This document shows positions 1 to 64,000 of a stretch of 64,000 bases of DNA, piece after piece (within the stretch, counting starts at the first letter, position 1; every line of letters begins with the position of its first letter). The position numbers and the translations under genes are program-made. Origin of the DNA: Planctomycetota bacterium (GTDB lineage Bacteria; Planctomycetota; UBA8108; SXIK01); assembly GCA_965223265.1 (NCBI GenBank), contig OZ244999.1, positions 9,115,497 through 9,179,496 on the forward strand. The letters are read 5' to 3'. Below the pieces are notes generated by a model. It saw nothing but the letters and a program-made list of their open reading frames with translations, was not told the origin of the DNA and ran no database searches.

Positions 1-1705
1 GAGAGCGGATGTAGTCCTCCCGTTCGAGCTGTCTTTGGTATCCGGACCCACCCAGTTCGTGGAAGCGTAGGTCGATCTTCCAAGTGTTGAAGTAGAGTCT
101 GCGGAATTTTGCAAAGTCTCCGGCCTGCAGATTCCTCGACCGGATGAGGCGCCTCAGTTTTCGGCGCCGGGTGAATGGTGATCGATGGACAAGATCACCG
201 AGATCCCTCGCTCTCGCAGCCGCTTCGACGCCTGCCGACTGCAATAGTTTGCCCCAACTGAAGAAGTCCTTCCAGTTCGTTTCCGACAGCACTGCTTGGT
301 CGAGAACCGACTTCTTCGCCACCCAATCGAGTGAGTCAGCAAGGCTTTGCTGTTGATTCTCGAGTCTCTCGAGCGTCTCCTCCCACAGATCTATGATCTC
401 GCGGTGTCGGATGCGGCCCTGCGGTCGACCATCGAAAAAAGTCTTGACGCGTCTTAGGTAGGAACGCTGGAGATTCATTGCTGTTGACGTCTGACCGCTC
501 CGCAGACGAACCTCTTTCCACGGTCCACCGCGCGCGATTTCACGGAACGCCATGACGGGATTCTTCAAGCGAAGCTCAGCAAACGTCTCTCCTGCTTCGA
601 TCATCTCCAGGAGGAGAGCAGTAACGCCGACTTTCAGTAGATTCGGGATGTCGGAGAGGTTGGAATCGCCGATCGTGATGGAGAGTTTCTTTTGCTCATC
701 GAAGAGCGCCGCCGGCGAGTAGAGGAACCCTTTCAGGTCGAACATGGTCTTCGACCGCCCGAACATGATGATCTTCGCTACGCTTGACGTCAGCCGGCTG
801 CGTTGCGACAGCTCAAAGGTTTCACTCTGAAAATCGAGACGTCCGGCTCCCGTATAGATCTGTCGACTGACGAGAAATGACGTCAAGTCCTTGACGAAAG
901 GCCCAAAAGCGAGGCGGCTCAAGAGTAACGAATAGAGCTGCACTGGCGGATAGACGATGACCAGGAAGAAGAGCACAGGAATGGCACGAATCGACTCAGC
1001 AGTTCGCGTGCGACCGTCGCGAACCCAAAGATAAATGTGTTCTGCGGCGCGCCGCAGCGGCGGTAGTAGGCGCCCGATCACCAGCGTGGCGGCGCCGAAT
1101 AGGAGAACGCAAAGCAGCGTGAAAAACGTCGGAAAGAGAAGCAAAAGGAAGATCGGGGCCGCGAGAATGAGGTACCGCAAGGCCGACCGCGGTGCTCGAT
1201 GAGAGACGAGGTAGTTTTCGTGGCAGCCGAATCCGGTCCCAAAGCGATCGACGTTGTTCTTACCGAAGAACAGACGCCCCGGCCAACCGGCTTTCGTCAG
1301 CGCTTCGGCGGACTTGCGGCTGACGTCATCGAGGATTGTGTCGAACGCTTTGGAGTAGCAAACGACGTCCCACGGTGTTCGACACTCGGGTGTTGCTACT
1401 TCGAAGATCGGTGTGTCTTCCTGGCGACGCAGAAAGATTTCCAGGTGCACCTGGCCGCCGTTCTCGAGGAAATACCCGCCCTTCAGACCACTTGCAGGTG
1501 CCGATTTGCGTCCCTCCAAAAGGCTGCTGTAGAGAACCTTCTCGAGCAGCTCGAAGGGCGCTTGCCTCTGCGGCGTCGCATTCGCGTCTAAATCGTCCGG
1601 GACCTCCGAGCCGACCGCGGGTTCGTAGATGACCGCGACCTCCGTCTCCAACCCGAAAATCCCCCTGCGTTCGTCGCTGGCGGGAAGGGGTTCGCGAGGG
1701 GCCAT
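1..1705 (-). CDS. PafA/Dop-family Pup ligase-like protein with hydrophobic (TM) insertion; 3' end runs off the window
   Basis: Manual translation from ATG at 1705: GIFGLETE...YFLENGGQVHLE...FEVATPEC...KNNVDRFGTGFGCHENYLV...FLVSRQIYTGAG...IGDSN...LDWVAKK...IDLRFHEL, colinear with PafA/Dop motifs. Not in the ORF track because there is no stop inside the window. Confidence 0.9.
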   Translation of the reverse strand, partial: MAPREPLPASDERRGIFGLETEVAVIYEPAVGSEVPDDLDANATPQRQAPFELLEKVLYSSLLEGRKSAPASGLKGGYFLENGGQVHLEIFLRRQEDTPIFEVATPECRTPWDVVCYSKAFDTILDDVSRKSAEALTKAGWPGRLFFGKNNVDRFGTGFGCHENYLVSHRAPRSALRYLILAAPIFLLLLFPTFFTLLCVLLFGAATLVIGRLLPPLRRAAEHIYLWVRDGRTRTAESIRAIPVLFFLVIVYPPVQLYSLLLSRLAFGPFVKDLTSFLVSRQIYTGAGRLDFQSETFELSQRSRLTSSVAKIIMFGRSKTMFDLKGFLYSPAALFDEQKKLSITIGDSNLSDIPNLLKVGVTALLLEMIEAGETFAELRLKNPVMAFREIARGGPWKEVRLRSGQTSTAMNLQRSYLRRVKTFFDGRPQGRIRHREIIDLWEETLERLENQQQSLADSLDWVAKKSVLDQAVLSETNWKDFFSWGKLLQSAGVEAAARARDLGDLVHRSPFTRRRKLRRLIRSRNLQAGDFAKFRRLYFNTWKIDLRFHELGGSGYQRQLEREDYIRS

Positions 1706-1928
1706 TGGGTGCGCGCGTTCGAAGATCGTCCTGTTAGGTTCAGGAGCTCAGTCAGGAAGGCAGTCGCCGGGCGTCGTGCCTTCGAGAGGAAGTCGGAGGC
1801 CGCGACAGGTCCCGGTGCTCACGCGCCATGGGCACACGGGTAACCGCGAGCGATTCGCCGCGCCAGTCACGGCGTTCTCTCTTCACATGGCGACCCGGCT
1901 CCTCTGAGGAGCGCGAACTTGGCCTCAA

Positions 1929-2117
1929 TCACTCAGCGCCGCGTCCGACGTCATAAGCGTAGACGTATGCAGCGGAGTGTTGGTCTGCGTCGGCGAGCAT
2001 GGCGCGAATCAGATCACGTCGGGTGCGAACGCCACGGTCGATGACCGAAGCGGGAATTCCGACACTTTCCGCGGACTCTGTGTCCGCAGAACGAACATCC
2101 TCGACTCTGCCTGCCAT
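1929..2117 (-). CDS. Putative Pup-like small modifier protein (62 aa, C-terminus AAYVYAYDVGRGAE)
   Basis: ATG at 2117; Pup-like size, polar N-terminus and terminal Glu; tail resembles Pup AEDFVRAYVQKGG(E/Q); same strand, directly upstream of the PafA-like gene. Confidence 0.6.
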   Translation of the reverse strand: MAGRVEDVRSADTESAESVGIPASVIDRGVRTRRDLIRAMLADADQHSAAYVYAYDVGRGAE

Positions 2118-2485
2118 AGAATCGCTCGGCGAAACGTTCAATTTCACAAAAAACTCCGAAACGGTTAAGATCCTGCCACAGGTGATTATCTCCAGCAGAC
2201 CACTCACGCACAAGGTTTTTCGCGGCCGCACAGAAGGCTGCACGCGCCACATCGACTGAAAAACGCGTCGTCACACCCGAATCGTTCCGCTGCGAACACG
2301 CGAGAATCCGCGAGATTCTCCGGTGTGGCCACTGAGCACGAGCCGTGGTCGGGAGATGGAGACCCCAAGTTGTCGAGTTCGAGAACGCCTAGTAAATCAC
2401 GAACATTCAGGTGGTCAAGAGCCCAGTAGGTCGATTCTTGGCTTTTGAGGGTTGAGGGCTTTCCTGCGGGAGACGGAGGATCCGG

Positions 2486-3355
2486 ATGCGAGAACGTTGT
2501 AGTGCCGTTGCCCGCGAGCTCCAGGACACCATCACCGAGGAGCTCGAGCGCCTCGATGGGAGCCGTTTTGAGGAGGACCTGTGGGATCGAAGCGGCGGCG
2601 GCGGCGGACGTACCCGCGTGCTGACGGGCGGCGGACTCTTCGAGCGCGCAGGCGTCAATTACTCGTCGGTGCACGGCGAGCTTTCGGACGAGTTCGCCCC
2701 CCAACTGGCCGGCTCCGGGAAGGAGTTCTTCGCCACCGGGATCTCTCTCGTCCTCCATCCGTCGAACCCTCAAGTCCCCACGGTGCATGCGAACTTTCGA
2801 TACATCGAGAGAGGCGACGCATGGTGGTTTGGGGGCGGCGCTGATCTCACGCCGTACGTCTTTTACGAGGAGGACCCTTGCCATTTCCACTCGACGTGGA
2901 AACAGGTCTGCGACCGCCACGACCCCGAACATTACCCGAGATTCAAGAAGTGGTGCGACGAGTACTTCTTTTTGCCACATCGCGGTGAGTCGCGCGGCGT
3001 CGGTGGAATTTTTTTCGACAACCTGACTGGAGACCGCGATCGGCTGTTCGAATTCTGGAGCGATGCCGGGAGCGCGTTCTTGGACTCTTACGTGCCCATC
3101 GTCGAGCGCCGGCGGCATCTGGAACACAATGAGTCGCAGCGGCGATATCAACTGCTCCGACGTGGCCGCTACGTCGAGTTTAATCTCATGTACGACCGTG
3201 GGACGATTTTCGGCCTCAAAACGCGAGGTCGGATCGAATCGATCCTAATGTCTCTGCCGCCTCTCGTCGCGTGGGAGTACGACGTGAAGTGGCCACCGGC
3301 TAGCGCTGAGGCGGAGCTTGAAGCCGTGCTGCGTGAGCCCCGCGACTGGGTGTAG
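2486..3355 (+). CDS. hemF: Oxygen-dependent coproporphyrinogen III oxidase
   Basis: Motifs FERAGVNYS, PTVHANFRY, WWFGGGADLTP, RGVGGIFFD, RRGRYVEFNLMYDRGTIFGL; GGAGG RBS upstream. Confidence 0.97.
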   Translation: MRERCSAVARELQDTITEELERLDGSRFEEDLWDRSGGGGGRTRVLTGGGLFERAGVNYSSVHGELSDEFAPQLAGSGKEFFATGISLVLHPSNPQVPTVHANFRYIERGDAWWFGGGADLTPYVFYEEDPCHFHSTWKQVCDRHDPEHYPRFKKWCDEYFFLPHRGESRGVGGIFFDNLTGDRDRLFEFWSDAGSAFLDSYVPIVERRRHLEHNESQRRYQLLRRGRYVEFNLMYDRGTIFGLKTRGRIESILMSLPPLVAWEYDVKWPPASAEAELEAVLREPRDWV

Positions 3356-3720
3356 GCCGCCTGCACCCGCACCGTCCGGCAGCAGCCTCGAGTCTGGTCA
3401 TTGCGCGTCAAGCCCAAGCTCGGGTGCGATCTGCGGCGATCGGTGGGCGCGCGCAGCGGCGGACCTGGCACTTCCAGCGGGCCGGTCGGAAGTTTCGAAC
3501 AAGCACAGCAAAACAGTCCAAAAAGCCTTGGAATCCCGGTAAATTCGTCCGGCCAGGCTGGCACTCAGTCCGAACTCCTTCCGCGAGCGCCGGGGCGGCA
3601 CGCAGGATCAAGAGAGGCGAGATGTCTTGCCGACACTTGTTACGTTGGATCCTCCGGAGAACGGGCTGCCGCGCTGAAACCAGATCGAGCGCGGAATCAC
3701 CTCAGACCGAGACAAGACGA

Positions 3721-4683
3721 ATGCGTTACCTATCGGGAATTCAACCCTCCGGCACCTTACACCTGGGCAACTATTTTGGCGCCATGCGCCAGCACGTAGC
3801 CCGCCAAGATGAGAACGAGTGCTTCTACTTCATCGCCGACTATCATTCCTTGACGACGGTGCGCGAGCCGGACGTCTTGCGGCAAAACGTCACTGATGCC
3901 GTACTCGACTACCTTGCGGTTGGACTCGATCCCGACAAGTCGGTGCTGTTTCGCCAGTCCGACGTACCGCAAGTGGTTGAGCTCATGTGGGTCCTCTCGA
4001 CGCTGACGTCCATGGGGCTCTTGGAGCGATGCCACAGCTACAAGGATAAGATCGCCAAAGGCATCGAGCCGAGCCACGGGCTCTTCTCGTACCCTGTGTT
4101 GATGGCGGCCGATATTCTCCTCTACGACGCCGAGCGTGTTCCCGTCGGCAAAGACCAAGTGCAGCATCTTGAAGTGACACGCGACATCGCCCAGCGATTC
4201 AATCACCTCTACGGTGAGACATTGGTGGTCCCCGAGGCGGAGGTCGAGAAGGAGACGGCGGCCGTGCCGGGGGTCGACGGCCAGAAGATGTCGAAGAGTT
4301 ACGGCAACACGATCGAGATGTTCACCAGCGAAAAGAAGCTGAAGAAATCGATCATGGCGATCAAAACCGACTCGAAAGGCGTTGACGAACCCAAAGATCC
4401 TGATGAGAGCACGATTTGCCAACTCTATCGGCTTGTGGCAAAGGACGAGGAGATGGCGGCGATGGAGGCTCGTTTTCGCGAGGGTGGCTATGGCTACGGA
4501 GATGCAAAGAAGGCCTTGCTGGCAAAGACACTCGACTACTTCGCGGACTATCGCGCCTCCCGGGAGAAGCTCGCTGCCGACCCAAACGTTGTCGCGGAGG
4601 TTCTGCGCGGCGGCGCTGCGAAGGCATGCAAGATGGCGACGCAGACTCTTGACCGCGTCTACCGGGCCGTCGGGCTGCGGTGA
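3721..4683 (+). CDS. trpS: Tryptophanyl-tRNA synthetase
   Basis: Starts MRYLSGIQPSGTLHLGNY (HIGH-type motif), YPVLMAADIL, VPVGKDQVQH, KMSKS; start placed at ATG 3721. Confidence 0.97.
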   Translation: MRYLSGIQPSGTLHLGNYFGAMRQHVARQDENECFYFIADYHSLTTVREPDVLRQNVTDAVLDYLAVGLDPDKSVLFRQSDVPQVVELMWVLSTLTSMGLLERCHSYKDKIAKGIEPSHGLFSYPVLMAADILLYDAERVPVGKDQVQHLEVTRDIAQRFNHLYGETLVVPEAEVEKETAAVPGVDGQKMSKSYGNTIEMFTSEKKLKKSIMAIKTDSKGVDEPKDPDESTICQLYRLVAKDEEMAAMEARFREGGYGYGDAKKALLAKTLDYFADYRASREKLAADPNVVAEVLRGGAAKACKMATQTLDRVYRAVGLR

Positions 4684-4707
4684 GCAAGTAGCGGGTTTCA
4701 TCATCTG

Positions 4708-5727
4708 ATGCCGATTCGTACGCAGACGATTGACCTCGAGCTCCTCCACCCGTTCACGATCGCACGTGGGACGAAAAACGTCTCAAGTATCGTCGTCGCC
4801 GAGCTCGAGCATGGCGGCATTCTCGGCTACGGAGAGTCGTGCCCGAACGCTTACTATTCGGAGTCTACGGCGACGGTGGCGCAAGCCATCGACGACGTCA
4901 GCGAGTGGATGTCAGGGCAGTCGCCGCTTGCCTACGAGCATCTCCTGGAGGATCTGTCGCAGCGGATGGGGGGAGAGTCGCGAGCTGCGCTCTCATGTCT
5001 CGATCTCGCCGTGTTCGATTGGGTCGGGAAGAAACTGGGAGTCTCAGTCCATCGCCTTCTTGGCGTCGATCCAGCGCTATCGCCGCAGACGTCACTGACA
5101 ATCGGGATCGATACGCCGCAGCGCATGGTCGAGAAGCTGCGTGAGGCAGGGGATGTACCTATCATCAAGGTCAAAGTCGGCATGCCGGGGGATGTCGAGG
5201 TTGTGCGTGCGCTGCGCCGAGAGTCGCGCGCGGTGTTTCGTGTCGACGCCAACTGCGGTTGGGAGCTGCGCGAAGCGATCGAAAAGTCTCACGAGCTGGC
5301 CAGCCTCGGCGTTGAGTTCATCGAGCAGCCGCTCCCACCAGAGCAGTTAGACGCCATGGAAGAGGTCTATGCCAAGTCGGCGCTGCCACTCGTCGCGGAC
5401 GAGAATTCTGTCGTCGCTGCTGACTTGCCAGCGCTCGTGGGCCGATTCCATGGCATCAACATCAAGCTGGTCAAATGCGGCGGACTCAGGCCCGCACTGC
5501 GAATGATTCATGTGGCTCGGGCGCTTGGTTTTCGCGTCATGCTTGGTTGTATGGTCGACAGCTCCCTCAGCGCGGCAGCGGCGGCACAGATTGCTCCGCT
5601 CGTCGATGACGTTGATCTTGACGGACCGCTTCTGATCAAAAACGATCCGTTTCGCGGCCTGAGCTACATCGGCGCACGCCCGGTGGTGTCGAACCTCCCA
5701 GGTCTAGGGGTCGAGCCTGCGGATTGA
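4708..5727 (+). CDS. Enolase-superfamily dipeptide epimerase (L-Ala-D/L-Glu epimerase / DgcA-like)
   Basis: PFTIARG, KVK catalytic motif, VDAN, IEQP, ADE, INIKLVKCGG, GCM, DLDG. Confidence 0.9.
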   Translation: MPIRTQTIDLELLHPFTIARGTKNVSSIVVAELEHGGILGYGESCPNAYYSESTATVAQAIDDVSEWMSGQSPLAYEHLLEDLSQRMGGESRAALSCLDLAVFDWVGKKLGVSVHRLLGVDPALSPQTSLTIGIDTPQRMVEKLREAGDVPIIKVKVGMPGDVEVVRALRRESRAVFRVDANCGWELREAIEKSHELASLGVEFIEQPLPPEQLDAMEEVYAKSALPLVADENSVVAADLPALVGRFHGINIKLVKCGGLRPALRMIHVARALGFRVMLGCMVDSSLSAAAAAQIAPLVDDVDLDGPLLIKNDPFRGLSYIGARPVVSNLPGLGVEPAD

Positions 5728-5791
5728 GTGCTGCGTACAACTTTTTTGTCGTCCGCGAGCCCGACGAACCATCGAAGCCCAGGCAGCTCAC

Positions 5792-6838
5792 TCACCTTTT
5801 GACCTGCAGCTCCGCGTCGCGCGCCAGCACGATGTCGGCGAGAGGATCGGCGCCTTGGCGAATCACATCGAACGCCGGTAGTCCAGTCGCGTCCTCGGCG
5901 GCGCGGAGCGCGTGATCTGCCTCTCCAGTTGTCAGTTCTGACGTGTTGGCCGCGAGTGCGACGACCTTCGACGGGCAAAGGAGGCTCGCCAAACCTTCAT
6001 AGAGCGGGATGAGACGCTCGAGTGACGGCATGGGTAGCGTAGCGCTGCGCACGATGGGCCGAGTCGGATCAAACGCGAGGATCATCGTCTGCGGCGCGCA
6101 GCCGTGCAGCAGTCCCAACGTGACTCCGGAGTAGAGCGGATGGCAGATACTCCCTTGCCCTTCGATCAGCAAGAGGTCCTGGTCTTCGTGCTCAAGGATG
6201 ACTTTCTCGACGGCGCCGGCAACGAAGTCGCTCACGATGCAGTCGGCGGGAACGCCCCAACCCGAGATGAGAATCCCGGTTTGTCCGGTAGCAACAAAGT
6301 CCGCTTTCTTGCCACGCCTGACGAGCGCGGCGTTCAGTTCCAGCATGACCAACATCTTGCCCACCGAGCAGTCCTGGCCAACGGCATGAACGCGATGAAC
6401 TCGACTGCTACGCACGAGGTCCTTGCCGACTGTGACGTCTGGAGGTGGTCGTCGAGCATCGAGGATACTCACACCATGGCGAGCCGCGAGGTCGTGGAAC
6501 TCCGGATCGTCCCCGAGAAAGACGTGGAGGCCGCTCGCGATGTGCATGCCGCGGGCGATGGCGGCGGCGATCAACTGCCTCCAACTCTGCGGCAGTCTTC
6601 CACCCGACGGTGAGATGCCGATGACGAGCTCGGTGGCGTCGACGTCCTCAAGTCGGCTGACGACCGGGATGTCGCCGCCGAACCCGAACACGTCCTCGCA
6701 GGTGCGGCCGGCACATGTGGAGTCGAGAATGCCCGCCACCTCTTGGGTGCGATAGCGGATCAGGCCGGCAGCCGTTTTGGCATCGAGAGGGTTGCTCTTC
6801 CCCTCCGTGAGGATCAGGAGACGTCGGTTTGCCTTCAT
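5792..6838 (-). CDS. DUF1611 protein (DgcN-like D-Glu N-acetyltransferase family)
   Basis: AKTAAGLIRY, SGLH, GQDCSVGKM, ATGQTGILI, DFVAGAVE, IEGQGS, LLHG; start taken at MKANRR (6838). Confidence 0.9.
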   Translation of the reverse strand: MKANRRLLILTEGKSNPLDAKTAAGLIRYRTQEVAGILDSTCAGRTCEDVFGFGGDIPVVSRLEDVDATELVIGISPSGGRLPQSWRQLIAAAIARGMHIASGLHVFLGDDPEFHDLAARHGVSILDARRPPPDVTVGKDLVRSSRVHRVHAVGQDCSVGKMLVMLELNAALVRRGKKADFVATGQTGILISGWGVPADCIVSDFVAGAVEKVILEHEDQDLLLIEGQGSICHPLYSGVTLGLLHGCAPQTMILAFDPTRPIVRSATLPMPSLERLIPLYEGLASLLCPSKVVALAANTSELTTGEADHALRAAEDATGLPAFDVIRQGADPLADIVLARDAELQVKR

Positions 6839-7252
6839 TTTCGGTGGGCGACGGGTTTTGTAGAACCCGCTATTTGAACGGCTGCGGTGCACCTCCGCAC
6901 ACGAATTATTTGGCTTTTTTTGCGTTGGTCCCTTGGCGGAAGCCACGAATCGCCTCGTGCCAACGGCGCTACGCGAGTCGACCGGAGGTTCCAGGAAGGG
7001 CAAAGCCGCGTGCGCCTGAGCGCGGACCCAGTTGTCGTGTGGACCTCGACTGCGACGCGAACGTAGCAGGTACATTTCCTGCTGCTCGGTCCGTGCACTT
7101 CTCTTAGCGTTAGCAACAGCCCGCGTATCGCGAGTTCATGCGGACGCTGACTCGCGTTCGGCGATTTGACGCCGGTCTAGGTGGTTGACCGAGTATTAGA
7201 AGCTCTTCCGAATGATTGCTATCTGAGAAACGCTTTCCTGCAAGCGTCGAGG

Positions 7253-9667
7253 CTATGAGTGCTTCTTGCCCCACTTCTCTAGCAGATCTTCGATAGTCGT
7301 CTGACGCTCCGGCTCTTTGCCTTGCGATTTTGGCTGCTGCGCCGAAGTGAGCGGGCGCCGCTGCTGCTTGGAGCGTTTGCGCGCCCCACGTCCGGAGTCC
7401 TTGTCCGCGGTTTTTGAGCCCGGGCGCCCGCGGCGTTGTCCGCCGCCAGTTGGTGCCGGCTCCAGCGCCTTGAGCGATAGACTGATTCGGCCGCGCTCGA
7501 GATCCACTTCCAGGATCTTTGTCTTGACGACGTCGCCGACCTTCACGACTTTGCGCGGGTCGTCGACCCACTGGTGCGTCAGCTCGCTCACGTGAACCAG
7601 ACCATCCCTTTTCACTCCAATGTCGATGAAGGCACCGAAGTTCGTGACGTTGGAGACCCGACCTTCGATCACCATACCAGATTTCAGATCGTCAACGCTG
7701 ACGACGTCGTCGCGCCACTCCGGAATCCGAAACTCAGGGCGCGGATCACGGCCTGGTTTTTCCAGCTCGCTGCGAATGTCCTCGAGCGTGTACTCCCCGA
7801 CCCCCGCGTCCACGTCTGTGAACTTGGAGAGGTCGAGTTGGCTGACAAGCTGAGGATTGCCGACAAGTTCGTCCGCGGACACGTCGAGTTGCCGCGTCAT
7901 CGCAGCGACGACGTCATAGCGTTCCGGGTGCACCGCTGTCGCATCGAGTCGGTTCGAGCCGCCGCGGATGCGGAGGAATCCACCTGCGAGCTCGAAGGTC
8001 TTGGGGCCGAACCCGGAGACCTCAAGCACCTGCGCGCGGTTGTCGAACGGGCCGCGGGAATCTCGGTGGGCGACGATCTTCTCGGCAAGCCCATCGGAGA
8101 GGCCGGAAACATGCTTGAGGAGGGCACGCGACGCGGTGTTGAGCTCGACACCTACTTGGTTCACGACTTTCGCCACCGCGGTGTCGAGTTCGCGGCTGAG
8201 CGCCTTCTGATTAACGTCGTGCTGGTATTGCCCGACGCCAAGCGCCTTCGGCTCGATCTTTACCAGCTCCGCCAGTGGATCTTGAAGCCGCCTTGCGATC
8301 GATACTGCGCCGCGAAGCGAAACGTCCAGATCGGGCAATTCACTCCGAGCCAGCGGTGACGCCGAATAGATCGAGGCGCCGGTTTCCGGGACGATGGCGA
8401 CGATCACCCCGTCGAGGTTTGCTTCCTTAACAGCCTCGCGCGCGAAGCGCTCTGTCTCTCGGCTACCGGTGCCGTTGCCGATCGCCACGGCGCGCACGTC
8501 ATGCTTACGAACCAGCTCGAGCACCTTAGATTTCGCCTGTTCGGCCTTGGCGTTGGGCTCGATTGGGTAGATGACGTCCGTGGCGATGGCGCGTCCGGTC
8601 GCATCGACTACAGCGAGCTTGCAGCCCGTTCGGTAGCCCGGATCTAGCCCCATGACCGCAAACTCGCCCAGCGGCGCTTGCAGCAGAAGTGCCTCGAGGT
8701 TGGCGCGAAACACGGAGATCGCTTCTGACTCCGCCCTGTCGCGAAGTTCAGTGCGTACTTCGCTGGTGATGGATGGGCGCAGCAGGCGGCGATAGCCATC
8801 GCTTGTCGCTTCCGCGAGCTGTTCGCCGCGGGGTGTCTTGAGCGGTTGCTGCCATGACTGCGACAACCGGGCGATTTCGCGTTCATCATCGAATTCCACA
8901 TTGACGCTTAGGATTCCAGCTTTCTCGCCGCGGATGGTGGCCAGCAGGCGGTGCGAAGCGATCTTCCGTAGAGGTTCGCGGTAGTCGAAATAATCGCGAT
9001 AGATGGCTGCTTCCTTCGCGCCTTTGTCCACTGCGGCTGCCAGCTGCGACACGAGGACGCCTTCATCTGCGAGTGCCTCGCGCAGCTGAGCGCGGTGCGT
9101 CGCCGTCTCGGCGAGGCGTTCGGCGAGGATGTCGCGCGCGCCGGCGAGTGCCGCCTGGGAGTCGGCCACTCCTTTCTCGTCGCTGACGAACGCGCCTGCC
9201 AACTCCGCTACGTCGCGCCCATCGTCAGGCTGCAGCAGCTCTTCCGCCAAGGGTTCAAGTCCACGCTCTCGCGCGATCTGTGCCCGCGTTCGTTTCTTCT
9301 TCTTGTAGGGCAGGTAGAGATCTTCGAGCCCTTGTTTCGTCAATGCAGAGCGGATCGAGCGCTCGAGTTCGTCGGTCAGTTTGTCCTGGCTGCGAATGGA
9401 TTCGAGGATGCTGTCGCGGCGCTCCATGAGTTCGAGAAAGTACTCGCGACGAGCAAAGAGCTTCTCGAGCTGCTCGTCGATCAACCCGCCGGTCGCCTCC
9501 TTACGATACCGGGCCACAAAGGGAACTGTTGCGCCGGCACCGAAAAGGGCGTCCGCGGCGCGCACCTGACGATCTTGGCACGAGATCTCGGTGGCGATCA
9601 GTTGGGTGAAGTGGTCTTCGAGTGGTGTGGAACGATCTTCGCGTGAGGGGACAGTCGACGTTGTCAT
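7253..9667 (-). CDS. tex: Tex family RNA-binding transcriptional accessory protein
   Basis: GATVPFVARYRKEATG, LEDLYLPYK, GLDPGYRTGCK, IGNGTGSRET, ARRLQDPLAELVKI, C-terminal S1 domain. Confidence 0.96.
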   Translation of the reverse strand: MTTSTVPSREDRSTPLEDHFTQLIATEISCQDRQVRAADALFGAGATVPFVARYRKEATGGLIDEQLEKLFARREYFLELMERRDSILESIRSQDKLTDELERSIRSALTKQGLEDLYLPYKKKKRTRAQIARERGLEPLAEELLQPDDGRDVAELAGAFVSDEKGVADSQAALAGARDILAERLAETATHRAQLREALADEGVLVSQLAAAVDKGAKEAAIYRDYFDYREPLRKIASHRLLATIRGEKAGILSVNVEFDDEREIARLSQSWQQPLKTPRGEQLAEATSDGYRRLLRPSITSEVRTELRDRAESEAISVFRANLEALLLQAPLGEFAVMGLDPGYRTGCKLAVVDATGRAIATDVIYPIEPNAKAEQAKSKVLELVRKHDVRAVAIGNGTGSRETERFAREAVKEANLDGVIVAIVPETGASIYSASPLARSELPDLDVSLRGAVSIARRLQDPLAELVKIEPKALGVGQYQHDVNQKALSRELDTAVAKVVNQVGVELNTASRALLKHVSGLSDGLAEKIVAHRDSRGPFDNRAQVLEVSGFGPKTFELAGGFLRIRGGSNRLDATAVHPERYDVVAAMTRQLDVSADELVGNPQLVSQLDLSKFTDVDAGVGEYTLEDIRSELEKPGRDPRPEFRIPEWRDDVVSVDDLKSGMVIEGRVSNVTNFGAFIDIGVKRDGLVHVSELTHQWVDDPRKVVKVGDVVKTKILEVDLERGRISLSLKALEPAPTGGGQRRGRPGSKTADKDSGRGARKRSKQQRRPLTSAQQPKSQGKEPERQTTIEDLLEKWGKKHS

Positions 9668-10147
9668 GCAGTCGGTGCACTCCGGCTCGGGTCTTCGTGG
9701 GGTCAGTAGGAAAACGAGTAGAGCTGTGTGGCGATAGGGTGTCCCACATCACAAGCTCGTGCCACCGCTCCTCGAGCAGTCAACCCGCGGCATGACGCGC
9801 CGCCACTGAGCGCCGGTTGGGGCCACGGGTTGGGTCGACCGCTCGGGTTCAGAGTGCAGGCGAGAAAGCGATGAGTCTTCGTGTTCGGGTCAATAGTGCC
9901 GCATCACGGTGTCAGGTCAAGGCCGTAATGCCGACGGCCTCGGGCATTGCCCTGCGCCGTTCGGGCGACGAGAATGGTCGAGCCGCTCGTGTTTCTACAT
10001 ATCAGCCCGTTGAAAAAGAGATCGGGCGCGAATGCCGTCTTTCGCGCCCGTCGTTCTGTAGTCTTGTAGGACGTGTGATCGGGCGGCCCGAGGGACCAGT
10101 TGGTTGGTTCACAGAGTTGTCCGTGGGGCGTATGAGTCGCAGCCATA

Positions 10148-12253
10148 ATGGTCACGCATAGAACGGTCTGTTCCCATGATTGCCCGGACGCGTGTGCGGT
10201 GCTTGTCGACGTAGAAGGTGGCCGAGCGGTTCGCTTTCGCGGCGACCCGGACCACCCCGTGACGGGTGGTTTTCTGTGTGGCAAGGTGTCGGCGTACGAC
10301 ACGGTCGTTCACGCGGAGAACCGACTGCTCCACCCGCTGCGCCGCGACGGTCCAAAGGGCGCCGGCAAGTTTCGCCGTGTGACCTGGGACGAAGCACTCG
10401 CGGAGCTCGTCGATCGCTTGTCCTCGGTTTACCGCAGCGTTGGACCCGAGGCGCTCCTTCTTTACTACTATGCGGGCACCATGGGGTACGTCCATCGCTT
10501 CGCCGCCGAGGCACTGTTCAATCGACTCGGCTCCACGCGTCTGCGGCAGAACATTTGTTACTACGGCGCTGATGCAGGTTACGCCTCCGTCGTCGGTGGC
10601 GGTTATGGACTCGACATGGAGGATGCGGTTGAGTCTGACCTACTCACGGTTTGGGGGGCGAACATCGCAACGACCCAGGTGCACCTGCTGCCGTTCTTGA
10701 ACGCTGCGCGCGCCAAAGGGGCACCTCTTTGGGTGATCGATCCATACCGCAATCGCACAGTGAGGCAGGCCGATCGTTGGCTCCAGGTGCGTCCGGGCAC
10801 GGACGCCGCGTTAGCGCTCGGTCTGATGCATCTGCTCGATCGTGAGAGTCTTGTCGACGAGCGGTTCATCTCCGAGCGTACCACGGGCTACGAACGGCTG
10901 CAGCGAGACGTGCTCCCAAAGTATTCTCCAGAGCGCGTCGCATCGATCACCGGGATTACGCCGCAAGACCTTGTCGATCTCGCCATGGCTCTCGGTAAGG
11001 CTCACGCTCCGCTCTTCAAGGTCGGGATTGGACTTGGCCGCAGCACGACGGGCGCCGCGGCAGTGCGCGCGATTTGCTGTCTCGCGGGTGTGTTGGGCGC
11101 GTTCGACCGCATCGGCGGCGGCGTGCTGTACGACTCCGGTTGCGAGTTCCGGCTCGATCTCTCCCCTCTCACGCGCCCAGATTGGCGCCTCGATGCGGCT
11201 CGCGAGATGAACATGACCGAACTCGCCGCGGCGCTTGATTCCTGGGATGATCCGCCGATCCGATTTCTTTATGTACACGGCTCGAACCCGGTCGCTACGG
11301 CACCCTTGCAGGCTCAGCTGCGCCGGGGCATGGCGCGAGATGATCTCTTCACCGTCGTGCACGAGCGCTTCATGACCGACACCGCCACCTATGCGGACCT
11401 CGTCTTGCCGGCCGTGACCTTTGCTGAGTCGAGCGATTTGTACAAAAGTTACGGCCATCTCTACTTGCAGTTCGCAAAGCGAGCGATTGCGCCCGTCGGA
11501 GAATCTCGAACGAACCTCGAGGTTGTCCAGGAGATTGGTCGACGGCTTGGTTTTGAAGATCGTTGGTTCGATGCGACAGTCGACGAACTCGTGCGGGAGA
11601 TCCTCCAGGCGTCGACGCATAGGAACCTCGCCAGCGTCGACATCGATCGACTCCTCCAGGGTGAGTGGCAGCGGCTCGACTTGCCGCGTGGGGAGCCAGG
11701 CTTCGCCGCGGGATTCCCCACGCCGTCCGGGCGTCTGGAGTTCTTCTCGGAGAGCTTGGCGGCGTCGAGCTTGCCAGGGATCGTCGAGCACGATCAACGC
11801 GCGGCGGACCGATCGACAGAGAGTCACCCGCTACGCCTTCTGACGCCGCCGGCGCACGCCTTTTTGAACAGTTCGTTCGGCCACTCGTCGCGATCGCGTC
11901 GGCGCGAGTCAGGTGAGCCGGTGTGTTTGGTCCATCCCGACGACGCAGGCGCCGTTGGCAGCGTTGGCATCAAGAGCGGAGATCTTGTGGAACTGTTCAA
12001 CGGGCACGGCTGCGTGTGCTTGCGCGCGAATGTGACACGAGATACGCTCCGCGGTGTCGTTGTGGCCGAAGGAACGTGGTGGCCGCAGGCGTGCCCTGGT
12101 GGTCGTGGGATCAACGAGCTGACGAGCGATCGGTTGACAGATCTCGGCGGTGGCAGCACTTTTCATGACAACTACGTTGGACTCAGGCTCGCTTCTCGGG
12201 ACGTCTCGAGTACAACCGAATCAGGCGGTTTCCAGGCGCGCGTTGAATTGTAG
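10148..12253 (+). CDS. Molybdopterin oxidoreductase family protein with N-terminal 4Fe-4S cluster
   Basis: CSHDCPDAC...FLCGK, GTDAALALG, FMTDTATYADLVLPA, C-terminal molydop-binding domain; no Tat signal. Confidence 0.9.
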   Translation: MVTHRTVCSHDCPDACAVLVDVEGGRAVRFRGDPDHPVTGGFLCGKVSAYDTVVHAENRLLHPLRRDGPKGAGKFRRVTWDEALAELVDRLSSVYRSVGPEALLLYYYAGTMGYVHRFAAEALFNRLGSTRLRQNICYYGADAGYASVVGGGYGLDMEDAVESDLLTVWGANIATTQVHLLPFLNAARAKGAPLWVIDPYRNRTVRQADRWLQVRPGTDAALALGLMHLLDRESLVDERFISERTTGYERLQRDVLPKYSPERVASITGITPQDLVDLAMALGKAHAPLFKVGIGLGRSTTGAAAVRAICCLAGVLGAFDRIGGGVLYDSGCEFRLDLSPLTRPDWRLDAAREMNMTELAAALDSWDDPPIRFLYVHGSNPVATAPLQAQLRRGMARDDLFTVVHERFMTDTATYADLVLPAVTFAESSDLYKSYGHLYLQFAKRAIAPVGESRTNLEVVQEIGRRLGFEDRWFDATVDELVREILQASTHRNLASVDIDRLLQGEWQRLDLPRGEPGFAAGFPTPSGRLEFFSESLAASSLPGIVEHDQRAADRSTESHPLRLLTPPAHAFLNSSFGHSSRSRRRESGEPVCLVHPDDAGAVGSVGIKSGDLVELFNGHGCVCLRANVTRDTLRGVVVAEGTWWPQACPGGRGINELTSDRLTDLGGGSTFHDNYVGLRLASRDVSSTTESGGFQARVEL

Positions 12254-12276
12254 TGAGGTGAGGACTGAGACGAGTG

Positions 12277-14250
12277 ATGGCGAAAGAGGATCGGCGAAGG
12301 CGCATCGAGTACCTCGAAGAAGAAATCCGCTCACATCGGCAACTCTACTACGCCGGTACACCGAGAGTCTCCGACGCAGAATTCGACGCTCTCGAGGACG
12401 AGCTGCGTGAGCTCGCCCCTGAGAGTCGCGTTCTCGCGGAAGTCGGTGCTCCGCCCGACGAGCTGACCCGAGTTTCCGGCGCCGGACTGCCGACGAAGGC
12501 GCACAAAATCCCGATGGGGTCGCTTGAGAAGGTGACTGACGACAAGCTTGAGAACTGGGCGGCGCAGCGGGGGGACGAATTCCTCGTCCAAGAGAAGCTC
12601 GACGGAATCAGCATGGAGCTCGAGTACGAAGACGGGAAACTGGTCGATGCGATCACTCGCGGAGACGGATACGTCGGCGAGGTCGTGACCCACAACGCGG
12701 TTTCTTTCAGGAACGTGGAGCGGGAACTGAACATCCCGTTCAGCGGCAGCGTGCGCGGCGAAGTAGTCTTGCGCCTCAGCGACTTCGAACGTTACTTCGT
12801 CGGCCGCAACTTTGCGAACCCTCGAAACACGGTGAGCGGCACGGTACGAAAGAAACATGGCGACCGATCACTCAACCAGTACTTCGAGATGATGTTTTAC
12901 GATGTGATCGTCGACGGCGTCGACTTCTCATCCGAGGACGAGAAGATGGCGTACCTGACGGAGCAACTCGAATTGCCGCTCGCGCCGTCGCACTTCGACT
13001 GTAGCGTCGAACGAATTCGCGAGATCTACGACGAGTATCAAGGTCAAGATGGCAAACCCGGACGTCGCTTCGAGCTTGATTACGAGATCGATGGACTTGT
13101 CGTTAGAGCCAATCAACTCGCGCTGCAGGCGAAGCTCGGTTGGCGTGGCAACCGGCCTCGTTTTGCGGTGGCCTTCAAATTCCCGTCTGAGGGGAAGACG
13201 ACCGCGCTGCAGGCGATCGACTGGTCCGTGGGACTTAGCGGACGTGTTACTCCAGTGGCTCGGCTCGAGCCTGTCGAGATCGCTGGTGTGCAGGTGTCGA
13301 ACGCGTCGCTTCACAACGCTGACTACGTCGAGGCCCTCGACGTGAGATTGGGTGACTTGGTGCTCGTAGAGCGCAAAGGCGACGTGATTCCAAAAGTGAT
13401 GCGGCTCGTCGAGCGGCGTGGCACGGAGAAGCCGGTCATTCCTACTTCTTGCCCGAGCTGCTACGCGGAGCTCGAGTTTTCCGGCAAGCATTTGAGCTGT
13501 CCGAATCCAAGCTGCCCGGAGAAGTCGTTCGGCGACATCTACCGCTGGATCCAGGAGATGGAAATCGATGCGCTCGGCGAGAAGTGGGTGCGTCTCCTCA
13601 TCGAACACGGCCTGGTCGATGACCCCGCTGACCTCTACACGCTGACGGTGGACCGCCTTCTCCCGTTGCCACGTATGGGCCAGACCCTTGCCAAGAAAAT
13701 CGTCAATAACATAGACCGGACGCGTCGGCCGACGCTGGACCGATTCGTAGCAGCGCTCAATGTTCGAGAGTTTTCCAGACAGCGCGCCCAAATGCTGATC
13801 GACGCAGAGTTCGACACGCTCGAGAAGATGCAGGCCGCCACGGTTTCCGAGCTGGCAGCGGTCAAGGGGTTTGGAGACGTCCTTGCAGAGCGTGCCGTGC
13901 ATGGCTTGGAAGCGCGTCGCGGGCGCATCGATCGCTTGCTCGGAGCTGGTATTCAGATCGCCCCTCCAGAGCCGCGTTCGCACGATGGAACCTTGACCGG
14001 TGCGACGTTTTGTTTCACGGGCGCGATCGCGCGAACGAATCCTGCAACTGGAAAGACGTACAAGCGCAAGGAAATGGAGGCCATCGTCAAAGCAAAAGGA
14101 GGAAAGGCCGTCGGCAGCGTCACGCAGGGGCTCGACTATCTCGTCATGGTCGATCCGGGTTCTACCTCAACAAAGGCGCAGAAGGCTCGAAAACTCGGAA
14201 CGAAGATCTTATCCGAGGAGGAGTTCTTCGAGCTCGTCGGCGAAGCATGA
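12277..14250 (+). CDS. ligA: NAD-dependent DNA ligase
   Basis: YY...SDAEFD, EKLDG adenylation motif, TRGDG, ANPRN, YEIDGLV, CPSC..CPNPSC zinc finger, HhH repeats and BRCT domain. Confidence 0.97.
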   Translation: MAKEDRRRRIEYLEEEIRSHRQLYYAGTPRVSDAEFDALEDELRELAPESRVLAEVGAPPDELTRVSGAGLPTKAHKIPMGSLEKVTDDKLENWAAQRGDEFLVQEKLDGISMELEYEDGKLVDAITRGDGYVGEVVTHNAVSFRNVERELNIPFSGSVRGEVVLRLSDFERYFVGRNFANPRNTVSGTVRKKHGDRSLNQYFEMMFYDVIVDGVDFSSEDEKMAYLTEQLELPLAPSHFDCSVERIREIYDEYQGQDGKPGRRFELDYEIDGLVVRANQLALQAKLGWRGNRPRFAVAFKFPSEGKTTALQAIDWSVGLSGRVTPVARLEPVEIAGVQVSNASLHNADYVEALDVRLGDLVLVERKGDVIPKVMRLVERRGTEKPVIPTSCPSCYAELEFSGKHLSCPNPSCPEKSFGDIYRWIQEMEIDALGEKWVRLLIEHGLVDDPADLYTLTVDRLLPLPRMGQTLAKKIVNNIDRTRRPTLDRFVAALNVREFSRQRAQMLIDAEFDTLEKMQAATVSELAAVKGFGDVLAERAVHGLEARRGRIDRLLGAGIQIAPPEPRSHDGTLTGATFCFTGAIARTNPATGKTYKRKEMEAIVKAKGGKAVGSVTQGLDYLVMVDPGSTSTKAQKARKLGTKILSEEEFFELVGEA

Positions 14251-14275
14251 AATCCCGGCGCGCGGAGGAGGCGTT

Positions 14276-14605
14276 GTGAGTTTGCGGTCATGGCTTGCTC
14301 GGATGCGGACTGCACGCCGTGCCCGGCGGTTGCTGGAGGCGGCGGTGGCCGGTGACGCGACGGCGCGCCATGGAACGTCACTGAAGCCTCGTCACGCGGG
14401 TCGATGCGTGATCCAAGAGATTCGTCAGGAGGACGGCGAAATTGTCGAAGTCTACTTCGGCATCGTGCGTCATCCACGCCCCTATGCGTTTTCTCGCCAA
14501 TCCCACAAGGTCTTGGAGTTCTACGTCTTGCGCGTCGACGAAAACCGTATCCAGCGGCTCCGGGGCGAGAACTTGACGCGGCAGGCAGGCCGCGACGCCG
14601 ATTGA
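14276..14605 (+). CDS. Hypothetical protein (109 aa)
   Basis: GTG with a strong GGAGGAGG RBS 26 bp after the ligA stop; fills the gap before the next gene; no family recognised. Confidence 0.6.
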   Translation: MSLRSWLARMRTARRARRLLEAAVAGDATARHGTSLKPRHAGRCVIQEIRQEDGEIVEVYFGIVRHPRPYAFSRQSHKVLEFYVLRVDENRIQRLRGENLTRQAGRDAD

Positions 14606-14804
14606 GTGCAACGCGCTCAGCGTGCCCTAGGATTTCTCTCGCGGCTCTCTTTACAGTAGCTAAACTAGTACTCTGTCCGAACCATCCTTCGCCGTGTTGG
14701 CGACAGCGTGGAGCCCGTTCCGCGCTGCGTCGAACGACACTCGCTGACCTGGAGTTCGTCCACCACATGTCTACGACACCGAGTTCAGGCTCTTCGTCAA
14801 AGCG

Positions 14805-16436
14805 ATGAATCTTGCGGAGCTCACCGATCGTTTCTTGGGCATCTACTTCGACGCTCATCCGACGGCGGCCGTGCGACTCGGTCTTCATGAATACGACGGG
14901 CGCCTGCCGCAGCGTTCTGTTGCCGCGATCGACGCTCTCGCGCGGTCAATGCACGAGATCGCCACTCAACTCAACTCGGTTCCGGTTCCCGCCGCATCGA
15001 CACCCGAGTGGCTGGACTATCAGCTATTGAAGTATGCCTCGCGGTCGATATGCCACCGCTTCGAGGGAATGCGACATTGGCAGACGAATTTGATGAGCTA
15101 TGTCGGGGCCAGCGATGTGAGCATCTACGTGCGGCGTCGCTATGCAGAAGTAGACGTTCGGGCTCGCGCGGCGTCGAGCCATCTCCGAGCGTTGCCGTCG
15201 TATCTCGAGCAAGCGCAGCAGAATCTTGCTGAAGGTGCAGCCGCCGTGCCCCTTGAGGTCGGAATCGGCGTGCTGAAGAGTCAGCGTCGGTTCGTGGCGG
15301 AGACCTTGGCGCAGGCGTTCGCAGAAGCGTCGACAGGCGTTCAGCAGGAACTGCAGCGCTCGATCGACTCGTCGCTGCCCGCGTTCGACGCCTGTGTCGC
15401 CGCGCTGAGCGAGTCGGGATCGAAGACTTGCGGCGATTTCGCGATCGGCGACAGCAACTTCCAACTCATGCTGAAGTTTTCAGAGGCGATCGACACCGAT
15501 GTCGATGCAGTCCTCGCCGCCGGCGAAGCTGACCTCCATGCGAACGCCCAGGCGTTTCGTGCTACCGGGGCCCGACTTTGTCCGCACGGGACACCAGCTG
15601 AAGCGCTGCGCCTGGCCGAGACTGAAGTGCAGGCCTGCGAAGTGGTCGCGTCAGCGAGGCAGCTGATGCTTGAGCTCAAGACTTTCACTATCGAAAACGA
15701 CCTCGTCACCGTTCCCGAGGCGACTGATTGCAACGTTGAAGCGACGCCGAGCTACTTTCGCCCCGCTTTTGCTATGCTCGAAGCTCCGGGTCCGTACGAG
15801 TCGGGGGCTTCGGAAGCGTTTTACTACGTCACTCTGCCCGACGAGACGTGGCCAGAAGATCGTCAGCGTCAATGGCTGACGCAGTTCGAGCCGGCGAGTC
15901 TGGCACTGGTGTCGATTCACGAGGGCTGGCCGGGCCATTTCTTGCACTGGCTCCACTATCTGCAGTCTCCAACGCCTCTGGCGTGCGTCTGCGATGCCTA
16001 CTCCTCCTGGGAAGCATGGGCGCATTATTGCGAAGAGATGGTGCTCGAAGTTGGCTATGGCGCCGACGATGAACGTTTGCGCTTGGCCCAGCTGCAAGAG
16101 GCGCTCATTCGCAACGTGCGTTTGATCGCGGCGATCAAGATGCACCGCGGGGAGATGAGTGTAGATCAGGCATACGATCTGTTTCGGAGCGCCGCGTATC
16201 TGACCGATACCGCGGCACGCGAAGAGGCGCGGCGCGGCACCTATGACCCAGGCTACCTGAACTACACCCTCGGCAAGATGCTGTTGAAGAGCTTACGGCA
16301 GGAGTATCGACAACGGCGTCCTTCCAACGAGTCGCTGCGGAGTTTCCACGATGCGTTTCTGAGTTTCGGCGCCGTACCGGTACCGCTAGCGCGGGCTATG
16401 ATGCTCGGCGAGGATGCAGTGCTCGCCAAGTACTGA
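14805..16436 (+). CDS. DUF885 family protein (putative metallopeptidase)
   Basis: HPTAAVRLGLHEYDG N-terminus, HEGWPGH, EAWAHYCE, YLNYTLGK, LRSFHDAFL. Confidence 0.88.
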   Translation: MNLAELTDRFLGIYFDAHPTAAVRLGLHEYDGRLPQRSVAAIDALARSMHEIATQLNSVPVPAASTPEWLDYQLLKYASRSICHRFEGMRHWQTNLMSYVGASDVSIYVRRRYAEVDVRARAASSHLRALPSYLEQAQQNLAEGAAAVPLEVGIGVLKSQRRFVAETLAQAFAEASTGVQQELQRSIDSSLPAFDACVAALSESGSKTCGDFAIGDSNFQLMLKFSEAIDTDVDAVLAAGEADLHANAQAFRATGARLCPHGTPAEALRLAETEVQACEVVASARQLMLELKTFTIENDLVTVPEATDCNVEATPSYFRPAFAMLEAPGPYESGASEAFYYVTLPDETWPEDRQRQWLTQFEPASLALVSIHEGWPGHFLHWLHYLQSPTPLACVCDAYSSWEAWAHYCEEMVLEVGYGADDERLRLAQLQEALIRNVRLIAAIKMHRGEMSVDQAYDLFRSAAYLTDTAAREEARRGTYDPGYLNYTLGKMLLKSLRQEYRQRRPSNESLRSFHDAFLSFGAVPVPLARAMMLGEDAVLAKY

Positions 16437-16512
16437 CGCTAGCAATCAGTCATCGATGATTTGCTTGAGACTCTCGCGGGCGACCACTTCGGACGGAACA
16501 GGTCACGACTGA

Positions 16513-17991
16513 TCAAGCAATGACGTCATTCACAACGCGACCGTGGACGTCGGTGAGGCGGTACTCTCGTCCCTGAAAACGGTGTGTCAGCCGGGTGTGA
16601 TCGATCCCGAGGAGATGGAGGATCGTTGCCTGCACGTCGTGGATGTGCACGGGATTCTCGGCGACGTTGTAACTGAAGTCGTCGGTAGCACCGTACGTCA
16701 GACCGCCCCGTATGCCACCGCCTGCCATCCACATCGTGAAGCAGTGCGGATGATGGTCTCGTCCATAGATTTCGCGCGTTAGTTTGCCTTGGCAGAACGA
16801 GGTGCGCCCGAATTCGCCACCCCAAATGATCAGAGTTTCGTCCAAGAGGCCTCGTCGCTTGAGATCGGCGATGAGCGCCGCGGTGGGCTGGTCGACGTCC
16901 CGACACATCAGCGGCAAATCGCGCGGGATGTTCTGGTGGTGATCCCAGCCAACGTGATAGAGCTGCACGAAGCGGACCCCGCGTTCGATCATCCGTCGAG
17001 CCAGAAGACAGTTCGCAGCGTAGGATCCACGCCGCTGGGTGTCGTCGCCATAGAGTCGAAGGGTGTCCTCGCTTTCGCCCGAAATGTCGAGTAGCTCCGG
17101 CACGGACGCCTGCATGCGAAACGCCATCTCATACTGTTGAATGCGGGCAGTGATTTCGGGGTCGCCGAGAAGCTGAGCGCGCGCGGTATTGAGGCGTGCG
17201 AGGGCATCGAGGGAGCTTGCTTGCACATTTCGGTCGACACCCTCTGGGTTGGAGACGTAAAGGATCGGGTCGCCGACAGACTGTAGCTTCACGCCTTGGT
17301 ACTGAGACGGTAGGAAGCCACTGCCCCACAGGCGACTGGAGACCGGCTGCGGCGTGCGCTTGCAGCTGCCGATCGACGTCAGGACCATGAACGAGGGGAG
17401 ATCGTCGCACTCGCTGCCAAGCCCGTACGTCACCCAAGTTCCGAGGCTCGGACGACCAGCGAGCTGCGCTCCCGTTTGAATGAGGGTTCGCGCTGGGTCA
17501 TGGTTGATCGCCTCCGAATGAATCGAATAGATGAAACAGATTTCGTTTGCGACAGACGCCGTGTGCGGCAGCAACTCTGTCACCCACGCGCCGCCGGCGC
17601 CGTGACGCGTGAAGCGGAACTTCGACGGGGCGATCGGCAATCTCTTTTGATCTTTAGTGAAACCAGTGAGGCGCTGCCCCCGCCGAACACTTGGCGGCAA
17701 GTCGACGCCAAAGCGTGCAGTGAGGTGTGGCTTGTGGTCGTAGAGATCCATCTGCGACGGGCCACCCGACTGAAACAGATAGATGACGCGCTTGGCCTTC
17801 GGCGCGAAACTACGCACATCTTTGATACCACCAAACTCATCTCGCGTTAACTGGGGGTCCGCTGCTAGAAGCTTCGACCCAAGCATCGATGTCAAGGCAG
17901 TAGCGCCGAGATTGAACGCGCTGGAAGCTAAGAAGTGACGTCTTGTCTCCGCTTCGCGGCGAGCTTCGGTGGAAAGTGAATCGCGCATCAT
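16513..17991 (-). CDS. DUF1501 domain protein (Tat-like signal)
   Basis: TRRHFL, KAKRVIYLFQSGGPSQMDLYD, INHDPA, GWDHH, WGGEFGRT, GRDHHP, RLTDVHG. Confidence 0.93.
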   Translation of the reverse strand: MMRDSLSTEARREAETRRHFLASSAFNLGATALTSMLGSKLLAADPQLTRDEFGGIKDVRSFAPKAKRVIYLFQSGGPSQMDLYDHKPHLTARFGVDLPPSVRRGQRLTGFTKDQKRLPIAPSKFRFTRHGAGGAWVTELLPHTASVANEICFIYSIHSEAINHDPARTLIQTGAQLAGRPSLGTWVTYGLGSECDDLPSFMVLTSIGSCKRTPQPVSSRLWGSGFLPSQYQGVKLQSVGDPILYVSNPEGVDRNVQASSLDALARLNTARAQLLGDPEITARIQQYEMAFRMQASVPELLDISGESEDTLRLYGDDTQRRGSYAANCLLARRMIERGVRFVQLYHVGWDHHQNIPRDLPLMCRDVDQPTAALIADLKRRGLLDETLIIWGGEFGRTSFCQGKLTREIYGRDHHPHCFTMWMAGGGIRGGLTYGATDDFSYNVAENPVHIHDVQATILHLLGIDHTRLTHRFQGREYRLTDVHGRVVNDVIA

Positions 17992-20435
17992 TCTCTGGTG
18001 AGCGTCTCATCAAGGTTAAGGAGAATCCGTGCGACGGCGGTGTAAGCGGCGAGCTCCGGGGCGTTGAGGTCAGAGGGCGTGCGGGATTCCCCGGTGCCGA
18101 TCAACTTTCGCGCCGCGTCGGTGTCGGCGCGGTAGTGCGCGAGGTACTCGTCTAGCTTTGAGAGAAGAATCTTCTGCTCGTGCTCCGTCGGCGGACGAGC
18201 GACGACGAACTCCATCGCCAGTCGGACGCGCTCGGCTGGGCTATCGCCACCGTCGCGGATCAGACGGGCGGCGAAGGCGCGCGCGGCTTCGACGAAGGTG
18301 ACGTCGTTGAGTAGAAGAAGCGCCTGAAGCGGCGTGTTCGTTCGCTTTTGCGTGACGCGGCAGGTGTCGCGTTCGTTGGCGTCCAAGAGCATCATGAGTG
18401 GCGGCTTGACCGCGCGGCGCCAAAGGGTGTAGAGGCTTCGTCGGTACAGCTTGTCGCCACTGTCGCGATAGTAGACCTTGCCTCCCTTGATGATCTCTCG
18501 CCACAAACCCTCGGGTTGATAGGGTTTGACGGGCGCTCCACCCATCTGTTCATTGAGCAGGCCACTGACGACCAGGGCCTGATCGCGAATTATAGCAGCG
18601 GACAGCCGCAAACGGGCGCCGCGTCCGAGCAGGCGGTTTTCCGGGTCATGCCGCAGCAACGCCGGTGTCGCCTGGGAGGATTGGCGGTACGTCTGGCTGC
18701 AAACGATGAGCTTCTGCAGCTTCTTGACGTTCCAGCCTGAGGTGACGAATTCGCGCGCCAGGAAATCGAGCAGTTCAGGATGCGACGGTGCGTCGCCCTG
18801 CGAGCCGAAGTCTTCCTGCGTTTTCACTAAGCCGCGGCCGAAGTAGTGCTCCCAAAAGCGGTTGACCGCGACGCGCGCGGTGAGTGGATGCTCGGGATTC
18901 GTGAGCCAGCGAGCCAAACCGAGCCGGTTGCGTGGCAATCCCTCCGTCATGCCTGGTAGCCAAGAGGGAGTGCCGGCATCGACACGGACCCCGGGTCGAT
19001 CGTAGGCGCCACGCGTGAGGATGTGCGTTGCCCGCGGCTTGTCCATCTCTGCCATGACCATCACTTTCGCGCCGGTTTTCAGCAGCTCGCTCTGACGCAG
19101 CTCCAGCGCGCAAATCTCGTTCTCCCGTGACTGGCGCTCGTCTTCGGATTGAGACACACCGGATGCCTTGAGCAGAGATTCGAGGCGCACAGAATTGGCC
19201 TCGTATTCGCCCATGAGGTCTAAGCGCGGCACGTGCAACATCGGTGCTGCGTCGCGGTCGCCTCTCGCTTTGCCCTTTTCAGGTACGTTGTGGAAGAACG
19301 CGAAGAAGCGGTAGTAATCCGCCTGCGTGATCGGGTCGAACTTGTGATCGTGGCAGCGGGCACAGCCCCACGTTAGCCCCATGAACACCGTGACAGCGGT
19401 TTCAGTACGATCGGCGACGTACTCGATGAGCCACTCCTCGGGCAGGATCCCGCCTTCGTTGTTGAGCCGATGGTTGCGATTGAAGCCTGTCGCCAGGCGC
19501 TGCGGGAGAGTCGGACTGTCGAGAAGGTCCCCTGCGAGCTGCTCGGTGAGGAAGTCATCGTACGCCATGTTGGAGTTGAACGCTGCGACGACCCAATCGC
19601 GCCACGGCCACATGGTGCGCAGAGGATCGCTCTCGTATCCGTCGCTGTCGGCGTAGCGTGCGGCGTCGAGCCAGCGATAGGCGAAGTGTTCTCCGAAGCG
19701 CGGCGAATTCAGAAGACGGTCGACGACATTTTCGTAGGCGGTGTCTGCATCGGACAGGTCTGCCAAATAATCTTGGATTTCTGTGGGCGTCGGAGGAAGT
19801 CCTGTGAGGTCCAGCGTCACCCGTCGGATCAGCGTCCGTCGATCGGCTGGCGGAGAGAGTCCGAGGTCCTCGCTCGCAAGTCGCCGGCGCACGAATGCGT
19901 CGATAGAATTCTCTGCCAGCCCGGGCAGGTCGCGCGGCGATGCGGTTCGCTTCAGCGGCACGAACGCCCAATGTTGCTCATAGGGCGCGCCTGCAGAGAT
20001 CCATCGGTCGAGGATCTCGACCTCGGCTGCCGACAATTGCTTCTGCGACTCAGCCGGCGGCATGCGGCGCGTATCGTCGGCTGTCTTGATTCGTGCGAGT
20101 AGGATGCTATCCTCTGGCCGCTCCGAGCTGAGGACGCCGCTTGCGGCGGCGCGATCGTCGAGCCGCAGGTCTCCTTGGCGGGCCGCCTCGTCTGGTCCGT
20201 GGCACGCGAAACACTTTCCGGAGAGGATCGGCCTCACGTCGCGGTTAAACCGAACGGGCGTCGTTCCCGTCGCGATGCGCTCGGCACTGATGGGGGCGCA
20301 GAGGCAGACGATCGCTGCCGCGGCGAGCGTGAGTTTGCCGCAACCTCCCGAGGCGGTGGGGAACCGGATTGCGGCTCGAAGCGCGGCGTTCGATCGGCTG
20401 CTAAGGGAGATGTGAGTGAGCGGTGACTGGGGCAT
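17988..20435 (-). CDS. PSD1 / planctomycete cytochrome c domain protein (PSCyt1-DUF1549-DUF1553)
   Basis: [62 protein letters not shown]; start uncertain; overlaps the DUF1501 start. Confidence 0.92.
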
Positions 20436-20691
20436 GACGAGTTGGGGGCATGCCGGCGCCAGTTGGAAACCGGCGCAGACGGAGGTCGCTTCAAAAACCA
20501 AACCTGAGGATACCATCCTGAGCCGTCGAGCTTGCGAAATCAAGCGACGCCCGCGCATCGAACGACGGCAATTGCGGCAGTGGTGACGCCCGAATCGGAG
20601 GTGAAGCGTGAGGTTTTCCCGTGGGGCCTTGCCGCTACGGTGCTATACTCGCGCCGTGAATTTCTGACCACCAGCGGCGTGAGGACACGAG

Positions 20692-21393
20692 GTGAGCGAC
20701 AGGGGAGTCTGGCGAAGTGATGGAGACTTGGAGTTCGTCGGGGACTCGTCCTGCGATTCCAGCTCGACGGCCAGCTTGGTCGAGCTCGACCTTGATCCCG
20801 TCATTGATCTGCCCGGCGACGTGCACGACTATCTCGTCGACGCCGACGCCAGGATTGATGCGTTTTTCAAACGCCATTCTCGGGCCCAGCGAATGGGATT
20901 CTTTCCCAGCGACTATCCGCTGATCTACGGCGCGCTCGTCGCTCTACGTGAGCATGATCCGGAGCCGGGTCGATTCTGTGAATGGGGTAGCGGTTTTGGC
21001 GTTGTCGCCGGACTTGGATCACTCCTCGGCTATGAGTCGTATGGCATCGAGATCGATCCGCGCCTCATCGGCGTCTCGCGCGAGTTTCTTCGCTCGCATC
21101 GTCTCGACGTGGAGATCTTGGAGGGCAGCTTCATCCCTGACGAGTATCTCCGCACCGAGACCTTTTCAGATCGCGACACCGCGACCATCATCACCGGCCC
21201 TGGTGCCATCGACGAAGTGGACATGCCTATCGACGACTTCGATCTCATCTTCGCCTTTCCCTGGCCAACAGAAGATGTGATGTACCGCGACCTTTTCGCC
21301 CGCTTCGGAGCCGACGGCGCAATCTTCATGACATACCACGCCGTCGAGGAGGTACGAGCCTATCGCAAGGTGAGCGCCAATACTTCGACTTAG
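20692..21393 (+). CDS. Class I SAM-dependent methyltransferase-like protein
   Basis: FCEWGSGFG motif I, YGIEID, ILEGSF, DLIFAFPWP. Confidence 0.7.
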   Translation: MSDRGVWRSDGDLEFVGDSSCDSSSTASLVELDLDPVIDLPGDVHDYLVDADARIDAFFKRHSRAQRMGFFPSDYPLIYGALVALREHDPEPGRFCEWGSGFGVVAGLGSLLGYESYGIEIDPRLIGVSREFLRSHRLDVEILEGSFIPDEYLRTETFSDRDTATIITGPGAIDEVDMPIDDFDLIFAFPWPTEDVMYRDLFARFGADGAIFMTYHAVEEVRAYRKVSANTST

Positions 21394-21450
21394 CCTTGGC
21401 GCCTTTCGACTGCGCGCGCACTCAGCAATCACTGAGCGGCGTGAGGGAAG

Positions 21451-23082
21451 TTACTTCCCGAAGATTTTCCGTTCTCCTTCGAGCTTGCGTTCGTTCTCGC
21501 TGTGCGCCGGTTGCCCGGGAAAGTACTTTTCGACGATCCAAGAGGGTTGGTACCGATCATAGTGGCGAACACGACCGGTCAGGTCGATCGTCTCGTTCTG
21601 CGGCGACTCTGCTGTCAATGGCACGGTGTCGCTGACCAGACTTTGCCACCGCTCGATCCACCCCATCATCTCTGCGATTCGGTCGCTATGTTCTTCAGCC
21701 GCCGAAAGGTCATGAAGCTCGTGCGGATCTTTCTCGAGATCGAACAGCTGCGTTTTGTTGATGTGAGTGTATCGAATCAACTTGTAGCGGTCGTCGCGCA
21801 CGGCTCTCTGTTCTTTTTTAAAAAGCGTAAAGAGGGTGTCGCGAACCTTTTGCTGCGTGCCCTTCATCAGCGGCAGGAGGTCGACGCCTTCGACGCCTTC
21901 GGCCACGGGTGCAGCTGCGATACCAGCCAACGTCGGGAAAAGATCGAAGAGGTACGTCAGAGCCTTGGAGCTGCCCCCGGCAGGAATTCCGTTGCCGACG
22001 AAAATCAGGGGGCAAGCCGTGGAGTGCTCGTAGACGTTTTGTTTTCCCAGCAGTCCGTGGCTTCCCACCGCGAGTCCATGATCGGCGCTGTAGACGATCA
22101 CAGTATTGTCGCTCAAACCGGTCTGCTCGAGCGCCGTGATGATGCGGCCGACCTGCTCGTCGAGATGGGTCACAAGGCCGTAATACTCGGCGAGTTGGTC
22201 GCGAATGACTTGCGGAGTCCGCGGCCATGCTGCGAGCGCTTCGTCCCGTCCCGTCATCCAACCATTGTTGAAGGGATGCTGTGCCTTGTAATTCTTAGGC
22301 AGCGGCAGATTCTTCTTGTAGTATTTCTCGCGATACGCCGGCGGTGGTTGACGCGGGTCGTGCGGGGCGGTGAAGGCCACGTAGGCAAAGAACGGTATTT
22401 CCGATCGAGCTTTGGCATGCTCGCGGAGGAAGTCGATCGTCGCGTCGGCGAAGAGCTCGCTGGAGAACTTCTTGGCGTAACGCGGGTTGATCAACCTCGC
22501 GCCGTCGCTGGAGAGATCCCAGACCGGGCACTGCGTGTGGTCGCACATGCCGGTCTGCAGTGACGCCGTGCCGTAGCGAAAGCCGCGGATAAACGACTCC
22601 TTACCGTTGTGCCACTTTCCGGTGCCGAACGTTGCGTAGCCGACACCGGCGAGAACTTCAGGTAGCGTCTGCACACCGCTAAGATCTTCCGGAGCACGAT
22701 AGAGGCTACGACCACTGAGGAGCATTGCGCGCGACGGCTGACAAACCGCGCCTTGGTTCGAGCCCATGCAGTAGTTGCGCTCGAAGCGAAAGCCGCGCTC
22801 CACGAGTCGGTCAATGTGGGGCGTTTCGATGTGCGGGTTGCCGAGAGCCGCGATGGTGTCGGCGCGCTGGTCGTCGGCGAAGAGAAAAAGAATGTTCGGC
22901 CGGCTGTCCGCCTTGAGTATCAGCGCCGGAATCAGGATCCACGCACAAACGCTGAGCGCGAACGCACGAAGCCAAGTTGTACCCGCGCCACGCCGCCACT
23001 CACTTGAGACTTGCCCGGAACGCGAAGAGTCAAAAGAACGCAAGTGGGATAGGTTTGTCGTTGTTGGCTCTGCGATTTTCAT
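21451..23082 (-). CDS. Sulfatase (Cys-type, choline-sulfatase-like)
   Basis: RPNILFLFADD, CQPSRAMLLSG (CxPxR), GKWH, APHDP, SADHG; start uncertain. Confidence 0.93.
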   Translation of the reverse strand: MKIAEPTTTNLSHLRSFDSSRSGQVSSEWRRGAGTTWLRAFALSVCAWILIPALILKADSRPNILFLFADDQRADTIAALGNPHIETPHIDRLVERGFRFERNYCMGSNQGAVCQPSRAMLLSGRSLYRAPEDLSGVQTLPEVLAGVGYATFGTGKWHNGKESFIRGFRYGTASLQTGMCDHTQCPVWDLSSDGARLINPRYAKKFSSELFADATIDFLREHAKARSEIPFFAYVAFTAPHDPRQPPPAYREKYYKKNLPLPKNYKAQHPFNNGWMTGRDEALAAWPRTPQVIRDQLAEYYGLVTHLDEQVGRIITALEQTGLSDNTVIVYSADHGLAVGSHGLLGKQNVYEHSTACPLIFVGNGIPAGGSSKALTYLFDLFPTLAGIAAAPVAEGVEGVDLLPLMKGTQQKVRDTLFTLFKKEQRAVRDDRYKLIRYTHINKTQLFDLEKDPHELHDLSAAEEHSDRIAEMMGWIERWQSLVSDTVPLTAESPQNETIDLTGRVRHYDRYQPSWIVEKYFPGQPAHSENERKLEGERKIFGK

Positions 23083-23307
23083 CCTAGGACCTTGCCAGCG
23101 GAAGTTGAGGAATTGGAGCATTCTAAGTTAATCGCCCACAAGATCTCTTCCAAGGGCGAATGCGAGGTGCGGCACTCCAGCTCGCGGCCGATGGTAGACC
23201 GGATTTGTCAGCTCATGGCACAATGTTGTCGTATCCCGTTATCCTCATGTCGTTGTCCACGGCGGTCTGTTTTGTTGCTTCCACCGGCGCTGCGCGAGTG
23301 TACATCC

Positions 23308-25659
23308 ATGAGACTCATGTCGATTCGGTCGATGCGTCCGCTGCTTCTATGTTTCCTTCCTTCGATCTTAAGTGGGGTCGCGTTCGCCGAAGAGCGTCGC
23401 ATCACAAATGCCGCGCACGTTGTCTTTCTGATCGGCGAGCGTGAGTATGATACTCGTCGCACTCTCCCGGCGTTCGCCGCCGATGAACTCATTTCGCGCG
23501 GTCTGCGCTGTACTTTTGTGCACGCGGATCCGGATGACCCAAACCAGTTTCCTGGGATCGCCGCGGTCGCTGATGCCGACTTGGTGTTTGTCAGCGTCAG
23601 ACGGAGAACGCCGCCGATCCCTCAGTTGGCGTTTCTGCGTCAACATTTGGCCGCTGGGAAGCCGCTCGTGGGAATCCGTACAGCGAGTCATGCGTGGGAT
23701 GCTCCACCGCCGCCCGGGCACGACCGTTGGGAACGCTTTGATCGCGAGGTTTTCGGTATGCACTACCAGCGACACTACGGCAACAAGCCGCCGGAGGATC
23801 CGCCGTCGTTGATTCGTGTTGCCTCAGCGGCGACCGATCATCCGATTCTCAAGGGCGTGCGCCGGGATGAGTTTCCTGTAACGTCCCATCTTTACCGCAA
23901 TCGAGATCCGGGTGCGCAAACGACGACGTTGATGACCGGATGGGTTCCAGATCGTGGCGAACGCGAGCCGGTCGCGTGGACGAACGCGTTCAACGGTGCG
24001 CGCGTGTTTTACACGTCGCTTGGCGATCCCGAGGACCTGCGGCGTCAAGCGGTACGCCTCCTGCTTGTCAACGCCGTATATTGGGCACTCGGTGAGCCTT
24101 CGCCTGGCACGCTCTTGAGTGCCGCCGTGCCCGACGCCATCGAACTTTCGCTACGGCGGCGTGACGTCCTCACCGGAGAGGTGCAGATGACGAAGGAGCG
24201 CGTTGATCCCGTGCGGGTGGGTATCGTTGCCATCGATATGTGGAATTGGCACTGGTGCAAAACCTCGGCGGCGCGCGTCGGTGCGTTGGTGCCGCGCATG
24301 AATCGCGTCTTTGAGGCGGCGCGTCACCTCGGGATGCAGGTTTTCTTGTGTCCAACGGACGCTGTAGAAGCGTACGTGGGTACGCCGCAGCGCGAGATCG
24401 TTTTTGCCATGCCGCGCCATGCCATGCCCGATCCTGTCGACGTCAACTGTCCGCGCCCTCGCGACGGTGGTGGTTGCACTTGCGGCGTCGAGCGCTGCAA
24501 GGGAAACTACGGCTGGGACGCGATGCATCCTGACCTGATCATAGGTAGTCGCGATCTCATGCCGAACGACCCTGAGGTCCTCTACTCGATCTGTCAACAG
24601 CGGGGCATCACACATCTTATCTACACCGGTGTTCATACTCAGGTCTGCGTGCTCAACAAGTCAGTAGGTGTACGTCGTATGAAGGCAATAGGCCTCGAGT
24701 GCATTCTGGCACGCGATCTAACCGATGCGCACGGAGTCTATCAGCCCGATGAAGGTTTCACTCCAGACGACCTGACTGCCGAGGTGATCGAGCACTTCGA
24801 GAAACATCTGGTGGCGACCGTCGACCTTGGCGACGAGATGAGGAACGCCGGGTTCTGGGACGATTCCGTGCGAATCGATCCTGTTCGATTCGCGCCGTGG
24901 GGAAAGCGAGAGCGGCCCCACCTCTTCGAGAAGGAAGTAGTCGTGACGCTCACAGATCCTCTCCACGAGGGTGCGGAGATTCGTTATACACTCGACGACA
25001 GCGATCCGCATGACGACTCACAACTCTACGAGCAGCCGCTCCAATTGAGCGCCAGCCAGACGGTGCGAGCGGCTTCCTTTATCGGCGACCGACAGCTCAA
25101 CGACGTCTCTGAAGGCCATTTCGTCCGGTTGGGCTCCTCGCCTCCTGCGCCCGATATTCACCTCTCAGAGATCGAGCCGCTGCGAGTCGCGGGCCCTGGC
25201 CACTCACCGTCCGCAACGCGGCATCGTTTCTCTGGGCTCTCGAATCCGCCGCAGAAAGATCGCAGCAACCGCAAGGCAGCACTGCGGATGCGCGGGCAGA
25301 CGTACGCGCGGGGAATGGGAGTTCATGCGCCGAACCAGCTGCTCTACCGCGTCGAGCCGCACTACGAGAGGTTCGTTGCGCTCGCGGGAATCGATGAAGA
25401 GATTCTTGAGTACAACAACGCGTCGAATCTCGGGCGGTTTCCTAGCGTCATTTTTCGCGTTTACATCGACGGCAAGCTGCGCGCCGAGAGCCCGGTGATG
25501 AAAATCTCGGAAGAACCATGGCGTTTCGACGTGTCGATTCGAAAGGGCAGTCGGCAGATCAGCTTGGTCGCCACAGACGCGGGCGACGGGAACAAACTCG
25601 ATCTGGCGAACTGGGCGAACGCCGGATTCGTGATCAGGAAGGCCGCGGCCGGTCGGTGA
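23308..25659 (+). CDS. Secreted multidomain protein: ThuA-like + isochorismatase-like + FN3/chitobiase-like + NPCBM/NEW2
   Basis: Signal peptide ending AFA; [22 protein letters not shown] (ThuA); IDMW...GVHTQVCV...RDLTDA (isochorismatase); [10 protein letters not shown]; RGMGVHA...GIDEE...ANWANAGF (NPCBM). Confidence 0.8.
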
Positions 25660-25664
25660 TGGTG

Positions 25665-25970
25665 GCAGAGGCGGAAGCAGAGGCGGAAGCAGAGGCGGAA
25701 GCAGAGGCGGAAGCAGAGGCGGAATCAGAGACAGAATCAGAGACAGAATCAGAGACAGAATCAGAGACAGAATCAGAGACAGAATCAGAGACAGAATCAG
25801 AGACAGAATCAGAGACAGAATCAGAGACAGAAGCAGAGACAGAAGCAGAGACAGAAGCAGAGACAGAAGCAGAGACAGAAGCAGAGACAGAAGCAGAGAC
25901 AGAAGCAGAGACAGAAGCAGAGACAGAAGCAGAGACAGAAGCAGAGACAGAAGCAGAGACAGAAGCAGAG
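25665..25970. repeat. Perfect 12-bp tandem array in three blocks: (GCAGAGGCGGAA)5 (TCAGAGACAGAA)9 (GCAGAGACAGAA)11 + GCAGAG
   Basis: Read directly; begins 5 bp after the stop of the upstream gene. Confidence 0.97.
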
Positions 25971-25997
25971 AAGAGGTGTGCCGCCAAGGGGCGTTTG

Positions 25998-26170
25998 CGG
26001 CGGCGGTATTGTCGAGCGTAACGGAAGCAGAGCCGGCCTCAAGGGTGCCCTCGCTGCGCTCGGCGCTTCGCGCCCTTGACCCCGGCTCTGCTTCCGTTGG
26101 CGGGGGTGAAACGCCGCCGCGTCGGGCGTGCGGCGAGAGTTTCACTCAACCGGTTGACCGGAGTCTTCTC
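25998..26170 (+). promoter_or_regulatory. Conserved hairpin leader, copy 1 (putative ssDNA promoter or structured RNA)
   Basis: 17-bp perfect arms 26020-26036 / 26082-26098 around a 42-nt core (26039-26080) identical to copy 2; the function is inferred. Confidence 0.75.
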
Positions 26171-26494
26171 ATGGGCTTTCTCGCTTTGGATCACTCTGTT
26201 GGTATCGTTCGTCAGTTGCGTCCGCTTGTCTCGCGTGTGCGTCGTCACGACTCGAAGCTTGCCGCTCAGCTGCGCGACGCGGGGTCCTCCGTGGCGCTGA
26301 ATTTGGGCGAGGGCAATCGGCGCTCTGGTCGTGACCGCGGGCATCTCTGGCGTGTTGCTTCAGGCAGTGCCGAAGAGGTGCGTACGGCGCTCCGTGTTGC
26401 TGAGGCTTGGGGCTACGTCGATGCGCAGGAGACAGCTCCGGTGCTTGCGGACATCGACGAGCTGCAGGCGATGCTTTGGAAGCTGACGCGCTGA
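26171..26494 (+). CDS. Four-helix bundle protein (23S-IVS/TIGR02436-like, Avd-like fold), copy 1, 107 aa
   Basis: LAAQLRDAGSSVALNLGEG...WRVASGSAEEV matches the family pattern Q..RA..S...N..EG...A.GS..E; GGAG RBS. Confidence 0.88.
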   Translation: MGFLALDHSVGIVRQLRPLVSRVRRHDSKLAAQLRDAGSSVALNLGEGNRRSGRDRGHLWRVASGSAEEVRTALRVAEAWGYVDAQETAPVLADIDELQAMLWKLTR

Positions 26495-26506
26495 GCTTGG
26501 GGTTTT

Positions 26507-26539
26507 GGGCCCGTCGTGCTTTTTTGGCGCGGCGGGTTT
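26507..26539 (+). terminator. G.U-rich hairpin just after four-helix copy 1 (possible terminator)
   Basis: GGGCCCGTCGTGC-T6G-GCGCGGCGGGTTT; the U tail is short. Confidence 0.4.
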
Positions 26540-26775
26540 GAGGCGGAACCGGAGGCAGAGACAGACCCGACAGTTGCATAAGTTTTCGCAGGAAGGGCTC
26601 AGAAACCCTTTCCCTGAGGTTCGATCGGCAGTTGAAGGACGTCGCGGCGGACCTCACGTTTGGTGAGGTTGACGGTCTGCCGTGTTCCCCCCACGCCCAC
26701 GCACACCCACACGCAAACTCTCACTCAATCGCAATCGCGCACGGTCTTAAGGCGTGTCTTTTTTGCAACGTTGGG

Positions 26776-26888
26776 GTCAGAGTCAGAATCAGAGACGGAT
26801 GACGGATAGAGATACAGAACCAGATGACAGAGTCAGCGACGGAGACAGAATCAGAGACGAGATGACAGAGTCGGAATCAGATCCAGAA
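26776..26888. repeat. Degenerate hexamer array (GTCAGA/ATCAGA/GACAGA/GACGGA)
   Basis: Read directly; same family as the 25665-25970 array; lies downstream of copy 2. Confidence 0.8.
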
Positions 26889-26901
26889 GTCGCCGTGAGC
26901 A

Positions 26902-26927
26902 GCGCCCGCTACGAAAGTAGCGGGCGC
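26902..26927. other. Perfect 11-bp hairpin GCGCCCGCTAC-GAAA-GTAGCGGGCGC after four-helix copy 2
   Basis: Direct inverted repeat; no U tract, so not a clear intrinsic terminator. Confidence 0.7.
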
Positions 26928-26940
26928 ATGGGCGTCTCGC

Positions 26941-27264
26941 TCAGCGCGTGAGGCCGCTGAGAAGAGCCAGGAGTCGATCGAGGGTCTGGAGAGGCACTGA
27001 GACTTCTTCGGCCTTGAGATCGCCCCAGGCCACAGAGAGCTGCAGGGCAGTCTCGACCTCCCGGGCACTGCCGCGCGCAACGCGGTAGAGGTGCAGCCGG
27101 TCTTTCCCAGCGCGCTCGGCACCCTCGGAGAGATTGAGCGCGACCGAAGAAGCAGCCCGCCGAATCTGCCGATGGAGATCGGGATCAAGCCTCCGAAGCC
27201 GCAGCAGTGGAGCCCGCAAATCGCGAATCAAACCGAGACTGACATCGAGAGCGATGAAGCGCAT
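26941..27264 (-). CDS. Four-helix bundle protein, copy 2, 107 aa
   Basis: LHRQIRRAASSVALNLSEG...YRVARGSAREV; 57/107 residues identical to copy 1 by ungapped manual count; GGAGG RBS. Confidence 0.9.
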   Translation of the reverse strand: MRFIALDVSLGLIRDLRAPLLRLRRLDPDLHRQIRRAASSVALNLSEGAERAGKDRLHLYRVARGSAREVETALQLSVAWGDLKAEEVSVPLQTLDRLLALLSGLTR

Positions 27265-27428
27265 GAGAGACCTCCGAAACGGTGAGTCAAGAGCCCGCCG
27301 CATCCGGGCGGCGGTACTCCACCCCCCAACGCGGAGCGGAGGAACTGTCAAGGGCGCGAAGCGCCGAGCGCAGCGAGGGCACCCTTGACAGTTCTGAGCA
27401 CCGCGTAAGCTCGACAAGACCGCCGCCG
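27265..27428 (-). promoter_or_regulatory. Conserved hairpin leader, copy 2
   Basis: 42-nt core 27347-27388 identical to copy 1; arms differ in sequence but remain complementary (ACGCGG..GAACTG / CAGTTC..CCGCGT). Confidence 0.75.
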
Positions 27429-27436
27429 TACGGTGA

Positions 27437-27590
27437 CCCCAACCCACACGGACTCCCACACGGACTCCCACACCCACGGGAACGGCCGACGCGCACGCCG
27501 ACAAGGCCGGACGGCACACGGCGTGTGCCTGCCACGTTGAAGAGGCGCGCACCCACTCCCACACGGACTCCCCCTCCCCCTCCCACGCAA
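27437..27590. repeat. C/A-rich short repeats (CCCACACGGACT x2-3) flanking one REP-like palindrome at 27501-27535
   Basis: The minus strand reads GTGGCAGGCACACGCCGTGTGCCGTCCGGCCTTGT, near-identical to the units at 51710-51927. Confidence 0.85.
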
Positions 27591-27629
27591 CCGCGAACCG
27601 AGTCCCAGGCATCAAAACGAGCGTCCCTC

Positions 27630-28199
27630 TCACCCTTCGATCTCGGCGCGCAGCCACGCCCGTGCCATGTACCAGTCGGCTTCGGCGGTGCGCTGTGAGA
27701 CGTTGAGAGCTGTGGCGACTTCCGGCATGCTCAGGCCGCCGAAGAAGCGGAGCTCGACCACCCGGCTTTTGCGCTCGTCCATTTCGGCGAGCTTCTTGAG
27801 CGCGTCATCGAGCGCGATGAGATCGACCTCCTCCTCGCGATCCTGGGACGACTCAGCCTTGCCGATCGTGATGCGTTGCCACTCCCCACCGCGCTTCTGC
27901 GCCCCTCGGCGGCGGGCATGGTCGATCAGCACTTGGCGCATCACTTTGGCGGCGATGGCCAGAAAGTGAGCGCGACTCTCCCAATCGACCTGATCCTGAT
28001 CGATCACGCGCAGGTAAGCTTCGTGGACGAGTGCCGTCGGCTGCAGCGTGTGGGCGACGCGCTCCCGCCGCAATTGCCCTTGCGCCAGTCGTCGCAGCTC
28101 GTCGTAGACGAGCGGCATGAGCTGCCGCATGGCATCGCCCTCACCCGAACGCGCGCGTTGGAGAAGTCGGGTCACTTCTGCGGGGTCGAGTTCCGTCAC
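27630..28199 (-). CDS. ECF sigma-70 factor, TIGR02999-like (kinase-associated type)
   Basis: VTRLLQ, PLVYDELRRLA, HTLQPTALVHEAYLR, RQVLIDHARRR.A.KRGG, VELRFFGGL, DWYMARAWL. Confidence 0.93.
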   Translation of the reverse strand: MTELDPAEVTRLLQRARSGEGDAMRQLMPLVYDELRRLAQGQLRRERVAHTLQPTALVHEAYLRVIDQDQVDWESRAHFLAIAAKVMRQVLIDHARRRGAQKRGGEWQRITIGKAESSQDREEEVDLIALDDALKKLAEMDERKSRVVELRFFGGLSMPEVATALNVSQRTAEADWYMARAWLRAEIEG

Positions 28200-28285
28200 G
28201 AGCAGTCGTTACCTCGAGTAACTGCTACTGTGCAACTCTCCGTACCCAGTTGCTCGCGACGACATATCAAGCGGCTCGGACGGAA

Positions 28286-29641
28286 CTATCCCATCAGCTC
28301 CGTGATCGGCGTCGGATCGCTCGCGATGTGCACAGGGCGGCCGAGAGGAGTGTAGAGGATCTTGTCCGGGTTGATCCCGAGTTTGCGGTAGATCGTCGAC
28401 ACGAAATTCTCGGGCGACAACACCCGGTCCGCGGCCGAGTAGCCGTGCTTGTCGGTCGAGCCAACGATCTGTCCGCCCGGAGTTCCGCCGCCTGCGAAGA
28501 GGACGCTCATGGCGTTGGACCAGTGATCACGTCCTGCTTTTTTGCGCCCCGGGATGAGGGAAATCTTCGGCGTCCGGCCGAATTCGCCGAGCATGACGAT
28601 GAGCGTCCGTTCGAGAAGCCCTCGGACTTCAAGGTCTTCGATGAGCGCTGACAACGCCGTGTCGAGGCGTGGCACTTGGACGCGATTGCGGTCGAAGATC
28701 TCACTGTGGTGATCCCAGCCATCGTTCTCGATGGTGATGAAGGGGACACCGGCTTCGACAAGACGTCGAGCGAGCAGGGTCTGTTGACCGACTTCGGTGC
28801 GGCCGTATCGATCACGTACACTGTCCGGCTCGCTGTGAACGTCGAACGCCTTCTGAGCTTCGGGCGATGTGATGAGCTGATGGCCTTGGGCGTAGAACTC
28901 ATCCATGGCGACGACCGGATCGGCTGCTGACTCATCGTTGATTCGCAGCAGCTCGTCGACCTCCTGCCGAATCTCCTGACGGCGCAGAAAACGCTCGCCG
29001 CCGAGACCGCGTGGCAAGACGACGTCACGGACGCGAAAATCGGACTTGTTCGGATCGCCGCCGACAACGAATGGAGCGTACTTTGCGCCGAGAAAGTTGG
29101 GTCCGCCGGAGCGCGTCATCGTTGGCAGCGAGAAGTATCCAGGCATGCCCTCGGGCGCCGTCCGTTCGTGAGCCGTGATCGATCCGAGGCTGGGATGGAA
29201 ACTGACGAACGCGCCACACGATACCGGTATGCGCGTCGGCATGCCCGTCATCATGTAGTGGTTGCCGGCGCCATGGTTGCCGTGGTTGTGGCGAATCGAG
29301 CGAACCACCGCGAGCTTGTCAGCCATCGCGGCGAGCCGCGGCAGCGTCTCGGAGAAGCGAACCCCAGGGATTTTCGTCGGGATGGAGCCGATCTCGCCGC
29401 GGATCTCGCTCGGAGCGTCGGGCTTGGGGTCGAAGGTCTCAAAGTGAGACGGTCCGCCGTCCAGGAAGTAGAGAATGCAACTGTCGGCCTGCCGCTCGCT
29501 TGGGTCGCCAGCCGCCCCTTGCGCTCTGAGGGCGTTGACCAAGCCCCCGCCACCGAAAAACGATACGCCACCGAAGTAGCCGCCGACTCCGAGCTTGAGA
29601 CAGGATCGACGGGTCATTCCATCGCAATTGCGACTTGCCAT
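28286..29641 (-). CDS. DUF1501 domain protein (Tat-like signal)
   Basis: CDGMTRRSCL, GGPSHFETFDPKP, LLARRLVEAGV, GWDHH, GEFGRTP, GRDHW. Confidence 0.93.
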   Translation of the reverse strand: MASRNCDGMTRRSCLKLGVGGYFGGVSFFGGGGLVNALRAQGAAGDPSERQADSCILYFLDGGPSHFETFDPKPDAPSEIRGEIGSIPTKIPGVRFSETLPRLAAMADKLAVVRSIRHNHGNHGAGNHYMMTGMPTRIPVSCGAFVSFHPSLGSITAHERTAPEGMPGYFSLPTMTRSGGPNFLGAKYAPFVVGGDPNKSDFRVRDVVLPRGLGGERFLRRQEIRQEVDELLRINDESAADPVVAMDEFYAQGHQLITSPEAQKAFDVHSEPDSVRDRYGRTEVGQQTLLARRLVEAGVPFITIENDGWDHHSEIFDRNRVQVPRLDTALSALIEDLEVRGLLERTLIVMLGEFGRTPKISLIPGRKKAGRDHWSNAMSVLFAGGGTPGGQIVGSTDKHGYSAADRVLSPENFVSTIYRKLGINPDKILYTPLGRPVHIASDPTPITELMG

Positions 29642-30031
29642 TTCGCCTACACTCTCAAATCCGTAAAAGGTCGCGAAACCCAGACTGCTTGGTCAGTTGT
29701 GACGCCAACAGAAAGACAGCCTAACGGAGCCTCGGAGGGGTTGAAAGCCCTTTTCCACCGGGCGCGATCAGATCGCGAACGCCAGGCAGACTTCTGATTC
29801 CGAAAATCTGCCGCCTGGCGCGCCGAGGGTCTTTGCGCCGGGGCTCGCGTCGCTTCGGTCTTGTGTTGTAACGCTTTATCTACGAATACGATGCAGCGAT
29901 TACCCGAGACGAGACGTAAATTCCCGTCGCCGATCGTGGTCGCCAATTCGGCTTGCGTCGTGCCCGCGGGCCAGCTAATCTGCGGCGCTCGTCCGCGGAC
30001 ACCGATCCTCCGAGCTAGCCGAGTGAGCTGC

Positions 30032-31033
30032 ATGCCTGTGGCCCGACGCCGTCTGGCGTTCTTCAGCAAGAGCAAGCGCCGTACGCTCTACACCCACTTC
30101 ATCATACGTGCGCTCGAACGCTGCGGCTGCGACGTCCTCCACGTCAACATGATCGCGTATCGCCGCTTTGTCGGTCGTCGTTTGGCCGATTGCGTCGTGA
30201 GCCGGCACGTCGAGGGTTTTCAGCCCGACGCGCTGATCGTGTTCTCGAGCGATATTCAGCCGCGGACGTTTGACGCGCTTCGGCGCCGTTTTCCGACGGC
30301 CCTGCTCCTCGACGATTGCTTCGAGCTGGATGCACCCGTGACCGAGAGGATTCTCAAGGTGGACGTTTTCTTCCACACCATGACGGGGATGCTGGAGGAG
30401 TATCGCTCGCTGGGAGTTCGCCGTCCGGTTTATCTTCACAGCGGTGTTGATCCGGAAGCGCACCGCCGCGTCGCCTCTGACCGTCGTTACGCCAGTGACG
30501 TCGCCTTCATCGGCAAGGCGATCTATCCCGCGCGCATCGAGCTTATGAAGCGGCTCGATGCCGAGTTCGACTTTCGCGCGTACGGCCGCGGTTGGGATGC
30601 CCACGGACTCAGGGGTGCGCGCCCCGGCATCGGCGTCAGGGAGTTTCGGCGCGTCTGTGCCAGTGCCAAGGTCGTCGTCGGTATCGACAAGACCGATCAG
30701 CGAGAGCTCTACTTTTCGAATCGAACCTGGTTCGTTCTGGGAAGTGGGGGCTTCCTGTTGACTCGCTACGTACCGGGTCTGGAGCGATTGTTTGCGAACC
30801 ATCGCCATCTCGCGTGGTTTCGTTCTCCGGACGAGGCCGTTTCGCAGATCACGCACTATCTGCAGCACGACGAAAGGCGTCAGTTGATCGCTGATGCTGG
30901 CCAGGCGTTTGTGCATGAACACTATCCGTTTGACCGCATGGCGCGCAACATGCTCAAAGTGTTGTTTGAGAGTGGCGAACCTGATCCGCTCACTGATCCC
31001 GGTGCGTCGCTCAAGTGTGGAGAACGTCCGTAG
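30032..31033 (+). CDS. Glycosyltransferase, CgeB/Glyco_trans_1_2-like
   Basis: DVAFIG...RIELM, YGRGW, YFSNRTWFVLGSGGFLLT, IADAGQAFVHEHY; start placed at MPVARR. Confidence 0.82.
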   Translation: MPVARRRLAFFSKSKRRTLYTHFIIRALERCGCDVLHVNMIAYRRFVGRRLADCVVSRHVEGFQPDALIVFSSDIQPRTFDALRRRFPTALLLDDCFELDAPVTERILKVDVFFHTMTGMLEEYRSLGVRRPVYLHSGVDPEAHRRVASDRRYASDVAFIGKAIYPARIELMKRLDAEFDFRAYGRGWDAHGLRGARPGIGVREFRRVCASAKVVVGIDKTDQRELYFSNRTWFVLGSGGFLLTRYVPGLERLFANHRHLAWFRSPDEAVSQITHYLQHDERRQLIADAGQAFVHEHYPFDRMARNMLKVLFESGEPDPLTDPGASLKCGERP

Positions 31034-31052
31034 CGTTCCCGCCGCCGTGCGC

Positions 31053-31979
31053 TCATGCGTGCCGGTCGTCGTCAACTGTGCCGTAGTGTTCTTCGTCGGC
31101 GAATTGGTATCCTGTCTTCGCGTAGCGGCGAGCACGGCGAGACGCCACCGCGCGATCGCATGCATCTCGGAGCTCAGTAAGAGAAGGAGTTGACTGCGCA
31201 CCGCCGGCGCTATCGACTCGGGTGTAGGCCTCAAGAAAGGCATCCCGTACTGATTCTTCGAGGTCGCGTGGAAGGTCCAGGATTTGGCCGAAGTTGCGTT
31301 GCCGCTGCGCTTGGCTCAGCGGCGCGGCGAAGAAACGTACCGCGGTGATGTCGAGGAGCACAAAGTGCCACCCTTCCGACGTGCGGCAGCAGATCACGTT
31401 TTCACCCTTGAGGTCGCGCTGCCAGACGCCGCGATCGTGGACTTCCCGGATCCAGGCGCCGAACGCTCCGATGAGAGAGTCGCGATCGGTCGCCGTTCGC
31501 AGAACATGTTCGCCGAGCCAGAGATACTCACGCAGAGGGCGTCCCCCGTCGACAAACTCCGTGACCAGAAACTCCCTGCGCCGCCGCGGGCGCCGCGATG
31601 CGGCGAGAACTCTGGGAGAGTCGATTCCGAGCTGTGCCAATCGTGCGTGCCGGCGTCCATCTTGCGCGCATCGCGACACACCACCGGCCCGGTAGGCCAG
31701 CCACCAGCGTAGCGGCACCGGCGACTGTTTGACCACGACGTCCCGTGACGAAAGCTCAAGCGCTGCCGCGATGGCCGCCGGAACCGTCACTCGGGTGACG
31801 AGGGTGTCGAACTTGCGCTTCAAAATTCGCGCCGGATCACGGTTTTCGTCGTGCGCGCGCAGCAGCTTTGAGAGCGACTCGGCGTCGAACCCAGGGTGAG
31901 CCACAAAGGGTCCTTCGCCGCTCAGAGATAGCCGTCGCATATGTGTTCGCTGCGTGCTTTGCGATTCCATTCGACCCAA
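31053..31979 (-). CDS. Lipopolysaccharide kinase (Kdo/WaaP/InaA family)
   Basis: VVVK, GIDSPRVLA, LVTEFV, HDRGVWQRDLKGENV, LLDI. Confidence 0.82.
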   Translation of the reverse strand: MGRMESQSTQRTHMRRLSLSGEGPFVAHPGFDAESLSKLLRAHDENRDPARILKRKFDTLVTRVTVPAAIAAALELSSRDVVVKQSPVPLRWWLAYRAGGVSRCAQDGRRHARLAQLGIDSPRVLAASRRPRRRREFLVTEFVDGGRPLREYLWLGEHVLRTATDRDSLIGAFGAWIREVHDRGVWQRDLKGENVICCRTSEGWHFVLLDITAVRFFAAPLSQAQRQRNFGQILDLPRDLEESVRDAFLEAYTRVDSAGGAQSTPSLTELRDACDRAVASRRARRYAKTGYQFADEEHYGTVDDDRHA

Positions 31980-32187
31980 TCGCGTCGCGCCTTCATCGCT
32001 TCAAGGCGACATGATAGTACTCTGCGAACGAAAAGCAACGCGCGCCGGTCTCTTGCGAACACACGCTGGGGCATCTGTTCCTTGCTCGTGAGTCCGAACC
32101 GGTGCTATAAGTTGCCGCTACGTCACGCACGGTTTGCGTGCGAACATCCTGCTTGCGCGACTATCGTCTGCTATTCGGCGACAGTGA

Positions 32188-33357
32188 ATGAAGATTGCCA
32201 TCTGCCACACGCAACTCAGCAGCGTCGGAGGGTCCGAACGCTATATCTGGTTCTTGCTCAATCGCCTCCTCGGCGATGGCCATGAGATCCACTACTACTG
32301 TGCACGCCAGCGCGATCCCCTCGAGCATCCGCGGCTGCATCTGCACCACGTCGCCCGGGCCCGGGGCGTGCGCTCGCTCAAGGTGATGTCGTTTGCCCAC
32401 AACTCGGCTCGTCAGCTGAGCGGTGATGGTCCGTTCGATGTGATCCACGGCTTTAGCAAGACGTGGTTTCAGGATGTCTACACCGATGGTAGTGGGCTGC
32501 AGTCAGTGTACCGGGACTATCTGGCGCGCGATGTTGGTCCCTGTCGGCGTCTTATGCGTCGCCACGCACCGTATCAGCATGCTGTTGACTTGTGCGAGCG
32601 ACGTCGATTCAAACGTGGGAACTTCGTCAAGATCCTCACCATGAGCCGATTCGTCAAGGAACAGATTCAGGAGGCTTACGGACTAGACGACAGCGAAGTG
32701 GAAGTCCTCTACAACGGAATCGACTGTGGTCAGTTCACCCCCCAAGGGCGCGCCGAGGAGCGCGGGTGCGTGCGGCGCGAGATCTCGATTCCTCCAGAGG
32801 CGTTTGTTGTGCTTTTCATCGGGAGCGACTACGCGCGGAAGAACCTGGCGCTCATGCTACGGGCGTTGGCGCTACTGGGCGGAACTCCCGACACGCACCT
32901 GATGATCTGTGGGCGCGACAATCACGAGGCTGCGTTTCGGCGTCGCGCCGAAGAGAGGAACTTGGGGTCGCGATGCCACTTTCTCGGCATGCAGAAAGAC
33001 GTCAAACGTTTTCTTAGCGCCGCAGATCTTCTGGTCCTCCCGAGCTACTACGACGTCTTCGGCATGGTCGCTCTCGAGGCGATGGCGTGCGGTGTACCGC
33101 CTATCGTGAGTTCCGCCGCCGGGGCCAGCGAGATCATCTCTACCGGAGAGGATGGGGCTGTACTCACGGAGCTCGAGGACCCCGCGCAGCTCGCTGGGCA
33201 CATCAGATCTTTTCAGGACCGAGAGCATCTTGCGAATGCTTCCGCACGAGCTCGTCAGACCGCGCTTGAGTACGATTGGGCGAACCACATGCGGCGGCTC
33301 TACGCGGTGTACGAGCACGTCGCAGCGACGAAGCACGCCGGCGCTCCTGGACGTTGA
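32188..33357 (+). CDS. GT4 glycosyltransferase (WaaG-like)
   Basis: GGSERY, YNGID, RKNL, AADLLVLPSYYDVFGMVALEAMACGVP. Confidence 0.92.
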   Translation: MKIAICHTQLSSVGGSERYIWFLLNRLLGDGHEIHYYCARQRDPLEHPRLHLHHVARARGVRSLKVMSFAHNSARQLSGDGPFDVIHGFSKTWFQDVYTDGSGLQSVYRDYLARDVGPCRRLMRRHAPYQHAVDLCERRRFKRGNFVKILTMSRFVKEQIQEAYGLDDSEVEVLYNGIDCGQFTPQGRAEERGCVRREISIPPEAFVVLFIGSDYARKNLALMLRALALLGGTPDTHLMICGRDNHEAAFRRRAEERNLGSRCHFLGMQKDVKRFLSAADLLVLPSYYDVFGMVALEAMACGVPPIVSSAAGASEIISTGEDGAVLTELEDPAQLAGHIRSFQDREHLANASARARQTALEYDWANHMRRLYAVYEHVAATKHAGAPGR

Positions 33358-33419
33358 CCGGGGCTGCGGCGACCGCGGTCCTGCGCGAAACGGGTATCAA
33401 ACTCGAGGTCAACAGGCTG

Positions 33420-34865
33420 TTAAGCGAGGATTCCCTCGACCACGTGGCCGTGGACGTCCGTGAGGCGGAAGTCGCGTCCTTGGAAGCGGAACGTGAGCCT
33501 GCGGTGATCGATGCCGAGTAGGTGGAGCACGGTTGCGTGAACGTCGTGCACGGGGACGACGTCTTCGACGGCGTTGTAACCGAGGTCGTCGGTGGCGCCG
33601 TAGGAGATTCCGCCCTTGATGCCGCCTCCGGCCATCCACATCGAGAATCCCTTCATGTGGTGGTCTCTGCCTGACCCCTGCGCCATCGGCGTGCGGCCGA
33701 ACTCTCCGCCCCAGATCACGAGCGTTTCGTCGAGCAGTCCACGCTGGCGCAAATCGCGCAGCAGGGCTGCCGACGCTTGATCGACCTCACCGGCGGAGAC
33801 GCGGCTGTTTCGCTTGATGCCGCCGTGGTGGTCCCAGGCGCGATGGTAGACCTGGACGAAGCGAACGCCGCGCTCCACAAGCCGCCGCGCCAGCAGGCAG
33901 TTTGCGGCGAAAGAGCCATCGGCGCCTTTGGTGCCGTACAGGTCGAGCGTTTTCGTTGATTCGCCGCTGAGATCCATGAGGTCCGGTACCGAGGACTGCA
34001 TGCGGAATGCCATCTCGTACTGGGAGATGCGAGTTGCAATCTCCGGATCTTGCACAAGGTTTTGCTGTAGAGCGTTGAGCGACTGGACCGCGCTGACGAC
34101 GTCTCGTTGTCGCTTTCTGGTCACTCCCTTGGGATTGCCGACATAGAGCACGGGGTCGCCGGTCGATCGAAACTCGACGCCTTGAAATCGACTCGGTAGG
34201 AAACCGCTGTGCCACTGACGGGCAGCGATCGGCTGAGCTTGTCCAGCCTTGCCGACCGACGTCAGCACCACGAAGCCGGGGAGCTGGTCCGTCTCGGCGC
34301 CTAGACCGTAGAGAAGCCACGAGCCCATTGAGGGGCGACCAGAAATCGTCGTCCCGGTGTTCATGAAGGTGTGAGCCGGGTCGTGGTTGATTGCTTCTGT
34401 CTTCAGTGACCGGATCACACAGATCTCGTCGGCGACCGATCCGATGTGAGGAAAGATTTCACTGAGCTGCTGGCCGCTCGTACCGACACGCCGAAATTCA
34501 TGCTGCGGCGCGAAACAAGTCAACTTGCGATTCTGAAGCTGCGCGATCGGCTGTCCTTTGGTGAAGGACTCGGGCATCGGTTGACCGTGCATCTCGGCGA
34601 GCTTCGGTTTGTAGTCGAGTGTTTCGAGATGCGACGGGCCGCCCGCCATGTAGAGGTGAATGATTCGTTTGCATCGAGCCCGCGGCACGGGTTTGAGAAC
34701 ACCTTCCCATTTTGGGACGGAGACGCCGGCGATGGCGCTCTCAGCACCTTGCCCTAAGCGTCCTGCGAGCATCGAGACGAGTGTGGCGAACCCTATGCTC
34801 GAGCGGCCAAGGAACGCGCGCCGCGACAGTTCGGAGATCGAGTGAGTCGAATGAGCGGGGGACAT
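33420..34865 (-). CDS. DUF1501 domain protein (Tat-like signal)
   Basis: SRRAFL, GGPSHLETLDYKP, INHDPA, WDHH, WGGEFGRTP, RLTDVHG; start at MSPAHS. Confidence 0.93.
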   Translation of the reverse strand: MSPAHSTHSISELSRRAFLGRSSIGFATLVSMLAGRLGQGAESAIAGVSVPKWEGVLKPVPRARCKRIIHLYMAGGPSHLETLDYKPKLAEMHGQPMPESFTKGQPIAQLQNRKLTCFAPQHEFRRVGTSGQQLSEIFPHIGSVADEICVIRSLKTEAINHDPAHTFMNTGTTISGRPSMGSWLLYGLGAETDQLPGFVVLTSVGKAGQAQPIAARQWHSGFLPSRFQGVEFRSTGDPVLYVGNPKGVTRKRQRDVVSAVQSLNALQQNLVQDPEIATRISQYEMAFRMQSSVPDLMDLSGESTKTLDLYGTKGADGSFAANCLLARRLVERGVRFVQVYHRAWDHHGGIKRNSRVSAGEVDQASAALLRDLRQRGLLDETLVIWGGEFGRTPMAQGSGRDHHMKGFSMWMAGGGIKGGISYGATDDLGYNAVEDVVPVHDVHATVLHLLGIDHRRLTFRFQGRDFRLTDVHGHVVEGILA

Positions 34866-34866
34866 T

Positions 34867-37800
34867 TCAGTTCCTCGTGATCGATTCATGCAGGTTGAGG
34901 AGCACACGCGTTGCCGAGGTCCACGCTGCAAGCTGCACTGCGTCGAGACGTGCATCAGCGGCTCGGTCGCCGACGCTCAACAGCTCGGCGGCTGCGTTTG
35001 GATCAGATTCGTAGGCCGAGAGGTGCTCGCTAAAGATAGGGAACAGCACGTCGATTTCGCGGTTCAGCGGCGCGCGCTGCAGGACGAGTCGATAGGCGAT
35101 TTCGATGCCGCGTTTGAACGTATCACGATCCGCGCCGTCGCCGACCTCGCGGAGTACGCGTTCGGCGAGAAACCTTGCTGACTCGACGTAGGTCGGATCG
35201 TTGAGCAGTACGAGCGCTTGCTGCGGCGTGTTGGAGCGAGGTCGATCGACGGTGCACTCCTCTCGCGACGGTGCATCGAAGGCGAGGAGGCTCGGGTGCA
35301 GGAAGGTGCGGGCCCAATAGGTGTAGAGGCCGCGTCGGTAGAGATTCTCGCCGGTATCCTTTTCGTAGACACGTTTCGGAAAGTTGAGGTGCGCCCAGTA
35401 GCCGGCCGGTTGGTAGGGCCTGGCGCTGGGACCACCGATGCGGCGCGACAAGAGGCCGCTGACCGCGAGTGCGTTGTCGCGCACCATCTCGGCGTCGAGG
35501 CGGAATCTTCCTTGACGTGCCAGAAGATAGTTGAACGGATCGCGCTCTTGGAGCGCTGGTGACGCCAACGACGACTGGCGATAGGTGGCCGACATGACGA
35601 TGAGTTTCACTGTATGTTTGATGTCCCAGCCACTCGAAATGAAATCGGTCGCTAACCAGTCGAGGAGGTCGGGATGGCTCGGCCAGCTCCCCTGCGATCC
35701 GAAGTCATCGGACGTCGCGACGAGCCCTTGTCCGAAGAGAAGTTTCCATAGTCGATTGACGAATACGCGCGCCACGAGTGGGTTCTCCGGCGCGACAAGC
35801 CAGTTGGCGAGATCCATGCGCGTGGCGCGATCGGCGCCCGTTTGCAGCGACGGAAGCGCGGACGGCACGTCCGGTTTCACTGGCGTTCCAGATTCATCCA
35901 GCCAGTTGCCGCGCGGAAGAACGCGCGTCACTCGAGGCTCTCCAGACATCGAGACGAGAGATCGAGGCATCGCCGCTTCGATGGTGGTACGATCGGCTTC
36001 AAGGCGAGCGATCTTGTCACGGACGGAGCGCAGAAGTGGGGTGAGTGTACGGAAGAGCGCCGCGAGCTTGCGTTGATCTTCTTCGCTACGCTGCGCCTTC
36101 GGCGCCTCTAAGATTTTGTCCAAGCCGTCGGGAAGGCCGTCGGCGCTGGCACCCGGAGCGAGAACCGGCCGCGCGGCAGCCGTGCCTGAGATGCGGAACC
36201 TCCTCAGCAGCCGTCCGGCTTGGTCCTGTACGACCGTGACGACCAGTTCGTCGGTGTCGTCGTTGCTCGCGCCGCCTGCAGCTTCGTCTGCTGCCGCACC
36301 CAGAAGCTCGGAGATCTCAAAGACGGCGATGGCGCGGTTCGCGGCGTCGGCCTCTACCGTCCAGCCGGTGTCGCGTTTGGAATCGATCGCGGCCGCCGCC
36401 GCGTTCTCGTCGACGCCCGCCGTCGCGGTGGCGCGCGACCACTGCAGCTGCTGTCCGTTGAGCGTGGCGCGGATCTCAGTGACGACGAACGCCGCGGCGG
36501 TGTCGACATCGGTCGCGTCTCCAGCGAGCGCCGGCGCTTCGAGTGCCTCCAGCCTGAGGGCGGTCAGGTCGCTGAAATCCCCCTGGTAGACGAGCTCGTA
36601 GGAATCTTTCTCGCTTGACCCACTGGCAACGATCGCCGTGCCGTCGTCGAACGTCGTCAGTTCGTGGCCGTTTGTGCTCTTCAGCTGCGCCGGGGAGAGA
36701 GGCCGCCAATCGACAGCGCCCGATCGCACGTAGGTTTCCCATGCCTCCATGGCGACGTCGAGCTCCGGCGTTTGGGTATTCATCTCTTCCTGGAGAGACT
36801 CGATTTGGGCGGCAATTCGCGCCACCCGCGATTGTTCCCAGCTTGAGGGCAGCGGCGTGGGTTGCTGCCTGCCGACCGCGGTCTCCTGAATGTCAGCGAA
36901 GAACGCCGCGAAGCTGTAGAAGTCGTTCTGCGTGAGGGGGTCGAACTTATGGTCGTGACATTCCGCGCAGCCAAGTGTCAAGCCGAGCCAAACGGAAGAA
37001 GCGTTGCGGACGCGATCGGCTGCGTACTTGGCGCGGTACTCTTTCGGCTGAGCTCCGCCTTCGCGCGTTGTCATCAAGAGGCGGTTGTACCCTGAGCCGA
37101 TGAGCTGATCGCGTGTCGGCTGAGGTAGAAGGTCTCCTGCGAGTTGTTCCTGAGTGAAGCGGTCGAAGGGGAAGTTGTCATTGAACGCATTGATGACGTA
37201 GTCGCGGTAGAGGGCGATGTCGCGGTGGTTGTCGCCGTGAATGCCGTTGGTGTCGGCGAACCTGACCAGGTCGAGCCAGTAGATCGCCATCCGTTCGCCG
37301 TAATGCGGTGAGTCCAACAGACGGTCGACGAAAGTCTCATACGCGGCCGGGTCACTGCGAGAAGTGAACGCGGCAACCGTCTCAGGTGTCGGTGGCAATC
37401 CGGTTAAGTCGAACGCGAGGCGCCTTATGAGTGTGCGGGGATCAGCGGGTGGAGACGGCTCGAGGCCTTCACGACGCAAGCGTTCAAATACGAAATCGTC
37501 GATCGCCGTTCGCGGCCACGACTCACCAGCGAGATTCGGCAGCTGCGGTCTCACCGGAGCGATCAGCGACCAGTGCTTCTGCCACGTGGCACCTTGGCTG
37601 ATCCATTCCTTAATGAGCGCGACCTCATGTTCGCTCAGAGTCTTTCCCAAATCCGCCGGCGGCATGCGTTCGCCTGGGTCGGTAGCAGTCATCCGACGGA
37701 TCATTTCGCTGGCGCTCGGGTCACCGGGTACAATGACCTGATAATCACCACGGTCGCGGATCGTGTCTGCCTCAAGATCGAGCCGCAAATCGGCTTGCCG

Positions 37801-37986
37801 CTGCCCCGCATCCGGGCCGTGGCAAGCGAAACATCGGTCCGCGAGCAGAGGGCGAATGTCGCGGTTGAAATCGGCGGCGAACATGCCGGTAGCAGAACCG
37901 AAGCTCAACCCAACGGCCCACACGCTCACGAACGTGGCGGTGGAAATTCGAGACGAGAACCGTCGACACAACCCACACACGATCAT
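34867..37986 (-). CDS. PSD1 / planctomycete cytochrome c domain protein
   Basis: [62 protein letters not shown]. Confidence 0.93.
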   Translation of the reverse strand: MIVCGLCRRFSSRISTATFVSVWAVGLSFGSATGMFAADFNRDIRPLLADRCFACHGPDAGQRQADLRLDLEADTIRDRGDYQVIVPGDPSASEMIRRMTATDPGERMPPADLGKTLSEHEVALIKEWISQGATWQKHWSLIAPVRPQLPNLAGESWPRTAIDDFVFERLRREGLEPSPPADPRTLIRRLAFDLTGLPPTPETVAAFTSRSDPAAYETFVDRLLDSPHYGERMAIYWLDLVRFADTNGIHGDNHRDIALYRDYVINAFNDNFPFDRFTQEQLAGDLLPQPTRDQLIGSGYNRLLMTTREGGAQPKEYRAKYAADRVRNASSVWLGLTLGCAECHDHKFDPLTQNDFYSFAAFFADIQETAVGRQQPTPLPSSWEQSRVARIAAQIESLQEEMNTQTPELDVAMEAWETYVRSGAVDWRPLSPAQLKSTNGHELTTFDDGTAIVASGSSEKDSYELVYQGDFSDLTALRLEALEAPALAGDATDVDTAAAFVVTEIRATLNGQQLQWSRATATAGVDENAAAAAIDSKRDTGWTVEADAANRAIAVFEISELLGAAADEAAGGASNDDTDELVVTVVQDQAGRLLRRFRISGTAAARPVLAPGASADGLPDGLDKILEAPKAQRSEEDQRKLAALFRTLTPLLRSVRDKIARLEADRTTIEAAMPRSLVSMSGEPRVTRVLPRGNWLDESGTPVKPDVPSALPSLQTGADRATRMDLANWLVAPENPLVARVFVNRLWKLLFGQGLVATSDDFGSQGSWPSHPDLLDWLATDFISSGWDIKHTVKLIVMSATYRQSSLASPALQERDPFNYLLARQGRFRLDAEMVRDNALAVSGLLSRRIGGPSARPYQPAGYWAHLNFPKRVYEKDTGENLYRRGLYTYWARTFLHPSLLAFDAPSREECTVDRPRSNTPQQALVLLNDPTYVESARFLAERVLREVGDGADRDTFKRGIEIAYRLVLQRAPLNREIDVLFPIFSEHLSAYESDPNAAAELLSVGDRAADARLDAVQLAAWTSATRVLLNLHESITRN

Positions 37987-38143
37987 GGCATTTCTCGCGG
38001 CAATTCGTTTTTCACGTGATGGTCGAAAGCCCAGCGTCGAGGAACTTAAAGCGCGGGCTTACGTTGTGTATAGCGTGGCACAACGCACCAGCCAAAATAC
38101 TTAGCTGCAGCGCAAAGCTCAAGAGATTGCTCCTGCTCGAATG

Positions 38144-38974
38144 TCAAATACTATCGCTCACGTCGTCGAGTTCGTCGTGCGGAACGTAGCGTTCCTTGCT
38201 GGCGTCGAAGCGCAACTGACCCTCAGCAGCGAGGAGGGCGAAACGATCGATCAAGGTGCGAAGTTGGCGCGCGTCTCGTTGGCCACCGAGAATGTAAGCC
38301 CACTGCTCGTCTGTGATGCGTCGAGTTCCGTGTGGCTCAGTGAAGGAGCGAAGACGCTGCGTGACGAAGTAGTAGCGATTGAAGTCGTCGAGTTCATGCT
38401 GAGTGTACCCCCGTAGCGCGCCACAGAGGACTGAGCGTAGACGCTCGTACTCTTTCGCTCCCTTCTTTGCCAGCTGGTCAGCACTTTTGGCTAGTTCTGG
38501 ATCGCGCTCTCGATCCTTCAGTTTGGAGAATTCAACCCGGCGGCGGCGTGTCGCTTCGATCGACACGGCCATCGACCGCTCGACCGGGTCGCGCCCTGAG
38601 AGTGACGGCAGGCGGCAGTTGGTTTGTACCCAGGTGGCGAGCGAGTAGATGGTCGCGACGTGCCGCAGGAGTGAGCGTTGAGTGAGGGTCGCTCGCTCGG
38701 AGATCTGCGTTCGCTGCGAGCGCTCCTCGCGAACGAGAGCGAGACTGCTTTCGATCACTTTTTGGTGTGAGGCTTCGTCTCCTGGCCCGAAGGGCTCGAA
38801 CGACGTCGACGGAATCGGTGTGTCTCGATGGAATCGGGGAGGCCTGCCCTGCGCGAGGCTCCACGCCCGGAGACCATAGTCGGTGACGGCATCGTGTGTC
38901 GCAGCGCGCTTTTCGATCGACTTCAAATGAGATCCTTTCGTTCGTAGTGGCGAACGGGTTGCGACTTGTTTCAC
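38144..38974 (-). CDS. Hypothetical protein (276 aa)
   Basis: Longest ORF in the gap; helical, charged composition; no family recognised; start uncertain. Confidence 0.6.
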   Translation of the reverse strand: MKQVATRSPLRTKGSHLKSIEKRAATHDAVTDYGLRAWSLAQGRPPRFHRDTPIPSTSFEPFGPGDEASHQKVIESSLALVREERSQRTQISERATLTQRSLLRHVATIYSLATWVQTNCRLPSLSGRDPVERSMAVSIEATRRRRVEFSKLKDRERDPELAKSADQLAKKGAKEYERLRSVLCGALRGYTQHELDDFNRYYFVTQRLRSFTEPHGTRRITDEQWAYILGGQRDARQLRTLIDRFALLAAEGQLRFDASKERYVPHDELDDVSDSI

Positions 38975-39262
38975 CGAGGGGCATCAAGATCCGTGCCAGA
39001 GTGTTGCAGAGTGGTCAGTCCGCCTTTTTTCGTGCGGCGAACTCGTGCCGACCTGTCGCGGTCTCAGCAGAAACTCAGTCGACTGAACGTGCGATTTCCT
39101 CAGAAGACGAACGGGGTGGTCGGTCGTCCAGAAATGTGACACTGTCGACTCGAAGGGCGCCGAGGTGGAAACTGCCCCGCGCGTCGCGCTACCCTGGGTG
39201 TTTCTACGTCGCCGGTTGCGGCAGCCGCCGGCGACGTTTCGCAACGACATGCAGGAGGATTC

Positions 39263-40135
39263 ATGAGCTCGCGAGCTGAGACCGAACATCGCTACGCCAA
39301 GCTGACCTGGCCCGAGATCAACGACGCGATCGACCTCGGCAAGGTGTGCATCGTTCCCTGTGCCGCTGTCGAGCAGCATGGGCCGCACTTGCCGCTGGAT
39401 GTTGATGTGCTCTGTGCGACAGAAGTCGCCATGGGAGCGGGGCGTTCACTGCCTGAGAAGATCCTCGTACTGCCGTCCGTCAACTACGGATACACGGGAC
39501 ACGTGATGGATTTCCCAGGAACGATCAACAATGACTTTGAGCACTTCATCCACCATGTACTCGACATCTCGAAGTCGCTGGCCTACCACGGTTTCAAGAA
39601 GATTATTCTGCTCAACGGACACGGTTCGAACATGCCGAACCTCGACCTCGTGGCGAGGCGCACGAATCTGGAGACCGACGCCGAATGCCTCGTCGCTGCG
39701 TGGTGGAATCTTCTCACCGTCGACAAAGAGTTCCTCCCGCGCTGGCGGCAAAGCAAGTTTCCAGGAGGTTGCGCGCATGCGGGCGAGTTAGAGACATCGA
39801 TGTATCTCTATCTCGACGGCGACAATGTGCGACGCGACAAGATCAAGAGCGGGACGATTTCGTTCAACGACGAAGACAGCCCGTTCAACTGGGTCGATCT
39901 CTTTGCAGCGGGACCGGCGACCGTGATCTCCTGGACGAGTAGCTACTCCGAAACCGGTGTGCTCGGCGACGCGGAGCTGGCGACCGAAGAAAAGGGCCGC
40001 GAGGCGTATGAGGAAGCAGTCAAACAGTTAGTAAGGTTCGTCAACTGGTTCAAGGATCGGCCGAAGGACGTGCGCGGCAGTCGGCAACGACGTCCCCCTT
40101 CCATTCCCATGCCGTGGGATCAACGCGCGCCCTGA
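39263..40135 (+). CDS. Creatininase family protein (MftE-like amidohydrolase)
   Basis: VEQHGPHLPLDVD, HVMDFPGT, LNGHGSN, HAGELETS; GGAGG RBS. Confidence 0.93.
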   Translation: MSSRAETEHRYAKLTWPEINDAIDLGKVCIVPCAAVEQHGPHLPLDVDVLCATEVAMGAGRSLPEKILVLPSVNYGYTGHVMDFPGTINNDFEHFIHHVLDISKSLAYHGFKKIILLNGHGSNMPNLDLVARRTNLETDAECLVAAWWNLLTVDKEFLPRWRQSKFPGGCAHAGELETSMYLYLDGDNVRRDKIKSGTISFNDEDSPFNWVDLFAAGPATVISWTSSYSETGVLGDAELATEEKGREAYEEAVKQLVRFVNWFKDRPKDVRGSRQRRPPSIPMPWDQRAP

Positions 40136-40199
40136 CTTCGGTGCGTGCTCTACGTGCTGTCGGTTGATCGATCGGTCGCCGTCCCATACCCACCTTGCG

Positions 40200-41690
40200 C
40201 TATTTCGGCGACTGCCAGACAGTGTCCGGTTCGAACGGTAGCATGGGTTGGCGGCGATTGTGATACACGAAGCGCGTGACGTCGGCAGTCGTCACACCAG
40301 GAGTATCGACGCGCAGCAGCTGTTCGCACACCTCGCGATAGGCGGCCACCGGAGCGTTGACGCCTTTGGCGACAAGAAAACGGAATACGGCTGGGTCAAG
40401 CTCACAGCTTCGTAGTTGCTCAAGGCTAAACGGGACCATGCGCCGCGAAGTCAGCATGATCGTCATGCCCTGCGTCGATTCGACCACGACCGTTTTTCCT
40501 TGGTCGTAGTGCGTGAAGCCGCCGTGGCGCGGCTTGGACTCGTGAAACTTCCCCTCGTAGACCCCACGCAGGCGAAACTGGGCCGTGAACGGGCCACCGT
40601 GGAGTGAGTCGGTGGTGGCGCCGACCGTAAGTGAAAGTTCCTCGCCAGGAGTTGCGGCGGCCGCCTTCGACACGGCGGCGGGATCGAAAAGGCAGACGAA
40701 CGAGCCTTGATCGAGCTGGCGCCGGTGGAGAGCGTGGACCAGATGTGTGCTGTCGCCTGGGGAACCGCCGCCTACGTTGTCGCCCATGTCGAGGAGGCAG
40801 ACGGGAGCGTCGAGCGTGGCAGCGAGGTCGAGTGCCGCATCGATTCCGAGGAGGTCGCCAAGAAAGTCTTGGCGGTGCCGCCAGAGGTGGTGGGCCAATT
40901 CGTCGGCCGCTGACTGGGCTAGTTCGGGATCGTCATCGGTGACGACCAGAAAGGCTGAGCCCATCTCTTCCACGTCGGCGAAGGGGAAACCGAGAAAGAC
41001 GCTATTGGTGATGACTCCCGGTCGGTCCAAGATTTCGTCTGCCAGTTCATACAGCGGCAGACATGGATACTCGGAGGTGTGCTGGGCTTCGATGTTGATT
41101 GCGATCGGAGGGAATGAAGCGGCCTGTCGCGGTTTGACTTCTCCGCGCAGCGTCTGGGCAAGAATGGTGGCGGCGAGCTCGCCGCAGCGCAGTTGATCGA
41201 GGTGCGGGTTCGTTCGGTAGGCGATGAGCGCGTCGGTTGCGGCTACCATTCGCGGCGACAGGTTGGCATGTGGATCGAGGGTCCCGACGATGGGCACGTC
41301 CGGTCCGACGCGATCTCGCAGCATGGTCAACCAATGACCGTCAGCATCTCGGTGCGACTCGCTCACCGTCGCGCCATGGGGCGCAACGAGGTAGCCGTCG
41401 AGCTTCCCCGCAGCCTCCAACGCCGAAAAAAGCTTCTCGAGCAGCGTCGCGAAGGCGTCAGCTTCGATGGTGCCGAACGGCAAGGCGCGCGCGGCGAAGA
41501 TCGGCACCGCTTCAATGTCATTCTGCGCCAGGCCCGAGAAGAATCCAGCGACCTCGTGATGCGTTGCAGCCATGCGCCGCCGGACCGCCTCGCCAGTGAG
41601 GAGGATATCCTCTTGAAATTTGGCGAGCGTCGTTGGCTGTGCGATGAACGTGTTGGACTCGTGAAGAAGTGCGATAACACCGACACGCAT
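40200..41690 (-). CDS. M81 family metallopeptidase (MlrC-like)
   Basis: HESNTF, PHGA, DADG, LDPHAN, YRTNPHLD, GFPFADV, DMGDNVGGGSPGDST. Confidence 0.92.
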   Translation of the reverse strand: MRVGVIALLHESNTFIAQPTTLAKFQEDILLTGEAVRRRMAATHHEVAGFFSGLAQNDIEAVPIFAARALPFGTIEADAFATLLEKLFSALEAAGKLDGYLVAPHGATVSESHRDADGHWLTMLRDRVGPDVPIVGTLDPHANLSPRMVAATDALIAYRTNPHLDQLRCGELAATILAQTLRGEVKPRQAASFPPIAINIEAQHTSEYPCLPLYELADEILDRPGVITNSVFLGFPFADVEEMGSAFLVVTDDDPELAQSAADELAHHLWRHRQDFLGDLLGIDAALDLAATLDAPVCLLDMGDNVGGGSPGDSTHLVHALHRRQLDQGSFVCLFDPAAVSKAAAATPGEELSLTVGATTDSLHGGPFTAQFRLRGVYEGKFHESKPRHGGFTHYDQGKTVVVESTQGMTIMLTSRRMVPFSLEQLRSCELDPAVFRFLVAKGVNAPVAAYREVCEQLLRVDTPGVTTADVTRFVYHNRRQPMLPFEPDTVWQSPK

Positions 41691-41796
41691 CGTGGTCCCC
41701 TTTCTCATTCACGCCCCAGAGGAATGGCACTGCCGCGGAATCATAACGCCGTCGCCGTCGCCACGGCAATTGGTTTGTGCGGGAGATTCTCGAGAC

Positions 41797-42204
41797 TCAC
41801 TGCTTGTCTGCAGGGGCCTGTCGATAGTCGCGCGTGCGTGGCGGGTTGAAGCGTAAGTCGAGCGCCAGCCAAAAGAGGCGCGCGTAGCGGTGAAGAAAGA
41901 TCGGCAACGCGATCGCAACCGTGAGAAGAAACGGCCATTGCCGGTCCAGTCCAACGCCGAAGAAAGTGGCGACACAAAAGAACAGTGTCGTGAGAACGAT
42001 CGCTGTCGGACCGTAGTTCAGATAGATAGAGCCCACGAAGTATCCGTACTCTCGCTCGTAGTGAAACGCACACTTGTCGCACGACTCGCGCATGCGGAAC
42101 AGTCCTACAAACGGCCGCCCGTCGCCACAAGCTGGACAGCGAAGGCGAAGCGCCCTTGAGATCAGAACGCCTGGCGTCAGTGGGTTCGGTTCGGCCTCGT
42201 TCAC
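41797..42204 (-). CDS. DUF983 family membrane protein
   Basis: RALRLRCPACG...CDKC...EREYGYFVGSIYLNY plus two TM segments. Confidence 0.85.
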   Translation of the reverse strand: MNEAEPNPLTPGVLISRALRLRCPACGDGRPFVGLFRMRESCDKCAFHYEREYGYFVGSIYLNYGPTAIVLTTLFFCVATFFGVGLDRQWPFLLTVAIALPIFLHRYARLFWLALDLRFNPPRTRDYRQAPADKQ

Positions 42205-42230
42205 TCCACTCCCTCAAGCGTCACTCGTCA

Positions 42231-42689
42231 TCACTGCGCTTGGATAACGTACTGCAGGACGCGCACCACCTGTTCGGAGTCCCTGGCTGTGGCCAAGGCA
42301 GCCCCGTCGATCTCCTTCAGCGCGTGGTCGAGCCCGCTTTCGTGAAGCGTCACCAAGGGCTTTCCCTTGGCCGCAGCATAGCCGGCGTCGAATGCCGCGT
42401 TCCACTGGCGGTACTTTTCCCCGAACCGAACGACGACCACATCGGCAGCCTCGATGAACGTGCGCGTGCGAATGGCGTTGATTCGGGCGCCCTTATGATC
42501 TTTCCAGTAGGGGTTCGTCTCAGCTCCGAGGATGTCGACGCCGCACTCATCGCTGAGCGCGTGGTCGGTGACTGGAGACGTCAGCACGACTGGCAGCCCC
42601 GCTCGCTCGACACCGGCCGCGATTTCATGCCGCCAGCCGCTGTGAATTTCTCCGGCGAGGAAGACGTTCCAGGTCTTTTGTTCGTTCAT
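42231..42689 (-). CDS. YtoQ family protein (nucleoside deoxyribosyltransferase-like)
   Basis: VFLAGEIHSGWR, PVTDH..SD.CG, INAIRTR, FGEKYRQWNAAFDAGYA, HALKE. Confidence 0.9.
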   Translation of the reverse strand: MNEQKTWNVFLAGEIHSGWRHEIAAGVERAGLPVVLTSPVTDHALSDECGVDILGAETNPYWKDHKGARINAIRTRTFIEAADVVVVRFGEKYRQWNAAFDAGYAAAKGKPLVTLHESGLDHALKEIDGAALATARDSEQVVRVLQYVIQAQ

Positions 42690-42791
42690 GTTGGTATTTT
42701 CTGATCGACGTACGATTGCGCAAGTTGAATCCATGCCAAGTGCGAGAAATGTTCCCCAGTCGCGACCTTGCGCGTCAGCTTTGCTTCATGC

Positions 42792-43655
42792 TCATCGCGC
42801 CCGCAGGTATCTGCCAGCGAAGCCGTCGATGGACACACCGACGCGATCAGGAAGATGGCGGCAGGCGATGGCGACGGCTTGATCGCGGTAGTGCAGATCG
42901 ACAGCCACCGGGTCGAGATCGCGAATGGCGTTCACGAGCGGTGTCTTCCGCGTCCTCTCCCCGAGCGTCGATCCGTCACCCTCGATGAAGTGATCAATCA
43001 CAACCGCGTCGGCCGCCGCCGCGATGCGCGCGAAGAATGCTTCGGCGTCGGCGAGCGGAAGGATTGGCGACACCGTGATGACTGTCCGAATCTCGGCCTT
43101 CTTGAGCTGACTCGCGGCGCTGAAGCGTTGGTCCACCGAGCTGGCGTGTGCCGGTAGACCCGGAATCGTGTCACGATCCGTCTCGATCGACACGTGCACG
43201 CGGAGTTGGCATCGGTGCCGCAGCTTCTCGTAGAGATCGATATGGCTCGCGACTCGGTGGGAGTGTGTTTGCAGGACGAGGAGATCGGGAGGACGCTCGA
43301 GCATGGCCTCGAGGACCTCGCGCGTAACACCGAAGCGCGACTCCTGCGGCAAGAACGGTTCTGTTGAACTCGAGAGAAAGATGCCGAACGTCCCGCCGCC
43401 TCGGCGTGCCCACCTCCGCTCGCGCTCGAAATTGTCGACGTAGGAGGCCGCCGCGTTGGCGCGTACTTCGAGGAAGGAACCCCAGACGCGGTCTTTCACG
43501 ATGAACCCATTGTGCTGCACATAGCAGCCGACGCCGCAGAGGGAATGCCCGAAGCTGCAGCCCCGGTATGGCTGCAGCGAGTGAGAGGTGACCGTCTTTA
43601 AGTAGCCGGTCGTGCGAGTCAGGACGTTCTTGACCGAGGTGACCGTCGTTTGCAT
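42792..43655 (-). CDS. Radical SAM protein, SPL-like family
   Basis: LQPYRGCSFGHSLCGVGCY, SSSTEP, VSIETD, VSPILP. Confidence 0.8.
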   Translation of the reverse strand: MQTTVTSVKNVLTRTTGYLKTVTSHSLQPYRGCSFGHSLCGVGCYVQHNGFIVKDRVWGSFLEVRANAAASYVDNFERERRWARRGGGTFGIFLSSSTEPFLPQESRFGVTREVLEAMLERPPDLLVLQTHSHRVASHIDLYEKLRHRCQLRVHVSIETDRDTIPGLPAHASSVDQRFSAASQLKKAEIRTVITVSPILPLADAEAFFARIAAAADAVVIDHFIEGDGSTLGERTRKTPLVNAIRDLDPVAVDLHYRDQAVAIACRHLPDRVGVSIDGFAGRYLRAR

Positions 43656-43657
43656 AG

Positions 43658-43709
43658 GTCAGCGAGACCTTTCATCGAGTCGACGGCGAGTCAGCGAGAC
43701 CTTTCATCG
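43658..43709. repeat. 20-bp direct repeat GTCAGCGAGACCTTTCATCG x2
   Basis: Copies at 43658-43677 and 43690-43709 in the intergenic gap. Confidence 0.9.
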
Positions 43710-43714
43710 GGCCA

Positions 43715-44773
43715 TCAGAGCCCGAGCAGTCGCTTCGCGTTTTGCGACTGAACGAGATCGCGAACATGCGTGGCTGCGCCGAGCTCGTCCAAGAGGCGAA
43801 AGTGGGGGAATGATTGACCGACCGCATAGTAGTCCGTACCGAAGAGCAGACGCGCCGCCTGTCGCACAAGGAACTTTCGACCAAATCCGACGTCACGTGT
43901 TAGCGCGTGCGCACCGCTCGACGAAAGATCGCCGTAAAGATTGGAGTGCAGGTCCATCAGCGCGTCAATGGCGCCGCCCGGAGAGACCGGACCGGACGGG
44001 TAACCGACGTGAAGATCAGCCTGCGTCAAACCGCCGGCGATCGACGCCCACCACCCTTTGCCGTGGCCGATGAACGGGAGGCGTGGAAACTGCTCTAGCA
44101 TACGCTTCAGACCTGGCAGCCCGGGCTTGTCCATGTTGGCTTGGTTGTCGAGGTGGAACAAGATCGGCAATTCGACTTCTGCGCACGCGGCGTACAGCTT
44201 TTCATTGAGCGGATCGTCGATCGGCAATCGTGGCTTGTGTTCCCCAAAACCCTTCGCTCCGGCGTCCACATAGCGTCGGAGCATGCCGACAAGTTCTTCA
44301 TGCTTCGTCAGGTGTGTACCGGCTGTGCGCGGGTCGATAGCGCAAAACGGCACCAAGCGGTCTCGGTGCGGTTTCGTCTCGCGCAGCACGAACTCTGTGG
44401 TCACGGGATAGTAGAAGGCCTCAGGCGAGACGAGTGGGAGCACCACGGCGCGCTCGATGCCGTGTTCGTCCATCCAGCGAAGAAGCTCCGAAACGGTCAC
44501 CGGCTTGGAGTCAAACCAAGGCTGACCCAGATGCGTGTGGATGTCGAACAACTCGCGACGTGGCGTGGTCGAGTCCTCGTCGCGGGCCGACAGGCACCCA
44601 CTCTGCTGCACGACGCCGAGCGCAGCGATGCCAAGCAAGCCTTGAAATCTTCGCCGGCTGATCGGGCGCGGCTGAGCGGTCTGGTCGCGTGGCGAGCCGG
44701 CCACCGACTCGGTGACGGTTGGCGGTGCCGTCGGCGAGTGTGTGCGCATCGGCGGCGGTGTTTGTTGGCTCAC
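43715..44773 (-). CDS. Amidohydrolase_2 family protein with Tat(-lipoprotein) signal
   Basis: SRRRFQ...SGC, DIHTH, GFGEHK, PILFH, FIGHG, LLFGTDY, NAKRLL. Confidence 0.88.
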   Translation of the reverse strand: MSQQTPPPMRTHSPTAPPTVTESVAGSPRDQTAQPRPISRRRFQGLLGIAALGVVQQSGCLSARDEDSTTPRRELFDIHTHLGQPWFDSKPVTVSELLRWMDEHGIERAVVLPLVSPEAFYYPVTTEFVLRETKPHRDRLVPFCAIDPRTAGTHLTKHEELVGMLRRYVDAGAKGFGEHKPRLPIDDPLNEKLYAACAEVELPILFHLDNQANMDKPGLPGLKRMLEQFPRLPFIGHGKGWWASIAGGLTQADLHVGYPSGPVSPGGAIDALMDLHSNLYGDLSSSGAHALTRDVGFGRKFLVRQAARLLFGTDYYAVGQSFPHFRLLDELGAATHVRDLVQSQNAKRLLGL

Positions 44774-44774
44774 C

Positions 44775-45860
44775 TCAAGTTCCTTTCACCGCTCGCGCGC
44801 GCTCAACGAACGCGTCCAGGCCGACGATCTCGGCCCGCTCACCGGCGGCCTCGACCAGGTCGCAGATCATGTCGATCGTCCGAAACTCCGGATCGACGAC
44901 ACCGAGGCACGACGGGTGCGCCAGGAAATCGTACACTTCGCCGCGATCGATCGTCTGCTCGACCGCGTCGCGGATTGCTTTCATGAACCACTCGAGGCGC
45001 CAGCGGCCGCCGCGAAAAGCCGTGATGTCGCTGATTGGGCTCATCGGGATCTCGACTAGACCACCCGGGTAGACGAAGGGCTGCGCTTCGCTCTGCGCTT
45101 TGAGAATCGCGTCGTACATCTCCTGCGTCGGCTTTTTGCCGTTGCGGCCGTACGGTGGGTGAGCGGGATACTTGCTGCTCACCCATGTGAAGCCGATTTC
45201 GCGCAGCATCTTTTGAACGTCTTCGCGTCCGGAAAGGCCGGCGTGGAAGCCGCCAGGGGTACGAAAACCAGCCGACCGTTTGATGCCGCCGCGTTCGCGA
45301 AGAGCGATCTCACACATCTCGATATTGTCGCGGATGACCTTGTCGATCGATTTGCCGCGGATCAACCATGGCGCTCGTTTGAAGCGGAATTGGATTTGAT
45401 CGCGTGTCGTTGAGAGGACGTTCACGTGGTCATACGTGTGGTTGCCGATGGGGTGTCCCTCGGCTGCGATTTCCTTGAGCCACTCGATGTCTTCCTGCTC
45501 GAACACACGTCCGACGACGAAGTTGTGGATGACGCCACCTCGCTTCTTCACGCGGCGGCAGGCGTCGACGGTGTATCGTTTCGTCGCTGCATCGAGGTTG
45601 CCTTTTTCGTAGTCCCAGTGCGTGCGTTCCCAGGTCGGGAAATTTCGACTCATTTCGAGGTCGAGGGTGATGCAGACGAGCGCCTTGCGTTTCTGGGGCG
45701 CGCTGACAAGTGGCTCCCGGTCGGACCCACGCACCCTCTGTGACCGGCCGTCGGACCAGACCAGGCTCGGCGCAGCGAGTGCTGCGGCCGCGCCACCACA
45801 CGCAGTGAGGAAACCGCGACGCGAAAGGGGTTCGTTGTTGAACGTACGGCGAGTCGTCAT
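44775..45860 (-). CDS. Polysaccharide deacetylase family protein with Tat signal
   Basis: SRRGFL, ITLDLE, GNHTYDH, GFRTPGG, FLAHP. Confidence 0.85.
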   Translation of the reverse strand: MTTRRTFNNEPLSRRGFLTACGGAAAALAAPSLVWSDGRSQRVRGSDREPLVSAPQKRKALVCITLDLEMSRNFPTWERTHWDYEKGNLDAATKRYTVDACRRVKKRGGVIHNFVVGRVFEQEDIEWLKEIAAEGHPIGNHTYDHVNVLSTTRDQIQFRFKRAPWLIRGKSIDKVIRDNIEMCEIALRERGGIKRSAGFRTPGGFHAGLSGREDVQKMLREIGFTWVSSKYPAHPPYGRNGKKPTQEMYDAILKAQSEAQPFVYPGGLVEIPMSPISDITAFRGGRWRLEWFMKAIRDAVEQTIDRGEVYDFLAHPSCLGVVDPEFRTIDMICDLVEAAGERAEIVGLDAFVERARAVKGT

Positions 45861-45905
45861 GGGGTGCTCTCCTTGAGCCGAGTCTCTAGTCTAATGACGA
45901 AGCAT

Positions 45906-48900
45906 CTAGTTTCCGGCATTCGTACTTTGTAGATAGCTGAAGAGGTCCCGGATCTGTTGAGGCGTTAACGTCGCGTGAAGACCTTCCGGCATGAGCGACA
46001 CTTCGGCGTCATCGATCTGCGCGATCTCGCCGCGCGAAAGAGTGATCTCCTTCGCTTGGCTGTCGACCAATCGCACGGATGTGGGCTCGTTTGCCACGAT
46101 GAGTCCCGTCACCACGCGCCCATCACTGGTGACAATGTCCGACGACAAATACTCTTTGCGAATGACGCGGCTGGGGTCAACTAGACTGGCGAGGAGAAAC
46201 GTGCGATCGGCACGATTGGCGTGCGTCAGATCGGGGCCAACTTTCGCACCTTCCCCGAAAAGCACGTGACAGCCGGCGCACGTTTTTTGAAAGACGACGC
46301 GACCCTTCTCTGGGTTTCCCGGACTCGCCCGGAGCTCATTGTTCAGGCGCCGCATCACCGCAAGCTTCTCTTCCGGCGTGCCAGGCGTAAGGCGTCCCCA
46401 ATGTTTTGTGACGATCTCGGTCAGCCGATCGCTCTCGTATCTGACCACGGCTCGTACTTCCTCGACGCCGATCTGCTGCGGGTCGATTTCGCCGCGCTCC
46501 ACCGCCGCGAGGAAGAGTGCCGCCGAATCTTCGCGTCCCATGAGGACCCGCCGAAGCTCGACGCCAAGCTCTGGGGTGGCGCGCTTGTGCAAAGAGACGA
46601 GCGCGCGAGCGATCGACTCGTCTGGATGGCGGGCCAGCGCTCGCACCGCCTCGATCCGAAGTGGCGTCGCGGTTTCTTCCTGTGCGATTCGAAGTAGCGG
46701 CGCAGCGCAGCGAGAGGTCCCGAGTTGACCGAGCAGCGCGAGCATCGCGGTTCGCCGTTCGACCCCCGATGCCTGATCTCGCGCCAGTGCTATGGCACGC
46801 TGCTCCGCGAGGCGGCTGCCGAGTCGCATGTGAAGTCGCAGCAAATTCGCGTCGGATGGAGCGTTTTCCCACAGACGTGTGAGTTCCGCGCCAAGAGCCT
46901 TCGGCACTTTGTTCTCTAATCGGGCCGATGGCAAGTCGCCCGCCGCGTCAGGCTGCGCTTTCGTCGCTACTCCGATCCCGGCGAATAGCGAGCCTGGTCC
47001 GACACCCTTCCGCGGCGTTGAAGAGCCTAATCCAGCATCGAGAGCAATCACCATCGCGCGCGTCGAGGCGTGCGAATGGGCCTTTGCCGCGGCCAATAGC
47101 CGGCTGCAAATCTCCAGGCTTTCAGGCGACCGTTCGGATGCGAAGCGGCGCATAAGCCGTGGCAGCACTGTGTCTCTGAGAATCGGGCGAATCCATGCTA
47201 CCGGTGTCGCAAAAAGACTACTCACGACATCGGGTGCTTCCAGCGCATGGCGTTCGACTGCCCACCAAATCAGTAGGGGCAGGTGTGGATCGTCCGCATC
47301 TGCATCATGCTTCGAAAGCGCAGCGGCCAGCTGCAGTCCCAGCTCGGTAGGTACGCGTTGTGCGCTTTGTGCGAGCTGGCTTCGTACACGCACGGAGTGG
47401 TCGGACATCGCCAGCGATTTCAGAGCCGTCGCCACCGCCGACGGAACAGTGCCGGCTCGCTTGGCAGCGTCACCCAAGAAACGCACGGTCCAGGCGCGGA
47501 TGTGCTCGCTGTCATGGTCTAGCAGCTTTAGCCCGAGTGCCGTGTCAAATCCGCCACTGGAGTAGAGTGTCCACAACGCCTCGAGAGCCAACGGATCCTT
47601 CGCTGAGAGCATGCGACGAAGGCGTGGGTAGGCCGCTGGATCACGTCGCTCCATCAATACCTTTCGCGCTTGTCGGACGTACCACCCATTGGATCTTTCC
47701 AGCCAACCGACAAGATCGTGACTGCTGCGCTCGTGAGGATCTTCGACTTGGTGACGTGCTGCGTCGACCGCTTGGATACGGACGATGCGGCCGTTGGACT
47801 TGTCCCATTCTGCGTCGGGGTCGGGATGAGCTGTCCGTGCGTCGCGCCAGTCGGTGACGTAGACGGCGCCGTCCGGGCCGATGGTCACGTCCGTCGGTGC
47901 GAACCATGTGTCGTTGGCGATGAGCAGATCGCCGGCGTGCTCGCTTGTAAAGGTCGAGCCTGCGGCTCGAACGTGATGCCAATACACCGCATGGCCGAGG
48001 AGGTCTGCAGCGATGTACTTTCCACGAAAGGAAGCAGGGAAAGTTTCGCCGGTGTAAAAGCGGCCCCCTACCTCGACGTGCCCGCCACGAAAGTTCTTGT
48101 GGGCAACGTGCTGAAAGTAGCCGTAAGCGTGGGGGTTGTGAAGCTCGCCGTGCTTGCCGAAGCTCTTCCAGTAGTAGGCACCTTGCACGCCGTGCAGCAT
48201 AACGTAGCCGCCATGATTGGTGGCGTAAAGCAGCTGCCCGGTGGCGTCGAAGTCGATCCCCCAAGAGTTTCCGCCGCCTTCGCAAAAAAGTTCGAACTCC
48301 TTCGTGATGGGATGATAGCGCCACACGCCCTGCTGGAACTCGATCGACCGAATGACGGACGTGACCGTGCTTCCCTGCGTGCCGTAGAGCCAACCGTCCG
48401 GACCCCAAGTCAGCGAGTTAGCGACTGAGTGTGCATCCTGCATACCGAATCCCGTGAGTTCGACGCTGGGATCGGCGTCCGGAACGTCGTCACGATCGCG
48501 ATCTGGGTAGAAGAGAAGATAGGGCACGTTGAGGACGTAGACACCTCCATGACCGAAAGCAAGGCTGGACGTGAGATTGAGACCGTCGACGAAATCTTTG
48601 GCGCGATCGGCTTCGCCGTCGCCGTCGACGTCCTCGAGAATCGTGATGCGATCGGCGCCGGCGGGACCATGCGGCGGCGGTTTCGGGACACGGTCGTAGA
48701 CCGTCCGCGACCAGCGATCCACTTTGACGCGAGAGAGACCCGCGGGGTTTGGGTACTGAAGGTACTGGATCACCCAGAGTCGGCCGCGGTCATCGAATTC
48801 GATGGCGACGGGCTGACGCACCATCGGCTCGCTAGCCACCATGCTGGCGACCAAGCCTGGCGGTGTGTTCATGCGAGCGATGGATTCGTCTGGGGTGAAG

Positions 48901-48998
48901 TCTTGCGCCTGCAGACGATGCGATCCGCTCCAGGTCAGGGTCCCGGCGAGCAGCAGAAGAGGGCGCATCCATCGAAGCATTGGCTCGTCTCGTGTCAA
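45906..48998 (-). CDS. PVC-type heme-binding CxxCH protein (membrane-bound dehydrogenase domain + HEAT + cytochrome c)
   Basis: ASEPMVRQPVAIEFDDRGRLWV, LTWGPDGWLYG, GPDGAVYVTDW, CAGCH, VGPDLT, SLMPEGL. Confidence 0.92.
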   Translation of the reverse strand: MTRDEPMLRWMRPLLLLAGTLTWSGSHRLQAQDFTPDESIARMNTPPGLVASMVASEPMVRQPVAIEFDDRGRLWVIQYLQYPNPAGLSRVKVDRWSRTVYDRVPKPPPHGPAGADRITILEDVDGDGEADRAKDFVDGLNLTSSLAFGHGGVYVLNVPYLLFYPDRDRDDVPDADPSVELTGFGMQDAHSVANSLTWGPDGWLYGTQGSTVTSVIRSIEFQQGVWRYHPITKEFELFCEGGGNSWGIDFDATGQLLYATNHGGYVMLHGVQGAYYWKSFGKHGELHNPHAYGYFQHVAHKNFRGGHVEVGGRFYTGETFPASFRGKYIAADLLGHAVYWHHVRAAGSTFTSEHAGDLLIANDTWFAPTDVTIGPDGAVYVTDWRDARTAHPDPDAEWDKSNGRIVRIQAVDAARHQVEDPHERSSHDLVGWLERSNGWYVRQARKVLMERRDPAAYPRLRRMLSAKDPLALEALWTLYSSGGFDTALGLKLLDHDSEHIRAWTVRFLGDAAKRAGTVPSAVATALKSLAMSDHSVRVRSQLAQSAQRVPTELGLQLAAALSKHDADADDPHLPLLIWWAVERHALEAPDVVSSLFATPVAWIRPILRDTVLPRLMRRFASERSPESLEICSRLLAAAKAHSHASTRAMVIALDAGLGSSTPRKGVGPGSLFAGIGVATKAQPDAAGDLPSARLENKVPKALGAELTRLWENAPSDANLLRLHMRLGSRLAEQRAIALARDQASGVERRTAMLALLGQLGTSRCAAPLLRIAQEETATPLRIEAVRALARHPDESIARALVSLHKRATPELGVELRRVLMGREDSAALFLAAVERGEIDPQQIGVEEVRAVVRYESDRLTEIVTKHWGRLTPGTPEEKLAVMRRLNNELRASPGNPEKGRVVFQKTCAGCHVLFGEGAKVGPDLTHANRADRTFLLASLVDPSRVIRKEYLSSDIVTSDGRVVTGLIVANEPTSVRLVDSQAKEITLSRGEIAQIDDAEVSLMPEGLHATLTPQQIRDLFSYLQSTNAGN

Positions 48999-49525
48999 AG
49001 AATCGCTACCGCCTCGATCTCGATCTCGAGACCTGGGATTGCGAGCTCAGTCGTCCCCACCGCCGTTGACGCCGGGTAGGGCTCAACCAGGTAGTCGCGA
49101 CGCACTTTACGGTAAATCGGCAGATCGCGCAGAAGGTGCACGAAGAACGAACGCATGATGACGACGTTCTTCCACGAAGCGCCGGCCTCCGTGAGGATCA
49201 GACCGATGCGGTCGAACGTTTGACGCATCTGGGTTTCCATGTCGGCGTTGACATCCTTTGGTCCTTGACCGGATATGAAGAGGAGCTGCTCGCCAGAGGC
49301 CATGATGGCCGGTGAGTACCCTGCGTCGGCTGCTGGGGCTCCGTCTGGATAGATCCCTTTTTTTTGAGTCATCGCGAACCCCTTTTTCGATGAAGTCCTA
49401 AGTGACGAGCACGACACAAGGCCGCCGGCGCCGGCGATGCCGACGAGGGTCGCCGCGAGAAACGAGCGCCGGTCGTTGCTGACCTCACGGCCGCGCTTTG
49501 GATCGGTGTAGGAGTTTTCTTTCAT
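48995..49525 (-). CDS. RidA/YjgF family protein with Tat-lipoprotein-like N-terminus
   Basis: DRRSFL...LVSC; YSPAI, FISGQ, AGASWKNVV, PASTAVG, IEIEAVA. Confidence 0.85.
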   Translation of the reverse strand: MKENSYTDPKRGREVSNDRRSFLAATLVGIAGAGGLVSCSSLRTSSKKGFAMTQKKGIYPDGAPAADAGYSPAIMASGEQLLFISGQGPKDVNADMETQMRQTFDRIGLILTEAGASWKNVVIMRSFFVHLLRDLPIYRKVRRDYLVEPYPASTAVGTTELAIPGLEIEIEAVAIL

Positions 49526-49766
49526 GGCGCCATGATCATCCAAGAGACGACGCGAGTCAATCCGAGCAGACACCCTACGGCGGCGCTCTACTCTGTTCCT
49601 CCCAGACTCCTCCCCGTCAATGCCATTTGGTTATCACCACCGTCAGCGCCTTAGATTCCGCCATCAAGCAGCGTTTTTGTTGCCGGTGTGACTTTTTTCA
49701 TGGTTACCAGCCGACGAAGGAGGTGGAGCACTGACGCCGCAGTCAGACGAGGAAAGCAGAGCGAGG

Positions 49767-51545
49767 ATGACAACCCAGCAAATCATCGTCTTTGCGGTTT
49801 TGGGTATGACCCTCGTGCTGTTTGTGTGGGGGCGTTGGCGCTACGATCTTGTCGCCTGCTTATCGCTCTTCGCCTTGATCTTCGCAGGGATCATCGAGAC
49901 CGAGGCGGCATTTTCCGGATTCGCCCACCCAGCGGTGATAACGGTTGCTGCGGTCCTGGTGCTGAGTCGCGGCCTGAGAAACTCGGGGGTGGTCGACACC
50001 CTCGCGCGTGGTGTCGCGCCGTTCGCACGGTTTCACTGCACTCACATCGTTGCCCTCTCCATCCTCGTAGCCGTCGCGTCGGCGTTCATGAACAACGTCG
50101 GTGCTTTGGCTCTGATCATGCCGGTTGCGCTTGAGTCGGCGCAGAAGCGAGGCCGATCACCGGCGACTGTCCTCATGCCTTTGGCATTCGCATCGATCCT
50201 CGGTGGCATGATGACGATGATCGGGACCCCTCCTAACGTCATCATTGCGAGCTATCGAAGCACCGTCGCTGAGACGCCCTTCACGCTTTTTGACTTCGCA
50301 CCGGTCGGTGTTCCAGTTGCCCTCATCGGCGTTTTTTTCGTCTCTGTTGCGGGTTGGCGTTTGATACCGCGCGAACGTCGCGGGCAAGCTCTACCCGAGA
50401 ACCTTTTTCGTATCGAGCAGTACATCACCGAAGCGCGGGTCCCTGAGGGCTCCGAGTGGTGTGGTCGCACGATCGGTGAGCTCGAGAAGCTGCGCGACGG
50501 AGACGTCGTCGTTGCCGGGGTCATTCGCAGTAAGCAGACGCGGTTGGCGCCACCGCGTAGCCTCAAGCTGCAGCCCGAGGATGTACTGATTTTGAAGGCT
50601 GATCCTTCCGAGCTGCCGTCGGTGATCAGCGCGGCGAAGCTCGAGCTGATCGGGGGGTTCAAGGCGAAGGAAGAGACGCTGCGGTCCGACAAGATCGGCC
50701 TCATGGAGGCGGTGGTGCCGCCTGGCTCGGCGTTGATCGGCCGCACACCTCTCAGCCTGAAGATGCGATCGGAGAGTCGAACGAATCTGCTAGCGATGGC
50801 AAGGAAAGGAAGGCCGATCCGTGAACGTTTGCGGCGCGTGAAGTTCGAAGCCGGAGACGTCCTCTTGCTACACGGGGAAGCCGAGCAGCTGCCTGAGACT
50901 GCGGTTTCGGTGGGGCTTCTGCCGCTCGCCAAGCGGCACCTTCGCATCGGCAAGGCGAGGCGTCCTTTCGCCGCGCTTGGGGTCTTCGCGGTGGCGCTCG
51001 GCTTGGCAGCGTTCGGCGTCGTGCCGTCGCAGATTTCTCTGGCTGCTGCGGCGCTCGTCTTCGTCCTGTTGGATTTCGTCTCGCCGCGCGTCGTCTACGA
51101 GTCGATCGATTGGTCCGTGATTGTGCTCCTCGGCGCCATGATTCCGGTCGGCGAGGCGCTGCAGTCGAGCGGCAGTACCGCGTTGATCACAGAGTTCCTC
51201 GCCGACGTGACCGCGCCGCTGCCGGTCATCTGCGTGCTTGGTCTCGTGATGATCGTGACGATGACGCTCTCCGACATCATCAACAACGCCGCTACGGCGG
51301 TTGTCATGGCTCCCTTGGCGGTGGGCCTCGCCAACAACCTCGGTTTGGCGATCGATCCGTTCTTGATGGCGGTGGCCGTCGGCGCGTCGTGCGCGTTTTT
51401 GACGCCCATTGGTCATCAGTGCAACACGCTCGTCATGGGACCCGGAGGATACCGTTTCGGCGACTACTGGCGGCCTGGTCTGCCACTCGAAGCGATCATC
51501 GTCATGGTGTCGCTGCCGCTGATCACGTTCTTTTGGCCGTTGTGA
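49767..51545 (+). CDS. SLC13/CitT-type permease with two TrkA-C domains
   Basis: RYDLVA, GFAHPAVIT, SAFMNNVG, GGMMTMIGTPPN, INNAATAV, FLTPIGHQCNTLVMGPGGYRFGDY. Confidence 0.93.
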   Translation: MTTQQIIVFAVLGMTLVLFVWGRWRYDLVACLSLFALIFAGIIETEAAFSGFAHPAVITVAAVLVLSRGLRNSGVVDTLARGVAPFARFHCTHIVALSILVAVASAFMNNVGALALIMPVALESAQKRGRSPATVLMPLAFASILGGMMTMIGTPPNVIIASYRSTVAETPFTLFDFAPVGVPVALIGVFFVSVAGWRLIPRERRGQALPENLFRIEQYITEARVPEGSEWCGRTIGELEKLRDGDVVVAGVIRSKQTRLAPPRSLKLQPEDVLILKADPSELPSVISAAKLELIGGFKAKEETLRSDKIGLMEAVVPPGSALIGRTPLSLKMRSESRTNLLAMARKGRPIRERLRRVKFEAGDVLLLHGEAEQLPETAVSVGLLPLAKRHLRIGKARRPFAALGVFAVALGLAAFGVVPSQISLAAAALVFVLLDFVSPRVVYESIDWSVIVLLGAMIPVGEALQSSGSTALITEFLADVTAPLPVICVLGLVMIVTMTLSDIINNAATAVVMAPLAVGLANNLGLAIDPFLMAVAVGASCAFLTPIGHQCNTLVMGPGGYRFGDYWRPGLPLEAIIVMVSLPLITFFWPL

Positions 51546-51547
51546 CG

Positions 51548-51679
51548 GAGACAGAGACAGAGACGGAGACGGAGACGGAGACAGAGACGGAGACAGAGAC
51601 GGAGACAGAGACGGAGACAGAGACGGAGACAGAGACGGAGACAGAGACGGAGACAGAGACGGAGACAGAGACGGAGACG
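51548..51679. repeat. (GAGACR)22 hexamer array
   Basis: Read directly; starts 2 bp after the permease stop. Confidence 0.95.
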
Positions 51680-51709
51680 GAGAACGCCCACGCCCACGCT
51701 CACGCTCAC

Positions 51710-51927
51710 ACAAGGCCGGACGGCACACGGGAGTGTGCCTGCTACTTTCGGCACACGCCCACGCACACACAAGACCGGACGGCACACGGGAGTGTGCCTG
51801 CTACTTTCGGCACACGCACACGCTCACACAAGACCGGACGGCACACGGGAGTGTGCCTGCTACTTTCGGCACACGCCCACGCACACACAAGACCGGACGG
51901 CACACGGGAGTGTGCCTGCTACTTTCA
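51710..51927. repeat. Four tandem 59-bp units, each containing a GTAG-tagged REP-like palindrome
   Basis: Units at 51710, 51769, 51828 and 51887; the minus strand reads GTAGCAGGCACACTCCCGTGTGCCGTCCGGTCTTGT (stem GGCACAC/GTGTGCC). Confidence 0.9.
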
Positions 51928-51987
51928 GCACACGCACACGCACACGCACACGCACACGCACACGCACACGCACACGCACACGCACAC
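51928..51987. repeat. (GCACAC)10 hexamer array
   Basis: Read directly. Confidence 0.95.
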
Positions 51988-52094
51988 AGACGTCCTGCCA
52001 CGGTCGATCAACCCGCGAGGAGCTCGCCGCTTTCACTTTCGCGAATTCCCTTTCGCCAGCTTGAGGATTCGCGCCTCGTGGGTGAGCTTGAACG

Positions 52095-53525
52095 CTAGTG
52101 TTTTCGTCGAGGCATGGGGGCCTCGACGCGCTTGCGCCATCGAAGGAGTTTTGCGTGGAGTTCTTGCGCCTTGTCGCGCTGAGTCTCCGAGCGATCCATC
52201 GATTCGCCAGGGTCTTCGCTCAAGTGATACAGTTCGGTCTTGCCAGTTTCGAAGAATTCGATGAGCTTCCAGTCACCACTGCGCATCGCGCCGGCAGGAG
52301 TTGTGCGCCACGTGCCCCGCTCGCTGCTCGCCTGCAGGTAACCGGGGAAGTGCCAGAACAGATCCGATCGTGACCATTGCGCCGCGTCGCCCCGCTGCAA
52401 AAGCGGCAGAAAATTTTCGCCGTCGAGCGTCACCGCGCCGCGTGGCTGGGCCCTGGCGAGGGCGAGGAACGTTGGATAGAAGTCGACGGTGGCGACTGCT
52501 TGCCGGCATTCACTATTCGGCGCAACTGTACCCCGCCAGCGGACAATGAGTGGGACGCGGATACCGCCTTCGTACAGCATCCCCTTGCCACCGCGAAACG
52601 GTGCGTTGTCCGTGATTTCGCGCCCACCGGGAATTCCTGCCCGCAGGTAGCCGCCAACGCCGCCGTTGTCGGAAGAGAAAAAGATCACCGTTCGTTCGCT
52701 CAGACCAAGGCGATCGATGTGATCAACGACGCGCCCAACGTTCGCATCCAGGTTGTTCACCATCGCCGCGTAGTCGGGATTCTTTTGGTGCCCCGACGCT
52801 TCTTTCTTTCGAAAGCGGCGAGCTAGCTCAGGTTTTGGTTGAATCGGCGTGTGTACGGAGTAGTGCGATAGGAAGACGAAGAACGGCTCGTCCTTGACTC
52901 TGCTGATGAACGCGATGGCCTCGTCGGTGAGGCGATCGGTAAGGCATTCATCCGGTGGACCGTCGGGCAGCGTCTTGCTGCGGTAGGGCACGAAATGGGT
53001 GGAGCGGCCGCGATCGGCACCGACGCTCTGTTCGAATCCCTGTGACTGCGGTGACGTCGCTTCGGTTCTGCCGAGGTGCCATTTGCCGAAGTGGCCGGTG
53101 CGGTAGCCCGCGGCGCGAAGGCTTTCTGCGACGGTCACCACGGAGGGGGATAGCTCGGTCTTGTTCTTGACCGCAACGAGACGACGAAACTCCTCCTGAC
53201 CGCGCGCTCCCGTGTTCACGGTGTAAACGCCCGTGCGGGGGGAATACTGTCCGCTCAGGAACGCGGCGCGCGTCGGCGCGCAGTTGGGCGCGCACGTGTA
53301 TCCGGCCAGAAAACGCATGCCTTCTTGGCGGAGCTTGTCGATGGATGGCGTTTCGTAGAACGTGGAGCCGTAGCAGCCCAAATCGCCCCAGCCCAGGTCG
53401 TCTGCGAGGATGAAGACGATGTTGGGTCGCTCGCGCGCGCTGGTCGCCTCCACGCTCGGCGCATGAGCCAGGAGCAGCAGAACTGTCACATACGCAACCG
53501 CCGAACGTTGGGCGCCTGAAAGCAT
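52095..53525 (-). CDS. Sulfatase (arylsulfatase A-like, secreted)
   Basis: RPNIVFILADDLG, CAPTRAAFLSG, GKWHLG, SSDNGG, YEGGIRVP. Confidence 0.95.
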   Translation of the reverse strand: MLSGAQRSAVAYVTVLLLLAHAPSVEATSARERPNIVFILADDLGWGDLGCYGSTFYETPSIDKLRQEGMRFLAGYTCAPNCAPTRAAFLSGQYSPRTGVYTVNTGARGQEEFRRLVAVKNKTELSPSVVTVAESLRAAGYRTGHFGKWHLGRTEATSPQSQGFEQSVGADRGRSTHFVPYRSKTLPDGPPDECLTDRLTDEAIAFISRVKDEPFFVFLSHYSVHTPIQPKPELARRFRKKEASGHQKNPDYAAMVNNLDANVGRVVDHIDRLGLSERTVIFFSSDNGGVGGYLRAGIPGGREITDNAPFRGGKGMLYEGGIRVPLIVRWRGTVAPNSECRQAVATVDFYPTFLALARAQPRGAVTLDGENFLPLLQRGDAAQWSRSDLFWHFPGYLQASSERGTWRTTPAGAMRSGDWKLIEFFETGKTELYHLSEDPGESMDRSETQRDKAQELHAKLLRWRKRVEAPMPRRKH

Positions 53526-53608
53526 TCTTCACCCTCCGGTCTGAGGCTTTGTTCCCGCGAAAAGAACGCGCAGCGCTCGGGTCCCCGGAAAATGGGTGAG
53601 CTAAAGCG

Positions 53609-54274
53609 CTACTCTTCGGTGAGCTCTGGGTGGCGAACGTCCTCGCCCTTGACCAAGTAGATCACTTCCTCAGCTACGTTGGTAGCGTGATCTGCAACAC
53701 GTTCAATGGCGCGGGCCGTCAAAATGAGCGCGAGGGATCGAGTGATCGTCTTTGCGTCGCTGAGCATATAGGTCAACAGTTCACGGAAGATCTGGTCGTT
53801 CAAGCCATCAACTTCGTTGTCCGACCGGATCACTTGGCGGGCTCTCTCGGTGTCGCCTTGCTTGAACGCCTGTAGACTCTCTTTCACCATGCGTGCCGCG
53901 GCGTCGGCCATGCGCGGCAAGTCCACCAGCTTCTTCAGCTCGGGTTCAGACAGCAGCAGCTCTACGTTCTCACACATGTTGATGGCTTGATCACCGATGC
54001 GCTCGAGTTCCGTGTTGATGCGAGCCACCATCAGCACGAAACGGAGATCGAGTGCGACTGGGCCGAAAACCGCCATCAGGCGAATGACGGAATCATCGAT
54101 GTCGATTTGCAGTCGATCGACCTGATCTTCCAGCTGATTGACATGCGCGATCAGACTCTTGTCTCGTTCGACAAGGGCTCGAACCGCAGTTCGGACCATA
54201 TCCTGAACGTCGTCGCCCATCGCGACGATCTTGTCTTTGAGCTCTGCAAGGGCTGCGTCGAGTTTCTTGGGCAT
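53609..54274 (-). CDS. phoU: Phosphate signalling protein PhoU
   Basis: PVALDLRF, ELERIGD, ERVADHATNVAEEVIY; last gene of the pst operon. Confidence 0.96.
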   Translation of the reverse strand: MPKKLDAALAELKDKIVAMGDDVQDMVRTAVRALVERDKSLIAHVNQLEDQVDRLQIDIDDSVIRLMAVFGPVALDLRFVLMVARINTELERIGDQAINMCENVELLLSEPELKKLVDLPRMADAAARMVKESLQAFKQGDTERARQVIRSDNEVDGLNDQIFRELLTYMLSDAKTITRSLALILTARAIERVADHATNVAEEVIYLVKGEDVRHPELTEE

Positions 54275-54366
54275 GCTACAGACTCTCCAGCTTCTGAGGG
54301 AATGATATGTCCGTTAGCGTTTCTTGGTGAATAGGGTTGAGGATCTGTCGATCGTTGGCTGCGACT

Positions 54367-55173
54367 TTACCCATACCGTCCTTCGACGTAGTTTTCCGTA
54401 TCTTTGTGCTTTGGCTTGAGAAAGAGGTCGAGTGTCGGGCCTTGCTCGACGATCTTCCCGAGCAACATGAAGATGCATTCGTCGGTCGCGCGACGTGCTT
54501 GAGCCATGTTGTGTGTGACGATGACGATCGTGTACTTGCCTTTGAGGCGAGTCATCAGATCTTCGATGGCAGTCGTTCCCTCGGCGTCCAGCGCCGAGCA
54601 GGGCTCGTCCATGAGGATGACGTGCGGCTTGAGCGGCAGCAGACGGGCGATACACAGTTTCTGCTGCTGTTCAAGCTGCAGGCCTGTGGCCTTGTGCTTC
54701 AGCTTGTCCTTGACGTCTTCCCACAGGAACACTTCTCGCAGCGACTGTTCGACGGCATCGCTCAGCGCGGAGCGCGAAAGTTGGCGACGTTCAGCGTGGG
54801 ACCTTAGCCCGAAGACGACGTTGTCGTAGATGGAGATCGGCAGCGGGTTGGGGCGTTGAAAGACCATGCCGACGTTTTTGCGTAGGGCGCTCAAGCTGAC
54901 GTCGGGGTCGTAGATGTTCTTGCCGAGGACCCGGATTTCACCGGCAGTCTTTACATTTTCGTAGCGCTCGTTGATGCGGTTAAAGCAGCGTAGAAACGTC
55001 GTCTTGCCGCACCCCGATGGGCCGATCAGGCCGGTGATGATCCCGGACTTGATCTGCGTCGTGACGAGCTCGAGCGCCTGGAAGTCGCCGTACCAGAGGC
55101 TCAATCCCTTCGCTTCCAGGCTGAACGCCTGCGATTCCGCTTGGGGTTCGGTCGGTGGCTGCTGCGTCGTCAT
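54367..55173 (-). CDS. pstB: Phosphate ABC ATPase, distal copy (degenerate signature motif)
   Basis: GPSGCGKTT, GMVFQRPNP, LQLEQQQKL in place of LSGGQ, LMDEPCSALD, VTHNM, YVEGRYG; start uncertain (55173 or 55209). Confidence 0.92.
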   Translation of the reverse strand: MTTQQPPTEPQAESQAFSLEAKGLSLWYGDFQALELVTTQIKSGIITGLIGPSGCGKTTFLRCFNRINERYENVKTAGEIRVLGKNIYDPDVSLSALRKNVGMVFQRPNPLPISIYDNVVFGLRSHAERRQLSRSALSDAVEQSLREVFLWEDVKDKLKHKATGLQLEQQQKLCIARLLPLKPHVILMDEPCSALDAEGTTAIEDLMTRLKGKYTIVIVTHNMAQARRATDECIFMLLGKIVEQGPTLDLFLKPKHKDTENYVEGRYG

Positions 55174-55180
55174 GGTCGGA

Positions 55181-55951
55181 TCAACCGAAGTTTCCGTTGA
55201 CGTAGTCATAGGTGAGTTTTTCTTTCGGACTGTCTGAAAAGATGACCTCATTCGTGTCGACTTCGACCATACGCCCGTTGTTGAAGAAGGCGGTACTGTC
55301 GCCCAGACGACGAGCTTGTTGCACCAGATTCGTTACGAGAATAATCGTGATGTTTTTTTTCAGCTCGAGCAGGGCGTCCTCGATTCTCATCGTTGTGACT
55401 GGATCGACCGCAATCGAGAACTCGTCGAGGCAGAGGATCTCCGGCTCATGGGACAGCGCCCGCGCGATCGTGAGGCGTTGTTGCTGGCCACCGGAGAGCT
55501 TCGTGCCGAGTGTGCGGAGGCGATCCTTGACTTCGTCCCAGAGCGCGGCCTGCCGCAGGCATCTCTCGACAAGTTCATTGAGCTTGGCGCGTGACCGGAC
55601 ACCCGCAAGGCGCGGTGCGTAGGCGACGTTGTCGTAGATCGACAAGGGGAGACCAACCGGAAGCGGGAACACCATGCCGATCTTTCGCCGCAACGCGAAG
55701 ACATTCTTCACCGCACTGACATCTTCTCCGTCGATGCAGATCTCGCCAGAGACCTTCGCGCCCGCGACGAATTCTATCGTGCGGTTGATGCACTTCAGGA
55801 AACTCGTCTTGCCTGAGTTCGCGGGTCCGATGATCGAGAAAACGCAGCGCGGCGGGATTTCAAGATTTACGTCTTCGAGAGCTTTTTTTTCGGCGTATTG
55901 GATGCCAAGCCCCCGGATCGAGATCTTTGAATCGGTCGTCGTTGTCGTCAT
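55181..55951 (-). CDS. pstB: Phosphate ABC ATPase, proximal copy (degenerate Q- and H-loops)
   Basis: GPANSGKTS, GMVFPLP, LSGGQQQRL, LDEFSIAVD, VTNLVQQ, YVNGNFG. Confidence 0.92.
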   Translation of the reverse strand: MTTTTTDSKISIRGLGIQYAEKKALEDVNLEIPPRCVFSIIGPANSGKTSFLKCINRTIEFVAGAKVSGEICIDGEDVSAVKNVFALRRKIGMVFPLPVGLPLSIYDNVAYAPRLAGVRSRAKLNELVERCLRQAALWDEVKDRLRTLGTKLSGGQQQRLTIARALSHEPEILCLDEFSIAVDPVTTMRIEDALLELKKNITIILVTNLVQQARRLGDSTAFFNNGRMVEVDTNEVIFSDSPKEKLTYDYVNGNFG

Positions 55952-55960
55952 GAGAAGGTC

Positions 55961-56875
55961 TTACCACTTCTTCCGCGATCGCAGGTAGACACGTAACGCA
56001 ACTGCGACACTGTTGATCGCAAGCACGAGCCCCACGAGCACGACAGCTGTCGCGTAGGGGATCGACTCCGGGACCCCTGGAACCTGTGTCGAAATTGTGT
56101 GCAGGTGGTACGAGAGCGCCATGCACTGGTCGGTCGGACCATAGGGGAAGAGGGTGTCCATAGCGATCGCCTTGTAGAAGACGGCGCCCGTGAACAAGAT
56201 CGGTGCCGTCTCGCCGGCGGCGCGGCACACTTCCAGAATGACGCCCGTGAGGATGCCGCTGAGCGAGTTGGGCAGAACGATGGTGCGGATTGTCTGCCAC
56301 CGACTGGCGCCCATGTTCCAGCACGCTTCACGAAAAGCCATCGGCACGGCGCGCAAGGCTTCGCGCGTCGCCGTGATGATCACCGGCAGTGTCATGATGC
56401 CGAGCGTCAGCGACGCCGCGATGATCGATTTGCCGAAACCGGCAGCGACTACGAACGCTCCGACGCCAAAGAGGGCATGCACGATGCTTGGTACGCCAGC
56501 AAGATTCACGACCGCTAGGTTGACGATGCGGTTGAACCAGTTATCGCGCGCGAATTCATTGAGGTAGATTCCCGCCAAGATGCCGATCGGCGCAGTAAAG
56601 ATCAGCGAGAAGAAAACCAGGTAGATCGTGCCAATGAGCGCCGGCCAAATGCCTCCGGCTCTCATGCCCTTCTTGGGAGCTTCCGTGAGGAATTCCCACG
56701 TGAGCATAGGCCAGGCATGAGCGACCATGGTGACCAGAACCGCTATCAGTGGCAGGATGATGGCCACGGCCATCCCTATGAAAACCCACTTAGCGATCTT
56801 CTCATTGCGGTGGCTGCGACGAATCGTTGTCGTCGCGGCGAAGGGGTTGTTGACTGCGGGATCAGAAGCGTTCAT
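55961..56875 (-). CDS. pstA: Phosphate ABC permease PstA
   Basis: GGIWPALIGT, LAGVPSIV, EALRAVP, RAAGETAP. Confidence 0.95.
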   Translation of the reverse strand: MNASDPAVNNPFAATTTIRRSHRNEKIAKWVFIGMAVAIILPLIAVLVTMVAHAWPMLTWEFLTEAPKKGMRAGGIWPALIGTIYLVFFSLIFTAPIGILAGIYLNEFARDNWFNRIVNLAVVNLAGVPSIVHALFGVGAFVVAAGFGKSIIAASLTLGIMTLPVIITATREALRAVPMAFREACWNMGASRWQTIRTIVLPNSLSGILTGVILEVCRAAGETAPILFTGAVFYKAIAMDTLFPYGPTDQCMALSYHLHTISTQVPGVPESIPYATAVVLVGLVLAINSVAVALRVYLRSRKKW

Positions 56876-56884
56876 TGGGATCGA

Positions 56885-57862
56885 CTACGCCTGGTCCTTG
56901 TTGCGAATACCCTTGACGATGAGGTCCGAAATCAAGTTGATCGCAAAGGTGATCAAGAAGAGGACGACACCGAGGGTGAAGAGAGCCTGATAGTGGTGGG
57001 CTTCCTCAGGGTACATTCCCGTCGTGGGGTCTGGATCGAGCCGCGAGGTTTCTCCCAGCTCCGAGGCGATCGTGGCGGTGAGCGTCCGCACTGAATCGAG
57101 AACATGAAAAAAAGGAAGCTCACCGTCGAACGGATTATTGACGGCGTGCCCGGTGGCCATGAGCACGGCCATCGTCTCGCCTACGGCGCGGCCGACGCCA
57201 AGCAGTACCGCCGCCAAAAGACCGTTTTTTGCAGCGGGAAAGAGTACCTTGTAGACCATCTGCCAGCGACTGGCGCCCAGAGCGATGGCGGCTTCACGAT
57301 AGGAGTCCGGAACGGCCTTGAGTGAGTCTTCCGCGATCGACACGATCAGCGGCAGAGCCATGAAGGCGACCACGAGGCCGCCGTTGAGTACAGTCAAGCC
57401 GACGGGAGCGCCGGTGACGTCCATGATCAAGGGGTTGAAGACCATGAGGCCGACGAATCCCCAGACGACCGACGGAATCGCCGCGAGCAGTTCGACGACT
57501 ACTTTCAGGGTCTCTTTGATTGTGTGGCTGCAAAACTCCGAGATCAGAACTGCGGCGCCAAGTCCGAACGGCACCGCGATCACCATTCCGAAGATAGTGA
57601 CGGAGAGGGTGCCGGCAACGAGCGCCAGAGTTCCGTAACGTTTGTTGATTTCCGAAGTGGGATACCACTCCTCGCTGAAAAAGAATTCGGCGAAATCAAG
57701 ATCGTGAAGGATGAATGGCCATGCTTCCCTGAAGACGAAGTAGAAGATGCCGAAGACGAAAATGATGGAGCTGAAGCCACAAAGATAGATCAATGTGACG
57801 ATTGCGCCTTCACGGACTTTCTGGAAGGTACCCAAGTCTGAGGTCTGGCTGCTCTTTGGCAT
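56885..57862 (-). CDS. pstC: Phosphate ABC permease PstC
   Basis: ELLAAIPSVVWG, AVPDSYREAAIALGA, GRAVGETMAV; start taken at MPKSS. Confidence 0.95.
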   Translation of the reverse strand: MPKSSQTSDLGTFQKVREGAIVTLIYLCGFSSIIFVFGIFYFVFREAWPFILHDLDFAEFFFSEEWYPTSEINKRYGTLALVAGTLSVTIFGMVIAVPFGLGAAVLISEFCSHTIKETLKVVVELLAAIPSVVWGFVGLMVFNPLIMDVTGAPVGLTVLNGGLVVAFMALPLIVSIAEDSLKAVPDSYREAAIALGASRWQMVYKVLFPAAKNGLLAAVLLGVGRAVGETMAVLMATGHAVNNPFDGELPFFHVLDSVRTLTATIASELGETSRLDPDPTTGMYPEEAHHYQALFTLGVVLFLITFAINLISDLIVKGIRNKDQA

Positions 57863-57957
57863 TGGAGGCGGTGGCAAGTTCACAGAGAGATAAGGAGAAC
57901 GTGGGCGGCGTGGTCTTTTCAACGCGGACGAGATCGCTCGCGATCGCGTGTCGTGGT

Positions 57958-58845
57958 TTACTTCCCTGCGAGAGGCACGTAGCCGTTCTCAGAGACAATC
58001 GCCTGCCCAGCCGGCGACATGGCCCAATCGAGGTAGGCTTTGATCTCACCCTCTGGCTCGCCGAGGGTGTACATGTGCAGCGGCCGCGCGATCGGGTATG
58101 TGCCGGACAGTACATTCTCCACCGTCGGCATGAACGCTGGCTCCCCCGAGCCCTTTGAAACGTTCACGAACTTGACGCCCTCGGTTTTGTAGCCCATGCC
58201 ACTGTAGCCAATGCCTCCCTCGGTCTTTTCGATCGCGTCGACGACGTCCTTGGAGCCGTGCATGTCCAATGTGCCGCGGCGGAAGTCACCTTTGCCGAGC
58301 ACTGCTTCGCGGAAGAACTGATAGGTGCCGCTGTTCGACTGGCGGCTGTAGATGACGATCGCGTCCGGCTCGAGTTTGACCCCAAGCTGTGACCACTTCG
58401 TAATCTTCGCAGCTTCTCCGTAGATCTCTCCAAGCTGGGCGAGCGTGATTTCTTCGATCGGGTTGTCCTTGTGCACGTAGATGCCGATGCCGTCATAACC
58501 GACAATGAACTCTTTGGGGTCCTTGCCGGTGTTGGCCTTCGCCTGCTGCGCCTCGCTCGGTTTGATGGCGCGGCTGGCGTTGGCGATGTCGACGGTGCCC
58601 GTCCTGAGTGCGGAGATGCCAACCCCAGAGCCGCCACCCGAGACCTCGATCGAGACGTCAGGTTTCACTGTGCGGTAGACCTCCGCCCAGGCTTGGGCGA
58701 GGTTCACCATGGTGTCCGATCCAGTGTTTTGGATCGAGGTGCCACCACCTGCGTTCGATCCCGCCGCCTCGCCGTCAGCGGAGGACTTGCCGCAAGAAAC
58801 CATGAGCATCGTGGCGAACAAGAGCATCAACGTGCGCACGAACAT
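57958..58845 (-). CDS. pstS: Phosphate-binding lipoprotein PstS
   Basis: Lipobox LMVSC, GSDTM, GGGSGVGI, DIANASR, SRQSNSGT, YPIARPL; GGAGG RBS. Confidence 0.95.
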   Translation of the reverse strand: MFVRTLMLLFATMLMVSCGKSSADGEAAGSNAGGGTSIQNTGSDTMVNLAQAWAEVYRTVKPDVSIEVSGGGSGVGISALRTGTVDIANASRAIKPSEAQQAKANTGKDPKEFIVGYDGIGIYVHKDNPIEEITLAQLGEIYGEAAKITKWSQLGVKLEPDAIVIYSRQSNSGTYQFFREAVLGKGDFRRGTLDMHGSKDVVDAIEKTEGGIGYSGMGYKTEGVKFVNVSKGSGEPAFMPTVENVLSGTYPIARPLHMYTLGEPEGEIKAYLDWAMSPAGQAIVSENGYVPLAGK

Positions 58846-58908
58846 GAGGAAATCCTCCGTTGAGGTCAATGAAAGGAAGTTTAAGTGCGCATGAATCTGC
58901 CGGCTGGC

Positions 58909-58947
58909 GGTGAAGCTCCTGTGAACTATGGATTAAGATTGTGTAAA
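58909..58947 (-). promoter_or_regulatory. Putative Pho box: four 11-bp-period direct repeats
   Basis: Minus strand TTTACA-N5-TTAATC-N5-TTCACA-N5-TTCACC, 64 bp upstream of pstS; resembles PhoP-type TT(A/T/C)ACA repeats. Confidence 0.75.
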
Positions 58948-59319
58948 TCCGTAACCTGCTTCTGGTCCATGTGTTAGGTGCTGGCGTGCCACATCCAAGC
59001 GCGCATCGCCCGCTGGGTTCGGAGGCCCGTAGACTTCTCGCGGGTGTCCCTCATAGCCGCATCGAAAACGACGGCGCTAGCCGAACTTGGACGGTTTCTA
59101 AAACGGAGTTGGGGAATCTCAGAGACTTAACGATTCCCATAACACAGAAGTTGTCACTACATCCGAGATGCTCGGGAGCGATGGTGTTTCAGCGGATCGT
59201 TACGGTAAGGTCTCTTCGTTCCAAACCGTTCAAGTTGGGCTAGGGTGCCCTCGCCTTTCGACGTCGACGTAGTTTCGGCGGGATTCCGGCGACGTTTTCA
59301 CCGGTGACCGAACGCGCTG

Positions 59320-60615
59320 CTACAGCACCCAACCCCGCCGGTATTCGCGTTCGACGAACTTGTCTGCCGCGCGCGTACCGACGACCTGAGCGTTCGCTGC
59401 ATCCCACTCGAGTTTTTCGTTGGCGCGATAGGCAACGTTGCCGAGCAGCGCGGCCTCGGCAAGAGCGCCGCTGTAGTCGAAGTTGCACGTTGTGGGGCCG
59501 CGAGTCTTCACGGCCTCAAGCCATTCTCGGTGATGTCCGATCGACGACGGGATCCATGGTTCGACACGCTCGATCGAGGCGCCGCCCTGCGACACGAACA
59601 CCTGGTGCGAGTTGTAGTCGGCCACCAAAAGGCCACCTGTTCCCTCGAACAGTACGCCTGACTTTAGTCCGTGCACCTGCGTCATCCACTGGCCGTGGTA
59701 CCAGGTTAGATGAACTGGCGGTTGCTCGCCACGCGCCGGGTAGTGGTAGTCGACACGCAGTGTGCTGGGAACGTCGTTGTCGCCTTCGTACTCTTTGCGA
59801 CCCTTCGCCTCGATTGTCTTCGGTGCGGTCAGATCGAGCGCCCAATGCGGCAGGTCCATATAGTGGCAGCCAAAATCTGCCAGGACGCCGCCGCCGAAGT
59901 CCCACCACCACCGCCAACGAAAATGGAAGTGGCTCGGATGAAAGGGACGTTCCGGCGCCGGGCCAAGCCAAAGATCGTAGTTGATGTGACGCGGCGCTTC
60001 AGCGCTTTGCACCCTCTTACCGGGGGTCGGACGCGCTGATCCCTGCCAGACGTGAACCCTTTCGACCGGGCCGATCACACCCGCCTTGATCAGTTCGACG
60101 ACGCGCCGATAGTTGTCCCCAGCGTGGATTTGTGTCCCGAGTTGGGTGACCGCTTCCTTTTCGCGGGCGGTGTCACGGATCACGCGGACTTCGCGTACCG
60201 AATGCGCCAAAGGTTTTTCGCAGTAGACGTCGAATCCAGCCCGGAGCGCCCAAACGACGGGGAATGCGTGCATGTGATCCGGTGTCGACACCACGACCGC
60301 GTCGAGCTCACGATGTTCTAAAACACGTCGAAAGTCCTCGTATGCGGCGGCTTCCGGAAATTCCTTCCGCGCAGTAGCCAAGCGCTTTTGATCGATATCG
60401 CAGAGCGCGACGATGTTTTCACTGGCTACGCTTTCGAGGTTGGCCTTGCCGCGCGCCGCAACGCCGATGACGCCAAGGTTGAGTCGTTCGTTTGGCGATT
60501 TCGAGCGCGCAGCTGGAGCAGCGTCGAGGGCGTTGCCGGCGGCAGCGGCCGGTGCTGCTGCTGCCACTGCGGCGGCACGGCGTAAGAAGGTTCGACGGGT
60601 TACAGGATCGTGCAT
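59320..60615 (-). CDS. Gfo/Idh/MocA oxidoreductase with Tat signal
   Basis: TRRTFL, GVIGVAARG, STPDHMH, YCEKPL, DLWLGPAP, DFGCHYMD. Confidence 0.93.
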   Translation of the reverse strand: MHDPVTRRTFLRRAAAVAAAAPAAAAGNALDAAPAARSKSPNERLNLGVIGVAARGKANLESVASENIVALCDIDQKRLATARKEFPEAAAYEDFRRVLEHRELDAVVVSTPDHMHAFPVVWALRAGFDVYCEKPLAHSVREVRVIRDTAREKEAVTQLGTQIHAGDNYRRVVELIKAGVIGPVERVHVWQGSARPTPGKRVQSAEAPRHINYDLWLGPAPERPFHPSHFHFRWRWWWDFGGGVLADFGCHYMDLPHWALDLTAPKTIEAKGRKEYEGDNDVPSTLRVDYHYPARGEQPPVHLTWYHGQWMTQVHGLKSGVLFEGTGGLLVADYNSHQVFVSQGGASIERVEPWIPSSIGHHREWLEAVKTRGPTTCNFDYSGALAEAALLGNVAYRANEKLEWDAANAQVVGTRAADKFVEREYRRGWVL

Positions 60616-60644
60616 ATCGCATCCCTTTCGAAGTTGCCGTGACG

Positions 60645-61214
60645 TTATCGACTGACTCGACTGACGAACTTTCCTGTCGTCGTGTCGACTCGCACCGTTT
60701 CCCCTGCCGCAATGTGCTCTGGTACCTGTACTGCGTGCCCTGTCTGCAGGATTGCTTTCTTCGTCCGCGCCGTCGCCGAGTTGCCTTTGACCGCTGGATC
60801 GCACTCCGTGATCTCGAGCTCGACAGCAAGTGGCAGCTCGATCGCGACGACCTCGTCGTCAACGACGAGCGCCTTGAGGTCGTCCATGTTGTCGTACATG
60901 TACCTCAGCTCATCTTCGAGCTCCTCTATGACCATGGAGAACTGATCGTAGCTTTCTAGATCCATGAAATGGCACAGGCTCGTGTCCTTGTAGAGGAACT
61001 GGACGCCACGTCGTTCGAACTGGGGCTCGGGAATGCTCTCCCCTCCCTTGAAAACGGCGTCGACCTTTTGCTTGGTCTTGACGTTGCGTGCTCGCACCTT
61101 GTAGAGCGTGTTCGAACCTCGCGACGAAGGTGTTTGTACCGCAACGCGTTCGACGAAGCACGCCGCTCCGTTCACCGAGATGACTGCACCGCGTTTGAGG
61201 TCCGACGAGTTCAT
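60645..61214 (-). CDS. yeiP: Elongation factor P-like protein (EfpL/YeiP type)
   Basis: Loop QTPSSRGSNTLYKVR (cf. YeiP SPTARGAATLYKMR), FMDLESYDQ, KGNSATARTK.A.LQTG, VDTTTGKFVSR; GGAGG RBS. Confidence 0.85.
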   Translation of the reverse strand: MNSSDLKRGAVISVNGAACFVERVAVQTPSSRGSNTLYKVRARNVKTKQKVDAVFKGGESIPEPQFERRGVQFLYKDTSLCHFMDLESYDQFSMVIEELEDELRYMYDNMDDLKALVVDDEVVAIELPLAVELEITECDPAVKGNSATARTKKAILQTGHAVQVPEHIAAGETVRVDTTTGKFVSRVSR

Positions 61215-61287
61215 CGAGGCTCGCCTCCGTGTCGTTTCTTGGTTTGATGATCGTGGGGCGTCATAGTATCGGCTCCGTCGCTCGCCG

Positions 61288-62961
61288 TCATGTGTCAATC
61301 GACGGGCGCGATGTGTGCTGCCGCGATGTGTACTGCCGTGACTCGGCGCTCGTCTCCGGCAGCGTTAGCGTGTGAAGCGACGGCTGCCCCGACACGGAAG
61401 TGATCTCGGCGCCTGTTGTTCGTTGTTTCGTCACGAACGCCTCATGGGGAGCTAGGTCGAATTCGCTCCGCACCTGCTGACAGAGGCGCATGGCCTTTGC
61501 TTCATCTTCGACGACGGCGTAGACGGCCGGCCCCCATGAACTCTGGCCGACGCCGCGAGCATCGCGGCCGCGTAGGAAGCGGACGACCGCCTCGACTGCC
61601 GGAGAGGCGAACGCTCCACCCTGCGCTGACGCGAAGAACTCGCCTGCCCGGATGCCGTATTCGTAGAGCGCCTCGCCGAACGCGCCGCAGTCGGCTTCGC
61701 GTAGCGCTGGGATGATGCCCAGTAGCAACAGCGCGCTCAGGCGGTCAACGAGCTGTTCGCGCGCCGCCGGCATCATCGCGAAGGCCGCTTCCTCCTCGCT
61801 CCCTGATCTCCCGGGTTGACCCGGTCCGAGAACGACAAGAACTCGCCAATCGTCCGGGAGGGTGTAACGTCCAACGAGCGCCGCGGTGCTGGTTGACGTC
61901 GACTTTCCGGACTCGACGATGAGTCCACCGCGATCGAACCCGTACAGTCCGACGGCTGACCGCGCACCGCGCCCGACGTGTGCTGCGAGCTCTCGCACGG
62001 TCTTCTCGCCGCCCGCGAGACGATCGAGAGCGGCCGCCACGGCGAGGCCGATCTGAGTACCGCTCCCAAGTCCAACGTGTCCGGGAAACGAGCTGGTGAC
62101 ACTGATGTGACACGACGGCGGCGACCCGCCAGCGTAGCGCGCCGCGAACGCCGCGACGCGGTCGGCTCCCTCGCCGTCACACAGAAACTCAGTTGCTGGT
62201 CGTGCCGTGACCTCGAGACGCGGTGCGTCGACCATGAGTCCAGCGCCGCCGAAGCGTCGCGCCGCGTCGCCGCTCGGGACCAAAAGACCGAAGTGGAGCC
62301 GAGCGCCGGTGCGGACGCGAACACACACATCGTCCGGGTGTTGCTGCGGCGCGTCGCCTTTCACGAGTCCGGCGCGTCGCACCGGGGCGCAGCTCGGTCC
62401 AGCGTGACCGTCATCTACGCACACGTCGCAAAGCGATTGGAAGGCCTCTTTGTCGTCAGGTCCTCCGGTCTTGTCCACGAGAACTTGTAGACTTTGGAGG
62501 CGAGCGCGGATTTCCTGCAATGGCAGCAGGTGTCGCCGCGTCGTCAGGATCGCTGCTTCCAGAACTGCGTGCTTGGCGCGGTTCCAGCCGAGGAAAGGTC
62601 GGATTTCCTCCCGTCGCACGACGCTCGCCTCAAGGCGGGCTCGCTCGCGTGTTGTGTCGATCTTCTCTACGTGTAGCTCGAACGCGCGGCATGCGTCTGC
62701 GATGATGCTGCCCTCGACGCGCTGTGCCGGCTTCAGTGGTGGCTGCACGTTACCGACAGCAGCGCGTGCGAGAAGCAGGGCATCGTCGGTCACGTGAAAC
62801 ACGGCTGCCCGTCGGGCCAGCAGGTTCGCGTACGTCCGGCCGCCGCGGTATGGACGCAGGCAGAAGTGTGTCAGATCGTCAGTCACCTCAGGCCCGAGAG
62901 GCGAGACATTGACCGTGCCGTCGGCATTGAGCGTCGTCAAGATGCCCTCGAGAATCAGCAT
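61288..62961 (-). CDS. Fusion: DUF447 domain + beta-RFAP synthase (MptG-like, GHMP family)
   Basis: N-terminal MLILEGILTT...NVSPLG...T..NL...NRAKHAVLEAAIL.TR (DUF447); C-terminal ARLHFGL, HVGLGSGTQ, GRGARSAVG, GGLIVE.G, GVGQSSWGP. Confidence 0.85.
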   Translation of the reverse strand: MLILEGILTTLNADGTVNVSPLGPEVTDDLTHFCLRPYRGGRTYANLLARRAAVFHVTDDALLLARAAVGNVQPPLKPAQRVEGSIIADACRAFELHVEKIDTTRERARLEASVVRREEIRPFLGWNRAKHAVLEAAILTTRRHLLPLQEIRARLQSLQVLVDKTGGPDDKEAFQSLCDVCVDDGHAGPSCAPVRRAGLVKGDAPQQHPDDVCVRVRTGARLHFGLLVPSGDAARRFGGAGLMVDAPRLEVTARPATEFLCDGEGADRVAAFAARYAGGSPPSCHISVTSSFPGHVGLGSGTQIGLAVAAALDRLAGGEKTVRELAAHVGRGARSAVGLYGFDRGGLIVESGKSTSTSTAALVGRYTLPDDWRVLVVLGPGQPGRSGSEEEAAFAMMPAAREQLVDRLSALLLLGIIPALREADCGAFGEALYEYGIRAGEFFASAQGGAFASPAVEAVVRFLRGRDARGVGQSSWGPAVYAVVEDEAKAMRLCQQVRSEFDLAPHEAFVTKQRTTGAEITSVSGQPSLHTLTLPETSAESRQYTSRQHTSRPSIDT

Positions 62962-63578
62962 CGCTTCGTCACGCCTCCGGCCAGCTCTGGCCGCGAGGGA
63001 ATGGTCGTTTGGCTCGCGGGATCGTCGAGGAAGTTTGCTATGAGGAGATGACCGGTCTCGGTGAGCACGCTTTCCGGATGAAACTGCAGGCCGACGATCG
63101 GCAGCTCACGGTGGCGAATCGCCATGACCGTGCCGTCGTCAAGCTGCGCCGTCACCTCCAGCTCTGGAGGCACGGTATCAGGGGCCACGACCAGAGAGTG
63201 GTAACGCGCGGCCGTGAGCGGCGAGTTGATGCCGGCGAACACACCGCGTCCATTGTGATGGATGAGACCAATGCGTCCATGGACTGGTTCGCCGCGCACC
63301 ACTTGGGCTCCAAACGCCGCACCGATGACCTGATGGCCGAGGCAAATGCCGAGGAGCGGGATATCTCCTCCGAGCTCGCGGACAAGGTCGAGGCAGACGC
63401 CGGCATGGTCGGGCGCCTTCGGGCCGGGCGAGAGAAGAATCGCGTCGGGCGCGTCCGCGCGCACCTCAGCAAGCGAGATGGCGTCGTTGCGCACGACTCT
63501 CGTCTTGAACCCGAGCTCTTCAGCGTAGCGGGCCAAGTTGAAGACGAAGCTGTCGTAGTTATCGATGATGAGTAGCAT
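62955..63578 (-). CDS. pabA: Aminodeoxychorismate/anthranilate synthase component II (glutamine amidotransferase)
   Basis: MLLIIDNYDSFVFNL, SPGP, GICLGHQ, RYHSL, QFHPES; pabA preferred over trpG from context. Confidence 0.9.
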   Translation of the reverse strand: MLLIIDNYDSFVFNLARYAEELGFKTRVVRNDAISLAEVRADAPDAILLSPGPKAPDHAGVCLDLVRELGGDIPLLGICLGHQVIGAAFGAQVVRGEPVHGRIGLIHHNGRGVFAGINSPLTAARYHSLVVAPDTVPPELEVTAQLDDGTVMAIRHRELPIVGLQFHPESVLTETGHLLIANFLDDPASQTTIPSRPELAGGVTKRC

Positions 63579-63698
63579 GGTGGGTCGCGGGCGGGCAGCT
63601 GATCCTGAGCCGTGTGGGCTTGGGCAGCGGCAGAACTCGAGGTGCACGCGTCGCACGGTCACTCCCATGCAGGCTGCATCGAGTCTGCCTCCCCCGGC

Positions 63699-64000
63699 TC
63701 ACGGCGACGGTGCCGGGTAGAGTCCTGTTTCGGTGAATTCTGGGGCACGCAGGTTGACGCTGCTCACTTTCTCAACCTCGCAGGCTACCATGGGAAAGTG
63801 CGGATCGACAATTCCCTTCCGCGCCGCCTCCTCGTAGCTGAGCTCTCCTTCTAGAGGAATGCTCTTTAAAAGGATGAGCTCGGGCGCTTGAAGTGTCGTG
63901 GCGATTCTCGCCGCGATGGAGTCGCTGGTGACGCGCCAACGACGAGGCAGCGGTTCCGATGAATGCGTGTCGACGTCGCGAACGAATGCGAATGCGTCGT
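63699..64000 (-). CDS. Amino-acid-kinase-family protein, MfnE/Orf21-like (5' part outside the window)
   Basis: Manual translation: LPRRWRVTSDSIAARIA...ELILLKS...GIVDPHFP...VNLR, stop TGA at 63699; absent from the ORF track. Confidence 0.75.
   Translation of the reverse strand, partial: DAFAFVRDVDTHSSEPLPRRWRVTSDSIAARIATTLQAPELILLKSIPLEGELSYEEAARKGIVDPHFPMVACEVEKVSSVNLRAPEFTETGLYPAPSP

Follow-up and report, generated by a model that had tools for sequence, protein, structure and literature searches.

Genes and features at the locus

The window analysed here, a 64,000-nucleotide stretch of a planctomycete genome, opens inside a gene. The first-pass annotation had placed a PafA/Dop homologue at positions 1 to 1705; the gene is present, but it lies on the minus strand and is truncated by the window edge, and an adjacent gene for a 62-aa protein had been missed. 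The open reading frame of the larger gene (hereafter the ligase) runs from window position 1705 to position 2 on the minus strand, is open at the left edge, and contributes 568 aa inside the window. In the genome, the full gene occupies 9115297-9117201 and encodes 634 aa, with the 66 final codons and the stop lying beyond the left edge of the window. The annotated database version (P0002) has 616 aa and starts at TTG codon 19; since this shorter form would drop Gly18 of the invariant G-h-E-x-E strand, the ATG at window position 1705 is the better start. The features discussed below are as follows.

1..1705, minus strand: PafA/Dop-family (Pup_ligase) gene, residues 1-568 of 634, from the open reading frame and PF03136
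86..274, minus strand: second family-specific insert, about aa 478-540, helical, in the C-terminal domain, from the alignment and modelled helices at 478-547
680..733, minus strand: remodelled phosphate-site region (Lys325 at 731-733, Ser342 at 680-682), from alignments
905..1189, minus strand: hydrophobic insert, aa 173-267, from hydropathy and AlphaFold2 helices
1439..1441, minus strand: Glu89, in VHLE (aa 86-89) in place of LYLD, from the alignment to 4B0R and alignment A1
1640..1654, minus strand: G-L-E-T-E (aa 18-22), the GhExE ATP-binding motif, invariant in alignments A1 and A2
aa 160-167 of the ligase, minus strand: GCHENYLV, located in the translation
aa 277-288 of the ligase, minus strand: FLVSRQIYTGAG, located in the translation
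aa 340-349 of the ligase, minus strand: KLSITIGDSN in place of RLHVIVGDSN, located in the translation
1706..1928, minus strand: spacer of 223 nt from the tag gene to the ligase gene, read from the sequence
1929..2117, minus strand, stop at 1929-1931: unnamed gene for a 62-aa candidate Pup-like modifier, from the conserved open reading frame and docking

Family and fold of the ligase

The ligase is a member of the PafA/Dop family and has the PafA/Dop fold, as had been claimed at first pass. Pfam PF03136 (Pup_ligase) matches it with an E value of 2.2e-67 (228.4 bits, cut-off 25), and it scores far under the cut-offs of both NCBIfam equivalogs, with 183.5 bits against 551.3 for PafA (TIGR03686) and 166.5 bits against 492.3 for Dop (TIGR03688). 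The AlphaFold2 model (pLDDT 88.3, pTM 0.89) contains the glutamine-synthetase-like cradle and the C-terminal helical domain. With this model, Foldseek returned PafA-Pup 4BJR first (E 2.1e-24, target TM 0.74) and Dop 4B0R (E 4.4e-24, target TM 0.79); the next family, GCS2/YbdK, followed at E 1e-3. The fold match spans about 635 alignment columns, and the C-terminal Pup-binding domain is retained. In a sequence search of the PDB, Dop chains matched best (1.6e-39), with PafA after them (7.4e-34).

A hydrophobic insert shared by many homologues

An insert of about 95 aa begins roughly 8 residues past CHENY in the ligase, and the sequence returns to the family pattern shortly before the conserved Arg281. 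The first-pass annotation had put a hydrophobic insert at about 925-1185, after GCHENYLV; hydropathy gives about 905-1189, and AlphaFold2 models the insert as helices at 174-213, 215-230, and 234-265. On the Kyte-Doolittle scale (19-residue window, mark at 1.6 or above), the ligase reaches the mark only at aa 173-217 (maximum 2.77) and at aa 239-263 (maximum 2.08), the latter consisting of two overlapping stretches. The insert is thus strongly hydrophobic, which answers the earlier concern that it might not be a transmembrane element. In the model, it would comprise two long hydrophobic helices and a short basic connecting helix, placed directly after the CHENY strand. Of 22 family members, all have Pro184, 21 have Pro192, and 18 have Pro253; the connecting loop carries a median of 6 Lys plus Arg. 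Given this predicted arrangement, the ligase is probably held at the membrane by the insert.

Insert-bearing forms account for 175 of the 258 homologues collected, and the spacing from CHENY to the conserved Arg (SRQ) is 82-167 residues in these forms and 19-60 in insert-less homologues. About 60 clusters at 43-55% identity show the insert and both motif changes described below at identical alignment positions, as do these 175 homologues, so chance can be set aside as their origin. The second, C-terminal insert is distributed differently, being about 78 aa long in some forms that lack the membrane insert and just 13 aa long in some that carry it. In docking models, the C-terminal insert lines part of the predicted tag groove, with contacts at ligase residues 493, 496-497, 536, and 539-547.

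Retained and replaced active-site residues

GhExE is the ATP-binding motif of carboxylate-amine ligases (PMC7947786). Its Glu pair is kept in the present ligase and widely in the family, E20 in 164 of 175 and E22 in 165 of 175 insert-bearing forms and each in 74 of 81 insert-less forms. By alignment, G18, E20, E22, E102, E107, H162, E163, R281, R302, and D347 are all present in the ligase, and nearly all of the 175 insert-bearing and 81 insert-less homologues share E20, E22, E102, E107, E163, R281, and D347. Beyond the Glu pair, E102, E107, H162, E163, R281, R302, and D347 presumably each have individual roles in the cradle, whose ATP and metal ligands are retained. The possibility, raised earlier, that no usable ATP/Glu site would be found is countered by the retention of the GhExE pair and the invariant family residues.

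Three further positions are altered. The motifs VHLE and KLSITIGDSN, pointed out in the first-pass annotation, were located and recur in the alignment and the homologue survey. Glu89 aligns with the catalytic Asp (D94 of Dop, D64 of Corynebacterium glutamicum PafA). This position holds Glu in 171 and Asp in 0 of the 175 insert-bearing forms, and Asp in 76 and Glu in 0 of the 81 insert-less forms; across homologues, the Glu goes with the membrane insert rather than with the C-terminal one. Sequence alignments (MAFFT and hmmalign), rather than coordinates, pair Lys325 of the invariant D-L-K-G with Dop Arg227, and Ser342, in K-L-S-I, aligns with Dop His241. D94, R227, and H241 have functional roles in Dop (PMC8599861). 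In the close-family alignment A2, K319, T320, D323, and K325 are invariant. Position 342 is more variable in insert-bearing forms (Q in 77, T in 45, H in 28, and S in 13) than in insert-less forms, where it is H in 77 of 81.

Because the positions of Dop D94, R227, and H241 have all changed, to E, K, and S, the protein could be a pseudo-enzyme, a membrane scaffold from which catalysis has been lost. However, these are conservative substitutions that are fixed throughout the family, the rest of the cradle residues are kept, and conservation extends to a tag with a reactive terminal Glu. Furthermore, the invariance of the altered positions E89 and K325 within the close family indicates purifying selection, not decay. 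We consider loss of catalysis highly improbable; judged by the kept cradle residues and the fixed replacements in its sequence, the ligase is likely active.

An adjacent gene for a Pup-like protein

Upstream of the ligase, on the same strand, lies the gene for a 62-aa protein with a variable N-terminal half, a conserved tail (L..iL.DA.....YV..Y..GRGAE), and a terminal Glu. Its presence turns a ligase homologue into a candidate two-gene tagging module. Database relatives form 12 clusters, every one "hypothetical protein" or unnamed (the 62-aa form is P0272). In all 10 close loci, a same-strand small open reading frame ending G-x-G-[AG]-E lies 7-321 nt upstream of the ligase match, and the ligase and this small gene are the only genes common to the 10. 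Scans of the spacer at 1706-1928 gave no minus-strand promoter or terminator-like site and no Rfam family. In the phylum sample, screened by HMM searches and an ORF-tail screen, 24 of 29 loci have the small open reading frame, 1 is ambiguous, 3 are without it, and 1 has no upstream DNA (loci L056 and L057 repeat L006 and L011). The tag pattern was found downstream of the ligase in 0 of 13 loci re-examined by eye. All 34 adjacent tag tails end in Glu, and 6 of 6 canonical Pup sequences end in GGQ. The close family ends G-A-E, with Gly at position -3, and more distant carriers end GGE (...VPGGGE).

Similarity to Pup is faint at the level of sequence searches. Pfam Pup (PF05639) matched 0 of 24 members of the 62-aa family at E<=10 and nothing in the whole genome at E<=1, neither Pfam nor NCBIfam gave any family fitting the 62-aa protein, and the family profile found no Pup chain in the PDB. 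Profile comparison by hhalign with 6 canonical Pups places the C-termini in register, weakly (probability 15.5%, E 0.0017). Docking of the tag on the ligase gave ipSAE values of 0.84, 0.86, and 0.84, with 0.00 for the best control; partner pLDDT was 58-64, and at least 60% of contacts agreed between runs. Of 157 solved complexes, 116 reached the docking mark, as did 2 of 215 mismatched pairs; these counts are a rough calibration, since our own alignments were used. In the docked models, tag residues 31-61 touch ligase residues 24-28, 97-100, 148-159, 466-471, 493-497, and 536-565, and the conserved tail is placed on the catalytic sheet. As PafA-Pup and Dop-Pup complexes are already solved, this result may reflect likeness to them and not independent support.

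Alternatively, the small protein may not be a substrate at all but a regulator or an unrelated neighbour, and the enzyme a GCS2-related, membrane-bound ligase of the gamma-glutamyl-amine or small-molecule type. Both the absence of a significant sequence link between the small protein and Pup and the rank of GCS2/YbdK as next structural neighbour in Foldseek are consistent with this idea. Against it, adjacency, strand, upstream position, and the terminal G-x-E of the small gene are kept even in distant relatives, where the ligase profile match is only E 1e-59 to 1e-61; the conserved tail docks on the catalytic sheet; and the enzyme keeps the C-terminal domain with which PafA/Dop bind Pup. We regard a GCS2-like enzyme with an unconnected neighbour as quite unlikely, and a substrate role for the small protein is assumed below.

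Genome context and partner genes

The first-pass annotation had found no proteasome or ARC gene in the window, and this holds for the entire genome, a single contig of 9.18 Mb with a marker-gene completeness of 91.65%. Across the 9.18 Mb, PF00227 (proteasome/HslV) gave 0 matches, and the best match to Mpa/ARC (TIGR03689) reached 146.6 bits against a cut-off of 504.75 and covered the AAA core only. The genome has one Pup_ligase gene and hence no Dop as a second family member. No third gene is conserved across the 10 close loci, and their neighbourhoods hold no protein partner or reader gene. Of the 9 loci with downstream DNA, 4 encode polytopic membrane proteins no more than 3 kb away, and these proteins are unrelated to one another; at the present locus, the protein is a sodium:solute symporter encoded on the opposite strand. 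Among other carrier genomes, 17 of 29 have a single HslV-sized PF00227 match, 2 of these with a second, weaker match; because PF00227 also detects HslV, HslV and 20S subunits are counted together here. These matches lie neither on the ligase contig nor near it, and none occurs in families f1 and f92.

The one-member genome bears on the direction of the reaction. The alpha-loop and the residues flanking the catalytic acid decide between ligase and hydrolase (Hecht et al. 2020), and in the present enzyme these regions differ from PafA and from Dop alike, so ligation cannot be deduced from sequence. Dop-like hydrolysis (depupylation or deamidation), or a combination of both activities in one enzyme, would accord with the lead of Dop over PafA in the PDB sequence search, with the partial alignment of planctomycete proteins to the Dop loop (Hecht et al.), and with this inability of sequence to separate the two activities. 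However, with a single family member in the genome, a depupylase would lack any conjugates to act on, and a deamidase would have nothing to deamidate where 34 of 34 adjacent tags end in Glu and not Gln. In addition, the NCBIfam score for PafA is slightly above that for Dop. Hydrolysis is in our view very unlikely, and ligation is the activity adopted in the model that follows.

A model of the two-gene module

We think it fairly likely that the two genes form a membrane-anchored, proteasome-independent, Pup-like conjugation module. The first-pass suggestion of a membrane-anchored and possibly proteasome-independent tagging system is supported, each element of that reading having held up. The analysis establishes family membership, fold, insert, kept ATP/metal ligands, conserved pairing of the two genes, terminal Glu, and missing partner genes; ligation rather than hydrolysis, the acceptor, the topology, and the outcome are inferred. 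The 62-aa protein would be a tag made ready for ligation, needing no deamidase because it already ends in Glu. The 634-aa enzyme would be a carboxylate-amine ligase whose beta-sheet cradle the insert keeps against the inner membrane on its cytoplasmic side. In a first step, the tag's C-terminal half would fold into the ligase groove; the gamma-carboxylate of its terminal Glu would then be phosphorylated by ATP, and an amine would finally attack the acyl phosphate. This amine would most likely come from a Lys of a membrane or membrane-proximal protein and would be deprotonated by Glu89 in place of Asp. With 20S proteasome, HslV, and Mpa all missing from the genome, the outcome may be regulation or hand-over to a non-proteasomal machine.

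Instead of a protein Lys, the acceptor could be a non-protein amine at the membrane surface. A cell-wall precursor is one example, and the head group of a lipid such as phosphatidylethanolamine or an ornithine lipid is another. Such a reaction would parallel Atg8-PE lipidation, and the strict replacement of Asp by Glu would mirror the change of acceptor. Helix 174-213 starts about 11 residues after E163 and R281 lies past the insert, and since active-site strands directly flank the hydrophobic stretch, the cradle must sit near the bilayer. The coupling of Glu at the base position to the membrane insert (171 of 175 against 0 of 81), and not to the C-terminal insert, and the lack of a conserved protein partner or reader gene in the 10 close neighbourhoods would agree with such an acceptor. 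Yet the characterised family members described in PMC2588565, PMC8599861, and PMC7947786 all modify protein lysines. Glu and Asp, moreover, both serve as general bases, and specificity need not change with the replacement. We consider a non-protein acceptor unlikely. An improbable extension is that the membrane-inserted clade is a functionally distinct third PafA/Dop branch, its Glu base and phosphate site adapted to an acceptor at the bilayer surface, either a lipid or envelope-precursor amine, in analogy to Atg8-PE, or specific lysines of integral membrane proteins. If this were true, the tag would be a membrane-bound signal and not a degradation mark. We retain conjugation to a protein Lys as the working model.

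Relation to known systems

What is understood of pupylation is almost solely its role in feeding the actinobacterial proteasome. A two-gene version that is widespread and comes without proteasome, Mpa, and Dop would be a natural experiment in which a Pup-like tag acts alone. The strict coupling of the insert to the Asp-to-Glu change poses a simple, testable structure-function question, and the minimal module could serve membrane-restricted proximity tagging.

The idea of a membrane-inserted Pup ligase is not new. For Rhodopirellula baltica and Plesiocystis pacifica, Iyer, Burroughs and Aravind (2008, PMC2588565) predicted in silico Pup ligases that carry a membrane insertion and have an unannotated Pup gene next to them, with anchoring at the cytoplasmic face and modification of membrane-associated proteins. 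The first-pass remark on such homologues in planctomycetes and deltaproteobacteria was correct. The present locus resembles their class in the hydrophobic insertion right after the core strand with CHENY (their strand 4), in the small unannotated gene with a terminal G[EQ] that adjoins the ligase, and in the lack of linkage to proteasome genes. It differs in that they describe 4 transmembrane segments, whereas here two long hydrophobic helices with mid-helix prolines and a basic connector are predicted, and in that they describe a linked membrane-protein gene, whereas none is conserved in the close loci. The present analysis adds three points: the coupling of the Asp-to-Glu change to the insert, a minimal module of two genes, and the size of the family. 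The literature searched, in which subscription journals were poorly covered, yielded no bench characterisation of the membrane form.

Compared with actinobacterial PafA (C. glutamicum, 4BJR), the ligase shares the Pfam family, the fold, GhExE, and the other cradle residues, and its small Glu-ended partner is predicted in the same groove. Unlike canonical PafA, to which it has about 30% identity or less, it carries the membrane insert and a C-terminal insert of 60-80 aa, with Glu for the catalytic Asp, Lys for the Arg of NTRDEP, and Ser for the His of RLHV, in a genome without Dop, Mpa, and 20S. Dop (Acidothermus cellulolyticus, 4B0R and 7OXY) is the best PDB sequence match (1.6e-39) and an equal fold match; the differences from PafA apply to it as well, and there is no Gln-ended tag and no second family member whose action could be reversed. 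The tag family resembles Pup (PF05639) in its length of 45-93 aa, its variable N-terminal half, its gene adjoining the ligase, and its conserved C-terminal helical region, where an aromatic-Val pair some 10 residues before the end is followed by a Gly and a terminal Glu/Gln. It departs from Pup in having no HMM match (0 of 24) and, in the close family, a G-R-G-A-E tail in place of G-G-[QE]. UBact, reportedly described by Lehmann et al. in 2017 as a Pup-like tag of some Gram-negative phyla, including some Planctomycetes, is said to occur in loci that include Mpa, Dop, PafA, and proteasome genes. The present module would be similar as a Pup-like tag outside Actinobacteria but differs in the absence of Mpa, Dop, and proteasome genes beside it.

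Distribution

Outside Planctomycetota, the spread of the membrane form is taken solely from Iyer et al. 2008 (PMC2588565). At E<=1e-20, Pup_ligase matches occur in 39 of the 401 Planctomycetota genomes sampled. Five of the 39 carriers (G053, G063, G088, G133, and G192) have two adjacent, weaker ligase matches each, which we assume to be canonical PafA+Dop-like pairs; each of these genomes has 0 or 1 PF00227 match. Actinomyces loci with a tblastn span of about 2.5 kb were also considered as candidates for a large insertion and were rejected, since they are ordinary Dop-like genes with YVD, NTRDEP, RRLH, and a 20-residue gap from CHENY to TRQ; the long span probably reflects adjacent paralogues. 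Among the sampled Planctomycetota ligases, one subclade has Gln at position 162 and therefore no HENY.

A minimal two-gene module

The window, which is the final 64 kb of a single 9,179,496-base contig, opens within a Pup_ligase gene that is accompanied upstream by a 62-aa Pup-like ORF overlooked in the first-pass annotation.

Genes of the module and its upstream flank (ligase residues are numbered in the 634-aa form)
G000:C1:9115297-9117201 (host contig), minus strand: full ligase gene, 634 aa
Window, starting at 1705 and running past the left edge, minus strand: the same Pup_ligase gene, first 568 codons within the window
Window 1929-2117, minus strand: 62-aa Pup-like ORF, C-terminus ...YVYAYDVGRGAE
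Window 2486-3355, plus strand: coproporphyrinogen III oxidase gene, divergently upstream of the module
Window about 3730-4683, plus strand: trpS (tryptophanyl-tRNA synthetase) gene, divergently upstream of the module

The system belongs to a kind that was predicted computationally in 2008 and, as far as the literature searched extends, has never been characterised. Iyer, Burroughs and Aravind 2008 (PMC2588565) reported that Rhodopirellula and Plesiocystis carry Pup and PafA homologues unlinked to proteasome genes, an observation restated by Cavalier-Smith 2010. The planctomycete homologues, which are single-copy (29-31% identity), served Hecht et al. 2020 (PMC7947786) only as an outgroup. A term search of a 2021 pupylation review (PMC8223512) returned zero occurrences of Planctomycetes, Nitrospirae, Verrucomicrobia, "outside" and "membrane", and the literature searched, which did not cover most subscription-journal papers, yielded no laboratory study of the membrane form. 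The present analysis adds a conserved minimal two-gene module, a GRGAE-type tag family that the Pup model leaves undetected, tags that are exclusively Glu-terminated, a strict coupling of the membrane insert to Glu at the catalytic-base position alongside altered residues where Arg227 and His241 would lie, a four-architecture picture of long PafA/Dop homologues, and a confident predicted ligase structure with a passing docking prediction.

Ligase family, fold and active site

The first-pass annotation had described a PafA/Dop homologue with a hydrophobic insert and altered motifs, and had read it as a membrane-anchored, possibly proteasome-independent tagging system. The observation was confirmed and the interpretation is supported. 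The ligase contains the hydrophobic stretch as well as the strings GCHENYLV, FLVSRQIYTGAG, VHLE and KLSITIGDSN, and its 19-residue Kyte-Doolittle average is at least 1.6 in two regions only, aa 173-217 (maximum 2.77) and aa 239-263 (maximum 2.08). Pfam places it in Pup_ligase (PF03136) at E 2.2e-67, and the top PDB sequence matches, Dop (1.6e-39) and PafA (7.4e-34), align in two blocks on either side of the insert. Scores against the NCBIfam PafA (183.5; cut-off 551.3) and Dop (166.5; cut-off 492.3) equivalogs fell far under threshold. A confident AlphaFold2 model built from 22 family sequences (pLDDT 88.3, pTM 0.89) was nearest to 4BJR, a complex of PafA with Pup (E 2.1e-24), and to the Dop structure 4B0R (E 4.4e-24), with GCS2/YbdK next at 1e-3.

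The database copy of the ligase (P0002) has 616 aa, for which the start would be TTG codon 19 (window 1652-1654). We rejected this start because it would drop conserved N-terminal strand residues, including the invariant Gly18, and the ATG at window 1705, which fits the family alignment better, was kept.

Active-site positions were compared in the numbering of A. cellulolyticus Dop, via alignment to its PDB sequence, with residue roles, D94 being the catalytic one, taken from Cui et al. 2021 (PMC8599861). D94 (canonical LYLD) is replaced by Glu89, R227 (canonical NTRDEP) by Lys325 within an invariant D-L-K-G in both MAFFT and hmmalign alignments, and H241 (canonical RRLHV) by Ser342. Across homologues, E20, E22, E102, E107, E163, R281 and D347 are retained with or without the insert.

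Residues at the Asp and His positions in 258 homologues of at least 400 aa, aligned to one HMM; the set is query-biased, comes from two overlapping databases and includes the ligase's own database copy
Hydrophobic insert (at least 70 aa, KD at least 1.6), n=175: Asp position Glu 171, Asp 0, gap 3, Gly 1; His position Gln 77, Thr 45, His 28, Ser 13
No insert, n=81: Asp position Asp 76, Glu 0, gap 5; His position His 77
Long non-hydrophobic insert, n=2: Asp position Glu 2; His position Gln 1, His 1

The homologues fall into four architectures according to whether they carry the TM insert and whether they carry a C-terminal insert of ~78 aa; of these two inserts, the Asp-to-Glu change tracks only the TM one. 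The enzyme looks catalytically competent from its residues. Whether it acts as ligase or hydrolase cannot be read from sequence, because the regions that determine this choice, namely the alpha-loop and the residues on either side of the catalytic Asp (Hecht et al. 2020), are unlike both PafA and Dop in the membrane-insert family.

Eight long PafA/Dop homologues of 550-590 aa (P0065-P0067, P0150, P0152, P0173, P0181 and P0223) lack the membrane insert and retain the catalytic Asp and Arg. They have the ~78-aa helical insert of the C-terminal domain in common with the membrane forms.

Topology of the membrane insert

The insert starts ~8 residues past CHENY and stops shortly ahead of Arg281, and therefore has both feet on strands of the catalytic cradle. 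Since both flanks belong to one cytoplasmic domain, the membrane passes have to be even in number or the hairpins re-entrant. Among 22 family members, Pro184 (22/22), Pro192 (21/22) and Pro253 (18/22) are conserved, the latter two each halfway along one of the hydrophobic stretches, and the connector 213-240 has a median of 6 Lys+Arg vs 2 Asp+Glu. The mid-helix prolines, together with the basic character of the connector, are compatible with a pair of hairpins joined on the cytoplasmic side; such an arrangement would match the "4 TM segments" described by Iyer et al. In contrast, the AlphaFold2 model (helices 174-213, 215-230 and 234-265) shows the insert as two continuous helices.

The small upstream protein as a proposed Pup

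A locus search gave 49 loci, of which nine close planctomycete relatives (L003-L011) were screened for ORFs, the other 40 being canonical or distant. A same-strand ORF of 61-73 aa ending 7-321 nt upstream of the ligase match was present in 10/10 (the nine plus this genome), with Asp43, Ala44, Tyr51, Gly60 and the terminal Glu62 invariant. The corresponding profile found 12 clusters among 5.8 billion proteins, one being the 62-aa form called on the host contig; each is either unnamed or labelled "hypothetical protein [Planctomycetes bacterium]", and none has a Pfam domain.

Ligase matches at E<=1e-20 occurred in 39 of 401 sampled Planctomycetota genomes, including 11/11 of family f26. Excluding the host's own, this sample gave 29 loci (L056 and L057 duplicate L006 and L011). 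In 24 of them an ORF on the ligase strand, lying upstream of the ligase or overlapping it, has a G-x-E terminus that in most cases reads ...VPGGGE or ...GGGE. One locus was ambiguous (L067), three had no such ORF (L059, L065 and L066) and one has no upstream DNA (L071). Where both sides were screened, the pattern was found downstream of the ligase in 0/13 loci. All 34 small-protein tails end in Glu and the six canonical Pups compared all end GGQ; exclusively Glu-terminated tags fit the absence of Dop.

At eight loci (L069, L070, L072, L073, L074, L078, L081 and L084) the ORF has a ...GGGE tail and is otherwise unlike the GRGAE and VPGGGE types. These loci represent one planctomycete subclade, mostly of family f26, whose ligase carries Gln at position 162. 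As read here, the ORFs of L070, L073 and L084 have a hydrophobic N-terminal segment rich in Ala and Leu. Start codons are uncertain in this high-GC DNA.

By architecture and context the small protein is a Pup, although sequence statistics fall short of showing this identity. Pfam Pup matched 0/24 members at E<=10, NCBIfam held no fitting family, and the profile found no Pup chain in the PDB. Aligned by hhalign with the six canonical Pups, the small-protein family matched end-to-end, YV over FV and the Gly/Glu tail over GGQ, but with a probability of only 15.5% (E 0.0017).

Complex prediction supports binding to the ligase, with ipSAE of 0.84, 0.86 and 0.84 (best control 0.00), partner pLDDT of 58-64 and contact agreement of at least 60% between runs. 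The docking mark was reached by 116/157 solved complexes and 2/215 mismatched pairs, counts that are approximate since custom alignments were used. The predicted interface joins tag residues 31-61 to ligase strand 24-28, loop 97-100, residues 148-159 and helices of the C-terminal region, among them the family-specific insert (493-497, 536-547). Structures of PafA-Pup and Dop-Pup have been solved, so this result is read as a Pup-like binding mode and not as independent evidence of binding.

Genome partners and neighbourhood

The host genome (marker-gene completeness 91.65%) has one Pup_ligase gene. The absence of proteasome and ARC genes, previously noted for the window, extends to this genome: PF00227, a model that also detects HslV in control genomes, had 0 matches, and the Mpa model gave AAA-core matches only. 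PF05639 had no match at E<=1.

Among the sampled Planctomycetota, genome G092 carries a pair of full-length membrane-type ligase genes, each on its own contig (G092:C583:2739-4652 and G092:C337:4107-5999), which may reflect a mixed bin instead of duplication, given an 8% contamination estimate. Five others (G053, G063, G088, G133 and G192) each have a pair of weaker Pup_ligase matches side by side on a single contig, PafA+Dop-like, with 0 or 1 PF00227 hits; these may represent a different proteasome-poor variant or merely incomplete bins.

When ORFs of at least 90 aa from the 10 close loci were clustered by BLAST, a length limit above that of the small ORF, the ligase alone was common to all. 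The 223-nt spacer between the two genes of the module matched no Rfam family and showed no terminator-like site on the minus strand. An HD-domain gene lies downstream of the ligase, as does a sodium:solute symporter encoded on the other strand. Of the nine loci with downstream DNA, four have polytopic membrane proteins no more than 3 kb away, and these proteins are unrelated to one another. In 5/10 close loci the coproporphyrinogen oxidase gene and trpS are again found upstream, which we read as lineage synteny and not functional linkage.

Follow-up and report, generated by a model that had tools for sequence, protein, structure and literature searches.

The arrangement closest to the one described here was predicted in 2008 by Iyer, Burroughs and Aravind (Biol Direct 3:45; PMC2588565), who described, in Rhodopirellula and Plesiocystis, orthologues of Pup that are 50-90 aa long and end in G[EQ]. 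According to that account, the small Pup genes, which were unannotated in Rhodopirellula, always lie adjacent to a PafA gene and are unlinked to proteasome genes, the ligases carry four transmembrane (TM) segments inserted after core strand 4, and pupylation of membrane proteins was proposed (PMC2588565). The same paper predicted that Pup has a disordered N-terminus followed by two helices and then an extended tail (PMC2588565). Corynebacteria have no proteasome subunit genes, so that tagging there is not a proteasomal degron, and their Pup gene, whose product ends in Glu, is found immediately before the ligase gene; the Pup signature is stated in that source as GGQ/GGE (PMC3511204). A 2020 study used a single planctomycete Dop/PafA homologue, 29-31% identical to both enzymes, as an outgroup (PMC7947786). 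Our search of the literature found no bench test of planctomycete pupylation, and planctomycete Pup tags appeared in it only in the 2008 prediction and as a phylogenetic outgroup. Outside the Actinobacteria, a further Pup-like tag, UBact, was reportedly described by Lehmann and colleagues in 2017, ending in Glu or Gln and encoded beside PafA homologues, and its loci are said to include a proteasome, Mpa, and two ligase paralogues.

The window analyzed here is a stretch of 64,000 nucleotides from the 9.18-Mb genome of a Planctomycetota bacterium, and at its start lies a pair of minus-strand genes, a small open-reading frame followed by a PafA/Dop-family ligase. The features of the pair are the following.

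1929..2117, minus strand: tag gene, 62 aa plus TGA stop, ending GRGAE (translated frame, 53-member family, leave-one-out profile)
2022..2117, minus strand: residues 1-32 of the tag, an N-terminal part that is variable and predicted to be disordered (no conserved columns, block pLDDT 51-57)
1932..2021, minus strand: conserved C-terminal module of the tag, residues 33-62 (column counts and AF2 model)
1706..1928, minus strand: tag-ligase spacer, 223 bp (between tag stop and ligase start)
1..1705, minus strand: PafA/Dop-family carboxylate-amine ligase gene (Pfam Pup_ligase PF03136, E 2.2e-67; structure matches)
911..1189, minus strand: membrane insert of the ligase, residues about 173-265 (hydrophobic stretches, AF2 helices, no Dop/PafA counterpart)

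The tag frame runs from an ATG at window position 2117 through 62 codons to a TGA at 1929-1931, and remains open further upstream to an ATG at 2252, which gives 107 aa. The first-pass annotation had placed a 62-aa ORF 223 bp upstream of a PafA/Dop-like gene on the same strand, and this proved exact, with a translation (MAGRVEDV...YDVGRGAE) identical in every letter. We also agree that no strong Shine-Dalgarno sequence is present, as reading of the upstream sequence showed nothing AGGAGG-like before the ATG. The expectation that annotation would probably miss the gene was wrong, because the exact 62-aa protein is already present in both the NCBI and the ENA protein sets for this contig.

The missing ribosome-binding site, the many spurious frames that overlap in this region, and the absence of any Pfam or NCBIfam match to the single tag sequence would all fit an ORF that arose by chance in GC-rich intergenic DNA. 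No usable match to the tag came from the ESM Atlas, and a word-indexed search with three tags returned those three alone. A six-frame search of 60 relatives with the tag gave weak matches, the best at E 0.006 and 0.016, and these two reach the last residue of the query, end YVESYQVGRGGE and YVEKYRAGRGAE, and are each followed on the same strand, after 12 and 40 bp, by a homologous ligase gene; because of this position adjoining the ligase, both were accepted as real. A profile built from four tags was then run, with no word index, over 1.84 billion protein representatives. It gave 54 matches at E<=1e-3, and in 53 of these the match extends to the last residue of a small protein of 43-124 aa. 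The remaining one, P0051, was kept out of the 53-member alignment because it is long (629 aa) and is matched over five internal stretches (E 5.9e-4) instead of at a short protein's C-terminus. The family as used below is accordingly a set of 53 representative tags at 50% identity. Within the genome itself, 89 of the 200,210 stop-to-stop frames that are 25 aa or longer (0.044%) end G[AG]E, and a leave-one-out tag profile scored the window's frame at E 1.3e-11, the next best frame of the 9.18-Mb genome scoring 0.94. Together with the linkage to the ligase set out below, the family and these genome-wide controls refute a chance frame as far as sequence comparison goes, and we regard that origin as scarcely credible; by the same comparisons, the tag gene is real and conserved.

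Conservation in the family is concentrated toward the C-terminus, where Asp at position -20, Tyr at -12, Gly at -3 and Glu at -1 are invariant (53/53), while 50 of the 53 tags have Arg at -4 and 50 have Leu at -22. The tails end GAE in 41 members, GGE in 11 and GSE in one. No member ends in Gln, which supports the earlier suggestion that a tag with a GAE end would need no deamidation. In the AF2 model of the tag, helices span residues 33-46 and 48-54, residues 55-62 have no regular structure, and the mean pLDDT of 10-residue blocks is 76-85 over residues 31-60, with an N-terminus of low confidence. In length and predicted architecture the tag thus resembles Pup (62 aa, two helices, a tail, and a low-confidence N-terminus), as the model matches the disordered N-terminus, two helices, and tail given by Iyer et al. 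Glu62, at the end of a predicted extended tail of eight residues, is the presumed conjugating residue. The window's tag contains no lysine and eight arginines, and could therefore not itself be tagged or form chains; lysine-free tags make up only three of the 53 in the family.

Comparison of the family with the known tags by profile had been proposed as a check. None of the 53 tags matched Pfam Pup PF05639, TIGR03687 or UBact NF033388 at E<=1, while control actinobacterial Pups (L047, L048) were detected at 8.3e-20 and 6.8e-16 by the Pfam model and at 1.1e-18 and 5.3e-19 by TIGR03687. The comparison of the tag profile with an actinobacterial Pup profile was weak (7% probability, E 0.005, 24 columns), and yet the YV..Y motif of the tags aligned with FV..F of Pup in the expected register. 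With actinobacterial Pup and its enzymes PafA and Dop (complex 4bjr), the system shares a short, predicted disordered protein with a two-helix module and a tail ending in Glu, encoded beside an enzyme of the PafA/Dop fold. It differs in that the tag has no significant sequence match to Pup, that its tail has one additional residue and a GAE end in place of GG[EQ], and that a single membrane-anchored enzyme takes the place of the PafA/Dop pair, with no proteasome or Mpa/ARC found. Against the G[EQ] end that the 2008 paper gives for all Pups, the window's tag and 41 of the 53 members have Ala as the penultimate residue, with Gly at -3; the window's tag does not end G[EQ], although 11 members do end GE. 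We file the tag as Pup-like in its predicted working, but it matches no Pup sequence model and lacks the di-glycine of Pup proper.

To establish how regularly tag and ligase occur together, 401 sampled Planctomycetota genomes were scanned for the ligase at E<=1e-10, and it was found in 39, the window's own genome included. At all eight close ligase loci from public genomes (L032-L039, 44-51% ligase identity), a tag frame lies upstream on the same strand. The linkage count took 30 loci, 29 of them non-self Planctomycetota ligase loci. At 13 of these 29, a profile-detected tag lies directly upstream on the same strand, and a further 11 have a same-strand upstream frame whose last residue is Glu and which has Gly at -2 or -3, their tails being mostly xGGGE, plus PGGAE, PDGGE and ASDGE. 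A Glu-ending upstream frame is thus present at 24 of the 29; the other five have no such frame, among them L106, which starts at a contig edge. Upstream tags, with the ends PHGGE, PFGGE, HQSGE and HQCGE, were seen at no fewer than five more TM-bearing ligase loci, in a tally that covered G[EQ] ends and so left out the GAE tails of L120 and L122 (duplicates of L039 and L096). In the reverse direction, the tag profile matched nine of the 401 genomes at E<=0.01; all seven matches that reach the profile end adjoin a ligase from the ligase scan, and the other two are weak (E 0.002) and do not reach it. The pair occurs in roughly a tenth of the sampled Planctomycetota genomes. A conserved terminal G-x-E upstream of the ligases, which the first-pass annotation had suggested looking for, is therefore present, as G-[A/G/S]-E in 53 of 53 family members and, with Gly at -2 or -3, as an upstream Glu-ending frame at 24 of 29 loci. 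Family and linkage together support its reading of a lineage-specific, putatively Pup-like modifier paired with an adjacent TM-bearing ligase.

The tags with different tails are related to one another. In hhalign, the GRG[AG]E family and the PGGGE tags, whose neighboring ligases have about 30% identity, align as far as the last residue (94.5%, E 7.5e-8), so that the two groups are, by profile alignment, demonstrably homologous. The ligase tree comprised 50 rows, without L134 and L183 (envelope below 430 aa) and the duplicates L091 and L102, and with the tail label of L044 set by hand; TM segments were checked directly for the window's ligase and for the rows of the later locus scan. Of the 50 rows, 47 formed one clade (SH-aLRT 100). 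The window's ligase falls in a 10-row clade (SH-aLRT 100) whose tails are GAE in nine rows and GGE in one, and most tags of sister-clade ligases end GE. Because the GAE label requires at least four changes on the tree, Ala and Gly have been interchanged more than once at position -2. The tag-ligase pair itself has been kept together across a deep ligase clade. Among metagenome-assembled genomes (MAGs), some that are labelled as Synergistia or Vulcanimicrobiota also carry near-identical PGGGE tags with TM-bearing ligases, and one labelled as Acidobacteriota has a related pair (L040, L041, L042, L045 and L044); either these pairs have moved between phyla or the bins are mislabelled.

Adjacency and conservation are what these comparisons establish, and both would fit any obligate partner of the enzyme. 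The small protein might then bind the ligase homologue unconjugated, as a regulator, pseudo-substrate or assembly partner, the true substrate of the enzyme being another, and the lack of significant sequence similarity to Pup is in keeping with this. The pattern of constraint argues otherwise, as it is strongest at the extreme C-terminus (Glu at -1 and Gly at -3 in 53/53, Arg at -4 in 50/53), and the same terminal Glu recurs across tag subfamilies that are otherwise very different. Constraint of this kind is predicted for a reacting terminal residue and is not expected of a mere binding partner, and we consider an unconjugated partner unlikely.

The neighboring enzyme belongs to the PafA/Dop family of carboxylate-amine ligases by sequence match, fold and core motifs. 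Its 5′ 568 codons lie inside the window and the gene runs off the window start, the full-length protein having 634 aa. The GLETE (strand 1), TPEC and HENY motifs are invariant in all 13 aligned ligases. The AF2 model (pLDDT 87, pTM 0.87) matched the PafA-Pup complex 4bjr (E 1.3e-25) and Dop 4b0r (1.5e-25) in Foldseek with target-normalised TM-scores of 0.74-0.80, and glutamate-cysteine-ligase-like and glutamine-synthetase folds followed far behind. In the NCBIfam equivalog models, the ligase scored 183.5 bits against a cut-off of 551 for PafA and 166.5 against 492 for Dop, and because it is below both cut-offs it is an orthologue of neither. Since it is far below them and about equally like PafA and Dop, an activity as ligase and not as hydrolase is something we infer.

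The possibility that the enzyme is a Dop-like hydrolase only, with the small ORF as its substrate or a relic and no conjugation in this organism, draws on the solved structures, among which the best sequence match is to Dop (4b0r, E 1.6e-39) over PafA (4b0t, 7.4e-34). The NCBIfam scores slightly favor PafA, on the other hand, and the enzyme is the single Pup_ligase (PafA/Dop) homologue in the whole genome, so that nothing would make the conjugates for it to remove. A tag already ending in Glu needs no deamidase, and the pair has been kept across the deep ligase clade. With these points against it, a hydrolase acting alone appears extremely unlikely.

The ligase carries an insert of roughly 90 residues directly after the GCHENYL strand, with hydrophobic stretches at residues 173-217 and 239-263, modelled by AF2 as long helices at 173-213, 215-230 and 234-265. 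Across residues 176-265 it is without counterpart in Dop or PafA, as residues 102-175 of the ligase correspond to Dop 99-168 and residue 266 onward to Dop 165 onward. We considered whether the insert replaces the Dop-loop and rejected this: the insert follows the HENY strand (Dop 165-168) and the Dop-loop lies elsewhere, N-terminal of the catalytic Asp (PMC7947786). In the Rhodopirellula baltica and Plesiocystis pacifica system as described in 2008, the small Glu-ending ORF, the single PafA-family gene, the insert right after core strand 4, the lack of linkage to a proteasome and the predicted tagging at the membrane are all the same as here. A membrane-protein gene linked to the pair in that description was not recognised among the Pfam-matched neighbors at our locus. 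The Rhodopirellula tag enters this comparison through its published description; a third scan of genome contigs listed mainly actinobacterial loci, with no named Rhodopirellula record among those listed. The membrane-anchored Pup arrangement as such has therefore been in print since 2008, and we count the same prediction for Rhodopirellula and Plesiocystis in favor of the tag reading.

The genome (one contig, 91.65% complete by marker genes) was searched as a whole for the other parts of a Pup pathway. The proteasome/HslV family PF00227 had no match at E<=1 in its 9.18 Mb, and the same search was positive in 11 of 14 control genomes, E. coli included; the organism therefore seems to be without HslV and the 20S proteasome. 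For Mpa/ARC, the whole-genome search returned generic AAA matches alone, far below the cut-off. The best whole-genome match to the model of canonical Pup was at E 1.5, with none at the tag locus, and a whole-genome scan with the UBact model at E<=10 likewise gave no match at the tag locus. The UBact model (NF033388, ubiq_like_UBact) matches neither this locus nor any of the 53 family members, and in contrast to the UBact loci the proteasome, Mpa and a second ligase are missing here. Proteasome-less corynebacterial pupylation, as described in PMC3511204, has in common with this system a Glu-ending tag before the ligase and no proteasome genes; corynebacteria keep Dop, the ARC ATPase, a soluble PafA and a canonical GGE Pup, and none of these is present here.

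The neighborhood of the pair gave no further component. Housekeeping or unrelated genes, mostly variable, flank the window and six related loci. None of them is a proteasome or AAA gene, neither tailoring nor export genes are conserved beside the pair, and no conserved membrane-protein gene was recognised among the neighbors with a Pfam match. Divergently upstream of the tag gene lie two genes on the other strand, both assigned by Pfam.

2486-3355, plus strand: coproporphyrinogen III oxidase (hemF), divergent, upstream of the tag
3424-4683, plus strand: tryptophanyl-tRNA synthetase (trpS), beyond hemF

A divergent upstream hemF occurs in four genomes (the window's own, G000, and those of L034, L037 and L039), with trpS beyond it in the first three and the flank of L039 ending at hemF; this looks like synteny by descent and not an obvious functional link. 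An HD-domain gene lies 3′ of the ligase on the same strand in two genomes only (G000:C1:9114651-9115244, just beyond the start of the window, and L034 4446-5066 in the closest relative). In the spacer, a 13-nt stretch at window positions 1780-1792 (minus strand) is identical in the spacer of the closest relative (G001, L034 2404-2416) and absent from every other fetched locus, the rest of the spacer being poorly alignable; it is a candidate regulatory element ahead of the ligase start. A consensus scan of positions 1600-2600 found no promoter-like or terminator-like site on the minus strand. Given the 223-bp spacer and the lack of a visible ribosome-binding site, co-transcription of tag and ligase is not assured.

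Taken together, these results are probably best explained by a Pup-type tag that is conjugated by the adjacent membrane-anchored PafA/Dop-family ligase. Once expressed, the tag would have a disordered N-terminal half, and its two-helix module would dock on the ligase, so placed that the tail G-R-G-A-E brings the carboxylate of the Glu62 side chain into the active site. The helical insert after the fourth core strand would anchor the ligase to the membrane on its cytoplasmic side. With ATP it would form a Glu acyl-phosphate, which would then be joined to an amine; activation of the Glu and ligation of this kind are suggested by the invariant Glu, the near-invariant Gly-Arg-Gly, and the place of the tag beside an enzyme of the PafA/Dop fold. 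No Dop-type deamidation would be needed, since the tag is encoded with its Glu end and a single enzyme is present. Conjugation would, as in Pup, run through the gamma-carboxylate of the terminal Glu to lysines, and because the ligase is membrane-anchored, the most likely acceptors would be lysine side chains of membrane-associated proteins. As no proteasome and no Mpa/ARC were found in the genome, the mark would presumably be regulatory, or be read by something else, and would not be a proteasomal degron.

The same observations bear on the acceptor. The insert would set the active-site sheet beside the membrane, and neither a reader nor a remover of protein conjugates was found in the genome, so that one might picture the enzyme using a small amine as acceptor for the terminal Glu, be it an amino acid, a polyamine or a lipid head group, to give a modified peptide or lipopeptide, as peptide-modifying amidoligases do. 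We think this quite improbable, as PafA and Dop, the characterised enzymes closest to it, have protein lysines as their targets, the long, predicted disordered N-terminal part gives the tags a variable length (43-124 aa in total) as in protein tags, and no conserved tailoring or export genes adjoin the pair. The narrower idea that the acceptor is a membrane lipid with an amine group, for example phosphatidylethanolamine or an ornithine lipid, arises because the hydrophobic insert would set the active-site sheet of the ligase against the bilayer, and would yield a lipid-anchored protein tag. Its specific support consists of the membrane placement and the lack of a conjugate reader or eraser in the genome, nothing more, and we hold it to be very improbable; if true, such a tag would be a bacterial counterpart of Atg8 lipidation, carried out by an enzyme of the glutamine-synthetase fold. 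Conjugation to proteins at the membrane by the adjacent ligase is the reading that we prefer over both.

Other small ORFs beside Pup-ligase homologues were observed in the course of the locus comparison. One type, ending QEQGE or QQQGE, was seen in other Planctomycetota MAGs, labelled Thermoguttaceae, Planctomycetaceae, Pirellulales and Phycisphaeraceae, at the following positions.

L057, 2289-2483: small ORF of the QEQGE/QQQGE type
L060, 3487-3681: small ORF of the QEQGE/QQQGE type
L076, 3656-3940: small ORF of the QEQGE/QQQGE type
L063, 2244-2486: small ORF of the QEQGE/QQQGE type

These ORFs matched no Pup or UBact model, and since hhalign gave 0.1% against the GRGAE family, no relation to it is detectable; they may represent a second unmodelled tag type in the Planctomycetota. 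In MAGs labelled Myxococcota/Deltaproteobacteria (L134 2687-2980 and L183 2687-2941), a canonical-looking Pup ending FVKNYVQRGGE lies directly downstream of a soluble ligase homologue. In an Acidobacteriota MAG (L046 689-904), a Pup-like ORF lies 1.6 kb upstream of the ligase, with a sub-threshold match to Pfam Pup (E 0.0053).

What is new relative to the 2008 prediction is the tail typical of this clade, in which Ala replaces the Gly before the last residue, and how large the unmodelled family is. As the 53 tags are matched by no curated model, a family profile would correct many annotations that now read "hypothetical protein". Trypsin digestion of conjugates is predicted to leave a Gly-Ala-Glu remnant of +257.10 Da on lysines, as against +243.09 Da for Gly-Gly-Glu (by residue-mass arithmetic), and this distinct remnant makes a proteomic test straightforward. 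A two-gene, deamidase-free, membrane-anchored pair could also serve as an orthogonal proximity-labelling tool alongside the PafA/Pup methods. For the enzyme family, the conserved tail suggests that this ligase class accepts Ala where Pup has an apparently obligatory Gly.

Follow-up and report, generated by a model that had tools for sequence, protein, structure and literature searches.

Why should two short genes that face each other in a planctomycete chromosome, encoding proteins only about half identical, each stand behind what looks like the same long hairpin? The question is posed by one small part of the window (by which we mean the whole 64,000-nucleotide stretch that was analysed), and it bears on a family of small proteins, PF05635/TIGR02436, that are abundant, structurally solved and unexplained in function, and that are found wedged in rRNA, CRISPR-Cas and restriction loci. 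In Leptospira and others, PF05635 genes lie inside the intervening sequences (IVSs) of 23S rRNA. The family description, in the portion quoted by PMC3936711, speaks of a gene often wedged into unrelated loci. What, then, is the hairpin for, and does it act as RNA or as DNA?

The genes themselves are readily placed.

26171..26494, plus strand: type-A four-helix-bundle gene (copy 1), 107 aa; PF05635 53.8 bits, TIGR02436 56.6 bits
26941..27264, minus strand: type-B four-helix-bundle gene (copy 2), 107 aa; PF05635 51.0 bits, TIGR02436 52.1 bits

Both score above the curated cut-offs (33.8 bits for PF05635 and 24 bits for TIGR02436) and, on these profiles, both are members of the four-helix-bundle family of the 23S rRNA IVS protein (Avd-like). 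The genes are convergent, and their proteins align free of gaps with 57 of 107 residues identical, so that the pair of 107-aa paralogues at about 53% identity described in the initial annotation is confirmed. The type-A protein matches PDB 2GSC at E = 3.6e-5, a similarity of sequence only, and in PADLOC neither window protein matches any defence family. Two ideas about the proteins were given up: that they are Avd accessories of diversity-generating retroelements (none of the four RVT_1 copies in the genome, at 1.90, 3.42, 3.52 and 5.91 Mb, lies beside a unit) and that they carry the HEPN-like motif, of consensus Rx4-6H, whose histidine varies among relatives.

Ahead of each gene lies the leader, which can be taken apart as follows.

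25997..26170, plus strand: leader of copy 1 (type A), from sequence, fold, covariation and a covariance-model match of 144.4 bits
25997-26006 with 26112-26120, plus strand: outer stem of leader 1, GCGGCGGCG / CGCCGCCGC
26007-26019 and 26099-26111, plus strand: bubble of leader 1, from sequence and fold
26020-26036 with 26082-26098, plus strand: 17-bp arms of leader 1, AACGGAAGCAGAGCCGG / CCGGCTCTGCTTCCGTT
26039..26080, plus strand: conserved 42-nt core of copy 1, whose P1 and P2 covary across genomes
26130-26135, plus strand: GCGGCG, alternative pairing partner in leader 1
26160-26163, plus strand: GGAG of leader 1
27265..27432, minus strand: leader of copy 2 (type B), core at 27347-27388, covariance-model match of 158.4 bits

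The core is identical between 26039-26080 on the plus strand and 27347-27388 on the minus strand (0 expected, from 100 shuffles). Within its helix P1 (TCAAGGG/CCCTTGA) lie a 5' bulge of 18 nt, TGCCCTCGCTGCGCTCGG, and a second, short hairpin, P2 (CGC-TTC-GCG). The arms of leader 2 are broken by a conserved internal loop (UGCUCAG / CCUCCGCU), and its outer stem is GGCGGCGG/CCGCCGCC. The two leaders are colinear and conserved above the level of the coding sequence; their minimum free energies are -102.6 kcal/mol for copy 1 (z = -4.64) and -90.7 kcal/mol for copy 2 (z = -3.74), and none of 200 shuffles folds as well as either. The earlier description of colinear leaders of about 170 nt with an identical core, and of their geometry (17-bp arms in copy 1, interrupted arms in copy 2, a bubble and an outer stem), therefore stands: the letters and the colinearity are there to be seen, and the fold z-scores support the rest. 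As modelled, each leader is one long interrupted hairpin (about 145 nt) with a deeply conserved tip.

Around and between the two units there is little except repeats.

25640..25975, plus strand: 12-nt simple-repeat tract (GACAGAAKCAGA)n, read directly, with hundreds of BLAST matches genome-wide
26510..26536, plus strand: 3' hairpin of unit A, CCCGTCGTGC-TTTTTT-GGCGCGGCGGG, with two sense-strand T-G wobbles
26540..26880, no strand: spacer of other repeated modules between the genes ('mid-a', 'mid-b' and GA-rich simple repeats)
26902..26927, minus strand: 3' hairpin of unit B, GCGCCCGCTAC-TTTC-GTAGCGGGCGC, with 10 copies, 9 of them near a core
27433..27600, minus strand: upstream tract of unit B, containing (GTGGGAGTCCGT)n repeats, as read in the sense direction of the unit, and a hairpin module of REP-like type (GGCACACGGCGTGTGCC)

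The first tract takes up all the room between leader A and the stop codon of the gene before it, which has the same orientation (23092-25659); the last reaches the stop codon of a co-oriented ECF sigma gene (27630-28199). The unit-A 3' hairpin stretch, which is probably the transcript end, has eight copies in the genome, seven of them within 1.5 kb of a core. By contrast, 'mid-a' (26570-26700) has 40 copies with only 6 near a core ('mid-b' has 23 copies), so the spacer modules are independent of the cassette. The REP-like module occurs 97 times in the genome with no replication polarity (45:52). The initial annotation saw no transposase or reverse transcriptase nearby, and none of that kind lies within 25000-28400, but all of the intergenic DNA in 25640-27600 is repeated and a serine-recombinase element sits in six such leaders elsewhere. 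A tandem array lies within 400 nt upstream of 29 of 38 units (2.5% of random positions have one), and the variable repeat tracts blur the unit boundaries. Two roles for these tracts were rejected, as a source from which the arms were copied (GAAGCAGAG is common to array and arms in the A1 subfamily only, and other units do not rise above shuffles) and as Rho-loading, C-rich antisense sites (the composition is inconsistent between lineages).

The window pair has company. The 9.18-Mb genome holds 34 cores at up to 3 mismatches (reversed control 0) and 38 at up to 6, and among its 36 PF05635 genes over the cut-off, 34 have a core upstream on the same strand, 158-174 nt before the Pfam match. The tie between core and gene on which the initial annotation built is thus close in this genome; in other phyla, as described below, the core is unlinked to these genes. 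There are two protein types, A and B, with seven convergent A/B pairs and the other units single, and the leader design is common to both types despite only 53% protein identity. Copies inside the genome are near-identical, and their arms differ from copy to copy yet stay complementary. All matches to our covariance model R1 in the genome sit at units. The window genes are, in other words, members of a family of about 40 self-contained, hairpin-led cassettes, in which the order would be a hexamer-period repeat tract, the interrupted hairpin of about 145 nt, a Shine-Dalgarno (SD) site with the 107-aa PF05635/TIGR02436 gene and a 3' hairpin. The serine-recombinase element mentioned above is inserted at one site in B-type leaders. 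An origin of the core from rRNA or another locus of the genome was dismissed (only three loose matches lie outside the units). The hairpin module is absent from the RNA family catalogue and unannotated: Rfam gave no match for 25000-28500 of the window at E up to 1 or for five other module-bearing loci at E up to 0.1, and literature searches on PF05635, TIGR02436 and a 9-mer of the core yielded no description of the leader.

Which strand, and which molecule, does the fold serve? Across 35 sense elements from several phyla, 94.5% of cells are paired (shuffles give 71.5%), both partners vary in 30 of 42 pairs, and the covariation score, 0.50 against 0.12, was reached by 0 of 500 shuffles (slid controls at most 0.12), with the proviso that the pair-count alignment was fitted to the model's structure and consists mostly of paralogue rows, both of which inflate covariation measures. 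Position 7 of P1 occurs as G-C, C-G, U-A and A-U, and P2 as CGC/GCG, CGGC/GCCG, CGAC/GUCG and CGCC/GGCG. Arms pair with their own partners at -29.9 kcal/mol and with foreign ones at -18.6, the own arm being the best partner in 15 of 27 cases. The sense strand folds more stably in 28 of 32 elements, by a mean of 7.0 kcal/mol, and in the covarying helices it carries G-T in 27 cells and A-C in 8. Finally, in four of the five other planctomycete leaders that were folded, the SD, 4-9 nt before the AUG, is paired by the outer helix, through the anti-SD stretches CCUUGU, CUCCUUG, UUUCCUU and UCCUUUC. Because the SD is buried in four lineages and the folding bias favours the sense strand, the best reading is that of a cis-acting leader RNA. 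That was a fallback in the initial annotation (a new cis-regulatory RNA), and it is the one that the comparative evidence of covariation, SD burial and sense-strand bias favours.

We would put at roughly 0.45 the probability of the full claim, which is that the leader is a cis-acting 5' mRNA hairpin that gates translation of the four-helix-bundle gene of a spreading cassette. In the source genome itself, as in G007 and G021 (genomes from other families of the same class), the SD lies outside the outer helix, and for these genomes the translational gate is an extrapolation from what the sister lineages show. Counted against this leader-RNA reading are the lack of a coding-strand promoter among the features found upstream and the fact that most core elements in public genomes and metagenomes have no gene. 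In its favour counts an unrelated PF05635 gene in genome G005, whose SD is covered by a perfect hairpin of 32 bp.

How might such a leader work? It would be transcribed in the sense direction along with the gene and fold into outer stem, bubble, covarying arms and terminal core, and the folded RNA would hold back translation of a small, probably nucleic-acid-binding protein (we infer the direction of the regulation). In the sister lineages the hold would come from an anti-SD stretch paired to the SD. In the source genome, where the SD stands about 45 nt further on, CCGCCGC could pair either with the 5' side, as the outer stem, or with GCGGCG on the 3' side. The invariant tip is a likely site for a trans-acting factor, its 18-nt bulge being the candidate binding site. 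Candidates for the factor are the four-helix-bundle protein, which would then regulate its own gene, and a double-strand RNase with the long arms as its substrate.

The units are also laid out with respect to replication; the position of its origin has the support of a minimum in GC skew and of a dnaA homologue at 7.96 Mb. All 17 type-A cores and a diverged A unit at 7739161 (18 of 18) are co-directional with replication, against an expectation of 52.3% from genes genome-wide (p about 9e-6); in all 18, window copy 1 included, the coding strand and not the template strand is on the lagging-strand template. The seven A/B pairs all share polarity, with type B head-on, and type-B singles are weakly polarised (10 head-on, 4 co-directional). 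In the sole A gene that is head-on, a microhomology deletion has removed the hairpin. Cores crowd around the origin: 21 of 38 are no more than about 1.25 Mb away (p about 2e-4). Hairpin stability was rejected as the cause of the polarity: the sense strand is more stable in A and B alike, so stability cannot explain opposite orientations. Neither the type-A polarity nor the hairpin loss in the head-on A gene has an RNA-level explanation, and from the replication-strand polarity of the units, a point on the side of the promoter idea of the initial annotation (below), we conclude that single-stranded-DNA (ssDNA) biology matters somewhere.

Nor is the module confined to this genome. With model R1, 11 matches to the leader were obtained in G007 and 2-3 in G021, lying immediately before PF05635 genes, and the model picks it out in further planctomycete MAGs too, where copies are often at contig ends; the distribution is patchy, with PF05635 in none of three genomes of the source's own family. 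The module is found with no four-helix-bundle gene attached in Acidobacteriota, Thermoanaerobaculia, Chloroflexi and Proteobacteria; its neighbours there are relaxases, a primase-helicase, an integrase, IS110 transposases and toxin-antitoxin genes. The module stands 2 nt after a TrwC relaxase gene at locus L213, directly after a mob-like operon at L157 and L097, and near primase-helicase genes at L113 and L118; an IS110-family transposase gene directly adjoins it at L247, L259 and L267 (to which L278 is identical), and at L159 one weak Y1_Tnp match lies about 0.9 kb away. Among complete cores with a closing P1 in public genomes and metagenomes, 9 of 57 have the four-helix-bundle gene and about four fifths are without it. 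The hairpin module is older and wider than its link to the gene. Its strict replication polarity, together with its occurrence alone in mobile-element DNA, therefore points to a life at the DNA level (copying, mobility or use as an insertion target), which the leader-RNA reading leaves uncovered.

Might that DNA-level life be the whole story? The hairpin could be a palindromic repeat of the REP/ERIC/MITE kind, handled as ssDNA at the fork and copied with its polarity preserved, with the gene carried or abutted and any RNA effects secondary. The type-A polarity, the shared polarity of the pairs, the hairpin-less head-on gene, the crowding of cores near the origin, the patchy distribution with MAG copies at contig ends, the near-identical copies within the genome and the gene-less modules beside mobile-element genes in other phyla all suit a repeat of this sort, but we consider it somewhat unlikely: no enzyme for it was found (MobA/MobL are absent from the genome, and its three Y1_Tnp matches, the best at 27.3 bits, are weak and none is near a unit), arms that differ yet stay complementary fit selection on the fold better than transposase recognition of terminal repeats, type-B singles are weakly polarised, and a DNA function alone hardly accounts for an outer helix that buries the SD in four lineages. 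Doubtful, and a little more so, is the proposal that the hairpin is a strand-specific ssDNA element at the replication fork, such that type A persists only where the sense strand is the lagging-strand template, the element being copied onward or serving as a gene switch with the protein as its dedicated hairpin-binding partner; if this were true, PF05635 genes would serve, as cargo or as cofactor, a new class of mobile cassettes that is coupled to the fork and found across phyla. A strand-specific role of another kind was the central idea of the initial annotation, in which the template strand folds when single-stranded, its distal arm and bubble supply a -35 and a pre-melted -10, and RNA polymerase enters the gene, as with the Frpo/ssi ssDNA promoters of plasmid leading regions (described in part of PMC11541004, which cites Masai and Arai 1997). 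As at those promoters, a long hairpin stands before a small gene, and -35/-10-like hexamers lie on the strand that would fold, the -10 in the unpaired bubble. Both of the claimed non-coding-strand motifs, TTGAGG-N16-TACGCT and TTGACA-N15-TAAGCT, are present, and downstream of the gene-facing TTGAC no TAnnnT occurs at a distance of 14-19 nt; TTGAnn-N15/16-TAnnnT recurs on the non-coding strand in 25 of 32 parsed leaders of the source genome, 6 of 6 in G007 and 3 of 3 in G021 (coding strand 0), with TACGCT, TACGAT, TAAGCT, TACACT, TACAAT, TACCCT and TAGCGT as -10 variants, the inner bases varying. The predicted start would give an mRNA beginning at the CGCCGC...GCGGCG hairpin, no conserved coding-strand sigma-70-like promoter was recognised in the conserved part of the unit, paired type B, being head-on, has its template strand on the lagging-strand template, and the gene-less copies near relaxases and toxin-antitoxin genes resemble the leading-region islands set out in PMC11541004, so far as these are described there. 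Conservation of TAnnnT, however, holds for those three genomes and fails beyond them: the hexamer is missing at N15-18 in all five other planctomycete four-helix-bundle leaders (two have it at N14) and in all eight gene-less elements, so the ssDNA promoter becomes a minority rival, which we judge improbable. The spacers of 15-16 nt are short, the hexamers match TATAAT at only 3-5 of 6 positions, a consensus promoter scan of 25500-27800 flags one unrelated site and not the hexamers, and in duplex DNA these face away from the gene; type A exposes the wrong strand at the fork, the sense strand is the better folder, SD burial by the same hairpin is an RNA-level design, and the core occurs unlinked to PF05635 genes in other phyla. 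Unlike the Frpo/ssi systems, the units sit in the chromosome in many copies, and neither an oriT nor a relaxase turned up (the relaxase search of the genome covered MobA/MobL); their hexamers are kept in one clade only, an A+T-rich UP element is not apparent in leaders of about 70% G+C, and their sense-strand features point to RNA; leader A, searched by blastn against 72,556 plasmid records, has no match.

Two further readings we regard as much less probable again. The palindromic core might be a duplex operator between back-to-back -35 boxes, with a divergent transcript through the repeats and the protein as a DNA-binding regulator. CCCTTGA does stand on both strands (because P1 is palindromic), the outward-facing -35/-10 is conserved in three genomes, and the core is invariant in sequence, not just in structure, across units with 53%-identical proteins; covariation of the arms and outer stem is unexpected of such an operator, though, no -10 is present on the side that faces the gene, related lineages lack the outward promoter, and we know of no solved relative of the PF05635 family that is a DNA-binding regulator. 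This is very unlikely, and the least credible of all is that a transfer or replication signal of a mobile element, or its guide RNA, was captured as leader (an oriT/nic hairpin, a single-strand origin or an IS110 bridge/seek RNA). The relaxase, mob-like, primase-helicase and IS110 neighbours invite this idea, but adjacency to IS110, a group II intron reverse transcriptase and the serine-recombinase element fits the module as an insertion target equally well; the 38 chromosomal copies in a genome lacking MobA/MobL, the 13 IS110 copies of the source genome without the module and the lack of any match in Rfam or the plasmid records weigh against it too. In our own alignment the 5' part of the core agrees with the MOBQ oriT consensus, as given in the portion of PMC3832669 that presents it, at 11 of 13 positions with one gap, and an identity as a MOBQ oriT was nonetheless rejected, the genome having no cognate MobA/MobL relaxase. 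Integron attC sites were rejected as well, by reading: the outer helices (GCGGCGG/CCGCCGC, CGACGCTCCG/CGGAGCGTCG and others) are not R''/R' boxes, AAC/GTT falls inside the bubble and not outside, and units are single or paired, not arrayed. In an attC site the outermost helix is formed by R''/R' boxes (RYYYAAC ... GTTRRRY), and the site belongs to an array of cassettes next to an integrase.

Where does this leave the leader-RNA reading among known systems? The PF05635 genes of 23S rRNA IVSs share with the cassettes the protein family, a tie to a long double-stranded RNA-type stem and a patchy, mobile-looking distribution; here, though, the units lie outside rRNA as about 38 chromosomal copies with replication polarity, and the hairpin precedes the ORF rather than enclosing it, its tip being a conserved 42-nt module that is also found gene-free. 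ERIC, Correia/CREE and REP/BIME elements are palindromic intergenic repeats that fold in RNA, some with outward promoters and some as site-specific IS targets. Like them, our element is an imperfect palindrome of 100-150 nt, in many intergenic copies, often at gene 3' ends, with compensated arm changes; unlike them, it ends in a strongly conserved, asymmetric tip that carries an 18-nt bulge, serves as the leader of a protein gene to which it is fused, is shared across phyla and has a strict replication polarity, absent from the genome's own REP-like module. SD-sequestering autoregulatory leaders, such as ribosomal-protein and phage translational operators, offer the same structured 5' UTR occluding the RBS of a small nucleic-acid-binding protein, with a conserved loop or bulge as the candidate protein site, but here a genome carries about 40 copies, the leader module is shared by horizontal transfer and is found on its own as well, and the protein-binding role is putative. 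IS200/IS605-type elements, finally, are strand-specific, with recognised hairpins and an orientation locked to replication direction; the cassettes share the locked orientation and the hairpin, with the difference that no Y1 transposase is linked to them and that their two subfamilies differ in the strictness of their polarity.

What is new, and unexplained, is the type-A polarity, the hairpin loss in the head-on A gene, the gene-free module in mobile contexts and the serine-recombinase site in B leaders. The type-A polarity and the site-specific insertion in the leader show that the element is of consequence as DNA also. For a protein family without an explained function, the cassette is a testable handle: a structured partner of about 145 nt, with strong covariation and, in sister lineages, a translational design. 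It is also a compact system in which to study how a small nucleic-acid-binding protein, a repeated hairpin and the replication fork act on one another.

The two convergent genes that the initial annotation took for paralogues are indeed members of one family: both 107-aa ORFs match the PF05635 profile (cut-off 33.8 bits) and the TIGR02436 "four helix bundle protein" profile, their products are identical at 57 of 107 positions, and 2GSC is the solved structure closest in sequence (E = 3.6e-5). The colinear leader of about 170 nt that had been described upstream of each gene, with a 42-nt core identical in both copies (0 expected by chance), was borne out as well, and conservation between the two copies is higher in the leaders than in the coding sequences. 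Folded as RNA, both fall well below their shuffles (copy 1, -102.6 kcal/mol, z = -4.64; copy 2, -90.7 kcal/mol, z = -3.74), in agreement with the proposed hairpin. The intergenic DNA of 25640-27600 consists of repeated modules throughout.

Features of the window:
25640-25975, tandem-repeat array
26039-26080, + strand, 42-nt core of copy 1, identical to that of copy 2
26171-26494, + strand, type-A ORF, 107 aa, PF05635 (53.8 bits), TIGR02436
26780-26880, tandem-repeat array
26941-27264, - strand, type-B ORF, 107 aa, PF05635 (51.0 bits), TIGR02436
27347-27388, - strand, 42-nt core of copy 2, identical to that of copy 1
27440-27470, tandem-repeat array

How far does this arrangement extend? The phenomenon is real, and it is much larger than could be seen from the window, which is the final 64 kb of one 9.18-Mb contig (60.8% G+C). 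The genome-wide core search that the initial annotation had called for returned 34 cores at up to 3 mismatches (none with the reversed control) and 38 at up to 6. Of the 36 PF05635 genes above cut-off, 34 have the core on their own strand, ahead of the Pfam match by 158-174 nt; in the remaining two, the core has diverged in one case and the hairpin is gone in the other. Four cores have no scoring gene, owing to a frameshift, an internal deletion or a truncation of the gene. The same core precedes two protein types, A (MGFLALDH...) and B (MRFIALDVS...), and seven loci, the window's included, hold a convergent pair of one A and one B. What all units have in common starts with the outer stem, 41-45 nt ahead of the core.

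Repeats accompany the cassettes, too. A tandem array lies within 400 nt upstream of 29 of the 38 units, as against 2.5% of random positions, in a genome with 615 such arrays that add up to 53 kb, most with a period of 6, 12 or 18. Unrelated 6-7-nt or 12-nt repeats precede the leaders of three other genomes (G005, G007 and G021) and of other MAGs, those at the equivalent position being (CGGACT)n, (GGGAAA)n, (CCGTTC)n and 7-mers. Within the window, a REP-like module around the hairpin GGCACACGGCGTGTGCC (27470-27570) has about 97 genome copies without replication polarity (45:52), 24 of which have a cassette core no farther than 1.5 kb away, and a second module, "mid-a" (26570-26700), has 40 copies, only 6 near cassettes, with a moderate replication polarity of 28:12. 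Elsewhere in the genome, five tandem copies of an IS110-family element (487971-495217, spaced by about 1.7-1.8 kb) adjoin the repeat tract that precedes the cassette at 496135, and the same element lies beside the cassette at 906376; it may target GAGRCR hexamer arrays. Four RVT_1 matches (1895554, 3424405, 3516453 and 5913461; 127.7 bits each, frames of 449-455 aa), three of them co-directional with replication, are probably a multicopy group II intron.

By the evidence of sequence comparison, the leader hairpin is conserved by structure. Across 20 distinct leaders of the source genome, 11 of 44 predicted pairs are changed on both sides. R1, a covariance model built from that genome's leaders, was run on 40 relatives and on 150 genomes sampled from the phylum. 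It finds the leader directly ahead of PF05635 genes in G007 (11 matches; a different family of the same order) and G021 (2-3 matches; a different family of the same class), and in none of the others. A search of 185,579 species genomes for 20 nt of the core gave at least 107 stretches, of which 80 were listed as loci; 23 of these 80 reach E < 0.01 with R1, in Planctomycetota, Acidobacteriota/Thermoanaerobaculia, Chloroflexi and Proteobacteria. Covariation, which the initial annotation had asked to be checked, was scored on an alignment of 35 sense-strand elements that was fitted to the model and has many paralogues among its rows: standard pairs fill 94.5% of cells (71.5% when shuffled), both sides are changed in 30 of 42 pairs, and the covariation score is 0.50, which 0 of 500 shuffles reach, against 0.12 in shuffles, with slid controls at 0.12 or below. 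An alignment-free test agrees: the pairing energy of left arms is -29.9 kcal/mol with the right arm of the same unit and -18.6 with that of another, and the own right arm is the best partner for 15 of 27. At the tip, a 7-bp helix, P1 (TCAAGGN/NCCTTGA, position 7 being G-C, C-G, U-A or A-U), is followed by an 18-nt 5' bulge, UGCCCUCGCUGCGCUCGG, shorter in G021, and then by P2, a covarying helix of 3-4 bp closed by a triloop. No Rfam family matches the leader in the window or at five other loci holding the module, and the literature that we searched on the four-helix-bundle family and the core holds no description of it.

The module also occurs without the gene. Among the matches listed, the 20-nt pattern has 154 sites in 160 loci examined, 57 of them with a closing P1, and a four-helix-bundle ORF lies downstream of 9 of these 57; those of the nine that can be placed are all planctomycete. 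Gene-less copies retain the outer stem, bubble, arms and tip.

Neighbours of gene-less modules:
TrwC relaxase, the module lying 2 nt past its stop codon
mob-like operon
primase-helicase genes
integrase
group II intron RT
IS110-family transposases, directly adjacent at three distinct loci
toxin-antitoxin genes

The source genome has six copies of an element of about 2.7 kb that encodes a 702-aa large serine recombinase. They share at least 99.8% identity, and each interrupts a B-type leader at one and the same place, where the left arm meets the core; one of these six leaders is partly deleted.

Serine-recombinase element copies in the source genome:
2581356-2583464
6779236-6781344
7186575-7188683
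8598309-8600417
8835856-8837964
8980044-8982152

The conserved hairpin seems to be this element's attachment site, and insertions and neighbours together indicate a module carried by, or a target of, mobile elements across phyla. The initial annotation had held that a core matching a known IS/MITE end or REP unlinked to these genes would count against its proposal; that is in part what we find.

That proposal was a promoter of the Frpo type, in which the folded template strand fires into the gene. Its geometry is there: the non-coding strand carries TTGAnn-N15/16-TAnnnT in 25 of 32 parsed leaders of the source genome (of the other seven, in three an insertion takes the place of the left arm, one is truncated and three read GTGCG for GTACG), in 6/6 leaders of G007 and in 3/3 of G021, with varying inner hexamer bases, and no such pair occurs on the coding strand in these or the other parsed sets. 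This exceeds chance and counts in favour of the proposal. Yet the hexamers are weak, and a consensus promoter scan did not flag them; they are absent at N15-18 from 5/5 leaders of other planctomycete four-helix-bundle genes, two of which have TACGGT at N14, and from 8/8 gene-less elements, and none of 72,556 plasmid records resembles the leader by blastn. Of the features by which PMC11541004 selects Frpo candidates (hairpin, -35, -10, A+T-rich UP element and T-strand orientation beside oriT), the leaders show only some. Replication adds a further objection. By cumulative GC skew, replication starts near 7.95 Mb, close to a dnaA homologue at 7,963,028, and ends near 3.52 Mb. (There are two DnaA-family genes; the weaker-scoring, 7963028-7963483, lies at the skew minimum, and the stronger, 5353690-5354199, lies 2.6 Mb from the putative origin.) Every type-A core, 17 in all, runs in the direction of replication, as does the diverged A unit at 7739161 (18/18, p about 9e-6), against 52.3% of genes of at least 250 aa (2314/4424). 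This keeps the sense strand on the lagging-strand template, so that the template strand of copy 1 would rarely be single-stranded at the fork, which speaks against the promoter for that copy; for one clade it is conceivable, and we think it improbable.

Could the hairpin instead be a palindromic element acting as DNA at the replication fork? This is the main rival, and we hold it to be rather unlikely. In the sole head-on A gene, near 5,176,300 (+), a single deletion with endpoints in CGT(A/T)ACCG microhomologies has removed arms, core and bubble and left the ORF intact; in 7/7 convergent pairs A is co-directional and B head-on; type-B singles are weakly biased (10 head-on, 4 co-directional); other repeat modules of the region lack such polarity (45:52 and 12:11; one at 28:12); and the cores crowd towards the origin, 21 of 38 being no more than about 1.25 Mb away from it (p about 2e-4). 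An RNA function leaves the type-A polarity unexplained, too. The simplest idea is a polarity-preserving, ssDNA-linked copying of type A, for which a search of the genome for MobA/MobL and Y1_Tnp identified no enzyme.

The folding strand bears on the choice. Of 32 elements, 28 fold more stably as the sense strand than as its complement (mean gap 7.0 kcal/mol; 7-18 for most gene-linked leaders), and G-T cells outnumber A-C cells in covarying helices by 27 to 8, an excess that model fitting may favour. The strongest pointer is the outermost helix, which in 4 of 5 other planctomycete leaders of this family that were folded pairs an upstream anti-Shine-Dalgarno strand with the Shine-Dalgarno (SD) 4-9 nt before AUG (CCUUGU/ACAAGG, CUCCUUG/CAAGGAG, UUUCCUU/AAGGAAA, UCCUUUC/GAAAGGA). 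At one locus of G005 (L203, G005:C56:6800-7671), a PF05635 gene has an unrelated leader, a perfect 32-bp hairpin preceded by a long (CGGACT)n tract, with the SD in its 3' strand, 6 nt before ATG. Because SD-burying helices make sense solely with both strands in one mRNA, they favour a leader RNA. In the source genome, G007 and G021, the outer helix ends some 45 nt short of the SD, and a CCGCCGC strand is able to pair with a 5' GCGGCGG or a 3' GCGGCG, which is compatible with a switch.

The best-supported mechanism, to which we give a probability of about 0.45, is thus a translational one, in which the spreading four-helix-bundle cassette is governed by a structured leader RNA of the sense strand. 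We infer that leader and gene are cotranscribed; the hairpin would then be a cis-acting RNA gating translation of the gene downstream, and its invariant tip would be the putative binding site for a trans factor.
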